DNA of 41,597 nucleotides from a virus (Duplodnaviria > Heunggongvirae > Uroviricota > Caudoviricetes). The DNA lies in the IMG/VR virus record IMGVR_UViG_2703718828_000001, positions 1 through 41,597 of that record. The stretch is one strand, 5' to 3'. The notes beneath the pieces are model-generated. The model made no database searches, was not told the DNA's origin, and worked only from the letters and a program-made list of their open reading frames with translations. Below, in pieces: positions 1 through 41,597 of this stretch (the first letter of the stretch is position 1; every line of letters begins with the position of its first letter). A program made the translations under genes and the position numbers.

Positions 1-500
1 AAGTTGGAGTCATTACCTGCCTTTTCTTTAAATTGCTTCACCCCCTGGCAAGGGTTCATCTTCACTTTCCCTCTTTCATATGCCCATCTGAATACACGAG
101 AAATAAAAGCCTTCTCCCGGTTTGCCTGGACTCTGCTTTTTACGCCTCGCTTGTCCATATACTTACGGATATGCTCAGGTTTAATGTTGTCGGGTTTCAT
201 TTTCCCAAACACAACGTTAACTTTATTTCCGTACTTTCTGTAATCCTTCCGAGTCTCAGTAGCCAACTCGTGAAAATCTCCAGAATTAAAAAACTCCTCA
301 CACAACGCGTTAAAGTTGGTGCCAACCTTAATGTCGTTTATGAAGTTTTCATAAGCCGCCCACACCTGCGACTTAGTCAAGTCAGCGTTACACAGTCGTA
401 TTGTCCTGCCATCCGGTGTACGAAACTCATAGGCAGATTTACCCCGGCGAACGCGGGGCGGCATCCAGTTATCTTCTGGGTTTTTACGAACTCTTGGCAT
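1..500 (-). CDS. int: Tyrosine integrase, N-terminal part only (gene continues left of the window)
   Basis: Reverse translation from ATG at 500 gives MPRVRKNPEDNWMPPRVRRGKSAYEFRTPDG..., resembling lambda-type Int arm-binding N-terminus and SAM-like core-binding segment (RKYMDKRG...NREKAFISRVFRWAYERG); start overlaps stop of upstream gene. Confidence 0.75.
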   Translation of the reverse strand, partial: MPRVRKNPEDNWMPPRVRRGKSAYEFRTPDGRTIRLCNADLTKSQVWAAYENFINDIKVGTNFNALCEEFFNSGDFHELATETRKDYRKYGNKVNVVFGKMKPDNIKPEHIRKYMDKRGVKSRVQANREKAFISRVFRWAYERGKVKMNPCQGVKQFKEKAGNDSN

Positions 501-730
501 CAACACATATCCTTGAAGTTAGGCTCTTCTTCTTCACGATTATTCACTACCAACTTTAAGCCTACAGGGTTTGAAACATGATCCCATGTAGTGCCTGGTC
601 GTCCATCTTTACGAGGAACGTAGAACACCCCGCTCTCCTTAAGTGCCTTGCACTGGAGAGAAGGGCGGCGATAACCAGTCAGCTGATATAGATCATCCGG
701 AGTAAGAAAGCGTTGGCTTTGTTCGCTCAT
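500..730 (-). CDS. DUF4224-like small protein, probable excisionase/recombination directionality factor
   Basis: 76 aa, motif FLTPDDLYQLTGYRRPSLQ; immediately upstream of int and translationally coupled to it. Confidence 0.6.
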   Translation of the reverse strand: MSEQSQRFLTPDDLYQLTGYRRPSLQCKALKESGVFYVPRKDGRPGTTWDHVSNPVGLKLVVNNREEEEPNFKDMC

Positions 731-761
731 GGTTTTTCTCCACTAAACCGGCTGCACCCGG

Positions 762-1031
762 TTAAGGTTTATAGAACGCGCAAGATGAGCATCCACCACG
801 GAGGCCATCATTGCAGGTACGACATCTTTTTGTTTCTGTGTGATAGAGCTGGTGGATCATTTCTTTCGGCATCATCACGGGCATCGGCACTCTGATAACC
901 AGCTTCTTGAGCCTGTCTATCTCGTCTGCCTGCTCCATCACTCTGGCGTGTAGGTCTTTGGCTTCTGCCATCCACCAGGCTACATCGGCCTTAAGGCGGC
1001 GCGAACGCCGCTGTTTGAGTTTGCTGGTCAT
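762..1031 (-). CDS. Hypothetical early protein with Cys-rich C-terminus
   Basis: ATG at 1031 overlaps the TGA of the upstream gene; C-terminal CRTCNDGLRGGCSSC. Confidence 0.45.
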   Translation of the reverse strand: MTSKLKQRRSRRLKADVAWWMAEAKDLHARVMEQADEIDRLKKLVIRVPMPVMMPKEMIHQLYHTETKRCRTCNDGLRGGCSSCAFYKP

Positions 1032-1423
1032 GGTTGCTTGCCGAATATCCATTGGTTGCCAGCATGCGCCTGGAACTTAACGGAGGTATCAGGAAGCAAC
1101 AGTTCCTGCACCACCTCGCCAGACTCGACAAAGTAGTAATTGCTGTCAGTGACATTGTTAATAAATAAACCCTGTCGTTCAGCCTCACTGAGTTCGCCAA
1201 TTATTTTCATGACTTTTTTACGAATCGGACGATAGTCTGGCTCTATCCCGGCCAACTTGGCAGCTGCATAGTTATGGTGGCCATCCATCAAAATGGTGTA
1301 TTGCTGTCCACGAAGGACTATCGGATAGACAGAAACGATGAATCGTTTAAACCTGATTGCACGATCCGCAACTTTTGCGTTATCAAGATATCGCTGGCTG
1401 CTAATAAGCTTTCCTTTGATCAC
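1028..1423 (-). CDS. ParB-like nuclease domain protein (tentative)
   Basis: GTG start at 1423 preceded by AGGAGG; motif ILMDGHHNYAAAKLAGIE. Confidence 0.45.
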   Translation of the reverse strand: MIKGKLISSQRYLDNAKVADRAIRFKRFIVSVYPIVLRGQQYTILMDGHHNYAAAKLAGIEPDYRPIRKKVMKIIGELSEAERQGLFINNVTDSNYYFVESGEVVQELLLPDTSVKFQAHAGNQWIFGKQP

Positions 1424-2235
1424 GGCTTCACCTCCTGCTGCGGTGCTGCAGGCAGCGGCATCCAGTGGGTTATCTCACTGCTCTGGAATTGCGCTTGTAA
1501 TTCGCTCTTGATGAACCACACAGGCCCTTGCCGTTTGCTTTCGCTCCACCACCCCCAATAATTTCCGTCAGTTTCAGGCATCCGCTCACTGCAAGCCACC
1601 CAACCATCCGGAATCACCGGAGAGTTGCCAGCGGCTAACTTCCTGTTCAGCTCCAGCGCCACCATAGCGATGGTCGATGTCGTGAGTGAGTGCATGTGAG
1701 GATTGCTTGCTACAGCCTCCAACCAAACGAGGTCGTTGAATCGATCGAAGTCAAAATCCTCGGGCAACCTGCATTCCTTCGAAACAGGTTCGGCATCCTG
1801 AAGCATGGCGGCGCGGCAGGCTAACCAACATTGCCACATCTGATTAAGCACCCGCCCGGCATATCCAGTGCCGCTACGCATGAGCCTTGAGTCATAGTTC
1901 TCAGTAATCCACTTCTCGAAGGCTAGTCTTGAGAAGTCGAAATCATCAGGCACAGATGCCGGCGCTGGCGGGGCGGTGAATAGCGGTTGTACAGCAACGT
2001 CGCCATCTTGTGTCACAAACTTAGCGCGCGCCGGGTCATTGGTTACATGGTTCTTATCGCGATATTCCCACTGCCACGCAACGGGCTCAGCCGTCAGCGC
2101 TGCCAGCGTGATTTCTGCCAGGCGAAGATGGATAACTGCGGCTTCAGAGGCTCCAGGTATTCTCTCTACCGCACCGCGCAACACCGCGATATTTTTCTGA
2201 GCCTGATTGATCAACTGCTCTTTGGTGAATGTCAT
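1420..2235 (-). CDS. DUF551-like phage protein
   Basis: 271 aa; C-terminal GWVACSERMPE...WGWW motif; AAGGA RBS upstream of ATG at 2235. Confidence 0.55.
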   Translation of the reverse strand: MTFTKEQLINQAQKNIAVLRGAVERIPGASEAAVIHLRLAEITLAALTAEPVAWQWEYRDKNHVTNDPARAKFVTQDGDVAVQPLFTAPPAPASVPDDFDFSRLAFEKWITENYDSRLMRSGTGYAGRVLNQMWQCWLACRAAMLQDAEPVSKECRLPEDFDFDRFNDLVWLEAVASNPHMHSLTTSTIAMVALELNRKLAAGNSPVIPDGWVACSERMPETDGNYWGWWSESKRQGPVWFIKSELQAQFQSSEITHWMPLPAAPQQEVKP

Positions 2236-2245
2236 GGGTTAGTCC

Positions 2246-2509
2246 TTAGCCTGCGGTGCTCAATACACCAGATGGAAAATCTATCGTCTCATCAAAACCC
2301 GCACCTACTGACGCTACTGAAGTGCACCAGTCGCCAGAGGAGCGGTTATCTAGCGCGTCTTGCACCTCTTTATCCCGCCGCAGGTCATACAGAAAGATGG
2401 TCGGATCGCCGATGGTGTAAAAACCGATTTTCTTCGGTGAAGGGCAACGGTCGAGTACGGCTTGCAGCTCGTCTATCCATGCCCGCTCTTTTGCAGTTAA
2501 AGTAGCCAT
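2246..2509 (-). CDS. Hypothetical protein
   Basis: ATG at 2509 with GGAGG RBS; the longer 2246..2578 ORF would overlap the upstream gene. Confidence 0.45.
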   Translation of the reverse strand: MATLTAKERAWIDELQAVLDRCPSPKKIGFYTIGDPTIFLYDLRRDKEVQDALDNRSSGDWCTSVASVGAGFDETIDFPSGVLSTAG

Positions 2510-2510
2510 A

Positions 2511-3053
2511 TCACCCCTCCCCGTTGATGCGGATGCCAGTAGCGGCTGCGGATTCGTCATGCGCGCGTTTCGCGGCATTTAGAATTACCGCCAGAATTAC
2601 CGCCAGTGAGGTGTGCGCGCCATCCAGACGAATCGTGTTATGAATGGCTGCCATTGCCTCGCGCAGATTGCTGTGGCTCGCCTCCAGCTCAGCAATCCGT
2701 TTGCGTGCCGCTGTGAGTTCTGCCATGTGCTCACGGAGGCTGTCAGTTGCTGCTTCCAGCTTGTCCCAATCAGGATTGAAGTTTGCCAACTGCGCGAGCT
2801 GGTCTTTCAAAAAGCTGATGCTCTTGTCTTTGGCTTCCAGCTCATCCAGCAGCGCCAGTACGGTGGCGGGGTTGGCAGCGGCGATGAATACTGAATCAAC
2901 CTTGAGGCAGTGCTGGGCTATTGCTTTTACCCCGACCTTGACCTCGTAGCCCCGCGCGCCTTTGTGTGGGTGATATGATTCCCAGCGGCCCCATGATGCT
3001 TTGTTTGCTGCATCTGCCGTTTCACGTAATGCGATTTTGTCGATGTTGCTCAT
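2511..3053 (-). CDS. Ea22-like coiled-coil early protein
   Basis: 180 aa, heptad-rich (LDELEAKDKSISFLKDQLAQL..., ELEASHSNLREAMAA); ATGA overlap with upstream gene. Confidence 0.5.
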   Translation of the reverse strand: MSNIDKIALRETADAANKASWGRWESYHPHKGARGYEVKVGVKAIAQHCLKVDSVFIAAANPATVLALLDELEAKDKSISFLKDQLAQLANFNPDWDKLEAATDSLREHMAELTAARKRIAELEASHSNLREAMAAIHNTIRLDGAHTSLAVILAVILNAAKRAHDESAAATGIRINGEG

Positions 3054-3733
3054 TGGGCTGCTCCTTCCAGTGAATCAGGCAGTTTTGTGTAATGCGTGAC
3101 GCCTCGCAGTGAATTGATAGAGCGGGAGTGGTCTGCAAGCCAGATTTTGTGGATATTGGTGTCGCTGCCTGCGCAGAAGTTGTGTTCCATCCACTTCGCG
3201 GAGCAGTATTGTGGGCCAACATCCGTTTCGTAGCGCACCCAATAGCGTCCAAACTCTGCCGGTTGATTGCCTTCAATCCAGACCTGCGTCCGCACTTCAG
3301 CCAGGTAGGCGTCGGTGGCCGGGGTTTCAACGCGGAAGTAAACCGGATCGCCGCCTTCAAAGTTACCAGGGTCATCGACCAGTGTTTCGTGCTCATCAGC
3401 AGAGTAGACCTCCTGACGAAGCAGTCCATGCTTCAGTGCCAGCTCCTGTATTTCCGCACCATCAGCGGAGCCACCTTGCCAAGCGATAGAGAGCAACGCA
3501 TCGACGAACGCCTTCAGCCCCGCATTCTCCGCAGCCATCGCCGCTAACCTGGCTTCCAGATTCTCAATGGTGATTTCTAACTGGCGACCGTAGCGTGAGG
3601 ACTCGGTGAGCAACTGATCTGACAGTGAGAGCTTGCGCACCAGGTAGGCAGAAAGCGTTTCACCAACCAAGAGATCGGTTGGAATGCACTTACCATTAAG
3701 AAGACCATTCATTTCTGTAATCGTAAATTTCAT
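3050..3733 (-). CDS. Hypothetical early-left protein
   Basis: 227-aa ORF, translationally coupled on both sides. Confidence 0.5.
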   Translation of the reverse strand: MKFTITEMNGLLNGKCIPTDLLVGETLSAYLVRKLSLSDQLLTESSRYGRQLEITIENLEARLAAMAAENAGLKAFVDALLSIAWQGGSADGAEIQELALKHGLLRQEVYSADEHETLVDDPGNFEGGDPVYFRVETPATDAYLAEVRTQVWIEGNQPAEFGRYWVRYETDVGPQYCSAKWMEHNFCAGSDTNIHKIWLADHSRSINSLRGVTHYTKLPDSLEGAAQ

Positions 3734-4560
3734 GCTGATGCTCCTGAACGGCTTGAGGCGATAGCTTTATGCTCGTCGATGATTTCCTGTACTTCTGCAT
3801 GAGCTAAACCTTTGAGAGTTATCACTCCTGTGTTACTGATTCCTGCCAGGCTTACCAGCTCAACCAGACGTCGCGCTTTCTTCACACTGATTTCGGGAGA
3901 AATGACGCTGCGGGTGACTTTCTTTTTCCCTTTAGCTGCAGCAGCAGCCTTGTCTTGTTGAAGCACATCTCCAGCCTTTTCGCCGTACTCTTTCACACGG
4001 CCAACAGCAACCTCGACAGAGACGGCCCCTGATTTAACCTCACGCTGAACATCATGATTAGCGGTACTGAGAAGCAGGAGTTTTTCGACGGTGGGCACAG
4101 ACTTATTGACCAGCTTTGCGATCTCGCTGGTGGTCTGGTTAAACGCGTTATGCAGTTCCTGGATAACCGCGGCCTGTTCCATATCGGATAATGGAAGCTG
4201 GTTATTGCTGGTCATGATGCGAGCCAGGCGCTGAACATCGTTACCGTTGAAAGGCATGATGTGGATGCGGTCTACAGGCTTTCCTGCTTCAGCGCAGCGA
4301 GCATAGCAACGACGACGGCGGTGACCTTCGACAACCCACACCCCACCTTCATCACGGGCGATAACTTCCAGCGGAGGTACTGAGCCACCATTCATCAGAT
4401 ATTCGAACAGGTCATCATCAGCCAGGCGGGTACGATCATCGTTGTCGTCACGCTTGTTGAAACCTTCGCGCACGTGGATATCGTCGAGACTGATGAACAT
4501 GCCGGTGTCGGTACGCTTGATGGTTCCGTCACGAGACATCAATTTAAATGAGTTGGCCAT
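3730..4560 (-). CDS. ParB N-terminal domain protein with helix-turn-helix
   Basis: ParB box-like VVEGHRRRRCYARCAEAG followed by HTH-like TSEIAKLVNKSVPTVEKLL; ATG at 4560 overlaps upstream TGA. Confidence 0.65.
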   Translation of the reverse strand: MANSFKLMSRDGTIKRTDTGMFISLDDIHVREGFNKRDDNDDRTRLADDDLFEYLMNGGSVPPLEVIARDEGGVWVVEGHRRRRCYARCAEAGKPVDRIHIMPFNGNDVQRLARIMTSNNQLPLSDMEQAAVIQELHNAFNQTTSEIAKLVNKSVPTVEKLLLLSTANHDVQREVKSGAVSVEVAVGRVKEYGEKAGDVLQQDKAAAAAKGKKKVTRSVISPEISVKKARRLVELVSLAGISNTGVITLKGLAHAEVQEIIDEHKAIASSRSGASA

Positions 4561-4919
4561 CACGCAACACCTTCGCTTAATACAGTCAGGGTTACAGGCG
4601 TGAGTTCGCGCAGTTCTCGCTGTGCTTCCAGCAGGTGCATATTGCTGCGGGTTTTGGTGTGACGCTCAACAATGCGATCGCACTCCTTGGCCCAGCTCGT
4701 AACGTCATCCCGAAGGGTGGCATTTTCAGCAGCAAGTTCCTTGCGCTGTTTCATTGCCTCGCACAGCGCCACGCTGGTGTAATCCAGGCGGTTCGCCAGT
4801 TCGGTCATCAGCTGAGCTGAAGCAACAGGCAGAAACTTAGCTGCGGTACGAGCTGCATCGATCAGTTGCTCGCGGGTCAGGCGTGGTTGTAACTCGGTGA
4901 CGTTCTGTGTGTTCGTCAT
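4560..4919 (-). CDS. Hypothetical protein
   Basis: ATG at 4919 with GGAG RBS (track ORF begins at an upstream GTG at 4952). Confidence 0.5.
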   Translation of the reverse strand: MTNTQNVTELQPRLTREQLIDAARTAAKFLPVASAQLMTELANRLDYTSVALCEAMKQRKELAAENATLRDDVTSWAKECDRIVERHTKTRSNMHLLEAQRELRELTPVTLTVLSEGVA

Positions 4920-4969
4920 TGTTAGTTTCTCCGTTATATAAGCGCTCTGCACAGCGCTGATTTTTGGCC

Positions 4970-5230
4970 TTACAACTTAAAAGAGGCCGCCTTGGTCTTT
5001 CGGGGTGTTGCGTTTTCGTTTAGTGATTTCGGTTTTAGAAACCTGCTTATCTGCCCAGGCTTTCGCATGCCGTAACACGTCGTCAAAAATCGCGCCTTTC
5101 TTGCTTGCCTGTGACATGCGTTTATACAAATCAAGCGCCTGCCACGCCCCCCCTGAGCCACCGAAGAGGAAAAGCCCTGTTTGATGAGCAATTCCTTCAC
5201 GTTCTTCTCAATAAATTCGAGGTGGTTCAT
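4970..5230 (-). CDS. Hypothetical protein spanning a C7 homopolymer; possible frameshifted or dual-frame gene
   Basis: ATG at 5230 with GGAGG RBS; two frames stay open for ~57 codons downstream of the homopolymer at 5147-5153. Confidence 0.4.
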   Translation of the reverse strand: MNHLEFIEKNVKELLIKQGFSSSVAQGGRGRRLICINACHRQARKARFLTTCYGMRKPGQISRFLKPKSLNENATPRKTKAASFKL

Positions 5231-5374
5231 CAGTCCTCCAGTGGAAAATCCGCTGAATTTTGGTTGCACGAATCCCTCGCCTGGTGGCGACTAAAAATAA
5301 AGGGGTTTCGTTTTAGTAAGCACCCAGCCTGGGCACTTAGTGAAACGGGCGACTGCAATCGCCTGTTAGCTTCT

Positions 5375-5459
5375 CCACAACTGAGAGCGCGTTCCGCTCG
5401 AAATTGCATTTAACGAACTGACACTTAGGTTAAAGGTCCAGAACGCGCTTTCAGTTGTG
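5375..5459. repeat. 19-bp inverted repeat (one mismatch) with ~46-nt spacer in the leftward early transcript
   Basis: ccacaactgagagcgcgttc at 5375-5394 versus gaacgcgctttcagttgtg at 5441-5459. Confidence 0.6.
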
Positions 5460-5564
5460 TAAAAGGGGCGGTCGACATAAGGACATTCAGAACTGCCGAC
5501 CGCCAAGACTACACACAGCATTTGTTGCAGTTACTACGGGTTTACCACGCTGGCTACGTGATAC

Positions 5565-5641
<77 letters not shown>

Positions 5642-5818
5642 AACTGGGAGCGCACTCCGCTTTTGTTTCACACCTGTCATCCACACTGGTTGATAAGGAG
5701 TACGCTCTCATGTTGTACGCCTGTCTTTTAACCACATCAGGCTCGGTGGATCCTGCTATTCCCCAACAACAAGGATTCGGTTAATCTGAAATCCCCAACA
5801 TTTGGATAGTGATCACGC

Positions 5819-6055
5819 ATGAAGCGCTCAGATGTTTTAACCCAGTGCCTTATTAATACCGGCTGCGGGCTTTCAGAAGCTGATATCCGACACGGCATCC
5901 GGACTACCTTCTCTGAAGAGTACCCAGATAAAAATTACGATTCCTGGGACATTGAGATCAGCGATCAGACAGCAAATCACATCATTAAAACCGTTGGCCG
6001 TGCTATGTGGATAAAAGTCGACCTATTTATCCGTGATCTCTGGGACGCCTACTGA
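5819..6055 (+). CDS. Hypothetical small protein, antisense to the leftward operon (uncertain)
   Basis: 78-aa ORF with weak RBS; 3' end overlaps the convergent minus-strand gene. Confidence 0.3.
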   Translation: MKRSDVLTQCLINTGCGLSEADIRHGIRTTFSEEYPDKNYDSWDIEISDQTANHIIKTVGRAMWIKVDLFIRDLWDAY

Positions 6056-6271
6056 TCCCAAAGGGGCGGAGCCAATCCCTCTAAAACCGGTCGCCATAGT
6101 GCGACCACATTTGTTGGCTTCAGCCTCCAAAGAGGTTTTATCTTTCTCCAGCGCTTCAATAACACCGCCCATAAACAATAGGTAATCGGCTGCGACTGCT
6201 GACTCTGTGAGTAAGGTCTGCTTCAGAACCCCATTAACCAAAAGCTCAATCCTGTTTGCGCTTGAACTCAT
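6023..6271 (-). CDS. Hypothetical protein, first gene downstream of pL (the position lambda N occupies, but not Arg-rich)
   Basis: ATG at 6271 with GGAG RBS; MSSSANRIELLVNG.... Confidence 0.45.
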   Translation of the reverse strand: MSSSANRIELLVNGVLKQTLLTESAVAADYLLFMGGVIEALEKDKTSLEAEANKCGRTMATGFRGIGSAPLGSVGVPEITDK

Positions 6272-6349
6272 CACCACTCCATCATGTGCCATATGCCGTT
6301 CTGCTTATTCTCCGCAGTTTCTGAATGATATTTCCTGCGGTACGAGATA

Positions 6350-6402
6350 AATGTAGGATAACTTACCTTTGGCTGTCAATACTAAAAGTAGGAAATCTTA
6401 CA
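6350..6402 (-). promoter_or_regulatory. pL-like leftward promoter with OL operator copies
   Basis: On minus strand a -35 TTGACA (plus 6374-6379), 18-bp spacer and -10 TACATT (plus 6350-6355); operator-like GTAGGATAACTTAC (6353-6366) and GTAGGAAATCTTAC (6389-6402). Confidence 0.6.
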
Positions 6403-6413
6403 TTTAGAGGTGG

Positions 6414-6440
6414 AAAAAAACCGACTGGATGTCGGCTTTT
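6414..6440 (-). terminator. Rho-independent terminator after the repressor gene
   Basis: Hairpin ccgac-tggat-gtcgg flanked by an A7 run (T7 on minus strand) just past the cI stop. Confidence 0.6.
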
Positions 6441-6452
6441 GAAAAGAGGGGG

Positions 6453-7109
6453 CTATAGGTCGGTTACAACTTGTTTTACGACACCAACAAGTTTGCAGTT
6501 TCCGTTTACTTCCAAAACTCGATAGTTTGGGTTCAGTGGTACTAGATACTTCAGTGGGCCATCGATGACAAACTTTTTTAAAGTTGCTTCAGTTGAGCCT
6601 TCAATTTGTGCCACAACGATCTTGCCATTTACTTCTTCAGGACTTCCATAGTCGGGGTCCACCACGACAAATGAACCTTCCGGTATACTGGGGGCGCCAT
6701 TAGGATTCGTCATCGAGTCACCACGAACGCGTAAAGCGAACCCCTCATCAGATATACACGCAGTAGTGAAAATCCACTCTGATATATCATTTTCGGTAAC
6801 TGGGGCGCCACTTTCAGTCCATTCGCCAGCCTGTACCCAAGACAAGACAGGTATTTTTTTTACACCAAACTTCTCAGTGGGCTTGAAGGTTGACTCACCA
6901 GTATCAGCATCACCGTTGCCAGTAATGATCCACTGTGGGTTAGTCTTTAACGCAGCCGCTAGTGCCTGAAGGTTCGACCCTCCCGGTTCATAGTCTCCGG
7001 ACTCCCACCCTGTAACAGTCACGCGATTTACTCCAACTAATTTGGATAAAACCGCTTGGGTAAGTTTCAGCTCTTTTCGCCGAGCGCGTATGCGTTCATT
7101 CATTTTCAT
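6453..7109 (-). CDS. cI: cI-like repressor (HTH plus LexA-type S24 autopeptidase domain)
   Basis: MKMNERIRARRKELKLTQAVLSKLVGV HTH; C-terminal GDSMTNPNGAPSIPEGSFVVVD motif; divergent from cro across the operator region. Confidence 0.85.
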   Translation of the reverse strand: MKMNERIRARRKELKLTQAVLSKLVGVNRVTVTGWESGDYEPGGSNLQALAAALKTNPQWIITGNGDADTGESTFKPTEKFGVKKIPVLSWVQAGEWTESGAPVTENDISEWIFTTACISDEGFALRVRGDSMTNPNGAPSIPEGSFVVVDPDYGSPEEVNGKIVVAQIEGSTEATLKKFVIDGPLKYLVPLNPNYRVLEVNGNCKLVGVVKQVVTDL

Positions 7110-7110
7110 G

Positions 7111-7175
7111 TAGGTAATCCTACCATTTTGTGATGTAGGAATCCTTGACCTAATAATGTAAGATATCCTACTATG
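7111..7175. promoter_or_regulatory. OR operator cluster with divergent PRM/PR promoters
   Basis: Three related palindromic sites: taggtaatccta (7111-7122), taggaatcct (7136-7145), taagatatccta (7158-7170); PR -35 TTGACC at 7145-7150 and -10 TACTAT at 7169-7174. Confidence 0.65.
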
Positions 7176-7208
7176 ATGTTGTCTGCATCTCTTACATATG
7201 GAGTGAAA

Positions 7209-7406
7209 ATGAAAAAAAATGATGTGATTTCTTACTTCGGTAGCGTTGGCAATGTAGCCAAAGCTTTGAACATCTCCCACGCTTCGGTTTCTGGATGGGG
7301 CGAAATCATACCGAAAGGCCGCGCTTTCGAAATTCAGGCGCTTTCTAAAGGGGCCCTCAAAGTAAACCCTTCACTTTATTTAAAGGCTAATTCATCAGCC
7401 GCTTAA
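7209..7406 (+). CDS. cro: Cro-like small DNA-binding regulator
   Basis: 65 aa starting MKKNDVISYFGSVGNVAKALNISHASVSGW (HTH-like); first rightward gene after OR. Confidence 0.65.
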   Translation: MKKNDVISYFGSVGNVAKALNISHASVSGWGEIIPKGRAFEIQALSKGALKVNPSLYLKANSSAA

Positions 7407-7431
7407 TCATAACTACCAAAGGGAAAACATA

Positions 7432-7977
7432 ATGGTAGACAGCATAAACACAGCGATTCGCCTTATGTGCAAGGCACACAAACACGGTCGTGTAGGCCTG
7501 GCTGCTGATCTTGGCATGACCATCGATCAATTTCACAACCATCTGTACCAAAAATGCGGCAGTCGTTTTTTTACGGTAGTCGAACTTGAACAGATGCAAT
7601 CCATTTCCGGCACGTCTTATCTGGCTGAGTATTTCGCTAAGTGCTGCGGAAAAATGCTGGTGGACATTCCTGTACCTGAGAGCATCGACAATGTCGATTT
7701 GTATGAAATCGATATGAAAGCGACGGTCGCAGCTGGCGAACTGGCTTCAGCAAAAGTTGCAGCTATTGCTGATGGTGTAATCGATATGAAAGAACGCCAG
7801 ACACTTTCCGATTTATTCAACAAGAAGTTGCGTCACCAGATTCATGGGTTTCTGGGGTTCATGGCGCTGTATGGGGTGAGCGTATCGGATCAGGCAGTGG
7901 ATGTTTTTATTTCTACCGGCAGAAAAGGTGACGCCCCGAGTGTGCAGCTCGGAGCGTCTGGCGCGCCGGTTCTTTAA
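7432..7977 (+). CDS. CII-like regulatory protein (CP76-type, tentative)
   Basis: 181 aa, directly downstream of cro with AAAGGGA RBS; assignment mainly by position. Confidence 0.45.
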   Translation: MVDSINTAIRLMCKAHKHGRVGLAADLGMTIDQFHNHLYQKCGSRFFTVVELEQMQSISGTSYLAEYFAKCCGKMLVDIPVPESIDNVDLYEIDMKATVAAGELASAKVAAIADGVIDMKERQTLSDLFNKKLRHQIHGFLGFMALYGVSVSDQAVDVFISTGRKGDAPSVQLGASGAPVL

Positions 7978-7993
7978 GTGGAGAAACTAACGC

Positions 7994-8332
7994 ATGAACA
8001 GTTTAAACCGATTCAGGCCAGCTAAGCAATTCAGATGCCTGCCGCTGAAGGGGAAAAGCTCCCCGTTCGGCTATGTGGAAAGAGTACACAGCGCTGGTGG
8101 TGCCAACAACTACCAGTCGTGTTCAGAAATGGTAGCGGCATTTGCTCTGATGAACGAGAAGGGGCGTGAGGAATGGCTGAAGTTGACCGGAGGTTCAGAG
8201 ACCACAGAGGAATCCCTGTGCGGGTCATCCGATGGGAGCCAGCCACACGCCGCGTTATATACCTTCGCGAAGGGTACGATCATGAGTGCTTCAGCCCTCT
8301 TGAGCAATTCCAGCGCAAATTTACAGAGTTAA
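7994..8332 (+). CDS. Hypothetical protein (uncertain; alternative frame 8173..8385 also open)
   Basis: 112-aa ORF with GGAG RBS ending just before the O-like gene. Confidence 0.3.
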   Translation: MNSLNRFRPAKQFRCLPLKGKSSPFGYVERVHSAGGANNYQSCSEMVAAFALMNEKGREEWLKLTGGSETTEESLCGSSDGSQPHAALYTFAKGTIMSASALLSNSSANLQS

Positions 8333-8341
8333 AGGACTGCC

Positions 8342-9268
8342 ATGAGCCTGTTAATGCCATCCCGGCCGATAGTGATAAACCCTGACCTTGCATACAGCAT
8401 TGGCCTGAACGAGGCAATTGCGTTGCAGCAGGTGAACTACTGGCTGAAAGAAACAAACTCCGGTCTGGAGCGTGACGGCGTGCGCTGGATATATAACACC
8501 AACGAGCAGTGGCTGGAGCAGTTCCCGTTCTGGTCAGAGTCTACCCTGAAGCGCACCTTCACCCGCCTGAAGACTCTCGGCGTGCTCAAAATTGAGCAGC
8601 TGAATAAGTCTCAGCGCGACATGACGAACTACTACACGATCAACTACGAAAGCGAGCTTTTAGATGAGGTCAAAGTGACCAAATCGAAGAGTTCAAAATG
8701 CACTCGTCCATCAGGTCAAAATGAACCGATGGAAGAGGTCAAGGTGGAACACTCCATCGGGTCAAAACGAACCGCTGTCATCAGGTCAAATTGCACTGAT
8801 GTTCTTACAGAGAATACAACAGAGATTACTACAGAGAATAAAACCCCTTCTTGTCCGGTTGCGTCGCAACCAGACCGTGAAGTGTTGATCACTGATCAGG
8901 CCAAATCGGTGTTATCTCACCTGAACCAGGTCACGAACTCACGGTTCCAGGTATCAACCACATCCCTGCAGAATATCCGCGCCCGTATCGGCGAGGGGTT
9001 CACCGTGGAAGAGCTGCAGCTGGTGGTCGATTACTGCAACGCCAAATGGGCTGATGATCTGAAAATGTCCGATTACCTTCGCCCCCAGACGCTTTTCCAG
9101 CCGACCAAGTTCCCTGGCTACCTGAAGTCTGCTAACAACTGGTCAAAAGCTGGTAAGCCTGCACGGGTTAACGGTGAGTGGGCGAGGGAAGAGGGCGTAT
9201 TCAAATCGAGTTTCCAGAACACCAACTACGGCAAGATCCCCGCTGGTTTCAGAGGAGCTAACTCATGA
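8342..9268 (+). CDS. Replication initiator, O-like (replisome-organiser N-terminus, conserved phage C-terminus)
   Basis: N-terminal IVINPDLAYSIGLNEAIALQQVNYWL; C-terminal MSDYLRPQTLFQPTKFPGYL; iterons lie inside the gene as in lambda O. Confidence 0.65.
   Translation: MSLLMPSRPIVINPDLAYSIGLNEAIALQQVNYWLKETNSGLERDGVRWIYNTNEQWLEQFPFWSESTLKRTFTRLKTLGVLKIEQLNKSQRDMTNYYTINYESELLDEVKVTKSKSSKCTRPSGQNEPMEEVKVEHSIGSKRTAVIRSNCTDVLTENTTEITTENKTPSCPVASQPDREVLITDQAKSVLSHLNQVTNSRFQVSTTSLQNIRARIGEGFTVEELQLVVDYCNAKWADDLKMSDYLRPQTLFQPTKFPGYLKSANNWSKAGKPARVNGEWAREEGVFKSSFQNTNYGKIPAGFRGANS
8668..8790 (+). repeat. Putative replication origin: six direct iterons at ~23-bp spacing, followed by an AT-rich tract
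   Basis: GGTCAAA-type repeats at 8668, 8691 (GTTCAAA), 8714, 8737 (GGTCAAG), 8760 and 8784; then ACAGAGA repeats at 8805-8845. Confidence 0.65.
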
Positions 9269-9759
9269 GCCTTTTGAAAAACATTCAGCTGTTCATCACA
9301 AACAACCCTGGCCTGACCAACAAGCAGCTGGCGGCATCAATGCCACAGTTTGACGTTCACGCCGTGCAGCGTGGCGTATGTCACCTGGTAAAACTTAACC
9401 GCGCCACACGTAAGCATAACGGCAAGTGCTACCAGTATTTTGCTGAGCCACCAAGCGGAGCGGTAGGGGAAGTGATTTCCCGCGTGAAAATTGACAGAGC
9501 CCAGAGCACTACTGACGCGGAACAAGAAGCCGTATCAAATCCGGCAGTAGCTGCAATGCTGCTGAAAGCGAAGGGGCTGACTGAAAAGGGTTTGTATCAG
9601 CGTGCGGCGACAGTCCTGATGGAGGCTTTCAACCGTTCTAAGAACGAGGATGTGCGCGAAAAGATTCTGGTTGAGCGCCAGAAATGCCTCAGCCAGGTTC
9701 ACAAGCCGAAAGCACCAACGGATTCATGGTGTCTGGCTGGCAGGGGGAGAAACGTCTGA
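9265..9759 (+). CDS. Hypothetical protein in the replication module
   Basis: 164-aa ORF, AGAGGAG RBS, coupled to flanking genes. Confidence 0.45.
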   Translation: MSLLKNIQLFITNNPGLTNKQLAASMPQFDVHAVQRGVCHLVKLNRATRKHNGKCYQYFAEPPSGAVGEVISRVKIDRAQSTTDAEQEAVSNPAVAAMLLKAKGLTEKGLYQRAATVLMEAFNRSKNEDVREKILVERQKCLSQVHKPKAPTDSWCLAGRGRNV

Positions 9760-10418
9760 TGAAATATTCACTGATTTACGCCGATCCAGCCTGGGAATAT
9801 GGCAACACCATCAGCAACGGTGCAGCAGAGAACCACTACGGCACGATGAAGCTGATCGACATGAAACGTCTTCCTGTGTGGGAGCTGGCTGCCGAAGATG
9901 CCGTTCTGGCCATGTGGTTCACCGGCACTCACACACGTGAGGCTATCGAACTGGCTGAGGCGTGGGGCTTTAAGGTTCGCACGATGAAGGGGTTCACCTG
10001 GGTGAAGCTGAACCAGTTGGCTGAGCAGCATATTAACAAAGCCCTTCAGGCTGGTGGCGTAGAGGACTTTTACGACTTCCTCGACCTGCTCAATGTGCAG
10101 ACCCGGATGAACGGTGGCAACTCCACCCGCGCTAATACCGAAGACCTGCTGATCGCCACCAGAGGGAAGGGCCTCGAACGCATGAACGCCAGTGTGAAAC
10201 AGGTTATCTACAGCCCTCTTGGTGAGCACAGCGAAAAACCAGCAGAGGCTCGTTTCCGTCTGGAGCAGCTTTACGGCGACGTTCCGCGCATCGAACTTTT
10301 CAGCCGCTGCGGCGCGCCTGGCTGGGATCACTGGGGAAATCAGGCTGAGCGCCCAGCAGTTCATTTGTTGCCAGGTGTTGTCTGCGCCATCGACTGGGCT
10401 AAAGAGGATCTTGCATGA
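9759..10418 (+). CDS. DNA N6-adenine methyltransferase, MT-A70/phage Dam-like
   Basis: Start MKYSLIYADPAWEY carries a DPAW variant of the (D/N)PP(Y/W) catalytic motif; ATG at 9759 overlaps upstream stop. Confidence 0.65.
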   Translation: MKYSLIYADPAWEYGNTISNGAAENHYGTMKLIDMKRLPVWELAAEDAVLAMWFTGTHTREAIELAEAWGFKVRTMKGFTWVKLNQLAEQHINKALQAGGVEDFYDFLDLLNVQTRMNGGNSTRANTEDLLIATRGKGLERMNASVKQVIYSPLGEHSEKPAEARFRLEQLYGDVPRIELFSRCGAPGWDHWGNQAERPAVHLLPGVVCAIDWAKEDLA

Positions 10419-10633
10419 ACCAGTCCATCGAGAACGCCATTCAGGCAGAAGCGAAGCGCTGCAGCGAAGCCATCAAGTCAGCGATGAAGGCAAAGCCACG
10501 ACCAAAGTTCGACAGCATCAGCAAGCCCTTGCTCAGCATGCACTATGCGAAGGTAAAACCACTCGGCGTGTCCTTCATCAAATTCGTCAGTGTGATTGGA
10601 CGCCTTAACGGGCGCTATGGAGTGGACTCATGA
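10415..10633 (+). CDS. Hypothetical small protein
   Basis: 72-aa ORF with ATGA overlaps on both sides. Confidence 0.45.
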   Translation: MNQSIENAIQAEAKRCSEAIKSAMKAKPRPKFDSISKPLLSMHYAKVKPLGVSFIKFVSVIGRLNGRYGVDS

Positions 10634-10950
10634 ACCATTTAACGCCCCGTCAAAGTGAAGTTCTGGATGCAATAGTGCTCTACAAGGATAGAACCGGATT
10701 CCCGCCGACGATTCTGGAGCTTGCCGGTTTAATTGGCTGTGCATCACCTAATGCTGCTGCCGAGCATGTGAAGGCGCTTAAGAAAAAAGGTTACATCTCA
10801 ATTGCTCCTGGCGCTGCCAGGGGGATTACCGTAGTCAAAACGGAATGGGATGCAGAACCTGTAACGATCATTAAAGAGCTGCTATCCGGTGGAGAAAATG
10901 CCAGAGATAACGCTGTGGAATGGCTGAAAAAGCAGGGAGTGACGTTATGA
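10630..10950 (+). CDS. LexA N-terminal DNA-binding domain protein lacking the peptidase domain
   Basis: TPRQSEVLDAIVLYKDRTGFPPTILELAGLIGCASPNAAAEHVKALKKKGYI closely parallels the LexA winged-helix N-terminus; only 106 aa, no S24 domain. Confidence 0.65.
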   Translation: MNHLTPRQSEVLDAIVLYKDRTGFPPTILELAGLIGCASPNAAAEHVKALKKKGYISIAPGAARGITVVKTEWDAEPVTIIKELLSGGENARDNAVEWLKKQGVTL

Positions 10951-11333
10951 AACTTGTTCTCCCGTTTCCACCGAGCGTAAACACCTACTGGCGAGCCCCG
11001 AACAAGGGACCACTGAAAGGCCGTCACCTCATTAGCGAAAAGGGCAGGGCATACCAGAGTGCAGCTTGTTCGGCTATTGTCGATCAGCTGCGCCGCCTTC
11101 CAAAACCCTCCACCGCACCGGCGGCAGTGGAAATTCTTCTTTTCCCACCCGATGCGCGTCGCCGCGACATCGACAACTACAACAAAGCGCTGTTCGACGC
11201 GCTGAGCCACGCAGGGATCTGGGAGGATGACAGCCAGATTAAGCGAATGGTGGTGGAGTGGGGGCCAGTAACGCAGAAAGGAAAGGTTGAAATCACGATC
11301 AGTAAGTACGAACCGGCGGGTGCAGCCGCCTGA
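10947..11333 (+). CDS. rusA: RusA Holliday-junction resolvase
   Basis: MKLVLPFPPSVNTYW...RRDIDNYNKALFDAL matches the RusA family; about 128 aa. Confidence 0.85.
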   Translation: MKLVLPFPPSVNTYWRAPNKGPLKGRHLISEKGRAYQSAACSAIVDQLRRLPKPSTAPAAVEILLFPPDARRRDIDNYNKALFDALSHAGIWEDDSQIKRMVVEWGPVTQKGKVEITISKYEPAGAAA

Positions 11334-11348
11334 TAAGTGGAGAAGAGC

Positions 11349-12074
11349 ATGAACCAGATGAACGCAACCGTAATGTGTCAGACCCATCATGCAGCAGCTA
11401 TGGCGCAGCAAATAACGATGTCCAGTCGCGAAATTTCTCAGTTGGTGGATTCTCGTCACAGCAATGTATGCGTGACCATTGAGCGGCTCATGAACAGCGG
11501 TGTTATTGGGGGGTATGCTGCAATGCAGTACACCCATCCCCAGAACGGGCAGGTTTACCATTACTACGAAGTTAACAAGCGAGACAGTTATGTGATCGTT
11601 GCCCAGCTCTCGCCAGAGTTCACGGCTCGTCTTGTTGACCGCTGGCAGGAGCTGGAAAGCAGCGGGAGAATGGTGGTACCGCAATCATTGCCTGAAGCCC
11701 TCAGGTTAGCGGCTGACCTCGCTGAGCAAAAGCAGCGCTTGAGCGAAGAGCTGGCGATTGCCGCACCTAAAGCAGAGTTTGTTGATCGTTATGTCACGGC
11801 AACCGGCTCAATGACTTTTCGACAGGTTGCGAAGCTGCTCAATGCCAAAGAGCCTGAGTTTCGCCTGTTCCTGCTGGATCATCACATCATGTACCGCCTG
11901 AGCGGCGTTCTTACCCCATATCATCAGCATATTGAGTCTGGCCGCTTCGAAGTTAAGACCGGTACAACCAACGCTTCGAATTATGCGTTCAGCCAGGCCC
12001 GCTTCACGGCGAAAGGGGTCAAGTGGATTGGTGGTCTTTGGGCTGAGCACACCGCTAAGGGGCAAATGACGTGA
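11349..12074 (+). CDS. Phage antirepressor, Rha-type N-terminus with KilAC-like C-terminus
   Basis: ITMSSREISQLVDSRHSNVCVTIERL (Rha-like) and a C-terminal antirepressor-like segment. Confidence 0.65.
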   Translation: MNQMNATVMCQTHHAAAMAQQITMSSREISQLVDSRHSNVCVTIERLMNSGVIGGYAAMQYTHPQNGQVYHYYEVNKRDSYVIVAQLSPEFTARLVDRWQELESSGRMVVPQSLPEALRLAADLAEQKQRLSEELAIAAPKAEFVDRYVTATGSMTFRQVAKLLNAKEPEFRLFLLDHHIMYRLSGVLTPYHQHIESGRFEVKTGTTNASNYAFSQARFTAKGVKWIGGLWAEHTAKGQMT

Positions 12075-13060
12075 GGGCACTACTTACACCTGAAATTGCG
12101 CCTATGGCCGGGGTGGTTATCTTTCGCCCCGGAACTGATTTGCTCTGGCTATTCCGTCAGGGAAGGGTGGTAATTGAAAAGCCATCGGACGATATACAGC
12201 ATCTACCGTCTGGCCTGCTTCCAGAGTCATACCAGCCACTGACACATGATGACAGTATGCAGGTTGTTTTTGAGAATGAGCGCGTTATTCAGCGTGCTGG
12301 TGGTCTGAACGGTCTGGATGCCTGGCTGGAGCGAAAGTATGAATGCCAGTGGCCACACGAAGAGTGGCATTCCCGTGATTTTACAGTGATGCGCCACGCT
12401 CCCGGTAGCGTACGTTTGTGCTGGGGTTGTGATAACAATCTGCGTGATCAAACCACTGAAAGACTCGCAGGCATTGCCCGTGAAAACCTGGTATCCTGGC
12501 TACTGGCAACCGTAACCGGTCAACTTGGTTTCAGTGAAGACCATGTGCTGACACTTCCGGAGTTCTGCTGGTGGATGGTCAGGAATGGGCTGGCAGATGT
12601 TATTCCGGAAAAGCTGGCGGCAAAAGCTTTAAGGATTGAGCCAGAACCTATTCAGTCAGTGATGCGTGAAAGTGACATCACACCTTCGGTACCGGCGGCA
12701 GAACTGCTTCAGGAGAAAGTCAAAAAGATAGTAGCGGTGAAGGTAGACCCGGAAACCCCGGAATCCTTCATGCTGAAACCTAAGCGTCGCCGCTGGGAAA
12801 ACGAGAAGTATACCCGCTGGGTAAAGTCGCAGCAGTGCATGTGCTGTAACAACCCGGCAGACGATCCCCACCACCTGATAGGTCACGGGCAGGGTGGAAT
12901 GGGTACCAAAGCGCACGACCTGTTTGTGATACCTCTGTGCAGAGAGCATCACGACGAGTTGCACGCCAGTCCTGTGGCATTCGAAGCGAAATACGGCGAC
13001 CAGTTAACGCTGCTTTTTCGTTTTTTAGATCGTGCGCTGGCAATCGGCGTATTAGCATGA
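12071..13060 (+). CDS. DUF968 (YdfU-like) protein with C-terminal Cys/His cluster
   Basis: 329 aa; C-terminal CMCCNNPADDPHHLIGHG...CREHHDELH; sits directly upstream of Q as ydfU does in the E. coli Qin prophage. Confidence 0.5.
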   Translation: MRALLTPEIAPMAGVVIFRPGTDLLWLFRQGRVVIEKPSDDIQHLPSGLLPESYQPLTHDDSMQVVFENERVIQRAGGLNGLDAWLERKYECQWPHEEWHSRDFTVMRHAPGSVRLCWGCDNNLRDQTTERLAGIARENLVSWLLATVTGQLGFSEDHVLTLPEFCWWMVRNGLADVIPEKLAAKALRIEPEPIQSVMRESDITPSVPAAELLQEKVKKIVAVKVDPETPESFMLKPKRRRWENEKYTRWVKSQQCMCCNNPADDPHHLIGHGQGGMGTKAHDLFVIPLCREHHDELHASPVAFEAKYGDQLTLLFRFLDRALAIGVLA

Positions 13061-13074
13061 ACAGTGGAGATAAC

Positions 13075-13443
13075 ATGCGCGATATTCAAATGGTTTTAGA
13101 ACGCTGGGGCGGGTGGGCTGCAAGTGATAATTCTGGTGTCGATTATTCACCTATTGCTGCGGGATTCAAAGGGCTCCTACCTCAGGAAAGCAAACCCCGT
13201 CTCTCTTGCACTGATGACGATGCCTTAATCATTGAAGGGTGCCTTGCTCGCTTAAAGAAGAAAAAGCCCTATGAACATTCTTTGCTAGTAGCTCATTATT
13301 TATACGGTATTTCTAAGCGGAAGATAGCTAAAGCGCGCAAGAAAGATGAGAAGATTATTCGCATTGAGATACAACTTGCAGAAGGCTTTATTGATGGATG
13401 TTTGGCAATGTTAGACATCAAACTTGAGATGGACTTATACTAA
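13075..13443 (+). CDS. Late-gene antiterminator Q (QuuD-like)
   Basis: MRDIQMVLERWGGWAA...AAGFKGLLP...CLARLKKKKP resembles QuuD-type Q proteins; GGAGA RBS. Confidence 0.7.
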   Translation: MRDIQMVLERWGGWAASDNSGVDYSPIAAGFKGLLPQESKPRLSCTDDDALIIEGCLARLKKKKPYEHSLLVAHYLYGISKRKIAKARKKDEKIIRIEIQLAEGFIDGCLAMLDIKLEMDLY

Positions 13444-13450
13444 TAATTAT

Positions 13451-13480
13451 GGCGGCCACATACTTTGTGGCCCACGCCAA
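13451..13480. terminator. GC-rich hairpin between convergent genes (bidirectional terminator candidate)
   Basis: Stem ggccaca / tgtggcc (13454-13472) flanked by A/T-rich sequence. Confidence 0.45.
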
Positions 13481-13482
13481 CA

Positions 13483-14259
13483 TTATTTTGCTACAACAAA
13501 AGGAATAATATTATCTGCAGGGATTATGATGCTATTTATTTTTGGTATCAATAATCTGCCATTTTGATAAAAATCAAATACGAATCTAAACTCTTTCTCA
13601 TGCCTGAATTTTTGTGGTTTAAGCATATAGCTATGGCTTAACCAATCAATAACTTGTTTCGGATTAGTTTCAACCTCTTTGTTCTCAATCTGTATATTCC
13701 TTTCAGTGTACTTTATTTGGGTAGCTTCCCACTCCAAATGTAAAGTATCTTTTGTAACCTCTCTGTCGAATAGAGATTCACCATTTTGAATTCTCTTCCC
13801 TATAGTTAGTATCAAAGACTGCGCAATTTCATTAGCTACTTTCTCTAAATCTTCTAATTTGATGTGCCAGTAATCATTATAATCCTTGAATATGGATTTG
13901 CATTCAAGAGGATCTTCAAGAAGTGAAATGCAGAATACAAATCTATTGTATTTACTCAAAGATGCCGTAGCCTTAAATTTATCAATGAATAAATAGTCAG
14001 TTGCTAGCTTACTGTGAGGATATACAATTAATTCCTCGGTGTAAAATTTGTTATCAGAATTAAATGACGATGACATTTGATTGAATAAATGTGCAGGTAA
14101 ATCTATTCCGGATAAGTTAAAAGTCATAAATATATATCCTTCATCCTTGTCTGCAATCTCTTCTTTTTCTGTATCCCTGTATTCCGTCAGACTTCCTATT
14201 TTGATTGTTTTCCTGATTAAAATATTGTCACGTTCATCGCAACTTTTCACTAGATACAT
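13483..14259 (-). CDS. AT-rich orphan cargo gene, 258 aa, no recognisable domain
   Basis: ATG at 14259 with AAGGTG RBS; visibly A/T-rich against GC-rich flanks; antisense to the late operon, between Q and the lysis cassette. Confidence 0.6.
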   Translation of the reverse strand: MYLVKSCDERDNILIRKTIKIGSLTEYRDTEKEEIADKDEGYIFMTFNLSGIDLPAHLFNQMSSSFNSDNKFYTEELIVYPHSKLATDYLFIDKFKATASLSKYNRFVFCISLLEDPLECKSIFKDYNDYWHIKLEDLEKVANEIAQSLILTIGKRIQNGESLFDREVTKDTLHLEWEATQIKYTERNIQIENKEVETNPKQVIDWLSHSYMLKPQKFRHEKEFRFVFDFYQNGRLLIPKINSIIIPADNIIPFVVAK

Positions 14260-14392
14260 GAAAACACCTTACTTTTTGGGTGGTTGAAAAAGTTCATACG
14301 CGGTCCGCAAAAAATGCGGTAATGTGATAAGAGTCGTTACTAAGAAAGACCGCTTACGAAGTTCAAGTTATACACAATTCAAGGAACTACTT

Positions 14393-14419
14393 AAAGGCCG
14401 CCATTGGGCGGCCTTTTTC
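14393..14419 (+). terminator. Rho-independent terminator, candidate tR' (Q-antiterminated)
   Basis: aaaggccgcc-attg-ggcggccttttt hairpin with T-tract, ~50 bp upstream of the holin gene. Confidence 0.6.
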
Positions 14420-14465
14420 ATATCCCCTCGTTCTGAGAGGAATCACGGCAATAAGAGGGGGCTAA

Positions 14466-14861
14466 ATGTCCGATCCTGTTTCTGGCACTACGGTAGCGGC
14501 TGGTGGTCTGATGGGGGCCAGCATGTTTGGCCTGGCAACTGGCATTGATTACGGCGTGGTGTTTGGCGCATTTGCTGGCGCGGTGTTCTACGTTGCAACG
14601 GCGGTAAACATCAGCCGTCTTAAGCTGGTGGGCTACTTCATCACCTCGTTCATCTTCGGCGTTATCGGCGCTCCATTACTTGGGTCTTACTTCTCCAAAT
14701 GGACGGGTTACAGCGACAGGCCACTTGATGCGCTGGGCGCGGTAATCGTAGCCGCTATTGCCATTAAGCTGCTGACGTTCGTCAACAGTCAGGATTTGGG
14801 TAGCCTGTTTGGAATTCTCTCTCGCTTACGTGGAGGAGGGGCCAGCAATGGTAACAAGTGA
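14466..14861 (+). CDS. Putative holin (multi-TM membrane protein)
   Basis: 131 aa with several hydrophobic segments; first gene of the lysis cassette. Confidence 0.5.
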   Translation: MSDPVSGTTVAAGGLMGASMFGLATGIDYGVVFGAFAGAVFYVATAVNISRLKLVGYFITSFIFGVIGAPLLGSYFSKWTGYSDRPLDALGAVIVAAIAIKLLTFVNSQDLGSLFGILSRLRGGGASNGNK

Positions 14862-15129
14862 TCCGAGTGCAATAGCGAATGCCGTTATTTGCGGCGTAAT
14901 CGTCCTTGTACTGATGTTCTACCAGCGTGGCGGGGCGAGACATCGCCCGTTGATATCGCTGATGGCTTATTTCACGGTGCTGGTATACGCCAGCGTCCCT
15001 TTCCGTTACCTGTTCGGCCTGTACCATGAATCACACTGGTTTGTGGTGCTGGTGAACGTCCTGATTTGTGCTGCCGTTCTCTGGGCTCGGGGAAACGTGG
15101 CGCGTCTGATTGATGCACTGAGGCACTAA
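14848..15129 (+). CDS. Holin-like small membrane protein
   Basis: 93 aa from ATG at 14848 (GGAGGAGGG RBS); hydrophobic segments; immediately upstream of the endolysin. Confidence 0.5.
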
Positions 15130-15758
15130 TGAACCAATTACAATTTCAAAAGGCGGCTGGGTTAAGCGCCGAGTTAGCTGCGCGCTGGTACCAGCCAATC
15201 AGTGATGCGATGAAAGAGTTCGGTATCACCAAGCCAGTAGACCAGGCTATGTTCATTGCGCAGGCGGGGCATGAGTCGACAGGGTTCACCCGGCTGCAGG
15301 AAAACTTCAACTACAGCGTAGTGGGGTTGGCCAGCTTCATTCGGTCTGGGCGTATCACACAGGACCAGGCTAACGCGCTGGGCCGCCGACCTGAAGAGCG
15401 AGCATTACCGATTGAGCGCCAGCGTGCCATAGCTAACCTGGTATACAGCAAACGCTACGGTAACAACTCGCCAGGTGATGGATGGAAATACCGTGGGCGT
15501 GGCCTCATCGGCATTACGTTCCTGGATAACTACCGTGACTGTGGAAATGCCCTGAAGGTCGATCTGGTTCAGCAGCCTGAGCTGTTAGCCGAACCAATTT
15601 ATGCAGCCAGAAGCGCTGCATGGTTCTTCGCCACAAAGGGATGCCTGAAATATTCAGATAACCTGATGCAGGTGACGAAGATTATCAACGGCGGAACGAA
15701 CGGACTGGAAGATCGTCGCGCTCGATTCGGTCAGGCAAAAACGGCCATGGTGGTGTGA
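15129..15758 (+). CDS. Endolysin, glycoside hydrolase family 19 (chitinase-like)
   Basis: [22 protein letters not shown]...[24 protein letters not shown], typical of GH19 phage lysozymes. Confidence 0.8.
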
Positions 15759-15759
15759 T

Positions 15760-16071
15760 ATGACAACGAAGATATGTCTCTTGCTTTCCGCCATTCTTCT
15801 TATGTCTGCTTGCGACAATGGGCCAGAGCCAGCCAGGTCTACAATGGCTGTTTCCTCGCAACTTTCATCTGACGCTGACCGCATCAAGGTGACAAAAATG
15901 TCAGAGTTCCGTGACGGACTCGCTTATGACAATTGGCGCGGTGTTTATCTCATCCAGGATAAACAAACGGGACGTGAATACATCGGAATAAGTGGAATCG
16001 GTATATCGGAGGTTGGGTCTCATAGTCAACTGGTCGGCAAAGTTCAGCAGCAGGTAAGGGACGAAAGATGA
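15760..16071 (+). CDS. Lipoprotein of unknown function within the lysis cassette
   Basis: Signal peptide plus lipobox (LLMSAC); sits between endolysin and spanins. Confidence 0.5.
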   Translation: MTTKICLLLSAILLMSACDNGPEPARSTMAVSSQLSSDADRIKVTKMSEFRDGLAYDNWRGVYLIQDKQTGREYIGISGIGISEVGSHSQLVGKVQQQVRDER

Positions 16072-16343
16072 ACCTTGAACTAATGCTAGCGCTGATAGTT
16101 TCGGCACTCGCAGCAATTGCCGGAGCGTTTGGATTGGGCCATATCCGCGGCACCAGCAAAGCTGAAGCGAAAGCAGACCAGCAGCGCACTGAAGATAAGG
16201 CCGCCGCCACTCAAGCAGTAGCCGAACGCCGGGTAGAAGCAACGAAAGAGGCCAGCAATGTACAGCAGAATGTTAACCGCATGCCTGATGACGATGTTGA
16301 TCGCGAGCTGCGTGACACGTGGAAGCGTCCCGGTGGTGGTTGA
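16068..16343 (+). CDS. i-spanin (Rz-like)
   Basis: N-terminal TM helix then charged coiled-coil region; position after endolysin. Confidence 0.6.
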   Translation: MNLELMLALIVSALAAIAGAFGLGHIRGTSKAEAKADQQRTEDKAAATQAVAERRVEATKEASNVQQNVNRMPDDDVDRELRDTWKRPGGG

Positions 16344-16476
16344 TACAGCCTGTGACTGGGTAAAGCCAATCTATCTGACTGATCACGACATTGATGTTCT
16401 TGACCGCCAGACGAAACGCGATGTGCTGGCACATAACAAAGCGTGGAAGGCTAACTGCCAGAAGGAGATGAAGTGA
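16258..16476 (+). CDS. o-spanin (Rz1-like lipoprotein) overlapping Rz in another frame
   Basis: Lipobox LIASC; starts inside the Rz gene and extends past it. Confidence 0.55.
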   Translation: MYSRMLTACLMTMLIASCVTRGSVPVVVDTACDWVKPIYLTDHDIDVLDRQTKRDVLAHNKAWKANCQKEMK

Positions 16477-16856
16477 ACGAACAGGCACAAAAAATACTTA
16501 CCGATCTGCTACAAAGAGCTGCCAATGGAGTGGATGCAGCCGTGTCATTCAGTCAGTCTCAAATTCCTGATGTGGTTCGTCAGTTACTAATTTGGAACTT
16601 TGCTGCGTCGGTGATTTTTTCCATCTTAGGTGTCCTGCTTTTTGCAGGGGCGCAGTTTGGTGCATGGAAAGTATTTAAGCACCTTCGAAAACGATGGCGA
16701 GATGATGAATTATGGGAACACCCAGAGATTATAATTATTGCAGTGGTCTACATCGTCACATTCGCGCCTCTGGGTTGGCTGTCATTGGACTGGTTAAAAA
16801 TCTGGCTCGCTCCAAAGCTTTACCTGATTGAGTACGCCGCCTCACTGATGAAGTAG
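16473..16856 (+). CDS. Hypothetical membrane protein
   Basis: GTG start with AGGAG RBS; two hydrophobic helices. Confidence 0.45.
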   Translation: MNEQAQKILTDLLQRAANGVDAAVSFSQSQIPDVVRQLLIWNFAASVIFSILGVLLFAGAQFGAWKVFKHLRKRWRDDELWEHPEIIIIAVVYIVTFAPLGWLSLDWLKIWLAPKLYLIEYAASLMK

Positions 16857-16903
16857 CCATTCCAAAGCTCACCTGCTGGTGGGCTTGATAATGCCGTAGC
16901 GCT

Positions 16904-17014
16904 CTAAAAGTTGAAGCCTTTTGCCAGGCAATAGGTTTTAACAATCTCGTTGATTGCTGGGGAAAGAGCGATTACTAGCGAGAAGAAAAGATCAATGTAG
17001 TGTGTATATGGCAT
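16904..17014 (-). CDS. Candidate small hydrophobic peptide, 36 aa
   Basis: Minus-strand ATG at 17014 preceded by AGGAGGT; MPYTHYIDLFFSLVIALSPAINEIVKTYCLAKGFNF. Confidence 0.3.
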   Translation of the reverse strand: MPYTHYIDLFFSLVIALSPAINEIVKTYCLAKGFNF

Positions 17015-17243
17015 GGGTTTACCTCCTGAGATTTAAGTGACTGGAGATACCTCGATGCGAGATATCTAGTGTGTCGGTTAACTCTCCGGGGTGATCTGTT
17101 ATCTACTATAAGAGATAAAACCTCTATCCTCTCAAGCGGATAAACATTCGAATATCCCGTGTAGGGGATAGGCCTTACAACAGGCATTCACTACTATGTG
17201 TGACAATGCTAATCTTGCTGTGCAAAAACACAGCAAGGAAATG

Positions 17244-17462
17244 CGCATGAACGAAGAAATGACAATTAGCAAATTGTATGAAATCGGGAAATCATACTTT
17301 CCTGGCGGACATTTTCGAGTGGAGGTATGGGATCTCGGTGTTCGTTTTGTGCATATGACTACCGAAAATAAAGAGGGAAAGACAGCTTTCCTTCAGGCTG
17401 ATCTTAAGACTCTTACATCTGCCGCAGTTCGCGGCTTCTTGGATGCTGAAACACGAGGCTAG
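17244..17462 (+). CDS. Hypothetical protein
   Basis: 72 aa from ATG at 17244 with AAGGA RBS; followed by a terminator. Confidence 0.4.
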   Translation, partial: RMNEEMTISKLYEIGKSYFPGGHFRVEVWDLGVRFVHMTTENKEGKTAFLQADLKTLTSAAVRGFLDAETRG

Positions 17463-17494
17463 ATTTCCATTTAATTCTGTACAAATAATCCCCC

Positions 17495-17522
17495 AAAGCC
17501 CTGCACCAACGGGGCTTTTTTA
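17495..17522 (+). terminator. Rho-independent terminator
   Basis: aagccc ... ggggct hairpin followed by T6. Confidence 0.5.
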
Positions 17523-17602
17523 TACGCAGAGTATGCGCTTCAAAGAAAGCCGATCCGTCGCGGGCCACCTGCTGTTGCTGGTGGTTTTTTATTGGAGTGA
17601 AT

Positions 17603-17893
17603 ATGGCATCCAGTTCACCCTGGCACCGACTCTATAACACCAAACGGTGGTACAGGCTCCGCTATCACCAGTTGCAGAAACAGCCACTCTGCGAGTTTCA
17701 TCTCAGGCGAAATCAGGTGATAGCCGCAACCGTTGTTGATCACATCAAACCACACAAGGGTGACGAGACGCTCTTTCACGACCCCGGAAACTTACAAAGT
17801 TTATGCAAACGCTGTCACGACTCAGTGAAGCAGCGCATGGAGAAGGGCGGAACGGTAACGGAATTCGACAATGATGGTCGGGTTATCTGGTAA
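17603..17893 (+). CDS. HNH endonuclease, packaging-associated
   Basis: CEFH...VDHIKPHKGDETLFHDPGNLQSLCKRCHD HNH motif; just upstream of terminase genes. Confidence 0.75.
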   Translation: MASSSPWHRLYNTKRWYRLRYHQLQKQPLCEFHLRRNQVIAATVVDHIKPHKGDETLFHDPGNLQSLCKRCHDSVKQRMEKGGTVTEFDNDGRVIW

Positions 17894-17905
17894 CAGGAGT
17901 ATGCA

Positions 17906-18115
17906 ATGCAAGATATGAAGATTGAATACCGGGACGGTAAGCTTGTTGAACTGAGCATTGATGGCGTGAGTTTCAGCTCTGTTACCGCCATCAACTTCAA
18001 CCACGAGGTGGGCGAGACGATACCTACGGTCAGCCTGACCTTCCCGCTCGGTGTCGGAGAACGACTGGTGCCCGCCAACCTCTCCCGTGAAAACCTGCGA
18101 ATCATCGATAAATGA
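17906..18115 (+). CDS. Hypothetical small protein
   Basis: 69-aa ORF with CAGGAGT RBS. Confidence 0.4.
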   Translation: MQDMKIEYRDGKLVELSIDGVSFSSVTAINFNHEVGETIPTVSLTFPLGVGERLVPANLSRENLRIIDK

Positions 18116-18236
18116 TATTAATTCTCATTTGAACCCCTGAGGGCTGGGGGGAGGGGTAAAACTCTGACGGCAAAATCTTAAAGACCGCGCTCCCCCGTTT
18201 CATTTTAAAAACGTCCAGAAAAAAAGGAAAAAAGCG

Positions 18237-18671
18237 ATGGCACAGCGAGGCAGAAAGTCTCTGGCTGCGACGTCTGCTGTCTCGCTGCCGGCACTGGCTG
18301 AAAGCAGGCTACAGCCGTCCATTCATCTGAGCGATCCGGAAATAAACGTCTGGGTCCGGTTGGTCAATGACAACCCCGCCAGCTCATTTACCGAAACGCA
18401 CCGCGACATGCTGGAAATGTACTGCCGCCATGTTGTGCAGGCTCGGTTGCTCACCACCCAGATTGAAGAATTCGAGCTGGAGTGGTTGTCCCGAGAAGAT
18501 GGGCTGAAGCGTTACGACAAACTGCTCACGATGCGCGAGCGTGAAGTGCGCTCTGCGTCCTCACTGGCGACGCGGCTGCGGATCACCCGGCAGGCGACTG
18601 CCGATCCCAAAACGGTAGGTCGTGCCAACAACAATCTGCCACGGGAGAGAAAACCCTGGGAAATTGAATAA
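18237..18671 (+). CDS. Terminase small subunit (P27 family)
   Basis: 144 aa directly upstream of the large subunit; P27-like composition. Confidence 0.65.
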   Translation: MAQRGRKSLAATSAVSLPALAESRLQPSIHLSDPEINVWVRLVNDNPASSFTETHRDMLEMYCRHVVQARLLTTQIEEFELEWLSREDGLKRYDKLLTMREREVRSASSLATRLRITRQATADPKTVGRANNNLPRERKPWEIE

Positions 18672-18680
18672 GGCTCTTAG

Positions 18681-20213
18681 ATGGCTAAAAAAACTCTGAC
18701 AAGAGCCGAGAGGAATATCCTCTGGTGCGAAAGAAATATCGTTATCCCTGAAGGTAAGTTTGTTGGTCAGCCCCTGAAAATGGCTGAGTTCATGAAAGAC
18801 GACTTCAGGGCTATCTTTGACAACAAACATGGCACTCGCCGCGCCATCATCAGCCGCGGGCGCAAGAACGCCAAGACCGTTGAAACCGCCATGCTGATGC
18901 TGCTCTATCTGGTGGGGCCAGAAGCGGCGCCGAACTCGCAGCTGTATTCTGCCGCACGTTCGCGTGACCAGGCGGCCATTCTGTTTAACCTGGCCTCCAA
19001 GATGTGCCGGATGAACCCGGTGCTGATGCAGTATGTGGCGATCAAGGATTCAGCAAAAGAAATTCACTGCCCTGAACTGGGTTCTTATTATCGCGCACTG
19101 AGCGCCGAAGCCACCACGGCCTACGGTTTCTCGCCGCGATTTGTCGCCCACGATGAGCTGGGGCAGGTTCGCGGGCCGCGCGACCCGCTTTATGAAGCGC
19201 TGGAAACCGCGACCGCTGCTCAGGATAACCCTATCTCGGTAATCATCAGTACCCAGGCGCCCGATGCGAGCGACCTGCTCAGCCTGCTTATTGATGATGG
19301 CCTGACCGGGGCAGATCCGCGAACGGTGGTCAGGCTCCAGACCGCGCCGGAAGATATCGACCCTTTCTCTGTTGAAGCCATCAGGCTGGCAAACCCCGCC
19401 TTTGATGTATTCATGAACCAGAAAGAAGTGCTGGATATGGCCGCCAGCGCAAAACGCCTGCCGTCGCGCCAGGCAGAGTTTGAGAACCTTGTACTAAACC
19501 GCAGGGTTGAGGCGAAAAGCCCGTTCGTGAGCCAGACCGTGTGGCACATGAATAAAGAGGAACCCGGCGAACTGGCGGGCGCTACCGTCTGGGGCGGCCT
19601 GGACCTTTCCAGCGTGTCGGACCTCACCGCGCTGATTCTCAACACAACCCATGGCGATGTGCACTGTAAATTCTGGCTACCTGAGGAAGGGCTGGCTGAC
19701 AAGGCGCGTAACGATCGCGTGCCTTATGACATCTGGGCGAGGCAGGGCTGGCTGAACACGACACCGGGAAAAGCCATTGAGTATGCCTTTATCGCCAGGG
19801 AGCTGCGGCGCGTTTTTGATATCTGTAACGTCAGGGTGCTGGCTTTCGACCGCTATAACATGCGTTTCCTTCGCCCTCATCTCATCGATGCCGGATTCAC
19901 TGAAGCCGAACTTGAGCGGTTTGTGGAGTTCGGCCAGGGCTTTGTCTCTATGTCTCCCGCACTCAGGGAGCTTGAGGCCAGACTGCTCGGTGCGCAGCTG
20001 AAGCACGGCAACCATCCGATCCTCGAAATGTGCGCCAAAAACGCCACGGTAATCACCGACCCAGCCGGTAACCGCAAATTTGTTAAAGGCAAGTCCAGTG
20101 GCCGTATCGACGGCATGGTAGCACTGGCAATGTCCATCGGGGCACAGTCCAGTGACGATGTAGAGGATCCGGGAGATGTTAACGATTTTATCTATAACTT
20201 TTTGAGCGTGTAA
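18681..20213 (+). CDS. Terminase large subunit
   Basis: 510 aa; position between TerS and portal; ATPase/nuclease-like layout. Confidence 0.8.
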   Translation: MAKKTLTRAERNILWCERNIVIPEGKFVGQPLKMAEFMKDDFRAIFDNKHGTRRAIISRGRKNAKTVETAMLMLLYLVGPEAAPNSQLYSAARSRDQAAILFNLASKMCRMNPVLMQYVAIKDSAKEIHCPELGSYYRALSAEATTAYGFSPRFVAHDELGQVRGPRDPLYEALETATAAQDNPISVIISTQAPDASDLLSLLIDDGLTGADPRTVVRLQTAPEDIDPFSVEAIRLANPAFDVFMNQKEVLDMAASAKRLPSRQAEFENLVLNRRVEAKSPFVSQTVWHMNKEEPGELAGATVWGGLDLSSVSDLTALILNTTHGDVHCKFWLPEEGLADKARNDRVPYDIWARQGWLNTTPGKAIEYAFIARELRRVFDICNVRVLAFDRYNMRFLRPHLIDAGFTEAELERFVEFGQGFVSMSPALRELEARLLGAQLKHGNHPILEMCAKNATVITDPAGNRKFVKGKSSGRIDGMVALAMSIGAQSSDDVEDPGDVNDFIYNFLSV

Positions 20214-20215
20214 AA

Positions 20216-21493
20216 ATGGCAGATACCGATTACAGCATTGACCTGCGAACGCGATCGCCATTCTGGGCGCGCATGGCCTCCATCCTGACCGGTGGCAGAC
20301 TGGTTACACCAGAGAAAGGCTCTCAGATGGCTGGCACCTCTGCGCACGGCGTTGTTGGTGAATCCGTTGTCACTGATGAGCGAAACATGCAAATCAGCAC
20401 GGTGTGGGCCTGTATCCGTCTCATTTCTACAGTCACTGCATCTTTACCGCTTGATGTTTACGAAACCAAAGACGATCAGCGCAGCAAGGTTCCTGGCAAC
20501 CATCCTCTCGCAAAACTACTGAGGTTTCGGCCAAACAATTTCATGACCGCACTGGAGTTCCGCGAAGCCATGACCATGCAGTTGTGCGCCTACGGTAATG
20601 CTTACGCGCATGTGGAGCGAAACAGCGTCGGCGACGTTATCAGTATGGTTCCTCTGATGAGCGCCAATATGGAAGTGCGGCTCAGTGAAAACGGCAAAAC
20701 CATTATCTACCGCTATCGTCGTGACACGGAATACGCCAACTTTTCACAGAAAGAAATTTTCCATCTCAAGGGATTTGGCTTCAATGGGCTAACCGGCCTG
20801 TCTCCGCTGGCGTTCAGCGCGAAGTCTGCAGGTGTCGCCATTGCCATGGAAGATAATCAGCGTGAGTTCTTCGCGAACGGCGCGAAGTCTCCGCAGATCC
20901 TGATGACTGATGGCAAGGTGCTGACTAAAGAGCAGCGCGGTCAGCTGGAGGAGAACTTTAAGGAGATTGCAGGCGGACCGGTTAAAAAGCGGTTGTGGAT
21001 CCTGGAGAGCGGGTTTACTACGCAGGCTATAGGGGTTTCGCCTCAGGATTCGGAAATACTGGCTGCACGAAAATTTCAGGTCGCCGAACTGGCCCGCTTT
21101 TACGGTGTTCCTCCGCATCTGGTCGGCGATGTTGATAAAACCACCTCCTGGGGATCGGGAATTGAGCAGCAAAACCTGGGCTTTCTTCAGTACACGCTAA
21201 AACCCTACCTTGACCGCTGGGAGTACAGCATTGAACGCTGGCTGGTGAAAGAGTCAGAGCAGGGCGCTATTCATGCCGAACATAACCTCGACGGGCTGTT
21301 ACGCGGCGACTCAACAAGCCGGGCATCCTTCATGCAGATCATGGTCAATACCGGCATTCGCACCGTTAACGAGGTTCGACGGCTGGATAACCTGCCACCA
21401 CTGCCCGGCGGTGACGTGGCGACGCGCCAGTCGCAGAACGTACCCATTACCGATCTTGGATCAAGCAAAGAGCCCCGCAATGACGGGGCTTAA
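20216..21493 (+). CDS. Portal protein, HK97 family
   Basis: 425 aa; follows terminase; FYGVPPHLVGD segment. Confidence 0.8.
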   Translation: MADTDYSIDLRTRSPFWARMASILTGGRLVTPEKGSQMAGTSAHGVVGESVVTDERNMQISTVWACIRLISTVTASLPLDVYETKDDQRSKVPGNHPLAKLLRFRPNNFMTALEFREAMTMQLCAYGNAYAHVERNSVGDVISMVPLMSANMEVRLSENGKTIIYRYRRDTEYANFSQKEIFHLKGFGFNGLTGLSPLAFSAKSAGVAIAMEDNQREFFANGAKSPQILMTDGKVLTKEQRGQLEENFKEIAGGPVKKRLWILESGFTTQAIGVSPQDSEILAARKFQVAELARFYGVPPHLVGDVDKTTSWGSGIEQQNLGFLQYTLKPYLDRWEYSIERWLVKESEQGAIHAEHNLDGLLRGDSTSRASFMQIMVNTGIRTVNEVRRLDNLPPLPGGDVATRQSQNVPITDLGSSKEPRNDGA

Positions 21494-21498
21494 TTTTT

Positions 21499-22179
21499 AT
21501 GGGGGCCATGATGCCTGAAATTCAAAAGACGCTGGCGTTCGACCAGACCGAAATCAAGTTTACCGGTGACGGCAGTAAGGGAACGTTTGAAGGGTACGCC
21601 TCGGTTTTCAATAACACCGATGCCGATGGCGACATTATTTTGCCCGGCGCTTTCGCTGGTGTGGTCGCTAACCAGAGCCGCAAGGTGGCTATGTTCTTTA
21701 ACCACCAGACGCGAGCCATCCCGGTTGGCAAATGGGATGCCATGCACGAAGACGAGAAGGGGCTTTTTGTGCGAGGGCAACTTACGCCGGGGTTAAGTCT
21801 GGCAGAAGACCTGAAGGCCGCCATGCAGCATGGCACGGTTGAAGGCATGTCGGTGGGGTTTTCCGTCGGCCCCGACGATTACACCATCGGCACGTCAGGC
21901 CTCATTTTCAAACACATTTCTTACCTGCGGGAAATCAGTGTCTGCACCTTCCCGGCAAACGAGCTTGCGGGCGTAACCGCCATGAAGAGCATCGACGGCA
22001 TTAAAACCATTCGTGACGCGGAGGCCTGGCTGAGGGATTCAGTCGGCCTTACTCGCGCAGAAGCGCAGGCGTTTATCTCCCGCGTGAAGTCCGCAGGCCG
22101 AAGCGAGTTCGGCGGCGGCGACATTGACGCGCTGGCACAGCGCATTACCTCATTTGCCGCTAACCTGCGGACACCTTAA
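21499..22179 (+). CDS. Prohead protease, HK97 family
   Basis: FEGYASVFNNTDADGDIILPGAF motif; between portal and capsid. Confidence 0.8.
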   Translation: MGAMMPEIQKTLAFDQTEIKFTGDGSKGTFEGYASVFNNTDADGDIILPGAFAGVVANQSRKVAMFFNHQTRAIPVGKWDAMHEDEKGLFVRGQLTPGLSLAEDLKAAMQHGTVEGMSVGFSVGPDDYTIGTSGLIFKHISYLREISVCTFPANELAGVTAMKSIDGIKTIRDAEAWLRDSVGLTRAEAQAFISRVKSAGRSEFGGGDIDALAQRITSFAANLRTP

Positions 22180-22190
22180 CGGAGTAACAC

Positions 22191-23354
22191 ATGTCTGAAT
22201 TATCTGTACTGGAAAAAGCAATCGAGAACTCCCAGAAAGAAGTGAAGGAGCTTATCGAAGAACAGCGTAAATCCATTAACCAGAACGGGGAAATCAACAA
22301 GCAACTGCAGACCGATCTGGCTAAAGCCCAGGATGAACTGAAAACCACCGGTACCCGCCTGTTTGATCTCGAGCAGAAACTGGCCGGAAACTCACCTGAC
22401 CAGACCGCCCAGAAGTCCTTTGCAGAGCGCGTGTCCGAAGACCTGATGAAAGGCTGGGACGGCTCACGCACCAAAGCGAAAGTCACCAGTTTTGATAAAG
22501 CGATCGGGTCTGGCGCCAACTCCGCCGGCGCACTGGTTCTGCCACAGCAGCAGCCGGGAATCCTTATGCCTGGCCTCCGCCGCCTGACCGTACGTGACCT
22601 GCTGGCACAGGGGCGCATCACCAGTAATGCGCTGGAGTATGTTCGTGAGAACGTGTTCACCAACGCTGCCGCGCCAGTGGCGGAAGGCACCCTCAAGCCG
22701 GAAAGTAACATTACCTTCACCAAAGAAACGGCGAACGTGAAAACCATCGCCCACTGGATCCAGGCATCCCGACAGATTATGGATGATGCACCAGCTCTGG
22801 AGTCTTACATCAATTCCCGCATGATGTACGGCCTGGCTCTGGTGGAAGAGAATCAGATACTGAACGGGGATGGTACCGGCGACAACCTCCAGGGGCTTAA
22901 CGTAGTGGCGACCGACTACGAAACTGCCCTCAACGCGACCGGGGATACCGGTGCAGATGTTCTTGCTCACGCCATCTATCAGGTGTCGCTGAGCGAGTTT
23001 GAAGCCGATGGCATCATTCTTAACCCGGCGGACTGGCACCGTATCGCGTTGCTGAAAGACGCCAATGGCAATTACATCATGGGCGGCCCGCAGGCGTTTG
23101 CCTCGAAAGTGCTTTGGGGTCTGCCGGTGGTGTCGACCACGGCACAGACGGCAGGCAAATTCACCGTTGGCGCGTTTGGCCTGGCATCTCAGGTGTGGGA
23201 CCGTATGGATGCCACTATCGAGATCAGTAATCAGGATCGCGATAACTTCGTTAAAAACATGCTGACCATCCTGTGCGAAGAACGCCTGGCGCTGGCGCAC
23301 TACCGTCCCGCAGCTATCGTCACTGGCGATGTTGCGGTTTCCTCCGGCGAATAA
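22191..23354 (+). CDS. Major capsid protein, HK97 fold
   Basis: 387 aa following the protease; N-terminal coiled-coil delta-like region. Confidence 0.8.
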   Translation: MSELSVLEKAIENSQKEVKELIEEQRKSINQNGEINKQLQTDLAKAQDELKTTGTRLFDLEQKLAGNSPDQTAQKSFAERVSEDLMKGWDGSRTKAKVTSFDKAIGSGANSAGALVLPQQQPGILMPGLRRLTVRDLLAQGRITSNALEYVRENVFTNAAAPVAEGTLKPESNITFTKETANVKTIAHWIQASRQIMDDAPALESYINSRMMYGLALVEENQILNGDGTGDNLQGLNVVATDYETALNATGDTGADVLAHAIYQVSLSEFEADGIILNPADWHRIALLKDANGNYIMGGPQAFASKVLWGLPVVSTTAQTAGKFTVGAFGLASQVWDRMDATIEISNQDRDNFVKNMLTILCEERLALAHYRPAAIVTGDVAVSSGE

Positions 23355-23580
23355 CAGAAGGGCGCGGTCAGTAATGGCCGCGTTTAATGTATGAAAATTA
23401 AAGCTCTCCGTATGTTCTCGCATTATCACCTGGGCACTGTGTCCCAGGGCGAAACCCGCATGGTGAAGAAAGAAATCGGCGAAGCGCTGGTCAAACTGCA
23501 CCTGGCCGAAGAGGTTGAGCCCGAAAAGGCGAAAACCTCCGATCCTGAGCAGCCTGCAAAAGCCAAAACCGGAGGTAAAG

Positions 23581-23913
23581 GTGGAAATAAGCGCGGAGCA
23601 GATGGAGCTGATAAAGACTCATCTGAGGGTTGATAGCGACGCCGAAGATTCTCTTATCGCGGCCTACACATCGGCTGCCGTCGATTATGTTGAGAAGTTC
23701 TGCGACGGCGAGCTGGTGGAGTCGCTGACGCCGCCGGTGGAACGGGAAACGCCGCCCCGTGAGATCCTTTTCACTTCTGGCATATGGGCTGCAATGCTGC
23801 TTCTTATCGGTCACTGGTACGCAAACCGGGAAGCAGTCAATGTCGGCAATATTACTTCTGAGCTACCGCTTGGAGTTGAAGCCCTGCTACTTCGACACCG
23901 GAGGTGGCACTGA
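23581..23913 (+). CDS. Head-tail connector (gp6-like)
   Basis: GTG start after GGAGGT; ISAEQMELIKTHLRVDSDAEDSLIAAYTSAA motif. Confidence 0.6.
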   Translation: MEISAEQMELIKTHLRVDSDAEDSLIAAYTSAAVDYVEKFCDGELVESLTPPVERETPPREILFTSGIWAAMLLLIGHWYANREAVNVGNITSELPLGVEALLLRHRRWH

Positions 23914-23973
23914 TGGCCTGTTCCGGATGTGCCGCCCGCCGTGAGTGGCTACAAAAGTGGATGAAAATCGCCT

Positions 23974-24180
23974 ATGAACGAGCAACAGGTAAACGAACTT
24001 CTGAAAGCGCTGGAGTTACAGACAAAAGCGCAGATAGACCAGACCGCAGCGATAAACCGCCTGGCTGAATCCAATGAATCTCTGGCCGCCATACTTTATC
24101 AGTACGTGGCTGAAGACATTGAAAACACCACACTCGATTCACCGGTACCGACTTACCTTAGCGGTAAGCCCAGGGGGTGA
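23974..24180 (+). CDS. Hypothetical small protein
   Basis: 68-aa ORF between connector genes; weak RBS. Confidence 0.35.
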   Translation: MNEQQVNELLKALELQTKAQIDQTAAINRLAESNESLAAILYQYVAEDIENTTLDSPVPTYLSGKPRG

Positions 24181-24182
24181 GC

Positions 24183-24515
24183 ATGCAGGCCGGAAAACTT
24201 CGTTACCGCGTTACATTGCAGAAGCCAGTCAAAACCCAGAGTCCGACTACCGGAGCCATTATCAACGGCTGGGCTGACGTTGCTACCCTGTGGGCAAGTA
24301 TTGTCGATCTGTCCGCGCGTGAGTTTGTAGCGGCCCAGGCAGGGCAAAGCGAAGTCACGACGAGGATCACTATTCGCTGGCGCGATGACGTAACCAGTAA
24401 GCACCGCATCCTTTATCTCGGTCGTGTGTATAACGTTCATGGCGTTCTGGCCGACGACAAAAGTGGGCGCGAATATCTGACACTTCCATGTTCGCAGGGG
24501 GTTAACGATGGCTGA
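24183..24515 (+). CDS. Head closure / head-tail adaptor protein
   Basis: MQAGKLRYRVTLQKP... typical head-tail joining start. Confidence 0.65.
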   Translation: MQAGKLRYRVTLQKPVKTQSPTTGAIINGWADVATLWASIVDLSAREFVAAQAGQSEVTTRITIRWRDDVTSKHRILYLGRVYNVHGVLADDKSGREYLTLPCSQGVNDG

Positions 24516-24993
24516 CGGTATTGAGTTCAGCATTACTGGCGTCGATTCTTTGCTGGGCAAACTGGATGCCGTCAGCGTCGATCTGCGCCGCAAAGGTGGC
24601 AGGGCTGCGCTCAGGCGTGCCGGCAACGTCATCGTTGAGAAAGCGAAGACTAACGCCCGACGCGTTGATGATCCTGGCACCGGCAGGAGCATCGCAGATA
24701 ACATTGCCATGCGCTGGAATGGCCGTCTTTTTAAGCGTACGGGTGATCTGAGTTTTCGCATTGGCGTGCTGCACGGCGCGGTCCTTAAAAAGCACCCCGA
24801 TCTTGGCAGGAATGCACCTACTCCTCACTGGCGCCTTATTGAGTTCGGTACCGAGAATGTCCGTGCCCAGCCAATTATGCGCCCGGCAGCAGATAGCAGC
24901 GTCGGCGAAGTGATAAATACCTTTGTCACGGAGTATGAAAAGGCCATTGACCGTGCCATTAAGCGTGCTCAGAAAAAAGGAATACCACCATGA
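24508..24993 (+). CDS. HK97 gp10-like tail component
   Basis: 161 aa; position and composition. Confidence 0.6.
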   Translation: MADGIEFSITGVDSLLGKLDAVSVDLRRKGGRAALRRAGNVIVEKAKTNARRVDDPGTGRSIADNIAMRWNGRLFKRTGDLSFRIGVLHGAVLKKHPDLGRNAPTPHWRLIEFGTENVRAQPIMRPAADSSVGEVINTFVTEYEKAIDRAIKRAQKKGIPP

Positions 24994-25355
24994 TTGCGCC
25001 CATATTTGGTGTATGCGCGGCAAGTACGGCGGTAACCGCGCTAATCGGCTCTAATCCGGTTCGACTATACCCCTTCGGCCAGCAGGATGATGCTGTCGTT
25101 TACCCGTACGCGGTTTGGCAGAACGTAACTGGCTTACCGGAAAACTATCTGGCGCAGCGGCCGGATGCAGACTTCTTTACGCTGCAGGTAGATGCGTATG
25201 GCGACACGGCGGACGAGGTTATTGCCGTCGCCTCTGCGCTGCGTGACGCCATCGAGCCGCACGCGTATATCACACGCCTGGGTGAGCAGGAGAAAGACCC
25301 GGAAACAAAGCGCTATCGCTACTCATTCGATGTTGACTGGATAGTCACTCGATAA
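24990..25355 (+). CDS. Tail completion / terminator protein (DUF3168-like)
   Basis: 121 aa upstream of the major tail gene. Confidence 0.55.
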   Translation: MIAPIFGVCAASTAVTALIGSNPVRLYPFGQQDDAVVYPYAVWQNVTGLPENYLAQRPDADFFTLQVDAYGDTADEVIAVASALRDAIEPHAYITRLGEQEKDPETKRYRYSFDVDWIVTR

Positions 25356-25370
25356 ACGAATTATTCAACC

Positions 25371-25393
25371 ACCGGCCTTGAGCCGGTTTTTTT
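25371..25393 (+). terminator. Hairpin plus T7 upstream of the major tail gene (attenuator-like)
   Basis: ccggc-cttga-gccgg followed by ttttttt. Confidence 0.45.
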
Positions 25394-25409
25394 ATGACCG
25401 GAGATAACA

Positions 25410-25910
25410 ATGTCTGTATTGACGCAAGGTACGCAGCTCTTTGTGCTCGCGAAAGGCGCGGTGAGCGAAGTTGAATGTATCACTGCATTTTCACCCGGCA
25501 GCAACCCGGCCGACCAGATTGAAGACACCTGTCTTTCTGAGCGCTTTGATCGCAGCTATAAGCGTGGTCTTCGAACGCCTGGCACAGCATCACTGACGCT
25601 TAACGCTGATCCTAAAAATACCAGCCACATCATGCTCTACAACCTGTCTATTTCGGACGACGAAGAGGATCAGGACCTGACGTTCGCGATTGGATGGTCA
25701 GACGGGACCGCATCGCCAACTGCGGCTGAAGATGGTGCATCCGGTGCAGTCGATGGCCTGCTGCTACCTGACAGCCGCACATGGTTCGTATTCAAAGGCT
25801 ATGTGTCCGACTTCCCGTTTGATTTTGCAGCAAACACGGTTGTTTCTACTTCTGCATCTGTCCAGCGCTCCGGCTCTGCTGTATGGGTGCCAAAAGTCGT
25901 GACTCCATAA
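25410..25910 (+). CDS. Major tail (tube) protein
   Basis: 166 aa preceding the chaperone pair and tape measure gene. Confidence 0.7.
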   Translation: MSVLTQGTQLFVLAKGAVSEVECITAFSPGSNPADQIEDTCLSERFDRSYKRGLRTPGTASLTLNADPKNTSHIMLYNLSISDDEEDQDLTFAIGWSDGTASPTAAEDGASGAVDGLLLPDSRTWFVFKGYVSDFPFDFAANTVVSTSASVQRSGSAVWVPKVVTP

Positions 25911-25945
25911 AATCAGGGCGGCAACGCCCTTATTAATCAGGATTA

Positions 25946-26434
25946 ATGATGAAATTAACACTTGATGCACTCAAAGAGTCCGGCGCGTTTACCGGTCGCC
26001 CGGTTGAGAAAGAAATAACCTGGACACAGGGCGTTAAAAAAATCACCGCGACCGTGTATGTTCGCCCGATGGGTTATCACACAGCAACCTCCGATGTGCT
26101 GGCTTTTGGGGGTAAGGTCGATGGTGTGGCAGGGCGTATCGCCGCATCCATCTGCGATGAACAGGGTAAACCCATATTCACCCCGGCTGACATTACTGGT
26201 GAGGCCGATCCTGAACGTGGAGCACTCGATGGTGGCCTGACGGTAGCGCTGCTGTTGGCCATTCAGGAAGTTAACGATCTGGGAAAGACTTCGAGCTCAG
26301 CGCCGAAGACGAATTCTGGTGCGAGCTCGTCCTCAACGGAATCGGAGGCAGAACAATCGCCGAAGCGCGGGAAGTCCTCTCATTCAAAGAGTCCCAACTC
26401 TGGGCAAAGTACCGGGAACGATACGGAAGTCTGA
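25946..26434 (+). CDS. Tail assembly chaperone (G-like)
   Basis: 162 aa; acidic Ser-rich C-terminus; contains the slippery heptamer near its 3' end. Confidence 0.75.
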   Translation: MMKLTLDALKESGAFTGRPVEKEITWTQGVKKITATVYVRPMGYHTATSDVLAFGGKVDGVAGRIAASICDEQGKPIFTPADITGEADPERGALDGGLTVALLLAIQEVNDLGKTSSSAPKTNSGASSSSTESEAEQSPKRGKSSHSKSPNSGQSTGNDTEV

Positions 26435-26610
26435 ACCCTATGTTGCGGGTTGAGTGGGGTGCCGGGCTGGTGAGCAGCATGATAGCCAACGTTAACAGAG
26501 ACCCCAAGCGCCCACCATTCAACCCGACCGATTTCACACTGCACTTTACCAAAGTCAAAGCTGCTGATGGACCAATCTCGTTAGAGGAAGCCAGAGCCAG
26601 CTGGACATAA
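25946..26610 (+). CDS. Tail assembly chaperone G-T fusion made by -1 programmed frameshift
   Basis: GGGAAAG at 26281-26287; the -1 frame stays open from the slip site to TAA at 26608-26610 (DFELSAEDEFWCELVLNGIGGRTIAEAREVL...). Confidence 0.7.
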
Positions 26611-26629
26611 CGCCGCCAACGGAGAGTTT

Positions 26630-29050
26630 ATGGCTTCCAAATCACTGGGCACGCTGACGATCGACCTGATTGCCAAAGTGGGCGGTTTTGTCTCCGGCCT
26701 CTCGCAGGCGGAGCGAGCTTCACAAAAATGGCGTAAGCAAGTAAAGGAGGATGCCGCTGCGGCTGCAGCTGCCATGACCGGATTCGCAACAGCAGTCGGG
26801 GCTGCAGCCATCGGAGCCGGAGTGGCGGGGTATAACCTGCTCAAAACCACTTCACGTCAGATTACCGAATCAGACCGCTGGGCAAAGTCACTTAACATGT
26901 CCACGCAGTCCCTGTTAGCCTGGCAATATGCTGCAGAAAAAGCAGGTGTTTCCGGCGATCAGATGGCCGATATTTTTAAAGATGTCGGAGACAAAATCGG
27001 TGATGCCGTTCTTAATAAATCTGGTGAGGCGGTCGGTGCGCTGGACGCTCTGGGATTGTCGGCCAAGAAACTGGCCGGAGAATCTCCCGACAAGCAACTT
27101 CTGGCAATCAGCGACGCACTGGAGAAAGTTAAGTCCAACGCCGAGAAGACTACCATCCTGGAGAGTCTTGGTAATGACCTGTCAAAGATGCTGCCGCTCC
27201 TGGACAATGGCAGTGAAAAGCTGCGTCAGTATATGGATGCCGCGAAGAAGTTTGGTGTGGCACCCGACGACGCAGATATTGAAAAACTGGTCAGAGTTAA
27301 CGCCCTGTTTGAGGATATGGAGACGCAGGTCAACGGCGTCAAAATTGAACTTGCTGCAGGGCTCGCCAGCGTAGATTTGAGTGGGCTCCAGAAGTCTATT
27401 GGAGATATGGGGGATGTATTTAAAGACCCGGCTGTTATTCAGGGTCTGACTGATCTGGTTGGTGGGGTAGTGGACCTGGCCACCTGGCTGGTAAGGGTAG
27501 GGGCCGAGGCCGGAAAGCTGATAGACCAGTACAAAGGCGGGAGTTCGGTCGGCCTGAATGCCTCCATTCCAGAAATTGAACGGCGCATCAAGAACCTGAA
27601 TGCAGATCTCGATGATAAAGGCGTACTGGCGAGTTTCAACAGAATAGGTATGGACGTATCCGGTAAGCAGGCCGAAAGGGCTGAGCTCCAGAGGCGACTG
27701 GCCTTTTTGAAAAACTCCCAATCTACTCTGCCGGAAATAAAACTGCCCGAGCCAGTCAAAACAAACTATACCCTCGGCACCGGGGAAACAAACGGTAAGC
27801 CGCAAAAAAATACCTCTGGCCAGAAGCTTGATTCTGCGTTTAAAAGCGTTGAGCGTAGTTACCTGCGCCAGATTGAACTGATCGACACTACCGGCAAAAA
27901 AACGGCTGTGGTGACCGAGCAGCAAAAACTGCAGTTCGATATTGCTGACGGCAAGTTGCAGTCGCTTAACGAAAAGCAGAAGACGAGACTTGTATCTCTG
28001 GCTCAGGAAGTGGATCGCCTGAACGCTGTCAAAAAAGCCAATGAAGAAAATGCCAGGGTAGCGGCGTTTGTGGCAAATCTGCAGGCACAAAACGAGAATG
28101 CTCGCGCAGATTTGGGCGTGGATGTGCAGGGTGCCGGAATCGGTAATAAGCAGCGTGAGCGGCTCAGGGAACGCCTGAGTATTGAGCGCGATTATCTCGA
28201 TCAGCAGCGGGAGCTGCAAAAGCAGTATCAGTCCGGTGATATAAGCCAGACGGTTTATGACCGGGAAACGCAGGCCCTGAAAGATGCGCAGGCCGAAAGG
28301 ATCGAAGTTCAGGAGGATTACTACAAGAAAGTTGATGCGCTTCAGGCTGACTGGGTAACCGGCGCCCGTGACGGACTTGCCGACTGGGTGGATGATTCCA
28401 CGAACTATGCAATGCAGGCTGCCGACGTCATGAAAACCGCACTCTCAGGGATCAGCAGCAACATTGTCGAGATGCTCAACGGCAATAAAGCGAGCTGGAA
28501 AGACTGGGGTATCAGCGTTCTGAAAATCATAGAACAGGTGATGGTAAATATGATGATCGCGAACGCCGCCAGCTCTATCGGTTCGCTGTTTAGCGGTGCC
28601 GGCTCATCCTCAGCCAGTAGCGGAACAGCAATCCAGAACTATGGTGCAAATCTGCAATTAAACGCCAAAGGCGGCGTTTACTCTTCAGCCGATCTCAGTC
28701 AGTACAGTAACTCTGTCGTCAGTTCACCGACGCTGTTTGCGTTTGCAAAAGGTGCCGGCCTGATGGGAGAGGCGGGTCCTGAAGCCATTATGCCTCTTAC
28801 CCGCGCGTCTGATGGTTCACTCGGTGTCCGCGCCGTGGGAAATAGCGGCGTCACGCCAGGCAGTGGAGGGGCACCACAGGTATATATCACCATTGATGGC
28901 AACGGAAATACGGCCACTCAAGCGACATCTGGCTATGAACAATTCGCGAAAGATGTGGGTTCTTATACAGATAGGCGTTACAGGGATCTAATAATGAGAG
29001 ATTTAGCGCCGGGCGGTGCGATCTGGAACCTTGCAAAAGGAGGCCGCTGA
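26630..29050 (+). CDS. Tail tape measure protein
   Basis: 806 aa, coiled-coil-rich with Gly-rich C-terminal region; follows the G/GT pair. Confidence 0.85.
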   Translation: MASKSLGTLTIDLIAKVGGFVSGLSQAERASQKWRKQVKEDAAAAAAAMTGFATAVGAAAIGAGVAGYNLLKTTSRQITESDRWAKSLNMSTQSLLAWQYAAEKAGVSGDQMADIFKDVGDKIGDAVLNKSGEAVGALDALGLSAKKLAGESPDKQLLAISDALEKVKSNAEKTTILESLGNDLSKMLPLLDNGSEKLRQYMDAAKKFGVAPDDADIEKLVRVNALFEDMETQVNGVKIELAAGLASVDLSGLQKSIGDMGDVFKDPAVIQGLTDLVGGVVDLATWLVRVGAEAGKLIDQYKGGSSVGLNASIPEIERRIKNLNADLDDKGVLASFNRIGMDVSGKQAERAELQRRLAFLKNSQSTLPEIKLPEPVKTNYTLGTGETNGKPQKNTSGQKLDSAFKSVERSYLRQIELIDTTGKKTAVVTEQQKLQFDIADGKLQSLNEKQKTRLVSLAQEVDRLNAVKKANEENARVAAFVANLQAQNENARADLGVDVQGAGIGNKQRERLRERLSIERDYLDQQRELQKQYQSGDISQTVYDRETQALKDAQAERIEVQEDYYKKVDALQADWVTGARDGLADWVDDSTNYAMQAADVMKTALSGISSNIVEMLNGNKASWKDWGISVLKIIEQVMVNMMIANAASSIGSLFSGAGSSSASSGTAIQNYGANLQLNAKGGVYSSADLSQYSNSVVSSPTLFAFAKGAGLMGEAGPEAIMPLTRASDGSLGVRAVGNSGVTPGSGGAPQVYITIDGNGNTATQATSGYEQFAKDVGSYTDRRYRDLIMRDLAPGGAIWNLAKGGR

Positions 29051-29388
29051 TGGCTCTTGAAACATTCAGCTGGTGCCCACGCATCAACGCGGAGCAGGAG
29101 GTAACGTTCCGCCGGCGCTCCGCAAAATTTGGTGACGGATATGAACAGGTGGCCGGTGACGGCTTAAATCCGCGTTCACAAAAGTGGAATTTACAGTTTA
29201 CCGGTACCGAAGCGTATATCGGGGCCATTAAAAACTTCCTCGATCGTCACCAGGGCACAAAGTCTTTTCAGTGGCACCCACCGCTTGAGCCACTGGGGCT
29301 GTATCGCTGTGATACTTACACTCCGTCGCCGCTTGGCGCTGGACTATTCAACCTTTCAGCAACTTTTGAACAGGCCGATAAACCATGA
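29050..29388 (+). CDS. Minor tail protein M
   Basis: 112 aa after the tape measure gene, ATGA-coupled. Confidence 0.75.
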   Translation: MALETFSWCPRINAEQEVTFRRRSAKFGDGYEQVAGDGLNPRSQKWNLQFTGTEAYIGAIKNFLDRHQGTKSFQWHPPLEPLGLYRCDTYTPSPLGAGLFNLSATFEQADKP

Positions 29389-30140
29389 GTCTCAACGCAG
29401 ATTATCAGAAGCTTGAACCCGGCGATGAGGTCAGGCTTTTCGAAGTGGATGGCACTGCATTTGGTACAGGTGAGGTGTTACGTTTCCACAACTACAGCCT
29501 CGCACATACTGAAGCAGAAATAACGGCGGCCGGCGGTGACGAAAACAAGCTTCCGGCCAAATCAATCTGGTGGCAGGGCGCCGAATATAAAGCGTGGCCA
29601 TGCCAGATTGAGGGGATCGAGGCTTCTACCTCGGGAAGTAGTGCGCAGCCAAAACTTTCGGTTGCTAACCTCGACAGCTCGATCACCGCTCTTTGTCTGG
29701 CTTATGACGATATGCTGCAGGCGAAGGTGACGATACATGACACCCTGGGTAAATATCTCGATGCGAAAAACTTCACCGGCGGCAACCCGACAGCCGATCC
29801 GACCCAGGAAAAGCTGAAGGTTTTCTATATTGATGCGAAGAGCAACGAGACTAACCAGGTCGTTGAATTCACCCTCTCCAGCCCGATGGACCTGCAGGGG
29901 CTGATGATACCTACGCGCCAGCTCCATTCGTTGTGCACCTGGTGCATCCGTAACAAGTACCGTACCGGTGATGGTTGCGACTATGCCGGAACTCGCTATT
30001 TCGACAAAAACAATAATCCGGTGAGCGATCCCTCGCTGGATGAATGCAACGGTACTCTCTCAGCCTGCAAACTTCGGTTCGGAGAAAATAACGAACTGTC
30101 GTTTGGTGGTTTCCCGGGCACATCTCTGATCAGGAGCTGA
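29385..30140 (+). CDS. Minor tail protein L
   Basis: 251 aa with C-terminal Cys cluster (CTWC...C...C). Confidence 0.8.
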   Translation: MSLNADYQKLEPGDEVRLFEVDGTAFGTGEVLRFHNYSLAHTEAEITAAGGDENKLPAKSIWWQGAEYKAWPCQIEGIEASTSGSSAQPKLSVANLDSSITALCLAYDDMLQAKVTIHDTLGKYLDAKNFTGGNPTADPTQEKLKVFYIDAKSNETNQVVEFTLSSPMDLQGLMIPTRQLHSLCTWCIRNKYRTGDGCDYAGTRYFDKNNNPVSDPSLDECNGTLSACKLRFGENNELSFGGFPGTSLIRS

Positions 30141-30141
30141 T

Positions 30142-30852
30142 ATGCGCCAGAAAACCATTGATGCCATCATCGCGCATGCTGCAGCTGAATATCCTCGCGA
30201 GTGCTGCGGTGTGGTGGCACAGAAGAGCAGGGTGGAGCGATATTTCCCCTGCCGTAATCTCGCTACCGAGCCGACTGAACACTTTCACCTGTCGCCGGAA
30301 GATTACGCAACTGCCGAAGACTGGGGGGCGGTAACGGCGATCGTACACAGCCACCCAGATGCAACCACCCAACCGAGCGAAACTGACAAAGCCCAGTGCG
30401 ACCTGAACGGACTGCCCTGGCATATCGTCAGCTGGCCGGAGGGTGACCTGCGCACCATTATGCCCAGAGGAGAAATTCCCCTCATTGAGCGGCCATTCGT
30501 GCTGGGCGTTTACGACTGCTGGGGGCTGGTAATGAGCTACTTCCGGCAGACCCACGGCATCGAGTTGAAAGATTACCGGGTCGATTATCCCTGGTGGGAA
30601 AACGACTATCCGGACAACTTCTATCAGGACTGCTGGTATGAATGCGGCTTCCGTGAATTTGACGGCCCGCCGCAGCCTGGTGATATGGTGATCATGCAGG
30701 TTCAGGCTGACAAGTGGAACCATGCCGGCATCCTGCTGGAGGGTAATATGCTTCTGCACCATCTGTACGGGCATCTGAGCCAACGCGTGCCCTATGGCGG
30801 CTACTGGCAGGAAAGAACTATGAAAGTTTTGAGATATAAAACCCTGTGCTAA
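30142..30852 (+). CDS. Tail assembly protein K (MPN/JAB plus NlpC/P60-like)
   Basis: ECCG...HSHP motifs at the N-terminus; 236 aa. Confidence 0.8.
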   Translation: MRQKTIDAIIAHAAAEYPRECCGVVAQKSRVERYFPCRNLATEPTEHFHLSPEDYATAEDWGAVTAIVHSHPDATTQPSETDKAQCDLNGLPWHIVSWPEGDLRTIMPRGEIPLIERPFVLGVYDCWGLVMSYFRQTHGIELKDYRVDYPWWENDYPDNFYQDCWYECGFREFDGPPQPGDMVIMQVQADKWNHAGILLEGNMLLHHLYGHLSQRVPYGGYWQERTMKVLRYKTLC

Positions 30853-30881
30853 TCTTCCTGCAATTCACAAAGGGAGAGGAT

Positions 30882-31280
30882 ATGAAAAGAATATTCTTGG
30901 GTTTAGTTATCGTCATATTAACTGGATGCTCCTCAAAACCTTATGAGGCAACGGGCATTATTTATGATTCATCACTTTTATATGACAAGACTGGTGCTAC
31001 CAAAGTAAGGGTACACCGTGTCCAGCAATTATCTGGATCGGGGTTGGGTGAGAACTGTCCATTAGTTTTGAAAGTTGATGAAAAAGAAGTGGCAGGGTTA
31101 CAGCAAAATCAGTATGTAGATGTTTACTTACCAAAGGGCGAGCATAAGATTTCAGTAAGATTCAAATGCGCGCTAACTGAATGGCGAAAATCTTTAAGTA
31201 TTATCGCTGACGGCCATTATCAAGAATACCAAACAGAGACCGGGGCTGCAGGTCAATATCGGATGTGGCAAGTTAAGTAA
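30882..31280 (+). CDS. Lipoprotein cargo gene inserted between K and I
   Basis: MKRIFLGLVIVILTGCSS lipobox signal; lower GC than flanking tail genes; own terminator downstream. Confidence 0.6.
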   Translation: MKRIFLGLVIVILTGCSSKPYEATGIIYDSSLLYDKTGATKVRVHRVQQLSGSGLGENCPLVLKVDEKEVAGLQQNQYVDVYLPKGEHKISVRFKCALTEWRKSLSIIADGHYQEYQTETGAAGQYRMWQVK

Positions 31281-31298
31281 AACGTTCGTCAAAATCGA

Positions 31299-31320
31299 GG
31301 TCGCTTAGGCGGCCTTTTTT
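31299..31320 (+). terminator. Rho-independent terminator after the lipoprotein gene
   Basis: ggtcgc-ttag-gcggcc (one G-U pair) followed by T7. Confidence 0.45.
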
Positions 31321-31332
31321 TATGGGGTAAGA

Positions 31333-31938
31333 ATGAGCGAAAACATGGTTAAAATCGAACTTGGCGGCATCTTAGGTAAGACATTTGGTAAAACCCATTA
31401 TCGATTAATAAGTACAGTTCATGAGGCTACAAGAGCTTTAGCGGCAACGATCACAGGGTTTGAAAAATTTATGATTACTAGTGATCGCCGTGGTCTTACT
31501 TATGCAGTTTTCAAAGGAAAGAAAAACATTGGCGAAGATGACTTGGGCTATCCGGTTACAGAAGATGTAATTCGTATCGTGCCCGTAATTATTGGAAGTA
31601 AAAAAGCTGGCGTGCTGCAAACCGTTTTGGGCGCGGTACTTGTTGTTGTAGGTGCAGTTGTAGGCGTAATGACGTCGTGGACTGGGGTTGGTGGCGTAAT
31701 AGGTAGCGGGATGGTTACCGCTGGTATCGGATTAATGGCCGGCGGTGTGATCCAGATGCTTTCTCCTCAGCCAGCAGGGCTGGCCAGTAAACAGGATGCA
31801 GATAACCGGGCCTCTTATGCGTTCGGTGGCGTAACAAATACCGCTGCGCAGGGGTATCCGGTGCCGCTTCTTTACGGTCGCCGGCGCATCGGCGGCGCGA
31901 TTATTTCAGCCGGCATTTATGTCCAAGATCAGCAGTAG
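31333..31938 (+). CDS. Tail assembly protein I
   Basis: 201 aa with Gly-rich hydrophobic C-terminal half (GAVVGVMTSWTGVGGVIGSGMVTAGIGLMAGG). Confidence 0.8.
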   Translation: MSENMVKIELGGILGKTFGKTHYRLISTVHEATRALAATITGFEKFMITSDRRGLTYAVFKGKKNIGEDDLGYPVTEDVIRIVPVIIGSKKAGVLQTVLGAVLVVVGAVVGVMTSWTGVGGVIGSGMVTAGIGLMAGGVIQMLSPQPAGLASKQDADNRASYAFGGVTNTAAQGYPVPLLYGRRRIGGAIISAGIYVQDQQ

Positions 31939-31957
31939 ACAGAAACGGGAGAGTGTT

Positions 31958-32203
31958 ATGAGTCTAGAAGAACGTGTAGGAGCGCTGGAATCTGCTATCG
32001 CCAGCTTGGCTTTGCAGCAGAGTAATAATTGGGATTTGAGTGATGTGGCGAGGAGTTTTGCGTCGGAATCCATTATAGATGCTTGTTGCGCGAGAGGGAG
32101 AATAAAAGCGGCCCAAGAACAGACCGCATATATGCAAATATTAGAAAATGGGATATCAGTGAAAATCGATAATGTTATTTCTGTCCGCTTGTTAGCGTTT
32201 TAA
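31958..32203 (+). CDS. Hypothetical small protein (cargo between I and J)
   Basis: 81 aa from ATG at 31958 with GGGAGAG RBS; 3' end overlaps the convergent gene by 29 bp. Confidence 0.45.
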   Translation: MSLEERVGALESAIASLALQQSNNWDLSDVARSFASESIIDACCARGRIKAAQEQTAYMQILENGISVKIDNVISVRLLAF

Positions 32204-32426
32204 CCATAACGCCAATTTGCGCAATTGCTAATTGAGCTGCAGCCTGCCCTTCATTTTGTGCATAATAGCGATCAAGGTTAGCAAGGAGTTTTTCAGCGAA
32301 CCCAGGCATTTCATCATTCAAAGTTCTTGCCAAAACTGCATACGCTCCTTGCATCGCATACACCGCTGTGGTGCTATCTGGCAGAGGCATCTCATTTGCA
32401 ATCGATTCTTCAAACTTATAATTCAT
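32175..32426 (-). CDS. Hypothetical small protein, convergent partner
   Basis: 83 aa from ATG at 32426 with AAGGA RBS. Confidence 0.45.
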   Translation of the reverse strand: MNYKFEESIANEMPLPDSTTAVYAMQGAYAVLARTLNDEMPGFAEKLLANLDRYYAQNEGQAAAQLAIAQIGVMVKTLTSGQK

Positions 32427-32554
32427 ATCTATTCCTTGACAGAGGTAAACAGCCATCCCTCTGCATAGTTGTTCGCCAGTGTCCCACCACTGACGGGCTG
32501 AATGCCTACCTTAGCCAGGGTTAAAACGAAACGACATCCTGATATTCAAACAGT

Positions 32555-32579
32555 AGCCACCTCCGGGTGGCTTTTTTTA
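32555..32579 (+). terminator. Rho-independent terminator immediately upstream of J
   Basis: agccacc-tccg-ggtggct followed by T7. Confidence 0.55.
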
Positions 32580-32589
32580 TGGGCGCAAT

Positions 32590-35500
32590 ATGGTAACTGC
32601 AACCGCAATTAAAGGCCGCAAAGGTGGTGGCTCTAAATCCCGCACGCCTACCGAACAGCCTGACGATCTCCAGTCTGTTGCAAAGGCAAAAATATTAATC
32701 GCGCTGGGGGAGGGGGAGTTCTCAGGACAGTTAACCGGCAAGGATATCTACCTGGACGGTACCGCGATTGAGAATGCTGACGGCTCTCAGAACTTCAGCG
32801 GCGTCACCTGGGAGTTTCGTCCCGGCACGCAGGCGCAGAAATACATCCAGGGCATACCCGGCACCGAAAACGAAATTAGCGTGGGTACCGAAGTATCAAG
32901 CGCCACAGCCTGGACCCGAACGTTTACCAATACCCAGCTTTCTGCTGTTCGTCTGCGCCTGAAGTGGCCATCGCTGTTCCAGCAGGAAGACGATGGCGAT
33001 CTGGTCGGGTATTCGATTAAATATGCGATTGATCTGCAGACCGACGGCGGCACCTGGCAGACGGTGCTGAATACCAGCGTAACCGGTAAGACCACATCCG
33101 GTTATGAACGCAGCCACCGTATCGATCTTCCGCAGGCCGGCAGCACATGGACGCTTCGTCTGCGTAAAATCACCGCTGATGCGAACAGCGCGAAGATCGG
33201 CGATACGATGACGCTGCAGAGCTTTACCGAGGTGATTGACGCCAAGCTGCGCTACCCAAACACCGCGCTGCTGTACATCGAATTCGACTCAAGCCAGTTC
33301 AATGGCTCTATTCCTCAGATTTCATGCGAACCGCGCGGACGCGTTATTCGCGTGCCGGATACCTACGATCCAGAAACCCGAACCTACAGCGGGACCTGGA
33401 CGGGGACGTTTAAGTGGGCATGGACGGATAATCCGGCGTGGATTTTTTACGACCTGGTGGTGACCGACCGCTTCGGGCTGGGTGATCGCCTGACGGCGGC
33501 GAATATCGACAAATGGACGCTATACCAGGTGGCGCAGTACTGCGATCAGATGGTGCCGGACGGTAAAGGCGGAAGCGGTACCGAACCCCGCTATACCTGC
33601 AACGTCTATGTTCAGGAACGGAACGATGCCTACACCGTTCTGCGTGATTTTGCTGCCATATTCCGGGGTATGACCTACTGGGGCGGTGACCAGATTGTTG
33701 CGCTGGCGGATATGCCCAGGGATGTTGATTACAGTTATACCCGCGCCAACGTGATTGATGGCCGCTTTACCTACGCCAGCAGTACCACGAAAACGCGCTA
33801 TACCACAGCGCTGGTTTCCTGGTCCGATCCGTCTAACGCCTATGCTGATGCAATGGAGCCGGTGTTTGAGCAGGCACTGGTGGCACGTTACGGATATAAC
33901 CAGCTGGAAATGACGGCTATTGGGTGTACCCGCCAGTCAGAGGCAAACCGCAAAGGACGCTGGGGCATCCTGACCAACAACAAGGACCGCATCGTTTCTT
34001 TCGATGTCGGCCTGGACGGTAACATTCCACAGCCCGGTTATATTATCGCCGTGGCAGACGAAATGCTGTCTGGAAAGGTTATGGGCGGGCGCATCAGCGC
34101 TGTTAACGGCAGGGTAATCACGCTGGACCGCAAACCCGACGCAGTGGCTGGCGGCCGACTTATTCTGAACCTGCCTTCTGGCGCTTCTCAAAGTCGTACT
34201 ATCCAGTCGGTAAACGGCCAGGCCGTGACCGTCACGACGGCTTACAGCGAAACGCCACAGGCTGAGGCTGTCTGGGTAGTTGAGTCCGATGAACTCTATG
34301 CGCAGCAGTACCGTGTTGTGAGCGTCACGGATAACAACGATGGCACATTCTCTATCGCGGGTGCGTGGCACGATCCGGATAAATATGCCCGCATCGATAC
34401 TGGCGCCATCATTGACCAGCGCCCGGTGAGCGTCATTCCTCCGGGCAACCAGTCGCCGCCTGCTAACATCGTCATCAGCTCGTTCTCCGTGGTGCAGCAG
34501 AATATCAGCGTCGAAACCATGCGCGTAAGCTGGGACCAGGCGCAGAACGCTATCGCCTATGAAGCGCAATGGCGCCGCAACGACGGGAACTGGGTTAACG
34601 TCCCGCGCAGCTCAACCACGTCCTTCGATGTGCCGGGGATATATTCGGGCCGCTATCTGGTACGTGTGCGGGCTATCAACGCCGCTGAGATTTCCTCCGG
34701 GTGGGGCTATTCGGAAGAGAAAACTCTGACCGGGAAGGTGGGCAACCCGCCGAAACCGGTGGGCTTCACCGCCTCTGAAAACGTTGTATTTGGTATCGAG
34801 CTGAACTGGGGGTTCCCGGCGAATACGGACGACACGCTGAAAACCGAAATCCAGTACAGCCTGACCGGCAGCGATGATGATGCGCTGCTTCTGAGCGATG
34901 TCCCCTATCCGCAGCGCAAGTATCAGCAGATGGGCCTGAAGGCGGGGCAAATTTTCTGGTACCGGGCGCAGCTGGTGGACAGGACAGGCAATGAGTCGGG
35001 TTACACAGACTGGGTACGTGGACAGGCCAGCATCGATGTATCGGATATCACCGATGTTATCCTGGAAGATATTAAAGAATCGGACACGTTCAAGGAACTG
35101 ATCGAAAGCGCCGTAGACGGCAACGAGAAAATTGCTGGCATGGTCGACGACATCAGACAGAACGCTGACGATCTGGAGCAACAGGCGCTGGCCATCAAGG
35201 AAAACGCCGATGGGCTCGCCCAGGCCGAGGTGAAGATTGACGAAATCTCTGTCTCAATGGACGGCATGACGGGAGGCGTTAAAAACTCCTCTATTGCGGT
35301 TATCCAGAACAGCCTGGCGCAGGTAACCAGCCGTCGATCCCAGACAGCCACCAACGCCGGGAACAGCGCCAGCATCGACCGTATCGATACCACCATTGCA
35401 GATACCAGCCATTCGGTTGCCCGTGCGCTGGTGACGCTTGATGCTTCTGCGGGTGGTAACGTCTCAAACGCGACCGATCTCACCGAAACCCTTGCTGATT

Positions 35501-36030
35501 TCACGCAGGCCTCGGCCACGAAAATCAATTCCCTGACGGTTACGGTAAACGGCCAGACCGCGGCTATTAACGAGACCGTACAGGCGGTGGCTGATGTAAA
35601 CGGCAACCTGAGCGCGATGTATAACATCAAGGTGGCGGTGGACTCCAATGGACGCCAGTACGCCGCCGGGATGGGGATCGGCGTTGAGAATACACCATCC
35701 GGCATGCAGTCACAGGTGCTGTTTGTTGCTGACCGTTTCGCGGTGATGTCTCAGGCTGGCGGGGCTGTGACGCTGCCATTCGTGATCCAGAACGGGCAGA
35801 CGTTCATCCGGGATACGTTCATTCAGGACGGAACCATCAGCAATGCCAAGATCGGCAACTTTATTCAGTCGAACAATTACGTTGCAGGCTCGGCGGGATG
35901 GAAGCTGGATAAAGGCGGGAATTTCGAAATCAACGGCGTGGTCGGTGGCGGCAGAATGCTGATATCCAGCACCCTGATCCGCATTTATGACAGCAATAAC
36001 GTGTTACGCGTCAGAATGGGGTTATGGTAA
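32590..36030 (+). CDS. Host specificity / central tail fibre protein J
   Basis: 1146 aa; lambda J-like size and position. Confidence 0.85.
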   Translation: MVTATAIKGRKGGGSKSRTPTEQPDDLQSVAKAKILIALGEGEFSGQLTGKDIYLDGTAIENADGSQNFSGVTWEFRPGTQAQKYIQGIPGTENEISVGTEVSSATAWTRTFTNTQLSAVRLRLKWPSLFQQEDDGDLVGYSIKYAIDLQTDGGTWQTVLNTSVTGKTTSGYERSHRIDLPQAGSTWTLRLRKITADANSAKIGDTMTLQSFTEVIDAKLRYPNTALLYIEFDSSQFNGSIPQISCEPRGRVIRVPDTYDPETRTYSGTWTGTFKWAWTDNPAWIFYDLVVTDRFGLGDRLTAANIDKWTLYQVAQYCDQMVPDGKGGSGTEPRYTCNVYVQERNDAYTVLRDFAAIFRGMTYWGGDQIVALADMPRDVDYSYTRANVIDGRFTYASSTTKTRYTTALVSWSDPSNAYADAMEPVFEQALVARYGYNQLEMTAIGCTRQSEANRKGRWGILTNNKDRIVSFDVGLDGNIPQPGYIIAVADEMLSGKVMGGRISAVNGRVITLDRKPDAVAGGRLILNLPSGASQSRTIQSVNGQAVTVTTAYSETPQAEAVWVVESDELYAQQYRVVSVTDNNDGTFSIAGAWHDPDKYARIDTGAIIDQRPVSVIPPGNQSPPANIVISSFSVVQQNISVETMRVSWDQAQNAIAYEAQWRRNDGNWVNVPRSSTTSFDVPGIYSGRYLVRVRAINAAEISSGWGYSEEKTLTGKVGNPPKPVGFTASENVVFGIELNWGFPANTDDTLKTEIQYSLTGSDDDALLLSDVPYPQRKYQQMGLKAGQIFWYRAQLVDRTGNESGYTDWVRGQASIDVSDITDVILEDIKESDTFKELIESAVDGNEKIAGMVDDIRQNADDLEQQALAIKENADGLAQAEVKIDEISVSMDGMTGGVKNSSIAVIQNSLAQVTSRRSQTATNAGNSASIDRIDTTIADTSHSVARALVTLDASAGGNVSNATDLTETLADFTQASATKINSLTVTVNGQTAAINETVQAVADVNGNLSAMYNIKVAVDSNGRQYAAGMGIGVENTPSGMQSQVLFVADRFAVMSQAGGAVTLPFVIQNGQTFIRDTFIQDGTISNAKIGNFIQSNNYVAGSAGWKLDKGGNFEINGVVGGGRMLISSTLIRIYDSNNVLRVRMGLW

Positions 36031-36326
36031 TGCCACAGGGTCTACAGTGCTGGGACAGTGCCGGTCGTGTTGCGGTAGATTTAAGTGATTATTCACTTCG
36101 ATATATGGGCAGCACGTCCTTCAATTTTCCGTCGGGTGTGAGCAGCGTGAACGTTGCGTTTCCGGGAGCTACTCAGGACGGGTCTTTTGTTTCAATAGTA
36201 ACCACCGGCGTCGGGATGAATGAGTATTTTTGCCGCGCTTATAATGGCGGCTTTACTGCTTATTATTTACCGACAAAGGCCAATCAGGCTACAACACTAA
36301 ATGTGGAGGTTTACAACTTCCAATGA
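36024..36326 (+). CDS. Hypothetical protein coupled to J
   Basis: 100-aa ORF overlapping the J stop. Confidence 0.45.
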   Translation: MVMPQGLQCWDSAGRVAVDLSDYSLRYMGSTSFNFPSGVSSVNVAFPGATQDGSFVSIVTTGVGMNEYFCRAYNGGFTAYYLPTKANQATTLNVEVYNFQ

Positions 36327-36964
36327 GCGGATTCGAATCTTATAACGATGCCGGAAAACTTCAGGTTGATTCGGAGAACAGGTCGACACTTTTTTATGAC
36401 CAGAGAACGCTGGGCGCTGTTACTGATAAAGGCTTTTACAGAGTAAACAGCCCGTTTGGTGATGGTTCGACGCTGGGGTATACCCCCACTCAGTTCTGGA
36501 ATGACGGAAGACTCAGATGGCTTCAACTGGGGACAAATAAATATGGGTTACCTGGCGCAAACCTTCTTGAGGATAACGCCGGGAGTATGATCCGCACTGC
36601 GCGAAATATTGGACTGGAGAGCGGGTACCTTGATGTTCTGGACAGCTCAGGGAACCTTATCTGGAGTGCTGTGTCAGCTTCGAAAATGCCCCGGGTGGTT
36701 GGCTTCTTTGATGTGCCGGCTAACTATGACCTGCAGAACAACACGTTTAGCATCACGCCAGGGTTCAACCCATGGATTCTGGTAAACAATTGTCCCGGTA
36801 ATCTCAGTGATGATGGAACGGTTGTTGGATATTCAGGTATTGCTCTTAAATGGACTGGTTCGCAGTTACAGGGGAGGTACATCTCAAGTAATCAGCGAAC
36901 CTGGGCCCAGACCATGCAGGGGAGAGGATTAAGAATTCCGATCGCCCGGTTTGTTGGGATTTGA
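36323..36964 (+). CDS. Hypothetical protein downstream of J
   Basis: 213-aa ORF, ATGA-coupled to the previous gene. Confidence 0.45.
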   Translation: MSGFESYNDAGKLQVDSENRSTLFYDQRTLGAVTDKGFYRVNSPFGDGSTLGYTPTQFWNDGRLRWLQLGTNKYGLPGANLLEDNAGSMIRTARNIGLESGYLDVLDSSGNLIWSAVSASKMPRVVGFFDVPANYDLQNNTFSITPGFNPWILVNNCPGNLSDDGTVVGYSGIALKWTGSQLQGRYISSNQRTWAQTMQGRGLRIPIARFVGI

Positions 36965-37291
36965 TGCCGGAGGAACACGCGGGTAGTGAGTGGCGATCAT
37001 ATCTTGCTTCACGCCCTTTGCTAACTCAAAACGATAAACAACATCAAACTTATTCGTTTTTTTATAGCAAATATTGCTCAAGCGCTTATTGATATGGCGG
37101 CTGAATATTCCGTTGCTACTGTCGGAAATAACTTCGACATCCCTGGTGGCACAGTCAATATTTACGTGAATATCCCCAGCCAAAGATAAGCGAGCGGCAT
37201 CAACCGGGTAATCCATCTGGAATGCGTTTTCTGTGTGCTTATTCGTACATCCAGTCACGAGCAAAATCGCTGCAACAAATAAAAGTTTCAT
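36929..37291 (-). CDS. Lipoprotein, possible Cor-like superinfection exclusion factor (by position only)
   Basis: MKLLFVAAILLVTGCT lipobox signal; minus strand between J-region genes and the side tail fibre. Confidence 0.5.
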   Translation of the reverse strand: MKLLFVAAILLVTGCTNKHTENAFQMDYPVDAARLSLAGDIHVNIDCATRDVEVISDSSNGIFSRHINKRLSNICYKKTNKFDVVYRFELAKGVKQDMIATHYPRVPPASNPNKPGDRNS

Positions 37292-37354
37292 CTCAACATT
37301 CCTGTTTATGCGGGAACTTCCATTTTATTAGAGTTTAAAAAATAGTCAGATTGA

Positions 37355-37400
37355 TATGAGCGATCAATTTTTTTTACATTATTGATCGCTTTAAACGATC
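37355..37400. promoter_or_regulatory. Palindromes with three GATC sites in the divergent intergenic region
   Basis: agcgatcaat ... attgatcgct inverted repeat and aacgatcgtt palindrome; GATC at 37362, 37384, 37397. Confidence 0.4.
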
Positions 37401-37421
37401 GTTATTATCGTGAGGTAGTTC

Positions 37422-38597
37422 ATGCTTTATACCATCGGCACAATATCTGTTAACGGAAATACCGCCACCGGCACCGGTACAAACTGGACGGCACCTGCCA
37501 GCCAGATTCGTCTCGGCCAGACCCTGGTGGTACTTTCTAATCCCGTTCAGCTGTTCCAGATTACCGCCATTAACAGTGCAACCTCGTTAACAGTAACGCC
37601 TGCAGCGTCACCCGCGGTGAGCGGTCAGAAGTACGGCATTCTGGTGACAGATGCCTTGTCAGTCGATGGCCTGGCACAGAGCATTTCGCAGCTCATTAAC
37701 GAGTACGACGAGAATATTGGCGGCTGGGAAACGTTCGCCACTACCTCAGCAAACCAGAACATTACGGTCACCATCAACGGTAAAGCAGTCACCATTCCCG
37801 CTATTGGTAAGTTGCTCCAAAAGGGAGGCAATGGCGCTCTTGCGGTTGCTGACGGAGGAACTGGAGCAAAGACCGCGGCAGATGCAAGGGTGTCCTTTGG
37901 ATGGGTTAATGACATGCTTCCTGTTGCACTTGGGGGGACCGGATCTGCGGATGCCTCTGGGGCTCGAACTAATCTCGGTCTTGGCGAGAGCAGTAACCTA
38001 AAATTTGCGGGGATGACTATTGAAAGTAATAGCTATACCTCTATCGTTGTCAGAAATACATCGCGTCAGTCTGACGATGTGGGATCTCAGGTAAGCTTGG
38101 AGGTTTCCCCATCAGCAGGCGGCAGACCATATTTTACGCAACGCAGTAATTCAGGTTCTAATACTGGCCAGGCTGTGAATAATTTACCAACCTCATCAGG
38201 CGTGCTCGCCATACAGGGGACCTCGGGGCTAATGTACAAACGCGATATATCTCCGGCACCGTTAAGCGATGCCGTAGAACGAATTGCTGCTCTTGAGATG
38301 GTAAATTTCACCTATAAAGATGATGAACAAAACAGGGTAAGGTTTGGGATTATTGCGGAGCAGGCAGAGGCCGTGGCACCTCAGTATATCAAGCACAATC
38401 TGGAGCCAGATCCTGATGTCATTTATAAAGCAAACGAACTTGATGATGAAGGACGCCCACTAAATCCTGTAATGCGCGACAGGCCTTCAATCGACAACAA
38501 CCCAATCGTTATGGATTTACTGGGAGCGGTTCAGTTTTTGCACCAGCAGGTTCTTGAGCTGAAAAGCAAACATGAGGCTGGGGATGTTCAGCAGTAA
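37422..38597 (+). CDS. Side tail fibre with C-terminal intramolecular chaperone (peptidase S74-like)
   Basis: C-terminal RFGIIAEQAEAVAPQYIK motif typical of self-cleaving chaperone domains; Gly/Thr-rich N-terminal region. Confidence 0.7.
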   Translation: MLYTIGTISVNGNTATGTGTNWTAPASQIRLGQTLVVLSNPVQLFQITAINSATSLTVTPAASPAVSGQKYGILVTDALSVDGLAQSISQLINEYDENIGGWETFATTSANQNITVTINGKAVTIPAIGKLLQKGGNGALAVADGGTGAKTAADARVSFGWVNDMLPVALGGTGSADASGARTNLGLGESSNLKFAGMTIESNSYTSIVVRNTSRQSDDVGSQVSLEVSPSAGGRPYFTQRSNSGSNTGQAVNNLPTSSGVLAIQGTSGLMYKRDISPAPLSDAVERIAALEMVNFTYKDDEQNRVRFGIIAEQAEAVAPQYIKHNLEPDPDVIYKANELDDEGRPLNPVMRDRPSIDNNPIVMDLLGAVQFLHQQVLELKSKHEAGDVQQ

Positions 38598-38641
38598 TGA
38601 TTAATAGGCGGTCCAGCATTGATCTGCCCTCACTTTAAAAC

Positions 38642-38661
38642 TACTGTATATAAAAACAGTA
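38642..38661. promoter_or_regulatory. Near-consensus LexA (SOS) box
   Basis: TACTGTATATAAAAACAGTA matches TACTGTATATATATACAGTA at 18 of 20 positions; ~18 bp upstream of the ATG at 38679. Confidence 0.7.
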
Positions 38662-38678
38662 TAAATGGAGTGTGGATC

Positions 38679-38918
38679 ATGCCCCGCAAATCAGACCTTC
38701 GCGCCGCTTTCGTTGCCGCCGTGCACAAAAACCCGAAAGGGTATCAGTGCCTGCGCACCGCTGACTTTATCAGGGAGCTACGCGCCAGAAACTGGCATTT
38801 CACAGAAACTGACGCCAATGAATGGATAGAACGATACCAGGCTGGCTTTGTAGATAAAACACCCGACGACAGCCAGAACCGGCTCTGGATAATGCGCAAT
38901 ATGGGGTACATACGATAG
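38679..38918 (+). CDS. Hypothetical small protein, first gene of the putative SOS-regulated pair
   Basis: 80 aa from ATG at 38679 with GGAGTG RBS. Confidence 0.5.
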   Translation: MPRKSDLRAAFVAAVHKNPKGYQCLRTADFIRELRARNWHFTETDANEWIERYQAGFVDKTPDDSQNRLWIMRNMGYIR

Positions 38919-39235
38919 TGGGCTTCGTCTCGCCGGCGGGCGACTATATCGAGCGCAGGTTAAATCCCGAGGATATGCTCACGACAGATCAGAGCCGTAT
39001 CGTCGAAACGGCTACCGGCTATGCCGTGATTGAGCCGGTGACAAAACTTTCGCAGGGGCAGGTGCTGCTAATTCTGTGTGGTGGGTATACCCAGTTTGCG
39101 AAACTACAGGGCCGATCGTTAATCACTGATGATGGCGAAGCGTTAGAAGGTGAGGCCATGGAAGAGGCAGAAGTAATGGGCAGGGTGACGTATTTCATCA
39201 ATCGCACTATACGGGGTGATGACTGTCCGGTTTAA
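38918..39235 (+). CDS. UmuD'-like protein, apparently pre-cleaved and lacking the catalytic Ser
   Basis: Starts at GTG with GFVSPAGDYIERRL, matching the UmuD segment just after its Cys24-Gly25 cleavage site (GFPSPAADYVEQRI); SGDSM position replaced. Confidence 0.5.
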   Translation: MGFVSPAGDYIERRLNPEDMLTTDQSRIVETATGYAVIEPVTKLSQGQVLLILCGGYTQFAKLQGRSLITDDGEALEGEAMEEAEVMGRVTYFINRTIRGDDCPV

Positions 39236-39370
39236 CTGTAAGTTCGCCCAGAATTCTTTCGCCATTGAGATTTTTAACCAACAGTAACTTACTGATCTTG
39301 CATTAGTTCAATACGCAAAACAATGGCGAAAAAATCATGTAAGTTTATGATTAATCTGAATAACACGCAT

Positions 39371-39427
39371 GATTTAAAATCCCTCGGCGTTCGCGCTGTG
39401 CGGGTTCAAGTCCCGCTCCGGGTACCA
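39371..39427 (+). other. 3' fragment of tRNA-Leu(UAA): prophage attR core
   Basis: GATTTAAAATCCCTCGGCGTTCGCGCTGTGCGGGTTCAAGTCCCGCTCCGGGTACCA equals the leuZ-type tRNA from anticodon loop to CCA; upstream sequence is not tRNA. Confidence 0.75.
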
Positions 39428-39469
39428 TGGGAAACATCAGAATAATCAAAGCAATAAGCAGTGTCGTGA

Positions 39470-39492
39470 AACCACCTTCGGGTGGTTTTTTT
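39470..39492 (+). terminator. Rho-independent terminator (likely the original tRNA terminator)
   Basis: aaccacc-ttcg-ggtggtt followed by T-tract. Confidence 0.6.
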
Positions 39493-39667
39493 GTGCATGC
39501 AATTCACGCCCTGTGCATATCCTGTGCTCACGGGGTGCAATGAGCTGCAATCTACAGCCTGGCAATGCCGAATTGAACGTGTCGCCTCCAGCATAGAGAA
39601 CCAGGTTGCTTTGCCTGTTTTCCGGTACTCTTCCGGGAAGGGGCCCTGCTGAGCAAGCTGTAATGCT

Positions 39668-40408
39668 CTAGCCACCCTGAGTACAAAGTTGCTTAATTCG
39701 TGCAATCACCTCATCTCTGTACTTCTGGTGTCCGCGCATAGCCCTTGGATGGGCAATTCTGAAACAGATTGCATTACCTGTTTTGAACTCCCACAGCTTC
39801 TCCGGAATGACTGAAGAAGTCTCATAGCCGCCCAGCTCAGTAAGCACCTGTTTTATGATGTAGTCTGTTCTCCGGGCTCCGGATGCAAAGATGATGAAAT
39901 CAGGCTCAAGGTGTTTAATTTGTACCGCCAGCAGCTTCAGCGAGGCTAATATGACTTCCTGCACTTCATTTTGAGGGCGATTGAGAGGGGTCAGTCCGTC
40001 GTAATCCCACGCCAGTAGATTGGCATACACGATTGCCTGGGGAAGAATATTAAGCTCCCGGGCCAGCCTGAAATGATATTGCGTGAAGCGGCTACGTGAT
40101 TTGAGGTTGGTGGTGCCATAATTTTGTACCGGAAGATGTTTCCTGTAACGATCTACAGCTTCTTCAACCACCTGCCCGATGGTGACGTCAGGTATAAGTC
40201 CCAACACCCGTGATATCGTATTCTTACCATTCAGCGTATTCCAGCCAGCGGTTTCACGTCCAACCAGCATGATTTTTACCGGTGAGTGCCAGTATTCTTC
40301 AAAGGGTACGGGTAAAAATACGCCTGAGTATTTATCCTCATTCAGGTTAAATGACTGGGCGTTAACTTCCTGCAATATCCGTTTGTACGCGTCTAATAGC
40401 TTTTCCAT
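39668..40408 (-). CDS. Hypothetical protein at the island junction; uracil-DNA-glycosylase-like motifs (tentative)
   Basis: 246 aa; KIMLVGRETAGW resembles UDG motif A and a C-terminal HPRA resembles motif B. Confidence 0.4.
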   Translation of the reverse strand: MEKLLDAYKRILQEVNAQSFNLNEDKYSGVFLPVPFEEYWHSPVKIMLVGRETAGWNTLNGKNTISRVLGLIPDVTIGQVVEEAVDRYRKHLPVQNYGTTNLKSRSRFTQYHFRLARELNILPQAIVYANLLAWDYDGLTPLNRPQNEVQEVILASLKLLAVQIKHLEPDFIIFASGARRTDYIIKQVLTELGGYETSSVIPEKLWEFKTGNAICFRIAHPRAMRGHQKYRDEVIARIKQLCTQGG

Positions 40409-40489
40409 TCTTCAATCCTGCCCCGTAATAAAAACACCTTCAGATATATATTATTTTCATGATATCAATCAGATACATGAGGATAAATA

Positions 40490-41597
40490 TGCAAAAATCC
40501 TTCCGATTCACCAATTCATCCATCAAAGCCCTTCCGGCAAACACAGATACCAGATCTACAGAGCTAGAGGTATCTGATACCGAAGTTATTGGCCTCAAAT
40601 GTCTCTCAGGTCGAACGGGTAACAAACGTTTCCTCCTGCGCTACACATTCCACGGTACCAAAAAAAGTATCAGTATTGGCAGATTCCCTGAAATTGATGT
40701 GGGGACAGCTCGCCAGATAGCTCGCCGTCATAAGGAGGCGATTGCACTTGGAAATGACCCCAAGGCAGAGCGCGATAATTATCGTGCGATGCCAACGCTT
40801 AGTGAGTTTTTTCACCAGACCTATGTTCCGTTCATCAAGCGCCATAAAAAGTCCTGGGATAAGGATGTTCAGCGTTTCACGCAATACATTGAACCTCGTC
40901 TGGGAAAGATACGTTACTGCGATCTCAGGGCCAGAGAGATACAACAGGTGCTGTTTGACATGCTGGAGGGGCGTATTCACGGGCAGCAATATGCGCCGTC
41001 TACCTGTAACAGAGCCCTTGCTATTCTGAAAACGATGGGGCGTTATGCGTTGCGACAGGATGTGCTGGAAAAGAATGAAGCCGATAAGATCCCTTTACTG
41101 AAAGAGAATAATCAGCGGACGCGCTTTTTTGATGCTGATGAGATCAGGCGCATTCTTGACGCTGCTACCCAATATCCCAACAAAGCTGCCGGGGGATTGA
41201 TAGCCATGTTGTTGTTAACCGGTACACGCAAATCAGAAATGCTTAATGTCAGGCATGAACATATCGACCGGGCCAATCGTACTCTGTTTATTCCTTATAC
41301 AAAAAATGGTCGCAGTCGGACGGTATATCTAAGCGATGCCGCATTATCGATTATTGATGCTATCCCACGAGTTGGCAGTAATCCGTATCTGTTCGCCATT
41401 AAGGATAATGGAAAACCGATATCGGAACCCCGATGGGCATATGAAAAAATACTGGCACAGTGCGGTATAGACAAGAATGAAGTCTGTTTTCACACCACAC
41501 GTCATTCTGTTGCCTCTTTACTGGTTTCGAGTGGTCAATTCAGCCTGTATGACGTTAAAGCCCAACTGGCGCATGCCAGGGAAGGTGCGAATAAGCA
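40490..41597 (+). CDS. P4-type tyrosine integrase, N-terminal ~369 codons (gene runs off the window)
   Basis: Manual translation from ATG at 40490 (GAGGA RBS): MQKSFRFTNSSIKALP...LLLTGTRKSEMLNVRHEHID...FHTTRHSVASLL with R/H-x-x-R catalytic signatures; not in the supplied ORF track because no stop lies within the window. Confidence 0.7.

What the first reader, a model, noticed from the sequence alone, without database searches (positions are those of the whole stretch)
38642..39235. SOS-box-controlled two-gene module ending in a pre-cleaved UmuD'-like protein
An 18/20 match to the LexA box consensus lies ~18 bp upstream of an 80-aa ORF coupled to a 105-aa protein. That protein begins at the exact equivalent of the UmuD post-cleavage N-terminus (GFVSPAGDYIERRL versus GFPSPAADYVEQRI) and appears to lack the catalytic serine. 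It looks like a damage-inducible UmuD' mimic, comparable to phage P1 HumD, placed beside attR. It could modulate host translesion synthesis or act as a RecA-filament sensor or decoy.
Basis: partly seen in the sequence, partly recalled or inferred. Interest (0 to 1): 0.65.

Follow-up and report, generated by a model that had tools for sequence, protein, structure and literature searches.

The report
SOS-controlled shrunken HumD/UmuD' prophage operon
At the right end of a lambda-like prophage sits a small DNA-damage-inducible operon encoding a winged-helix protein and a shortened, enzymatically dead relative of phage P1 HumD (a ready-made UmuD'); the kind is known and already annotated in related phages, but this short variant has never been studied.

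Summary
A LexA box (38642-38661) lies 17 nt before a 79-aa gene. That gene's stop overlaps the GTG start of a 105-aa gene, which ends 135 nt before the leuZ fragment marking the prophage junction. The box, the -35 hexamer and their spacing are identical to the E. coli umuDC promoter.

In 78 of 80 related viral loci a LexA box sits at the same place, in 33 sequence variants. Both genes are under purifying selection.

The 105-aa protein has an S24/LexA-like fold. It aligns end to end with the HumD family (P1 HumD, N15 gp26, phiKO2 gp23, HK140 gp28). It keeps the UmuD' N-terminal arm, the last strand and HumD's DDCPV tail. It has lost the Ser60 loop and Lys97, and probably the UmuD residues that touch RecA and those modelled to dock UmuC's C-terminus.

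The 79-aa protein is a generic winged helix with no informative relatives. Either gene can occur alone behind the same box.

My best reading is a late-SOS cargo operon whose second product acts on host Pol V through its arm or by dimerising with UmuD/UmuD'. Whether it activates or blocks Pol V is unresolved. It is a new variant of a known kind, and relatives are already labelled "UmuD-like".

The parts
38619..38624 (+). -35 hexamer TTGATC of the operon promoter. A candidate -10 (TACTGT, 38642-38647, 17-nt spacer) overlaps the left half of the LexA box.
   Evidence: The block ATTGATCTGC, the 15-nt distance to the box and the box itself are identical to the E. coli umuDC promoter. TTGATC, TTGACC or TTGCCC recurs at the same distance in most of the 64 distinct upstream segments from related loci. 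The generic promoter scan did not call it.
38642..38661 (.). LexA (SOS) box TACTGTATATAAAAACAGTA.
   Evidence: It is unique in the window, with 0 expected by chance. It is identical to the umuDC operator. A CTGT-N8-ACAG box lies 15-25 nt upstream of the ORF1 start codon, or of ORF2 in L030 which lacks ORF1, in 78 of 80 related IMG/VR loci, as 33 different 20-mers.
38667..38670 (+). Shine-Dalgarno GGAG for gene 1.
   Evidence: Read from the sequence. GGAG or GAGG is kept at this spot in relatives.
38679..38918 (+). Gene 1: a 79-aa stand-alone winged-helix protein (PHROG 3893, function unknown).
38918..39235 (+). Gene 2: a 105-aa shortened, catalytically dead member of the HumD/UmuD' lineage (PHROG 3469).
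39371..39427 (+). 3' 57 nt of tRNA-Leu(UAA) leuZ: the att core and right prophage boundary.
   Evidence: Identical to K-12 leuZ over these 57 nt, with unrelated sequence upstream. No complete tRNA is called here.
39428..39495 (+). Host 3'ETS-leuZ sequence and its terminator hairpin. It is probably the first terminator downstream of the operon (inferred).
   Evidence: It aligns with the annotated K-12 3'ETS-leuZ. No terminator-like site was found between 39236 and 39370.

Best explanation
Window 38619-39235 is a LexA-repressed bicistronic cargo operon. It lies between the tail-fibre gene and attR of a lambdoid prophage inserted in leuZ.

**Shown**
- The promoter and operator are of the umuDC type: same -35, same spacing and the same 20-nt SOS box.
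- The box is conserved at this position across hundreds of related phages.
- Both genes are under purifying selection.
- Gene 2 is a shrunken member of the phage HumD/UmuD' lineage with an S24 fold.
- Gene 2 has no Ser-Lys dyad and no propeptide.
- Gene 2 keeps the N-terminal arm MGF(V/P)SPAxDYVE, the last beta-strand and the DDCPV tail.

**Inferred**
- LexA keeps the operon off until substantial DNA damage. The umuDC-type box is a tight, late-released operator.
- After removal of Met1 (the next residue is Gly), the protein exposes the same Gly-Phe N-terminus that RecA*-mediated cleavage creates on UmuD'. It therefore needs no RecA activation.
- It acts on the host Pol V system. It may insert this arm next to the UmuC active site, or it may pair with host UmuD or UmuD' through the retained dimer elements.
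- It has apparently lost the residues that dock UmuD on RecA* and those modelled to hold the UmuC C-terminus. I therefore lean slightly towards a modulator or dominant-negative of Pol V rather than a plain HumD-like activator. The direction is open.
- Gene 1 is a separate small winged-helix factor with an unknown partner. It is co-transcribed but not obligatorily linked.
For: **Operator.** The box is unique in the window and identical to the umuDC operator together with its -35 and spacing. It is present in 78 of 80 related loci in 33 variants, while the flanks vary. LexA sites are annotated at the equivalent place in phiKO2 and P1.

**Coding.** There are 511 and 82 homologue clusters for the two genes. 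There are at least 560 IMG/VR loci and 240 representatives at 50% identity. dN/dS is about 0.13.

**Identity of gene 2.**
- PHROG 3469 'UmuD-like' matches at E 1e-38.
- NCBIfam HumD matches residues 1-27 at E 2e-6.
- hhalign to the HumD family gives E 1.6e-12 for the N-terminus, E 3e-10 for the C-terminus and E 8e-13 globally.
- HK140 has the same gene 1 followed by a full-length HumD-like gene.

**Why the arm points to UmuC.** In the AlphaFold model of Pol V, one UmuD' arm sits by the UmuC active site. Armless UmuD' is dead for mutagenesis, and changing a single N-terminal residue matters (PMC11791011, read). M1, G2 and F3 are invariant or nearly so in the family.

**Established knowledge.** P1 HumD complements UmuD', as stated in the P1 RefSeq annotation.
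Against: - No experiment exists on any member of the 105-aa subfamily.
- The centre of the alignment to UmuD/HumD has low confidence, so the residue-by-residue statements about lost contacts are provisional.
- The residues modelled to bind the UmuC C-terminus (UmuD S60, E93, T95, K97) are absent. Canonical Pol V assembly may therefore be impossible.
- No umuC lies next to the gene in the window or in any related locus searched.
- The role of gene 1 is unexplained.
- No terminator separates the tail-fibre gene from the promoter, so late read-through could also express the operon.
Confidence: 0.6

Rival explanations
1. RecA* filament binder or decoy. The dead S24 domain sits in the RecA filament groove, as DinI, UmuD, LexA or the lambda CI C-terminal fragment do. 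In doing so it tunes cleavage of LexA, UmuD or the prophage CI.
For: - S24 domains bind the RecA* groove (PMC9926225).
- The gene often sits next to a divergent dinI under the same LexA box in relatives.
- There is a strongly conserved acidic segment, DGEAIEGxAxEEVEV, with a predicted short helix.
- This prophage's CI is itself an S24 self-cleaving repressor.
Against: - The UmuD residues that contact RecA are Y52, V54 and F94 (the pocket for RecA F203) and D91/E93 (the acidic patch). In this family they align to aliphatic, Glu or Thr residues and to non-acidic variable residues, under either alignment register.
- HumD keeps these residues (PMC9926225).
- The cleavage-site region on the P side, which also contacts RecA, is absent.
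Confidence: 0.18
2. Induction module of the Tum or Gifsy type. One of the two small LexA-controlled proteins is an antirepressor that inactivates a prophage repressor, its own or that of a co-resident phage. The other protein modulates SOS.
For: - LexA-controlled operons that pair an antirepressor with a RecA-binding protein are the rule in 186, PSP3 and the Gifsy phages (PMC3121763).
- Gene 1 is about the size of the Gifsy antirepressors and has a protein- or DNA-binding fold.
- Its location is peripheral to the immunity region.
Against: - This prophage's CI has an HTH plus an S24 domain with GDSM and KK motifs, so it should self-cleave without help.
- There is no detectable similarity of gene 1 to Tum.
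- tblastn of gene 1 found no Salmonella phage record among the 47 phage records with a hit.
- The module rides on phages with different immunity regions, and either gene occurs alone.
Confidence: 0.1
3. Two-piece 'pre-cleaved' LexA/CI-like regulator. The winged-helix gene 1 product and the S24 gene 2 product together act like the two halves of a LexA-type repressor split at the cleavage site.
For: - The layout of a winged helix followed by an S24 domain that starts at the post-cleavage Gly mirrors LexA.
- The two genes are tightly coupled by translation (TAGTG; 2-19 nt apart in 79 of 80 loci).
Against: - Gene 1 has no sequence similarity to the LexA N-terminal domain.
- No genuine fused homologues were found. 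P0246 looks like a frameshifted read-through.
- Each gene occurs without the other.
- N15, phiKO2 and P1 carry the HumD gene with no gene 1.
- Helix 3 and the wing of gene 1 are acidic.
Confidence: 0.05
4. Decaying remnant of a umuD/humD gene with no present function.
For: - It has lost the catalytic loop, Lys97 and about 24 residues relative to HumD.
- Truncated or odd relatives exist, such as P0220 and the 72-residue matches in Klebsiella phages.
Against: - dN/dS is about 0.13.
- 30 columns are invariant across 35 diverse members.
- Length is stable at 104-107 aa in hundreds of clusters.
- The operator and the translational coupling are conserved.
Confidence: 0.03

Closest known systems
Phage HumD family: P1 HumD, N15 gp26, phiKO2 gp23, HK140 gp28 (NCBIfam NF051876)
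   Same: - It begins at the residue equivalent to UmuD Gly25 (MGFPSPAxDYVE).
- It has a LexA box directly upstream and no umuC partner gene.
- It has the same last strand (VFGVITYxIN versus VMGRVTYFIN) and the same C-terminal DDCPV tail.
- It sits between the tail-fibre genes and att or par, often beside dinI.
- HK140 even has the same upstream 79-aa gene.
   Different: - It is 105 aa rather than about 129 aa.
- A 12-residue deletion removes the Ser/Thr loop, and other deletions total about 11 residues.
- The Lys97 equivalent is Ala.
- The RecA-contact and modelled UmuC-tail-contact residues that HumD keeps are not kept.
- It scores 27.9 bits against a family cutoff of 120.
E. coli UmuD' (Pol V subunit, S24 peptidase family)
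   Same: - The N-terminal arm is nearly identical (GFVSPAGDYIERRL versus GFPSPAADYVEQRI).
- The promoter and operator are identical in -35, spacing and box.
   Different: - It is made directly, without a propeptide or RecA*-dependent cleavage.
- It has no Ser60/Lys97 dyad and no Pfam Peptidase_S24 match.
- There is no adjacent umuC.
- It carries an extra acidic C-terminal tail.
mEp390 gp26, Eho59 gp24 and PHROG 3469 (annotated 'UmuD-like protein')
   Same: This is the same protein family and the same two-gene arrangement. The PHROG E-value is 1e-38, with 45-62% identity to members in cultured phages.
   Different: Nothing material differs. These are database annotations only, with no functional data. 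The mEp390 record does not annotate the upstream 79-aa gene and calls an antisense ORF instead.
LexA-controlled prophage SOS operons: 186 tum, PSP3 and Gifsy dinI-antirepressor-irsA
   Same: Small genes lie behind a LexA box at the periphery of a prophage, and one product is related to a RecA/SOS protein (PMC3121763).
   Different: There is no sequence relation of either protein to Tum or DinI. The resident CI here is of the self-cleaving type, so an antirepressor is not required.

Membership tests
UmuD / UmuD' (S24 peptidase, Pol V accessory subunit) | LexA/S24 beta-barrel fold | tested here: met
   [not shown]
UmuD / UmuD' (S24 peptidase, Pol V accessory subunit) | Ser60-Lys97 catalytic dyad | tested here: not met
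   The Ser loop is deleted and Lys97 aligns with the nearly invariant Ala61. The neighbouring Lys62 is not conserved.
UmuD / UmuD' (S24 peptidase, Pol V accessory subunit) | N-terminal propeptide with a Cys/Ala-Gly cleavage site | tested here: not met
   The ORF starts at Met-Gly, the post-cleavage position, here and in all but a few family members.
UmuD / UmuD' (S24 peptidase, Pol V accessory subunit) | Conserved UmuD' N-terminal arm GFPSPAxDYVE | tested here: met
   phmmer and hmmsearch align residues 2-39 to UmuD 25-63. G2, F3, S5, P6, A7, D9, Y10 and E12 are invariant or nearly invariant.
UmuD / UmuD' (S24 peptidase, Pol V accessory subunit) | Curated sequence model match (Pfam Peptidase_S24; NCBIfam PRK10276) | tested here: not met
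   There is no Pfam hit at E up to 1. PRK10276 scores 15 bits against a cutoff of 110.
UmuD / UmuD' (S24 peptidase, Pol V accessory subunit) | Operon partner umuC | tested here: not met
   tblastn with E. coli UmuC finds nothing in the window or in the 85 related loci searched.
UmuD / UmuD' (S24 peptidase, Pol V accessory subunit) | Supports UmuC-dependent SOS mutagenesis | not testable with these tools
   This needs genetic complementation in delta-umuD umuC+ cells.
HumD family (NF051876) | Starts at the UmuD' N-terminus, with no propeptide | tested here: met
   hhalign of the N-terminus gives E 1.6e-12.
HumD family (NF051876) | C-terminal strand plus the (GEF)DDCPV tail | tested here: met
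   hhalign of residues 85-105 to HumD 106-129 gives E 3e-10. See also alignment A3.
HumD family (NF051876) | Full-length match above the curated cutoff (about 129 aa with a complete core) | tested here: not met
   The score is 27.9 bits against a cutoff of 120, covering residues 1-27 only. The global profile alignment is significant (E 8e-13) but carries 24 gap positions.
HumD family (NF051876) | LexA operator immediately upstream | tested here: met
   Compare the annotated LexA sites in P1 and phiKO2.
PHROG 3469 / PHROG 3893 (the pair as found in lambdoid phages) | Profile match over the full length | tested here: met
   Gene 2 matches PHROG 3469 at E 1e-38 (residues 1-103 of 105). Gene 1 matches PHROG 3893 at E 7e-39 (residues 1-77 of 79).
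SOS regulon member (LexA-repressed gene) | High-quality LexA box overlapping the promoter and conserved in orthologous loci | tested here: met
SOS regulon member (LexA-repressed gene) | LexA binding and damage-inducible transcription | not testable with these tools
   This needs EMSA or ChIP and reporter or RNA measurements.
LexA-controlled antirepressor (Tum / Gifsy GfoA type) | Sequence relation to known antirepressors, and a resident repressor that cannot self-cleave | tested here: not met
   hhalign of gene 1 against Tum gives probability 0.1%. The resident CI carries an S24 domain with GDSM and KK motifs.
DinI family | DinI-like fold or Pfam match | tested here: not met
   There is no Pfam hit. 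Gene 1 is a winged helix. There is no dinI in the window.

The most novel reading that the evidence does not exclude
The 105-aa protein is a phage-encoded, SOS-timed antagonist of host Pol V. It keeps only the UmuD' arm and the dimer elements. It would either plug the arm-binding site next to the UmuC active site or trap UmuD' in dead heterodimers. It cannot dock on RecA* or on the UmuC C-terminus. The effect would be to protect replicating phage DNA from error-prone synthesis during induction. A further speculative point is that the shared acidic C-terminal tail (..DDCPV; some members ..DDIPTI) imitates the SSB C-terminal tip (..DDDIPF).
Probability: 0.2. Interest if true: 0.6.

Novelty: new variant of a known kind. 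Interest (0 to 1): 0.38.

Why it matters
Pre-cleaved UmuD' homologues on phages have been known since P1 HumD and N15 gp26, but why temperate phages carry them remains unclear. This short subfamily is common in prophages of Enterobacter, Leclercia, Klebsiella, Escherichia, Citrobacter and Erwinia, with at least 560 viral contigs.

It looks like a natural separation-of-function variant. The arm, the last strand and the tail are kept. The catalytic site, the RecA contacts and the modelled UmuC-tail dock are lost. Testing it would show which UmuD' surfaces matter for Pol V control. It would also show whether prophages raise or lower damage-induced mutagenesis in clinically relevant hosts.

The impact is moderate. 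It refines a known theme rather than opening a new one.

Tried and rejected
**Searches with no informative result**
- Pfam gave no hit for either protein.
- PADLOC defence models gave none.
- A PDB sequence search for gene 1 gave only noise.
- The BFVD fold search for gene 1 returned only its own family.
- Rfam on 38500-39700 gave nothing relevant.

**Comparisons of gene 1 with known proteins**
- Against 186 Tum: no similarity.
- Against LexA: no similarity.

**Apparent gene 1-gene 2 fusions among the representatives**
- P0246 is most simply read as a frameshifted read-through (from reading its sequence), and P0212 and P0216 look chimeric.
- P0220 carries a UmuD-like propeptide on a short core. 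It lies in a chromosomal context without a LexA box and has a divergent C-terminus, so I treated it as a remnant.

**Other points**
- The generic sigma-70 scan did not call the promoter. I relied instead on identity with the umuDC promoter.
- The AFDB50 fold library was not available.
- The original HumD paper (PMC94175) is not held, so HumD's complementation of UmuD' is cited from the P1 RefSeq annotation and from general knowledge.
- dS is saturated for most pairs, so dN/dS rests on 12 of 76 pairs.

Full report
**1. What is in the sequence**

The window is a lambdoid siphovirus prophage.
- Window 1-12000 matches lambdoid phages such as mEp390.
- The CI repressor on the minus strand at about 6453-7110 has an HTH followed by an S24 domain with GDSM and KK motifs.
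- Tail genes run to a 391-aa tail fibre with a Peptidase_S74 chaperone domain at 37422-38597.

Downstream of the tail fibre lies the sequence cATTGATCTGCcctcactttaaaacTACTGTATATAAAAACAGTATAAatGGAGtgtggatcATG.
- The 20-mer at 38642-38661 has 2 mismatches to the LexA consensus.
- It is the only such site in the window, with none in 100 shuffles.
- ORF1 is 38679-38918 (79 aa).
- ORF2 is 38918-39235 (105 aa). Its GTG overlaps the TAG of ORF1 by one base.

The prophage boundary is close by.
- Window 39371-39427 is identical to the 3' 57 nt of E. coli K-12 leuZ.
- It is followed by the 3'ETS-leuZ sequence and its terminator.
- The 5' part of the tRNA is replaced by phage DNA, and ARAGORN calls no tRNA there.
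- ORF2 therefore ends 135 nt from the prophage/host junction.

**2. The operator is real and of the umuDC type**

The E. coli K-12 umuD upstream region reads tATTGATCTGCtggcaagaacagacTACTGTATATAAAAACAGTATAActt.
- The -35 block (10 nt), the 15-nt spacing and the 20-nt box plus TAA are identical to the window.
- The umuDC box is an experimentally established LexA operator (general knowledge).

A scan of IMG/VR with the ORF2 family found at least 560 loci, of which 80 were fetched.
- In 78 of the 80 a CTGT-N8-ACAG box lies 15-25 nt before the first gene.
- That first gene is the ORF1 homologue, except in L030, where the box directly precedes ORF2.
- The boxes occur as 33 different 20-mers within 64 distinct upstream segments.
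- A TTGATC-like -35 lies at a constant distance, while the flanks vary.
- The two exceptions have a point-mutated or truncated box.
- phiKO2 and P1 carry annotated LexA sites at the equivalent place.

LexA control is therefore well supported in silico, although binding itself was not tested. No terminator-like site separates the tail-fibre gene from the promoter, so late read-through may add to expression.

**3. Both ORFs are genes**
- ORF2 has 511 homologue clusters, nearly all 104-107 aa. There are 240 representatives at 50% identity.
- ORF1 has 82 clusters, nearly all 79 aa.
- Alignments show 30 and 17 invariant columns respectively.
- dN/dS against 12 usable relatives is about 0.13 for each gene. 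dS was saturated for the other pairs.
- The exact ORF1 protein is encoded in NCBI assemblies, where gene callers call the same two overlapping genes next to yecA.

**4. ORF2 is a shrunken, dead HumD/UmuD' relative**

Sequence models that match or fail:
- There is no Pfam hit.
- PHROG 3469 'UmuD-like protein' matches over the full length at E 1e-38.
- NCBIfam HumD matches residues 1-27 at E 2e-6, far below its cutoff.
- PDB searches align residues 2-39 (with the family profile; 2-51 with the single sequence) to UmuD from residue 25, the residue after the Cys24-Gly25 cleavage site.

Structure:
- The AlphaFold2 model has pLDDT 72.

Alignment with P1 HumD, N15 gp26, phiKO2 gp23, HK140 gp28 and UmuD shows three shared blocks:
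- the arm MGFPSPAxDYVE;
- the last strand VFGVITYxIN;
- a C-terminal DDCPV tail that UmuD lacks.

Profile-profile scores against the HumD family are:

| Region | E-value |
|---|---|
| N-terminus | 1.6e-12 |
| C-terminus | 3e-10 |
| Global, all 105 residues | 8e-13 |

The global alignment places a 12-residue deletion over the loop that carries Ser60. It aligns Lys97 with Ala61, which is nearly invariant in the family. The adjacent Lys62 is not conserved.

I then mapped other functional UmuD residues onto the alignment.
- The RecA* contacts are Y52, V54, F94, D91 and E93 (PMC9926225).
- The residues modelled to hold the UmuC C-terminal carboxylate are S60, E93, T95 and K97 (PMC11791011).
- HumD-family proteins keep nearly all of these. 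ORF2 relatives do not, under either of the two possible registers.
- This mapping lies in the low-confidence centre of the alignment and is provisional.

The arm, by contrast, is almost invariant. In the published AlphaFold model of Pol V, one UmuD' arm lies beside the UmuC active site. Armless UmuD' is inactive, and single N-terminal changes matter (PMC11791011). Because residue 2 is Gly, Met1 should be removed (general knowledge). The mature protein would then start exactly as UmuD' does.

**5. ORF1**
- It matches PHROG 3893, of unknown function.
- AlphaFold2 gives a confident model (pLDDT 89) with winged-helix topology.
- BFVD returns only its own family.
- There is no similarity to Tum, LexA, DinI or defence models.
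- Helix 3 and the wing are acidic, so DNA binding is not obvious.
- Some records name it 'DNA polymerase V'. Nothing found here supports that name, which may be a carry-over from its neighbour.

**6. Modularity**

| Arrangement | Where seen |
|---|---|
| ORF1 + short ORF2 | mEp390, Eeyore, LAU1, Eho59, many Klebsiella phages, 79 of 80 IMG/VR loci |
| ORF1 + full-length HumD-like gene | HK140 |
| ORF1 alone | HK225 |
| Short ORF2 alone, directly behind the LexA box | Kp4871-1 and L030 |
| HumD alone behind the box | N15, phiKO2, P1 |

- A divergent dinI shares the box in mEp390, HK140, HK225, phiKO2 and a minority of the IMG/VR loci, but not in this window.
- No umuC is present in the window or in any related locus searched.
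- The region between the tail fibres and att thus behaves as an SOS-regulated cargo slot filled by interchangeable genes.
- This argues against an obligate ORF1-ORF2 complex.

**7. Mechanism**

Shown:
- a conserved LexA operator of the umuDC type;
- a coupled two-gene operon;
- an S24-fold HumD relative without catalytic residues and with an intact UmuD' arm.

Inferred:
- The operon is expressed late in SOS.
- The product is ready-made and needs no RecA*.
- It engages the host Pol V system through the arm, through dimerisation with UmuD or UmuD', or both.

Because the RecA and UmuC-tail contacts appear lost, I lean slightly towards modulation or inhibition rather than HumD-like activation. This is not established.

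The rivals, with my estimated probabilities, are:
- a RecA* groove binder (0.18), weakened by the lost contact residues;
- a Tum/Gifsy-type induction module (0.10), weakened by the self-cleaving CI and the lack of homology;
- a split LexA-like regulator (0.05);
- a decaying remnant (0.03), contradicted by purifying selection.

**8. Novelty**

The kind is known. P1 HumD complements UmuD' (P1 annotation). N15 gp26 and phiKO2 gp23 are annotated UmuD homologues, and mEp390 gp26 and PHROG 3469 already carry the label 'UmuD-like'. I found no paper on the 105-aa subfamily or on the 79-aa partner.

The following points appear to be unreported:
- the short family has lost the catalytic loop and the mapped contact residues while keeping the arm and tail;
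- its promoter is a copy of the umuDC promoter;
- it usually travels with a winged-helix gene.

My verdict is a new variant of a known kind, of moderate interest.

Noticed in passing
window 38617-38664 versus L084 705-752 (E. coli K-12 umuD upstream): The promoter/operator of the module is a near copy of the umuDC promoter. The -35 block ATTGATCTGC, the 15-nt spacer length and the 20-nt LexA box plus TAA are all identical. The spacer sequence and everything downstream differ. This suggests the phage module descends from a umuDC operon.
   Followed up: partly
window 39222-39235; alignments A1 and A3: The HumD family and the short family share an acidic C-terminal tail that UmuD lacks: ..GEFDDCPVI and ..DDCPV, with some members ending ..DDIPTI. 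It resembles the SSB C-terminal tip (..DDDIPF, from memory). Its function is unknown.
   Followed up: no
L098 2958-3383 (protein P0220, Logan SRR32251491): This 141-aa relative has the short dead core but also a UmuD-like N-terminal propeptide with the Cys-Gly cleavage site (..FIRPAELREIIALTLFSDSMQC|GFTSPAADY). It lies in a chromosomal context beside a LysR regulator, with no LexA box and a divergent C-terminus. It may be an evolutionary intermediate or a remnant.
   Followed up: partly
window 39236-39495: No terminator-like site lies between the ORF2 stop and attR. The displaced leuZ 3' fragment, the 3'ETS-leuZ sRNA sequence and the host terminator follow. In the lysogen the SOS-induced transcript may therefore run into, and possibly release, 3'ETS-leuZ.
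   Followed up: no
L003 2262-2495 (mEp390 20749-20982); L094 2001-2243; protein P0198: There are annotation problems in public records. The mEp390 RefSeq record omits the ORF1 homologue and calls an antisense 42-aa ORF instead. Erwinia phage records and a Citrobacter entry name the 79-aa winged-helix protein 'DNA polymerase V'.
   Followed up: partly
L002, L003, L085, L086 (HK225, mEp390, HK140, phiKO2): In several relatives a dinI gene is transcribed divergently from the same LexA box region. This window has no dinI. The LexA-controlled slot after the tail-fibre genes seems to hold interchangeable SOS cargo: dinI, the 79-aa gene, and long or short humD.
   Followed up: partly
window 5565-5641 (-): The prophage carries its own tRNA-Arg(TCT) gene in the early region.
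   Followed up: no
window 39668-40408 (-): A 246-aa ORF lies just outside attR with no Pfam or PADLOC match. E. coli K-12 and the assemblies that carry the identical ORF1 have yecA at this position instead, so the host flank here differs.
   Followed up: no
window 39253-39267 and 39321-39334: An inverted repeat (TTCGCCATTG ... CAATGGCGAA) lies about 55 nt apart between the ORF2 stop and the att core. It is not followed by a T-run on the plus strand. It may be part of the attP arm.
   Followed up: no

Follow-up and report, generated by a model that had tools for sequence, protein, structure and literature searches.

A displaced leuZ fragment between a lambdoid prophage and an integrative island in Escherichia coli

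Results

A lambdoid prophage with an interrupted integrase gene

The window (the whole 41,597-nt stretch analysed here, IMG/VR record IMGVR_UViG_2703718828_000001) contains a lambdoid prophage (positions 18–39370) whose integration module is mEp390-like, a 57-nt fragment of a leucine tRNA gene and the first genes of an integrative island, and it is bounded on both sides by termini of insertion sequences. The prophage was delimited by its Pfam content, its identity to sibling prophages in other genomes and its similarity to phage mEp390. It is lambdoid by gene content: an int-xis pair lies at one end, and further genes provide cI/Cro-type immunity, a tail fibre and a tail module of lambda type (tape measure and gpM/L/K/J homologues). 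Identical proteins in sibling loci matched the Pfam families P22_Cro, HTH_3 combined with Peptidase_S24, Tape_meas_lam_C, Phage_min_tail, Phage_tail_L and Phage-tail_3. The last gene of the prophage is UmuD-like (38918–39235) and 46% identical to mEp390 gp26. The prophage unit is about 40.8 kb long in the siblings, to which the window prophage is 99.9–99.98% identical (about 10.7 kb compared at each end), and its internal spacing matches theirs within 1 bp.

The left end of the window is an IS1 insertion in the phage int gene and probably reflects a contig break at this repeat. Positions 1–17 correspond without mismatch to the 17-nt terminus of IS1 (K-12 IS1A; the window has GGTAATGACTCCAACTT in reverse complement), and sibling prophages run on with integrase sequence where the window has IS1. 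What remains of the phage integrase is its N-terminal 161 codons (18–500, minus strand), recognized by translation and by the Pfam domain Phage_int_M and 94% identical in amino acid sequence to mEp390 Int. The intact gene comprises 336 codons in sibling lysogens, and an intact 336-aa homologue carries PF00589; with IS1 cutting after codon 161, the open reading frame in the window lacks the whole catalytic domain and the prophage is not an intact one. The integrase start is overlapped by an excisionase-like gene (500–730, minus strand), which encodes a 76-aa DUF4224 protein (PF13986) and whose mEp390 counterpart is annotated as excisionase. The first-pass annotation had the integrase facing an intact tRNA just outside the window. 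The gene does point to leuZ, but it is IS1 and not the tRNA that lies just outside; judging from IS1-free sibling lysogens, the intact leuZ would be found about 1.37–1.46 kb further to the left.

Enterobacteria phage mEp390 (NC_019721), a lambdoid phage of the subfamily Hendrixvirinae, shares the Int N-terminus and the Xis type with the window prophage, and in both a UmuD-like gene adjoins the att site. The annotated 121-bp attP of mEp390 contains the leuZ 3′ half plus trailer, with the same boundary between arm and core as in the window. The two differ in the T-stem marker and in the trailer variant, and an alignment of the two covers only about 31% of the first 8 kb, at approximately 80% identity. 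These sequence comparisons indicate that the window prophage is a different phage from mEp390 that shares its integration module.

Four assemblies, among them GCA_015316765.1, contain this prophage without the island. On the integrase side, these lysogens have an intact leuZ (called by ARAGORN in the four siblings) with a compensatory T-stem pair and a trailer that are both of phage type; on the other side follow the identical arm, the 57-nt fragment, the native trailer and yecA. The prophage is absent from 5426 complete E. coli genomes, in which its right end and integrase region have distant relatives only. A related integrase adjoins an intact leuZ in strain C3728.

A displaced leuZ fragment shared by two elements

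Positions 39371–39427 (plus strand) are identical, 57/57 nt, to the 3′ end of K-12 leuZ (b1909, tRNA-Leu UAA), exactly as had been read from the sequence at first pass. The fragment opens at the anticodon loop and spans from the "GA" of the anticodon stem to CCA. No tRNA was called here by ARAGORN, or by Rfam at the gathering score; under a permissive threshold the tRNA model yielded 16.9 bits against a cut-off of 29, a low score that is expected because this is a fragment. The empty site in K-12 consists of leuZ, its 3′ETS and then yecA, without an insert. In the window, the phage arm ending in ataacacgcat abuts the fragment in the same way as in the annotated attP of mEp390 and in the attR of sibling lysogens, where the fragment is also present, while identity to E. 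coli chromosomes detected by BLAST begins precisely at 39371 and runs unbroken into the island. The 57 nt form the core block of both the prophage attR and the island attL, and the fragment is the right end of the prophage and the left end of a leuZ island at once. For annotation, this places the prophage boundary exactly between 39370 and 39371, with the island beginning at 39371.

The crossover is confined to positions 39371–39402 by T-stem markers in the sibling lysogens, in which the pair at attL is of phage type (A33/T43 of the fragment) and the one at attR of host type (G/C). By analogy with known anticodon-loop att sites (bioRxiv 10.1101/2020.11.02.365908), strand exchange would have taken place at the anticodon loop TTTAAAA (39373–39379, plus strand).

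Phages of the mEp390 group carry the leuZ 3′ half in their attP, and the fragment might be read as the phage's own attP copy, or as a decayed tRNA pseudogene, without any island junction. We regard this as scarcely credible, the least probable of the readings considered here: the fragment and trailer are of host or island type and 100% identical to those of island-bearing strains, the phage-type T-stem pair and the phage-type trailer of sibling attL and mEp390 are both missing, and the chromosomal identity continues without interruption into the island.

The trailer after the fragment

Directly 3′ of the fragment lies a 65-nt trailer (39428–39492, plus strand), an island-borne variant of 3′ETS-leuZ recognized by homology to K-12 b4759. 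It ends in an intrinsic terminator, a hairpin (39469–39488, plus strand) followed by a T-run, as indicated by RNA folding and homology. The terminator claimed earlier at this place is real as a hairpin and T-run, but it belongs to the island's copy of the 3′ETS-leuZ sRNA sponge. The window trailer resembles K-12 3′ETS-leuZ in its position after leuZ, in the terminator and in the 12-nt sRNA-pairing core AAGCAGTGTCGT (39456–39467, plus strand), and differs in being element-borne and in its 5′ part. It is identical to the trailer at the island attL in strain 81EVA, where a native-type trailer is found at the far end of the island. No Rfam family matched the trailer at the gathering score, and a simple terminator scanner missed the hairpin, though fold and homology show it. 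In computed duplexes, AAGCAGUGUCGUG is complementary to RyhB CACGACAUUGCU and AAGCAGUG to the 5′ end of RybB in 5/5 trailer variants; whole-RNA duplex energies are inflated, as they ignore intramolecular structure, and the contiguous core pairing alone was taken as evidence. The prophage splits the window trailer from the tRNA operon promoter, and no convincing promoter was predicted upstream of it.

The leuZ island

The 246-aa gene noted earlier at the junction is indeed present (39668–40408, minus strand). Its product has no sequence match in Pfam, NCBIfam, PADLOC or the PDB. The AlphaFold model (pLDDT 89.5) was used in a fold search, in which 43 of 43 PDB matches at E ≤ 1e-3 belong to the uracil-DNA-glycosylase (UDG) superfamily, and on this model the protein is predicted to have a divergent UDG-superfamily fold. 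In E. coli the gene is always linked to the island integrase; its context in Stutzerimonas shows that it need not be partnered with an integrase.

The island integrase reads rightward and is represented by codons 1–363 of 399 (40489–41579, plus strand), identified by translation, Pfam and comparison with its 81EVA homologue. The intact homologue combines Arm-DNA-bind_3 (PF13356, E 2.8e-14) with Phage_integrase (PF00589, E 8.3e-24). In the window the catalytic site is incomplete: the sequence ends after ...LAHA (codon 363), and the tyrosine of the STERY motif lies beyond the junction with an IS5-type element, whose terminus occupies 41580–41597 (17/18 match to the K-12 IS5A end GGAAGGTGCGAATAAGCG). 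Every intact integrase homologue departs from the window exactly at this junction. The window ends at IS termini on both sides, probably because contigs break at IS copies. The first-pass annotation described a P4-type integrase reading rightward. The direction, from 40489, and the domain layout bear this out, and like satellite phage P4, which uses leuX, it combines Arm-DNA-bind_3 with a tyrosine-recombinase catalytic domain next to a leucine tRNA; however, it shares just 23% identity with P4 Int (357 aa compared, E 1e-8), and whereas P4 has an annotated 20-bp attP core, the island att starts at the anticodon loop and so lacks a P4-like core. Its best matches in the phage database reach at most 28% identity.

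Of 5426 complete E. coli genomes, 356 have the island junction without the phage, in the order intact leuZ, window-type trailer, 246-aa gene, integrase; leuZ is intact beside the island integrase in 81EVA and other carriers. The island repeat begins at the anticodon loop and comprises 56 nt of the tRNA and about 70 nt of trailer, and the far repeat in 81EVA consists of these 56 nt of leuZ and the native trailer, beside yecA. The 81EVA element (NZ_CP138397) is a defence island of about 37 kb that matches the window with 100% identity in the trailer, the UDG-fold gene and, up to position 41579, the integrase; it carries type I R-M, MZA, GmrSD-like and other nucleases, while the window stops before its own cargo and has IS5 within the integrase. 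Tandem arrays of same-family islands at leuZ occur in strain 2EC1. leuZ has also been reported as an integrative-element site in STEC O145:H28 (PMC7067040), an element whose likeness to the window island is the common site alone.

Discussion

Probable tandem occupation of leuZ

These results lead us to conclude that two independent integrative elements very probably occupy leuZ of one E. coli chromosome in tandem. The prophage and the island are independent because each occurs alone at leuZ in other genomes, the island without the phage in the 356 genomes described above and the prophage without the island in the sibling lysogens, which bears out the earlier proposal of a tandem island. The shared target is leuZ, the last gene of the glyW-cysT-leuZ tRNA operon, and both elements would use tyrosine-recombinase exchange at the anticodon loop. 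Both att sites carry a substitute for the 3′ 56–57 nt of the tRNA together with a 3′ETS-leuZ homologue of about 65 nt with its terminator, so that integration would restore a functional leuZ with its trailer next to the integrase and push the earlier 3′ half to the far end of the incoming element. The fragment at 39371–39427 is such a displaced half, with the right end of the prophage of about 40.8 kb and its mEp390-type Int/Xis on its left, and the island-type trailer, the UDG-fold gene and the DUF4102-type integrase on its right.

The complete locus may then read pgsA-glyW-cysT-leuZ (with the phage 3′ half), phage trailer, a moron, int::IS1 and the prophage; then the 57-nt fragment with the island trailer, the UDG-like gene and int::IS5; and lastly the island cargo, a 56-nt fragment with the native trailer, and yecA. 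The parts of this map outside the window, including attL, what remains of each integrase gene and the island's far end, are drawn from other genomes, and deletions or inversions may have arisen there through IS1 or IS5.

The phage–island junction was not found in the 5426 complete E. coli genomes. The four neighbourhoods displayed for the 24 longest contigs with the prophage right end likewise lacked the pair of elements, and exact-protein matches of xis, the UmuD-like gene and the 246-aa gene led to siblings and island carriers, with no contig containing both. A junction of this kind could also arise as an assembly artefact, if the repeated att sequence had led to a misjoin of the phage end with the island end: IS termini bound the window, as is typical of a short-read contig, and the att block would occur about three times per genome. 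The exact repeat from the phage arm to the first island-specific base measures about 64 nt (the 57-nt fragment and "tgggaaa"), which is shorter than normal reads or k-mers, and the three trailer copies differ in sequence, making a misjoin highly improbable.

The first-pass annotation proposed that the phage inserted into an already occupied tRNA-Leu gene. The tandem position at one tRNA-Leu gene stands, and the order of arrival it implies is plausible but unprovable from the structure. Ordering the insertions by sequence markers was abandoned, as both orders predict an identical junction. In the opposite order, the phage would have lysogenised an empty leuZ and the island would later have entered the phage attR. 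The observed island-type fragment and trailer beside the phage arm are predicted equally well, attR retains the anticodon loop and the 3′ stem arm, and both the island-free lysogens and the tandem islands of strain 2EC1 are consistent with such a history. On the other hand, attR is without the 5′ anticodon-stem arm, which as a rule borders the crossover, and would be a poorer target, and the frequencies of the two elements (356 of 5426 genomes for the island and 0 of 5426 for the phage) favour a resident island and a recent phage. We consider the phage-first order rather unlikely and infer that the rare phage came to a leuZ already held by the widespread island.

Tandem occupation of a tRNA hot spot is a well-known, ordinary arrangement, and tandem islands and prophages at tRNA genes have been catalogued by Islander (PMC4383910). 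In Klebsiella, anticodon-loop att sites have been described at the last tRNA of an operon ("leu2A"; bioRxiv 10.1101/2020.11.02.365908). The Islander and K. pneumoniae tDNA elements resemble those described here in the displaced 3′ fragment at the far end and, going by the sibling lysogens and 81EVA, in the integrase by a regenerated tRNA, as well as in the presence of several elements per tDNA, in the use of the last tRNA of an operon and in att sites extending from the anticodon loop to CCA. Here, by contrast, the shared block also takes in a regulatory trailer, reaching about 65 nt beyond CCA, and both integrases are inactivated by insertion sequences. With both integrase genes broken, neither element should excise on its own, and PCR for excision circles would probably be negative; IS1 and IS5 appear to have locked both elements in place. 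The tandem finding is itself of small import, its practical value being correct annotation.

A possible role of the sponge RNA

3′ETS-leuZ is described as an sRNA sponge (Lalaouna et al. 2015, cited in PMC6191717 and PMC13501541). Both elements carry the trailer although their integrases, an mEp390-type Int in the phage and a DUF4102-type Int in the island, are unrelated. This leads us to speculate that elements using leuZ might be selected to bring a working 3′ETS-leuZ sponge, beyond the tRNA 3′ half and a terminator; on the sequence comparisons we hold this as a tentative idea, with the odds somewhat against it. If it were true, every leuZ integration would replace the host RyhB/RybB sponge RNA with the allele of the element and strand the old copy. 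Tandem arrays would gather orphan copies, three of which are expected here, and sponge dosage could change if these were transcribed. Such replacement would tie mobile-element traffic to a small-RNA noise-buffering circuit; among related papers, represented mostly by their titles, none was found to link leuZ integration to sponge replacement.

The trailers vary freely in their first 12 nt or so and in the loop and stem of the terminator, with the RyhB/RybB-pairing core AAGCAGTGTCGT invariant. Among 44 unique element-borne trailers from viral contigs, 34 contain this core exactly. The remaining 10 belong to different trailer families associated with other variants of the tRNA acceptor stem, and these divergent families probably come from other host genera.

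Tandem organization of the locus

The observation made in the first-pass annotation from the sequence alone is confirmed, and its interpretation is supported with corrections: the locus is an ordinary tandem array of a prophage and an island at a known tRNA hot spot, immobilized by IS1 and IS5. The fragment at 39371–39427 (GATTTAAAATCCCTCGGCGTTCGCGCTGTGCGGGTTCAAGTCCCGCTCCGGGTACCA), proposed to be the 3' 57 nt of a tRNA-Leu(UAA), matches K-12 leuZ at 57 of 57 nucleotides, beginning two bases ahead of the anticodon loop and extending to the leuZ 3' end. It is a fragment and not a gene, as ARAGORN called no tRNA there (the sole call in the whole window is a phage tRNA-Arg), Rfam gave no match at the gathering score, and the tRNA model scored 16.9 bits at a permissive threshold compared with a cut-off of 29. 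Identity to E. coli chromosomes in BLAST comparisons sets in exactly at 39371.

To the left lies a lambdoid prophage. Its integrase is encoded on the minus strand, and the N-terminus (500 down to 18) shares 94% identity with its counterpart in phage mEp390, whose attP, annotated at 121 bp in its record, reads ...ataacacgcgt/GATTTAAAATCCC...CCA in the window orientation, followed by a trailer. The window junction (...ataacacgcat/GATTTAAAATCCC) has the same arm/core boundary. Searches for identical proteins located this prophage in further assemblies. When ~10.7 kb was compared at each end, these sibling prophages proved 99.9–99.98% identical to the window, and their internal length equals that of the window within 1 bp (unit ~40.8 kb). 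On the integrase side they are flanked by pgsA-glyW-cysT and an intact leuZ (called by ARAGORN), with a compensatory T-stem pair (cgAgttcaagtcTcg) in its 3' half and a trailer of phage type; on the other side follow an identical arm, the 57-nt host-type fragment, a native (K-12-type) trailer and yecA, with no island. The phage tRNA-Arg(TCT) is located in the early-left region (5565–5641, minus strand; Rfam 65.6 bits). Outside the window, the sibling prophages encode between attL and int a 147-aa protein (L008, 11380–11823) whose N-terminus resembles a signal peptide and which has no family match; the ORF is likely a moron gene in the same orientation as the tRNA operon.

Among 5426 complete E. 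coli genomes, 356 carry the right-hand segment 39371–41579 after an intact leuZ, at ~99–100% identity. Strain 81EVA has pgsA-glyW-cysT-leuZ, then a 246-aa gene, a 399-aa integrase, ~37 kb of cargo (including a type I R-M system, the MZA system, a GmrSD-like protein and other nucleases) and yecA. The direct repeat at the far end of the island consists of 56 nt of leuZ, starting at the anticodon loop, and a K-12-type trailer. K-12 represents the empty site, with leuZ, trailer and yecA but no insert. These comparisons identify the element as an integrative island of leuZ, where integrative elements have already been reported in STEC (PMC7067040). The island integrase, reading rightward from 40489 as proposed, has Arm-DNA-bind_3 and Phage_integrase domains; the label "P4-type" fits this architecture but must be qualified, as identity to P4 Int is only 23% and identity to any phage-database integrase is at most 28%. 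Arrays of same-family islands do occur at leuZ: strain 2EC1 contains two islands in tandem with the same right-arm sequence (L004, 8002 and 13092), the upstream one bearing Hhe and DUF262 defence genes.

Each element is found without the other, the island at an intact leuZ and the prophage in the siblings, which shows them to be independent elements at one common site, present in the window in tandem as proposed. The two integrases have no detectable relationship. An assembly misjoin of phage and island ends is unlikely: to pass from phage-specific to island-specific bases an assembler would have had to cross an exact repeat of only ~64 nt, and the three trailer alleles can be told apart by sequence. 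The distribution of markers bounds the crossover to nt 1–32 of the fragment, and the anticodon-loop att sites known elsewhere (bioRxiv 10.1101/2020.11.02.365908) lead us to expect it within the anticodon loop. Phage-borne leuZ 3' halves show compensatory T-stem changes, C:G to T:A or G:C to A:T (L008 12100–12186; L006 4640–4696; viral loci L027–L146), so that lysogens would express a chimeric, still base-paired tRNA-Leu, and these markers tell the phage-derived side of a leuZ junction.

The claim that the phage entered an already occupied tRNA-Leu agrees with the arrangement but, with respect to order, is an inference that cannot be proved, since entry of the island into the phage attR predicts the same final sequence. 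The island is common, the phage is present in 0 of the 5426 complete genomes, and the phage attR has only one of the two anticodon-stem arms. We therefore consider it improbable that the phage came first, and strongly favour prior integration of the island, followed by insertion of the phage into the regenerated leuZ.

Inactivation of both integrase genes

Both integrase genes are insertionally inactivated. Positions 1–17 match an IS1 terminus exactly, and the IS1-free siblings run on with integrase sequence at this point; the phage integrase is thus cut after codon 161 of 336. The intact leuZ was expected just outside the window, but IS1 is there instead, and in the siblings the remainder of int and the 147-aa signal-peptide gene come first, with leuZ 1.37–1.46 kb past the window start. 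At the other end, 41580–41597 matches an IS5 terminus at 17 of 18 positions where intact island integrases read on (...LAHA/SIQSTERYAKL), so that the island integrase is cut after codon 363, ahead of the catalytic tyrosine. Autonomous excision is consequently not expected of either element. The window itself probably represents a short-read contig that ends where IS copies interrupted the assembly. The island integrase has been inactivated by IS5 recurrently, as a second IS5 position at about nt 845 is found in AH21, Z142-1 and GCA_041330695.1 (L018, L022 and L024, around 7880–9075), which have lost differing amounts of island cargo.

The 246-aa gene

The junction gene of 246 aa was confirmed as an ORF (39668–40408, minus strand) and is island cargo. 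Sequence-family searches with the protein gave no match; homologues with 50–80% identity are spread over Gammaproteobacteria, labelled UDG-like in some sources. The AlphaFold model (pLDDT 89.5) matches only structures of the uracil-DNA-glycosylase superfamily (43 with E ≤ 1e-3, TM 0.4–0.58, identity ≤16%), and the product is predicted to adopt this fold. By analogy with the cargo of related islands, a role in defence is possible. An obligatory partnership with an integrase was ruled out.

Trailers carried by leuZ-integrating elements

In K-12 the 67 nt after leuZ are annotated as the sRNA 3'ETS-leuZ, described as an RNA sponge of RyhB and RybB (Lalaouna et al. 2015, as cited in PMC6191717 and PMC13501541). 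The terminator noted after the fragment is indeed a hairpin with a T-run, but it belongs to a 65-nt 3'ETS-leuZ variant (39428–39492). This variant (tgggaaaCatCagaataa--tc...) is that of the island attL, while the native variant stands at the island far end, indicating that the island brings its own trailer. The phage of the window, mEp390 and the C3728 prophage also carry their own, as does every leuZ-integrating element examined (window 39428–39492; L008 11990–12099; L006 4574–4640; L005 3347–3415). In these trailers the RyhB/RybB-complementary core AAGCAGTGTCGT is invariant, whereas flanks and terminator loop vary.

A scan of viral contigs found the leuZ 3' half in more than 120. Among 44 unique trailers from viral contigs with an integrase within 3 kb, 34 contain the exact 12-mer, while variation, with compensatory changes, is found in the first ~12 nt past CCA and in the stem and loop of the terminator. 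The remaining 10 represent separate trailer families, have different acceptor-stem variants and probably come from hosts of other genera. All variants tested show complementarity of the 12-mer to RyhB nt ~36–47 and to the 5' seed of RybB, and the 12-mer also follows leuZ in most Enterobacteriaceae species representatives. Selection for sponge function could have kept the core; so could a role in RNA processing or in Hfq binding, a need for it in recombination, or gene conversion with host copies. We found no paper linking leuZ mobile elements to the sponge trailer, going mostly by the titles of the closest candidates, and regard the conserved core as a modest lead. The island-type trailer (tgggaaaCATCAgaataatc...) is identical to that after the intact leuZ of Buttiauxella noackiae (L159) and Pluralibacter gergoviae (L203), a hint of movement between genera, either of the whole island or of its att segment.

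Follow-up and report, generated by a model that had tools for sequence, protein, structure and literature searches.

Family 1 uracil-DNA glycosylases (UDGs) carry the motif GQDPYH, with a catalytic Asp at its third position, and HPSPLS as motif B, while families 2 (MUG) and 3 (SMUG) carry GxNPG (GINPG; GMNPG), with Asn at the third position, and family 4 enzymes carry GE(A/G)PG together with four conserved Cys residues that bind a 4Fe-4S cluster. The removal of modified bases as a way for glycosylases to destroy phage DNA was recognised only in 2024, and the families tested so far are few. Brig1 is a stand-alone protein of about 250 aa without an Fe-S cluster, with 4ZBY as its best structural match (Hossain et al., Nature 2024, PMC11078745); it uses Y121/E147, its gene lies in defence islands with adjacent ADP-ribosylglycohydrolase genes, and its homologues are mostly actinobacterial (PMC11078745). 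Brig2 is a UDG-like protein from integron cassettes with ≤20% identity to Brig1 and hundreds of homologues, mainly in Pseudomonadota and often near mobile elements, and it defends against phages whose thymidines are modified (Getz et al., bioRxiv 2025, 10.1101/2025.10.29.685425). Brig3 is a 5hmC glycosylase of the UDG superfamily whose gene overlaps with the accessory gene bapA, an ADP-ribosylglycohydrolase gene coming next; the enzyme keeps weak uracil excision, and BapA is an ASCH beta-barrel (Mejia-Pitta et al., bioRxiv 2026, 10.64898/2026.02.25.707755). Blocking of phage replication by abasic sites was shown for Brig1 and Brig3 and proposed for Brig2 (PMC11078745; 10.64898/2026.02.25.707755; 10.1101/2025.10.29.685425). 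Only 3.1% of housekeeping glycosylases were found near defence or mobile markers, as against 41–45% of defence glycosylases (Getz et al., 10.1101/2025.10.29.685425).

The DNA analysed here, referred to as the window, is the whole stretch of 41,597 nucleotides of one IMG/VR virus record, and a UDG-like gene lies close to its right end, with the following features around it.

39371–39427, plus strand: 3′ 57 nt of the tRNA-Leu gene leuZ, forming the prophage attR core (alignment to the intact leuZ of E. coli 81EVA, and annotation)
39428–39667: spacer of 240 bp from the tRNA end to the stop codon of the UDG-like gene
39668–40408, minus strand: UDG-like gene, 246 aa (open reading frame list; 100% DNA match to E. 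coli 81EVA)
39740–39766, minus strand: motif B, CFRIAHPRA, residues 215–223, last beta-strand followed by His220-Pro221
40001–40033, minus strand: end of beta-2, IVYANLLAWDY, residues 126–136, holding Asn130
40238–40276, minus strand: motif A region, KIMLVGRETAGWN, residues 45–57, beta-1 followed by G50-R51-E52-T53
40409–40489: 81 bp separating the divergently transcribed UDG-like and integrase genes, AT-rich, GC about 0.41
40416–40419, minus strand: AGGA Shine-Dalgarno sequence of the UDG-like gene, 7 nt 5′ of the ATG
40490–41579, plus strand: integrase of the leuZ island, annotated as "site-specific integrase", 399 aa if intact, truncated after about codon 363
41580–41597, plus strand: IS5 terminal inverted repeat, GGAAGGTGCGAATAAGCA, breaking off the integrase gene; the IS runs on past the end of the window

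The positions of motifs A and B were confirmed by reverse-complementing the window sequence. A preliminary description, made from the sequence alone, had placed the gene between an att fragment and an integrase, and the layout bears this out, with the 3′ 57 nt of leuZ on one side and the integrase start at 40490 on the other; ARAGORN did not find an intact tRNA at 39371–39427. The annotated order in E. coli 81EVA is glyW-cysT-leuZ, hypothetical protein and site-specific integrase, at 100% identity to the window, and the product of the hypothetical-protein gene, WP_001407312.1, is identical over its full length to the product of the open reading frame (ORF) at 39668–40408. The leuZ gene is occupied in tandem, by the prophage and then by the island. 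Nucleotides 1–75 of the spacer (39428–39502) match 5405 E. coli genomes at an identity of about 93.5%, the complete 240-nt spacer was found in only 533 genomes, and the remaining ~165 nt (39503–39667) are island-specific. That the first ~75 nt are near-universal in E. coli yet only about 93.5% identical suggests that the island came with a leuZ 3′ flank or terminator of its own; a hairpin with a T-run was seen by eye within this part, at about 39469–39492, but was not flagged by the promoter scan. The same scan revealed no usable consensus sigma-70 promoter in 40409–40489, and an Rfam scan of 39200–40600 gave no match.

The final 18 bases of the window are identical at 17 of 18 positions to the IS5A end in MG1655, and the matches of the integrase in E. 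coli all end at 41579. Since IS5 interrupts the integrase after about codon 363 (of 399), the leuZ island in the source genome is probably immobilised. To the left of the island, positions 1–39370 are a lambdoid prophage with a tail-tip J homologue, a tail fibre gene and a tRNA-Arg. Two small abutting ORFs (38619–38918 and 38918–39235) were observed at the prophage right end between the tail fibre gene and attR, in the position of a moron, matching phrog_3893 (unknown function) and phrog_3469 (a 105-aa "UmuD-like protein"). A 120-aa ORF at 36929–37291 on the minus strand, opposite to the flanking tail genes, carries a lipoprotein-type signal, MKLLFVAAILLVTGC, matches phrog_25729 (unknown function), and may be a moron or a superinfection-exclusion lipoprotein.

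The AlphaFold2 model built from 36 homologues (pLDDT 89.8, pTM 0.89) revealed the alpha/beta fold with a central parallel sheet that is common to UDG families 1–6, in the order beta-1 (46–50), helices, beta-2 (126–130), helix (146–167), beta-3 (171–175), helix, hairpin, beta-4 (213–218) and C-terminal helix. The best 50 Foldseek matches in the PDB, the comparison that the preliminary description had proposed as a check, all belong to the UDG superfamily, namely family 4 (4zby, E 7.6e-6), UdgX, SMUG1 and TDG, with TM-scores of 0.4–0.6. In sequence searches, the UDG-like protein taken singly had no match in Pfam, NCBIfam or the sequences of the PDB, did not match PF03167 even at E 10, and a profile of its close family gave one chance match only against the PDB. 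An exhaustive profile search recovered 491 clusters at 50% identity (E up to 0.001), and a profile of 98 diverse members matched the family 4 UDG of S. tokodaii (4zbx) at E 1.7e-5, the significant domain aligning "viwaNLfcf" with "VFITNVVKC" and "cyRiaHPra" with "VFPTYHPAA", and so covering N130 and H220-P221. The alignment of motif A with "MFVGEAPGEN" of family 4 was a weak local one in domain 2 and not independently significant. Individually, 49 of the 98 relatives touched PF03167 at E up to 1 (best 8.3e-7), the relatives' scores among the matches listed, 14.1 and 12.7 bits, lying below its gathering threshold of 24.3 bits. Some UniRef entries of the family are auto-named "Uracil-DNA glycosylase-like domain-containing protein". 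In PHROGs, a full-length match to phrog_29550, of unknown function, was obtained, and a QueC-like match (E 0.099) was dismissed as noise. Because the predicted fold is that of a UDG and not another one, the earlier proposal of a divergent UDG-fold protein stands, carried by the model, the Foldseek matches and the family profile match to 4zbx; the gene does encode such a protein.

Conservation was counted across 98 relatives that are 20–65% identical to the UDG-like protein. G50 is kept in all 98, E52 and W56 in 96 each, N130 in 95, F108 in 91 and T53 in 80; further on, S156 and P169 are kept in all 98, while F174, R217, H220 and P221 are kept in 97 each. Position 51 is R, K or Q, with Q51 in 17 of the 98, and distant members read GQET. 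Three signature motifs were observed: beta-1 is followed by G-[RKQ]-E-T-x-x-W, the end of beta-2 carries [WY]-x-N-L-[FL], and R-x-x-H-P comes after the last strand. In the model and the alignment, motif A follows directly on beta-1 and the His-Pro of motif B follows the last strand (213–218), an order as in the UDG superfamily, so that the motifs A and B (HPRA near the C-terminus) first picked out by eye do stand in the right order. To judge from the alignment, their resemblance to UDG motifs is more than chance, because both are near-invariant in the 98 relatives. The protein has two cysteines, C215 and C242, and only columns 133 and 215 of the alignment hold at least 50% Cys; as there are only two cysteines and no conserved four-Cys pattern, the Fe-S cluster of family 4 is, by this measure, absent from the family. 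The candidate for base recognition is Asn130, which aligns with the Asn in the "FITNVVKC" of S. tokodaii UDG, and His220, aligned with "FPTYHPAA" of 4zbx, is the candidate motif B His. Glu52 is the candidate water-activating residue, with the motif A register taken from the position of beta-1 and a non-significant local alignment.

Family 4 UDGs (S. tokodaii 4ZBX/4ZBY, T. maritima 1L9G, T. thermophilus 1UI0) are the best structural and the only significant sequence match, sharing with the UDG-like protein the alpha/beta core, the Asn at the end of beta-2, the His-Pro behind the last strand and a Ser/Pro conserved in the helix/strand-3 region. Unlike them, the UDG-like protein has no 4-Cys Fe-S cluster, reads G-R-E-T-A-G-W instead of G-E-A/G-P-G, carries one more helix at the N-terminus and a helical insertion of some 65 residues (58–125), and is only 13–16% identical. 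For families 1 (UNG), 2 (MUG) and 3 (SMUG), no NCBIfam or Pfam match was found and the motif differs, though an echo of UNG is seen in the distant members' G-Q-E-T against G-Q-D-P, with its acidic third position, in the Asn after beta-2 and in the His-Pro of motif B. The family is distinct and uncharacterised, falling within none of the UDG families tested.

Among the antiphage glycosylases, Brig1 is the closest model for how the UDG-like protein probably works, both being stand-alone, of similar size, closest in structure to family 4, free of an Fe-S cluster, and found in defence islands with ADP-ribosylglycohydrolase neighbours. However, the motif A of Brig1 is of the GLNPG type (read from its sequence), in contrast to the G-x-E-T-x-x-W and conserved Asn130 of the present family, and Brig1 homologues are mostly actinobacterial, whereas the present family is almost entirely from Gammaproteobacteria. 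Membership in the Brig1 family, which its authors delimited by PSI-BLAST, was rejected on an hhalign probability of 0.1% and a BLASTP E above 2, using the Brig1 sequence from the supplement of that paper. Compared by description only, the Brig3-BapA-ADP-ribosylglycohydrolase operon parallels the cassettes of partner, glycosylase and ADP-ribosylglycohydrolase genes described below, but the accessory gene of the present family lies upstream and its product has an EsaG-like model instead of an ASCH beta-barrel, and the E. coli copy has no accessory gene. Brig2, likewise compared by description only, shares the UDG-like character, the hundreds of homologues in Pseudomonadota and the mobile-element setting; no attC-type repeat arrays were found around the Vibrio and Photobacterium copies, which gives no support for a link to Brig2. 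No chain described as Brig was seen among the PDB matches listed, where Brig entries may be unreleased. In the literature searched, including work on UDG-like defence genes, DefensePredictor and a domain-centric screen, neither the protein accession nor the family is mentioned.

The UDG-like gene was detected in 540 of 5426 complete E. coli genomes (about 10%), always on the chromosome, and the family, which comprises about 490 clusters at 50% identity, came almost wholly from Gammaproteobacteria. Compared with ten enterobacterial orthologues (66–98% aa identity), dN/dS ranges from 0.12 to 0.26, so the gene is a functional protein-coding gene under purifying selection. A tblastn search did not find it in the phage genomes of INPHARED, and only six of 2.9 million IMG/VR contigs carry it, all with enterobacterial copies that are 96–98% identical; the reading as a phage gene was rejected on these two counts, and phrog_29550 probably derives from prophage calls that overran into the adjacent island, as in the window. 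In Proteus penneri (L053) the gene is split (10001–10345 and 10385–10783) and is probably a frameshifted pseudogene. A contig labelled Vagococcus sp. WN89Y (L017) holds an enterobacterial glyW-cysT-leuZ locus with a 93%-identical UDG-like gene, which probably reflects contamination or mislabelling.

In close enterobacterial relatives the order of tRNA-Leu, UDG-like gene and integrase is fixed, with the two divergent genes 51–69 bp apart, as seen in E. coli, Enterobacter, Citrobacter, Franconibacter and Buttiauxella (≥93% aa identity) and in Shimwellia (79%). Buttiauxella massiliensis keeps the two-gene module with the cargo beyond the integrase replaced, and elsewhere the cargo is partly conserved. 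The island cargo of E. coli 81EVA (L001, 14687–24026) includes an HTH-WYL regulator beside a DUF726 gene, a second tyrosine recombinase, and an 866-aa and 212-aa pair of hypothetical proteins with a mad1-like HTH, which look like uncharacterised defence-type cassettes. Further afield the integrase is absent, and the UDG-like gene has Mrr and a type I hsdMSR system directly downstream of it in Proteus vulgaris, adjoins Mrr_cat and PDDEXK_4 genes in Pectobacterium, and stands after a DUF6361-helicase cluster and before HIT and NOV_C genes in Marinobacter. Directly upstream of the operon, a PLD/NgoFVII-like nuclease was observed in Methylotuvimicrobium and an AAA_15 ATPase in Paraperlucidibaca. 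Neutral loci were also seen, beside serS in Pseudoalteromonas and beside an NEL-type effector gene in Erwinia, and PDB annotation of three neighbour ORFs identified serS only.

For 26 loci, the ORFs up to three genes away from the UDG-like gene, 128 in total, were surveyed with Pfam, and the commonest families were ADP-ribosylglycohydrolase (four), WYL (four), WCX (three), GmrSD_N (two), PLDc_2 (two) and AAA_15/AAA_21 (two). The PADLOC matches among these neighbours were WYL and AriA/GajA/PtuA/Old-type ATPases, while the UDG-like protein itself matched none of the PADLOC 2.0 defence models at E 10. Across the 26 loci, taken without a matched control set, the association of the family with defence is suggestive. 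Among all fetched loci, ADP-ribosylglycohydrolase genes flank the UDG-like gene in seven (L037, L038 and L039, each at 10765–11889; L043, 3126–4388; L045, 7682–8971; L047, 6464–7699; L049, 3222–4559), often with a divergent WYL-WCX regulator and in two gene orders: three Marinobacter-type loci have them directly downstream, four Halopseudomonas/Pseudomonadaceae loci upstream. Eight loci hold WYL-WCX regulators; the regulator gene of Alteromonas overlaps the glycosylase gene at the latter's start.

The glycosylase gene is immediately preceded, in more than 20 non-enterobacterial loci, by an ORF of 109 aa that lies on the same strand and overlaps or abuts it. An HMM of the stand-alone partners matches the N-terminal 100–110 residues of longer family members (P0059, E 2.7e-39; P0123, 8.9e-13; P0162, 1.8e-5; P0121, 1.5e-4), and the occurrence of partner and glycosylase also as a fusion argues for a physical or functional link between the two. 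The model of the partner resembles EsaG-type immunity proteins. Where the source organism is named, protein searches recovered the partner only from marine Gammaproteobacteria, and it was not found in the window, in 26 kb of the E. coli 81EVA locus or in any enterobacterial locus examined. Outside the Enterobacterales the family is thus seen in cassettes with the 109-aa partner, ADP-ribosylglycohydrolase and WYL regulators, and the E. coli copy stands alone at the edge of the leuZ island.

As members of the family lie in defence islands and on mobile islands, they are most likely base-excising antiphage enzymes like the Brig glycosylases, their activity, substrate and defence role being what we infer from this setting. 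For the UDG-like protein itself, we lean, by a modest margin over even chances, towards a monofunctional glycosylase that would remove a non-canonical base from invading DNA and leave abasic sites that block replication. As in other UDG-fold enzymes, the base would be flipped from the DNA into a pocket, where Asn130 would read it, Glu52, at the position of the catalytic Asp in the GQDPYH of family 1 and the Asn in the GxNPG of families 2 and 3, would hold the attacking water in position, and the leaving base would be stabilised by His220. The target would be a non-canonical or hypermodified base in phage DNA, the product an abasic site that would block phage replication, and in E. coli the enzyme would be a solo, self-sufficient form. 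Counting against the antiphage reading are the lack of a PADLOC match, the lack of similarity to Brig1 and the several copies without defence neighbours; the E. coli copy also lacks the partner and the ADP-ribosylglycohydrolase, and the context of relatives at about 55% identity may not transfer to it. A more elaborate version, which we put forward only tentatively and hold to be rather doubtful, is that the family might form a fourth, mechanistically distinct UDG-fold antiviral lineage (G-x-E-T-x-x-W, N, H-P), descended from a WYL-regulated three-part system in which the enzyme would be gated or directed by an EsaG-like partner, whether free or fused, and an ADP-ribosylglycohydrolase alongside would perhaps strip a bulky adduct from a modified base ahead of its excision, in the manner of BapA with Brig3; in E. 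coli the solo version would then be streamlined and aimed at a modified base beyond those of Brig1–3.

The gene order, the fusions and the EsaG-like partner would also fit a toxin-immunity or abortive infection system, in which the glycosylase would attack ordinary or host DNA, be kept inactive by the 109-aa partner, acting as an antitoxin-like inhibitor, or by the fused N-terminal domain, and be freed on infection, leaving the E. coli copy an orphan; the solo copies, however, keep all catalytic-type residues and stay under purifying selection, and we judge this unlikely. About equally improbable, in our estimate, is a repair enzyme of mobile elements, a reserve glycosylase that would remove uracil, hypoxanthine or some other product of deamination or oxidation, would guard island or host DNA and would take no part in immunity. 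Its characterised close structural neighbours are all repair UDGs, the Asn and His-Pro motifs match those of the uracil-recognising family 4 enzymes, and Brig3 itself keeps weak uracil excision (10.64898/2026.02.25.707755), but the patchy, accessory distribution (about 10% of E. coli, a few hundred clusters worldwide) and the repeated linkage to restriction enzymes, WYL regulators and ADP-ribosylglycohydrolase genes are atypical of housekeeping repair genes, only 3.1% of housekeeping glycosylases lying near defence or mobile markers as against 41–45% of defence glycosylases (10.1101/2025.10.29.685425). The fixed order of tRNA-Leu, UDG-like gene and integrase in close enterobacterial relatives, with its 51–69 bp spacing, and the sharing of only the two-gene module by Buttiauxella massiliensis, whose cargo differs, could point to a non-catalytic UDG-fold protein acting as a DNA-binding or directionality factor for the adjacent integrase. 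This is very improbable, given that outside the enterobacterial clade the gene was never found beside this integrase, that the near-invariant Glu/Asn/His triad is hard to explain without catalysis, and that in the window the UDG-like gene is intact although the integrase is cut by IS5. Finally, the failure of the single sequence to match Pfam, NCBIfam or the PDB and TM-scores of only 0.4–0.6 might speak for coincidental motifs in a protein without the UDG fold; with the model, the profile match to 4zbx and the conservation in 98 relatives, such a chance resemblance is essentially excluded.

The UDG-like protein represents a new uncharacterised family within the UDG superfamily, which probably belongs to the class of antiviral DNA glycosylases and would add no new principle to it. 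Its catalytic motif is unusual, with Glu at the third position and without an Fe-S cluster. The recurring pairing of a UDG-like enzyme with an ADP-ribosylglycohydrolase is also found at the Brig1 and Brig3 loci, and its role is now directly testable. As roughly one in ten sequenced E. coli carry the family, and many other Enterobacterales do so too, it can easily be tested in a standard host with standard phage collections, and if it should prove to be a repair enzyme instead, it would still constitute a new UDG family.
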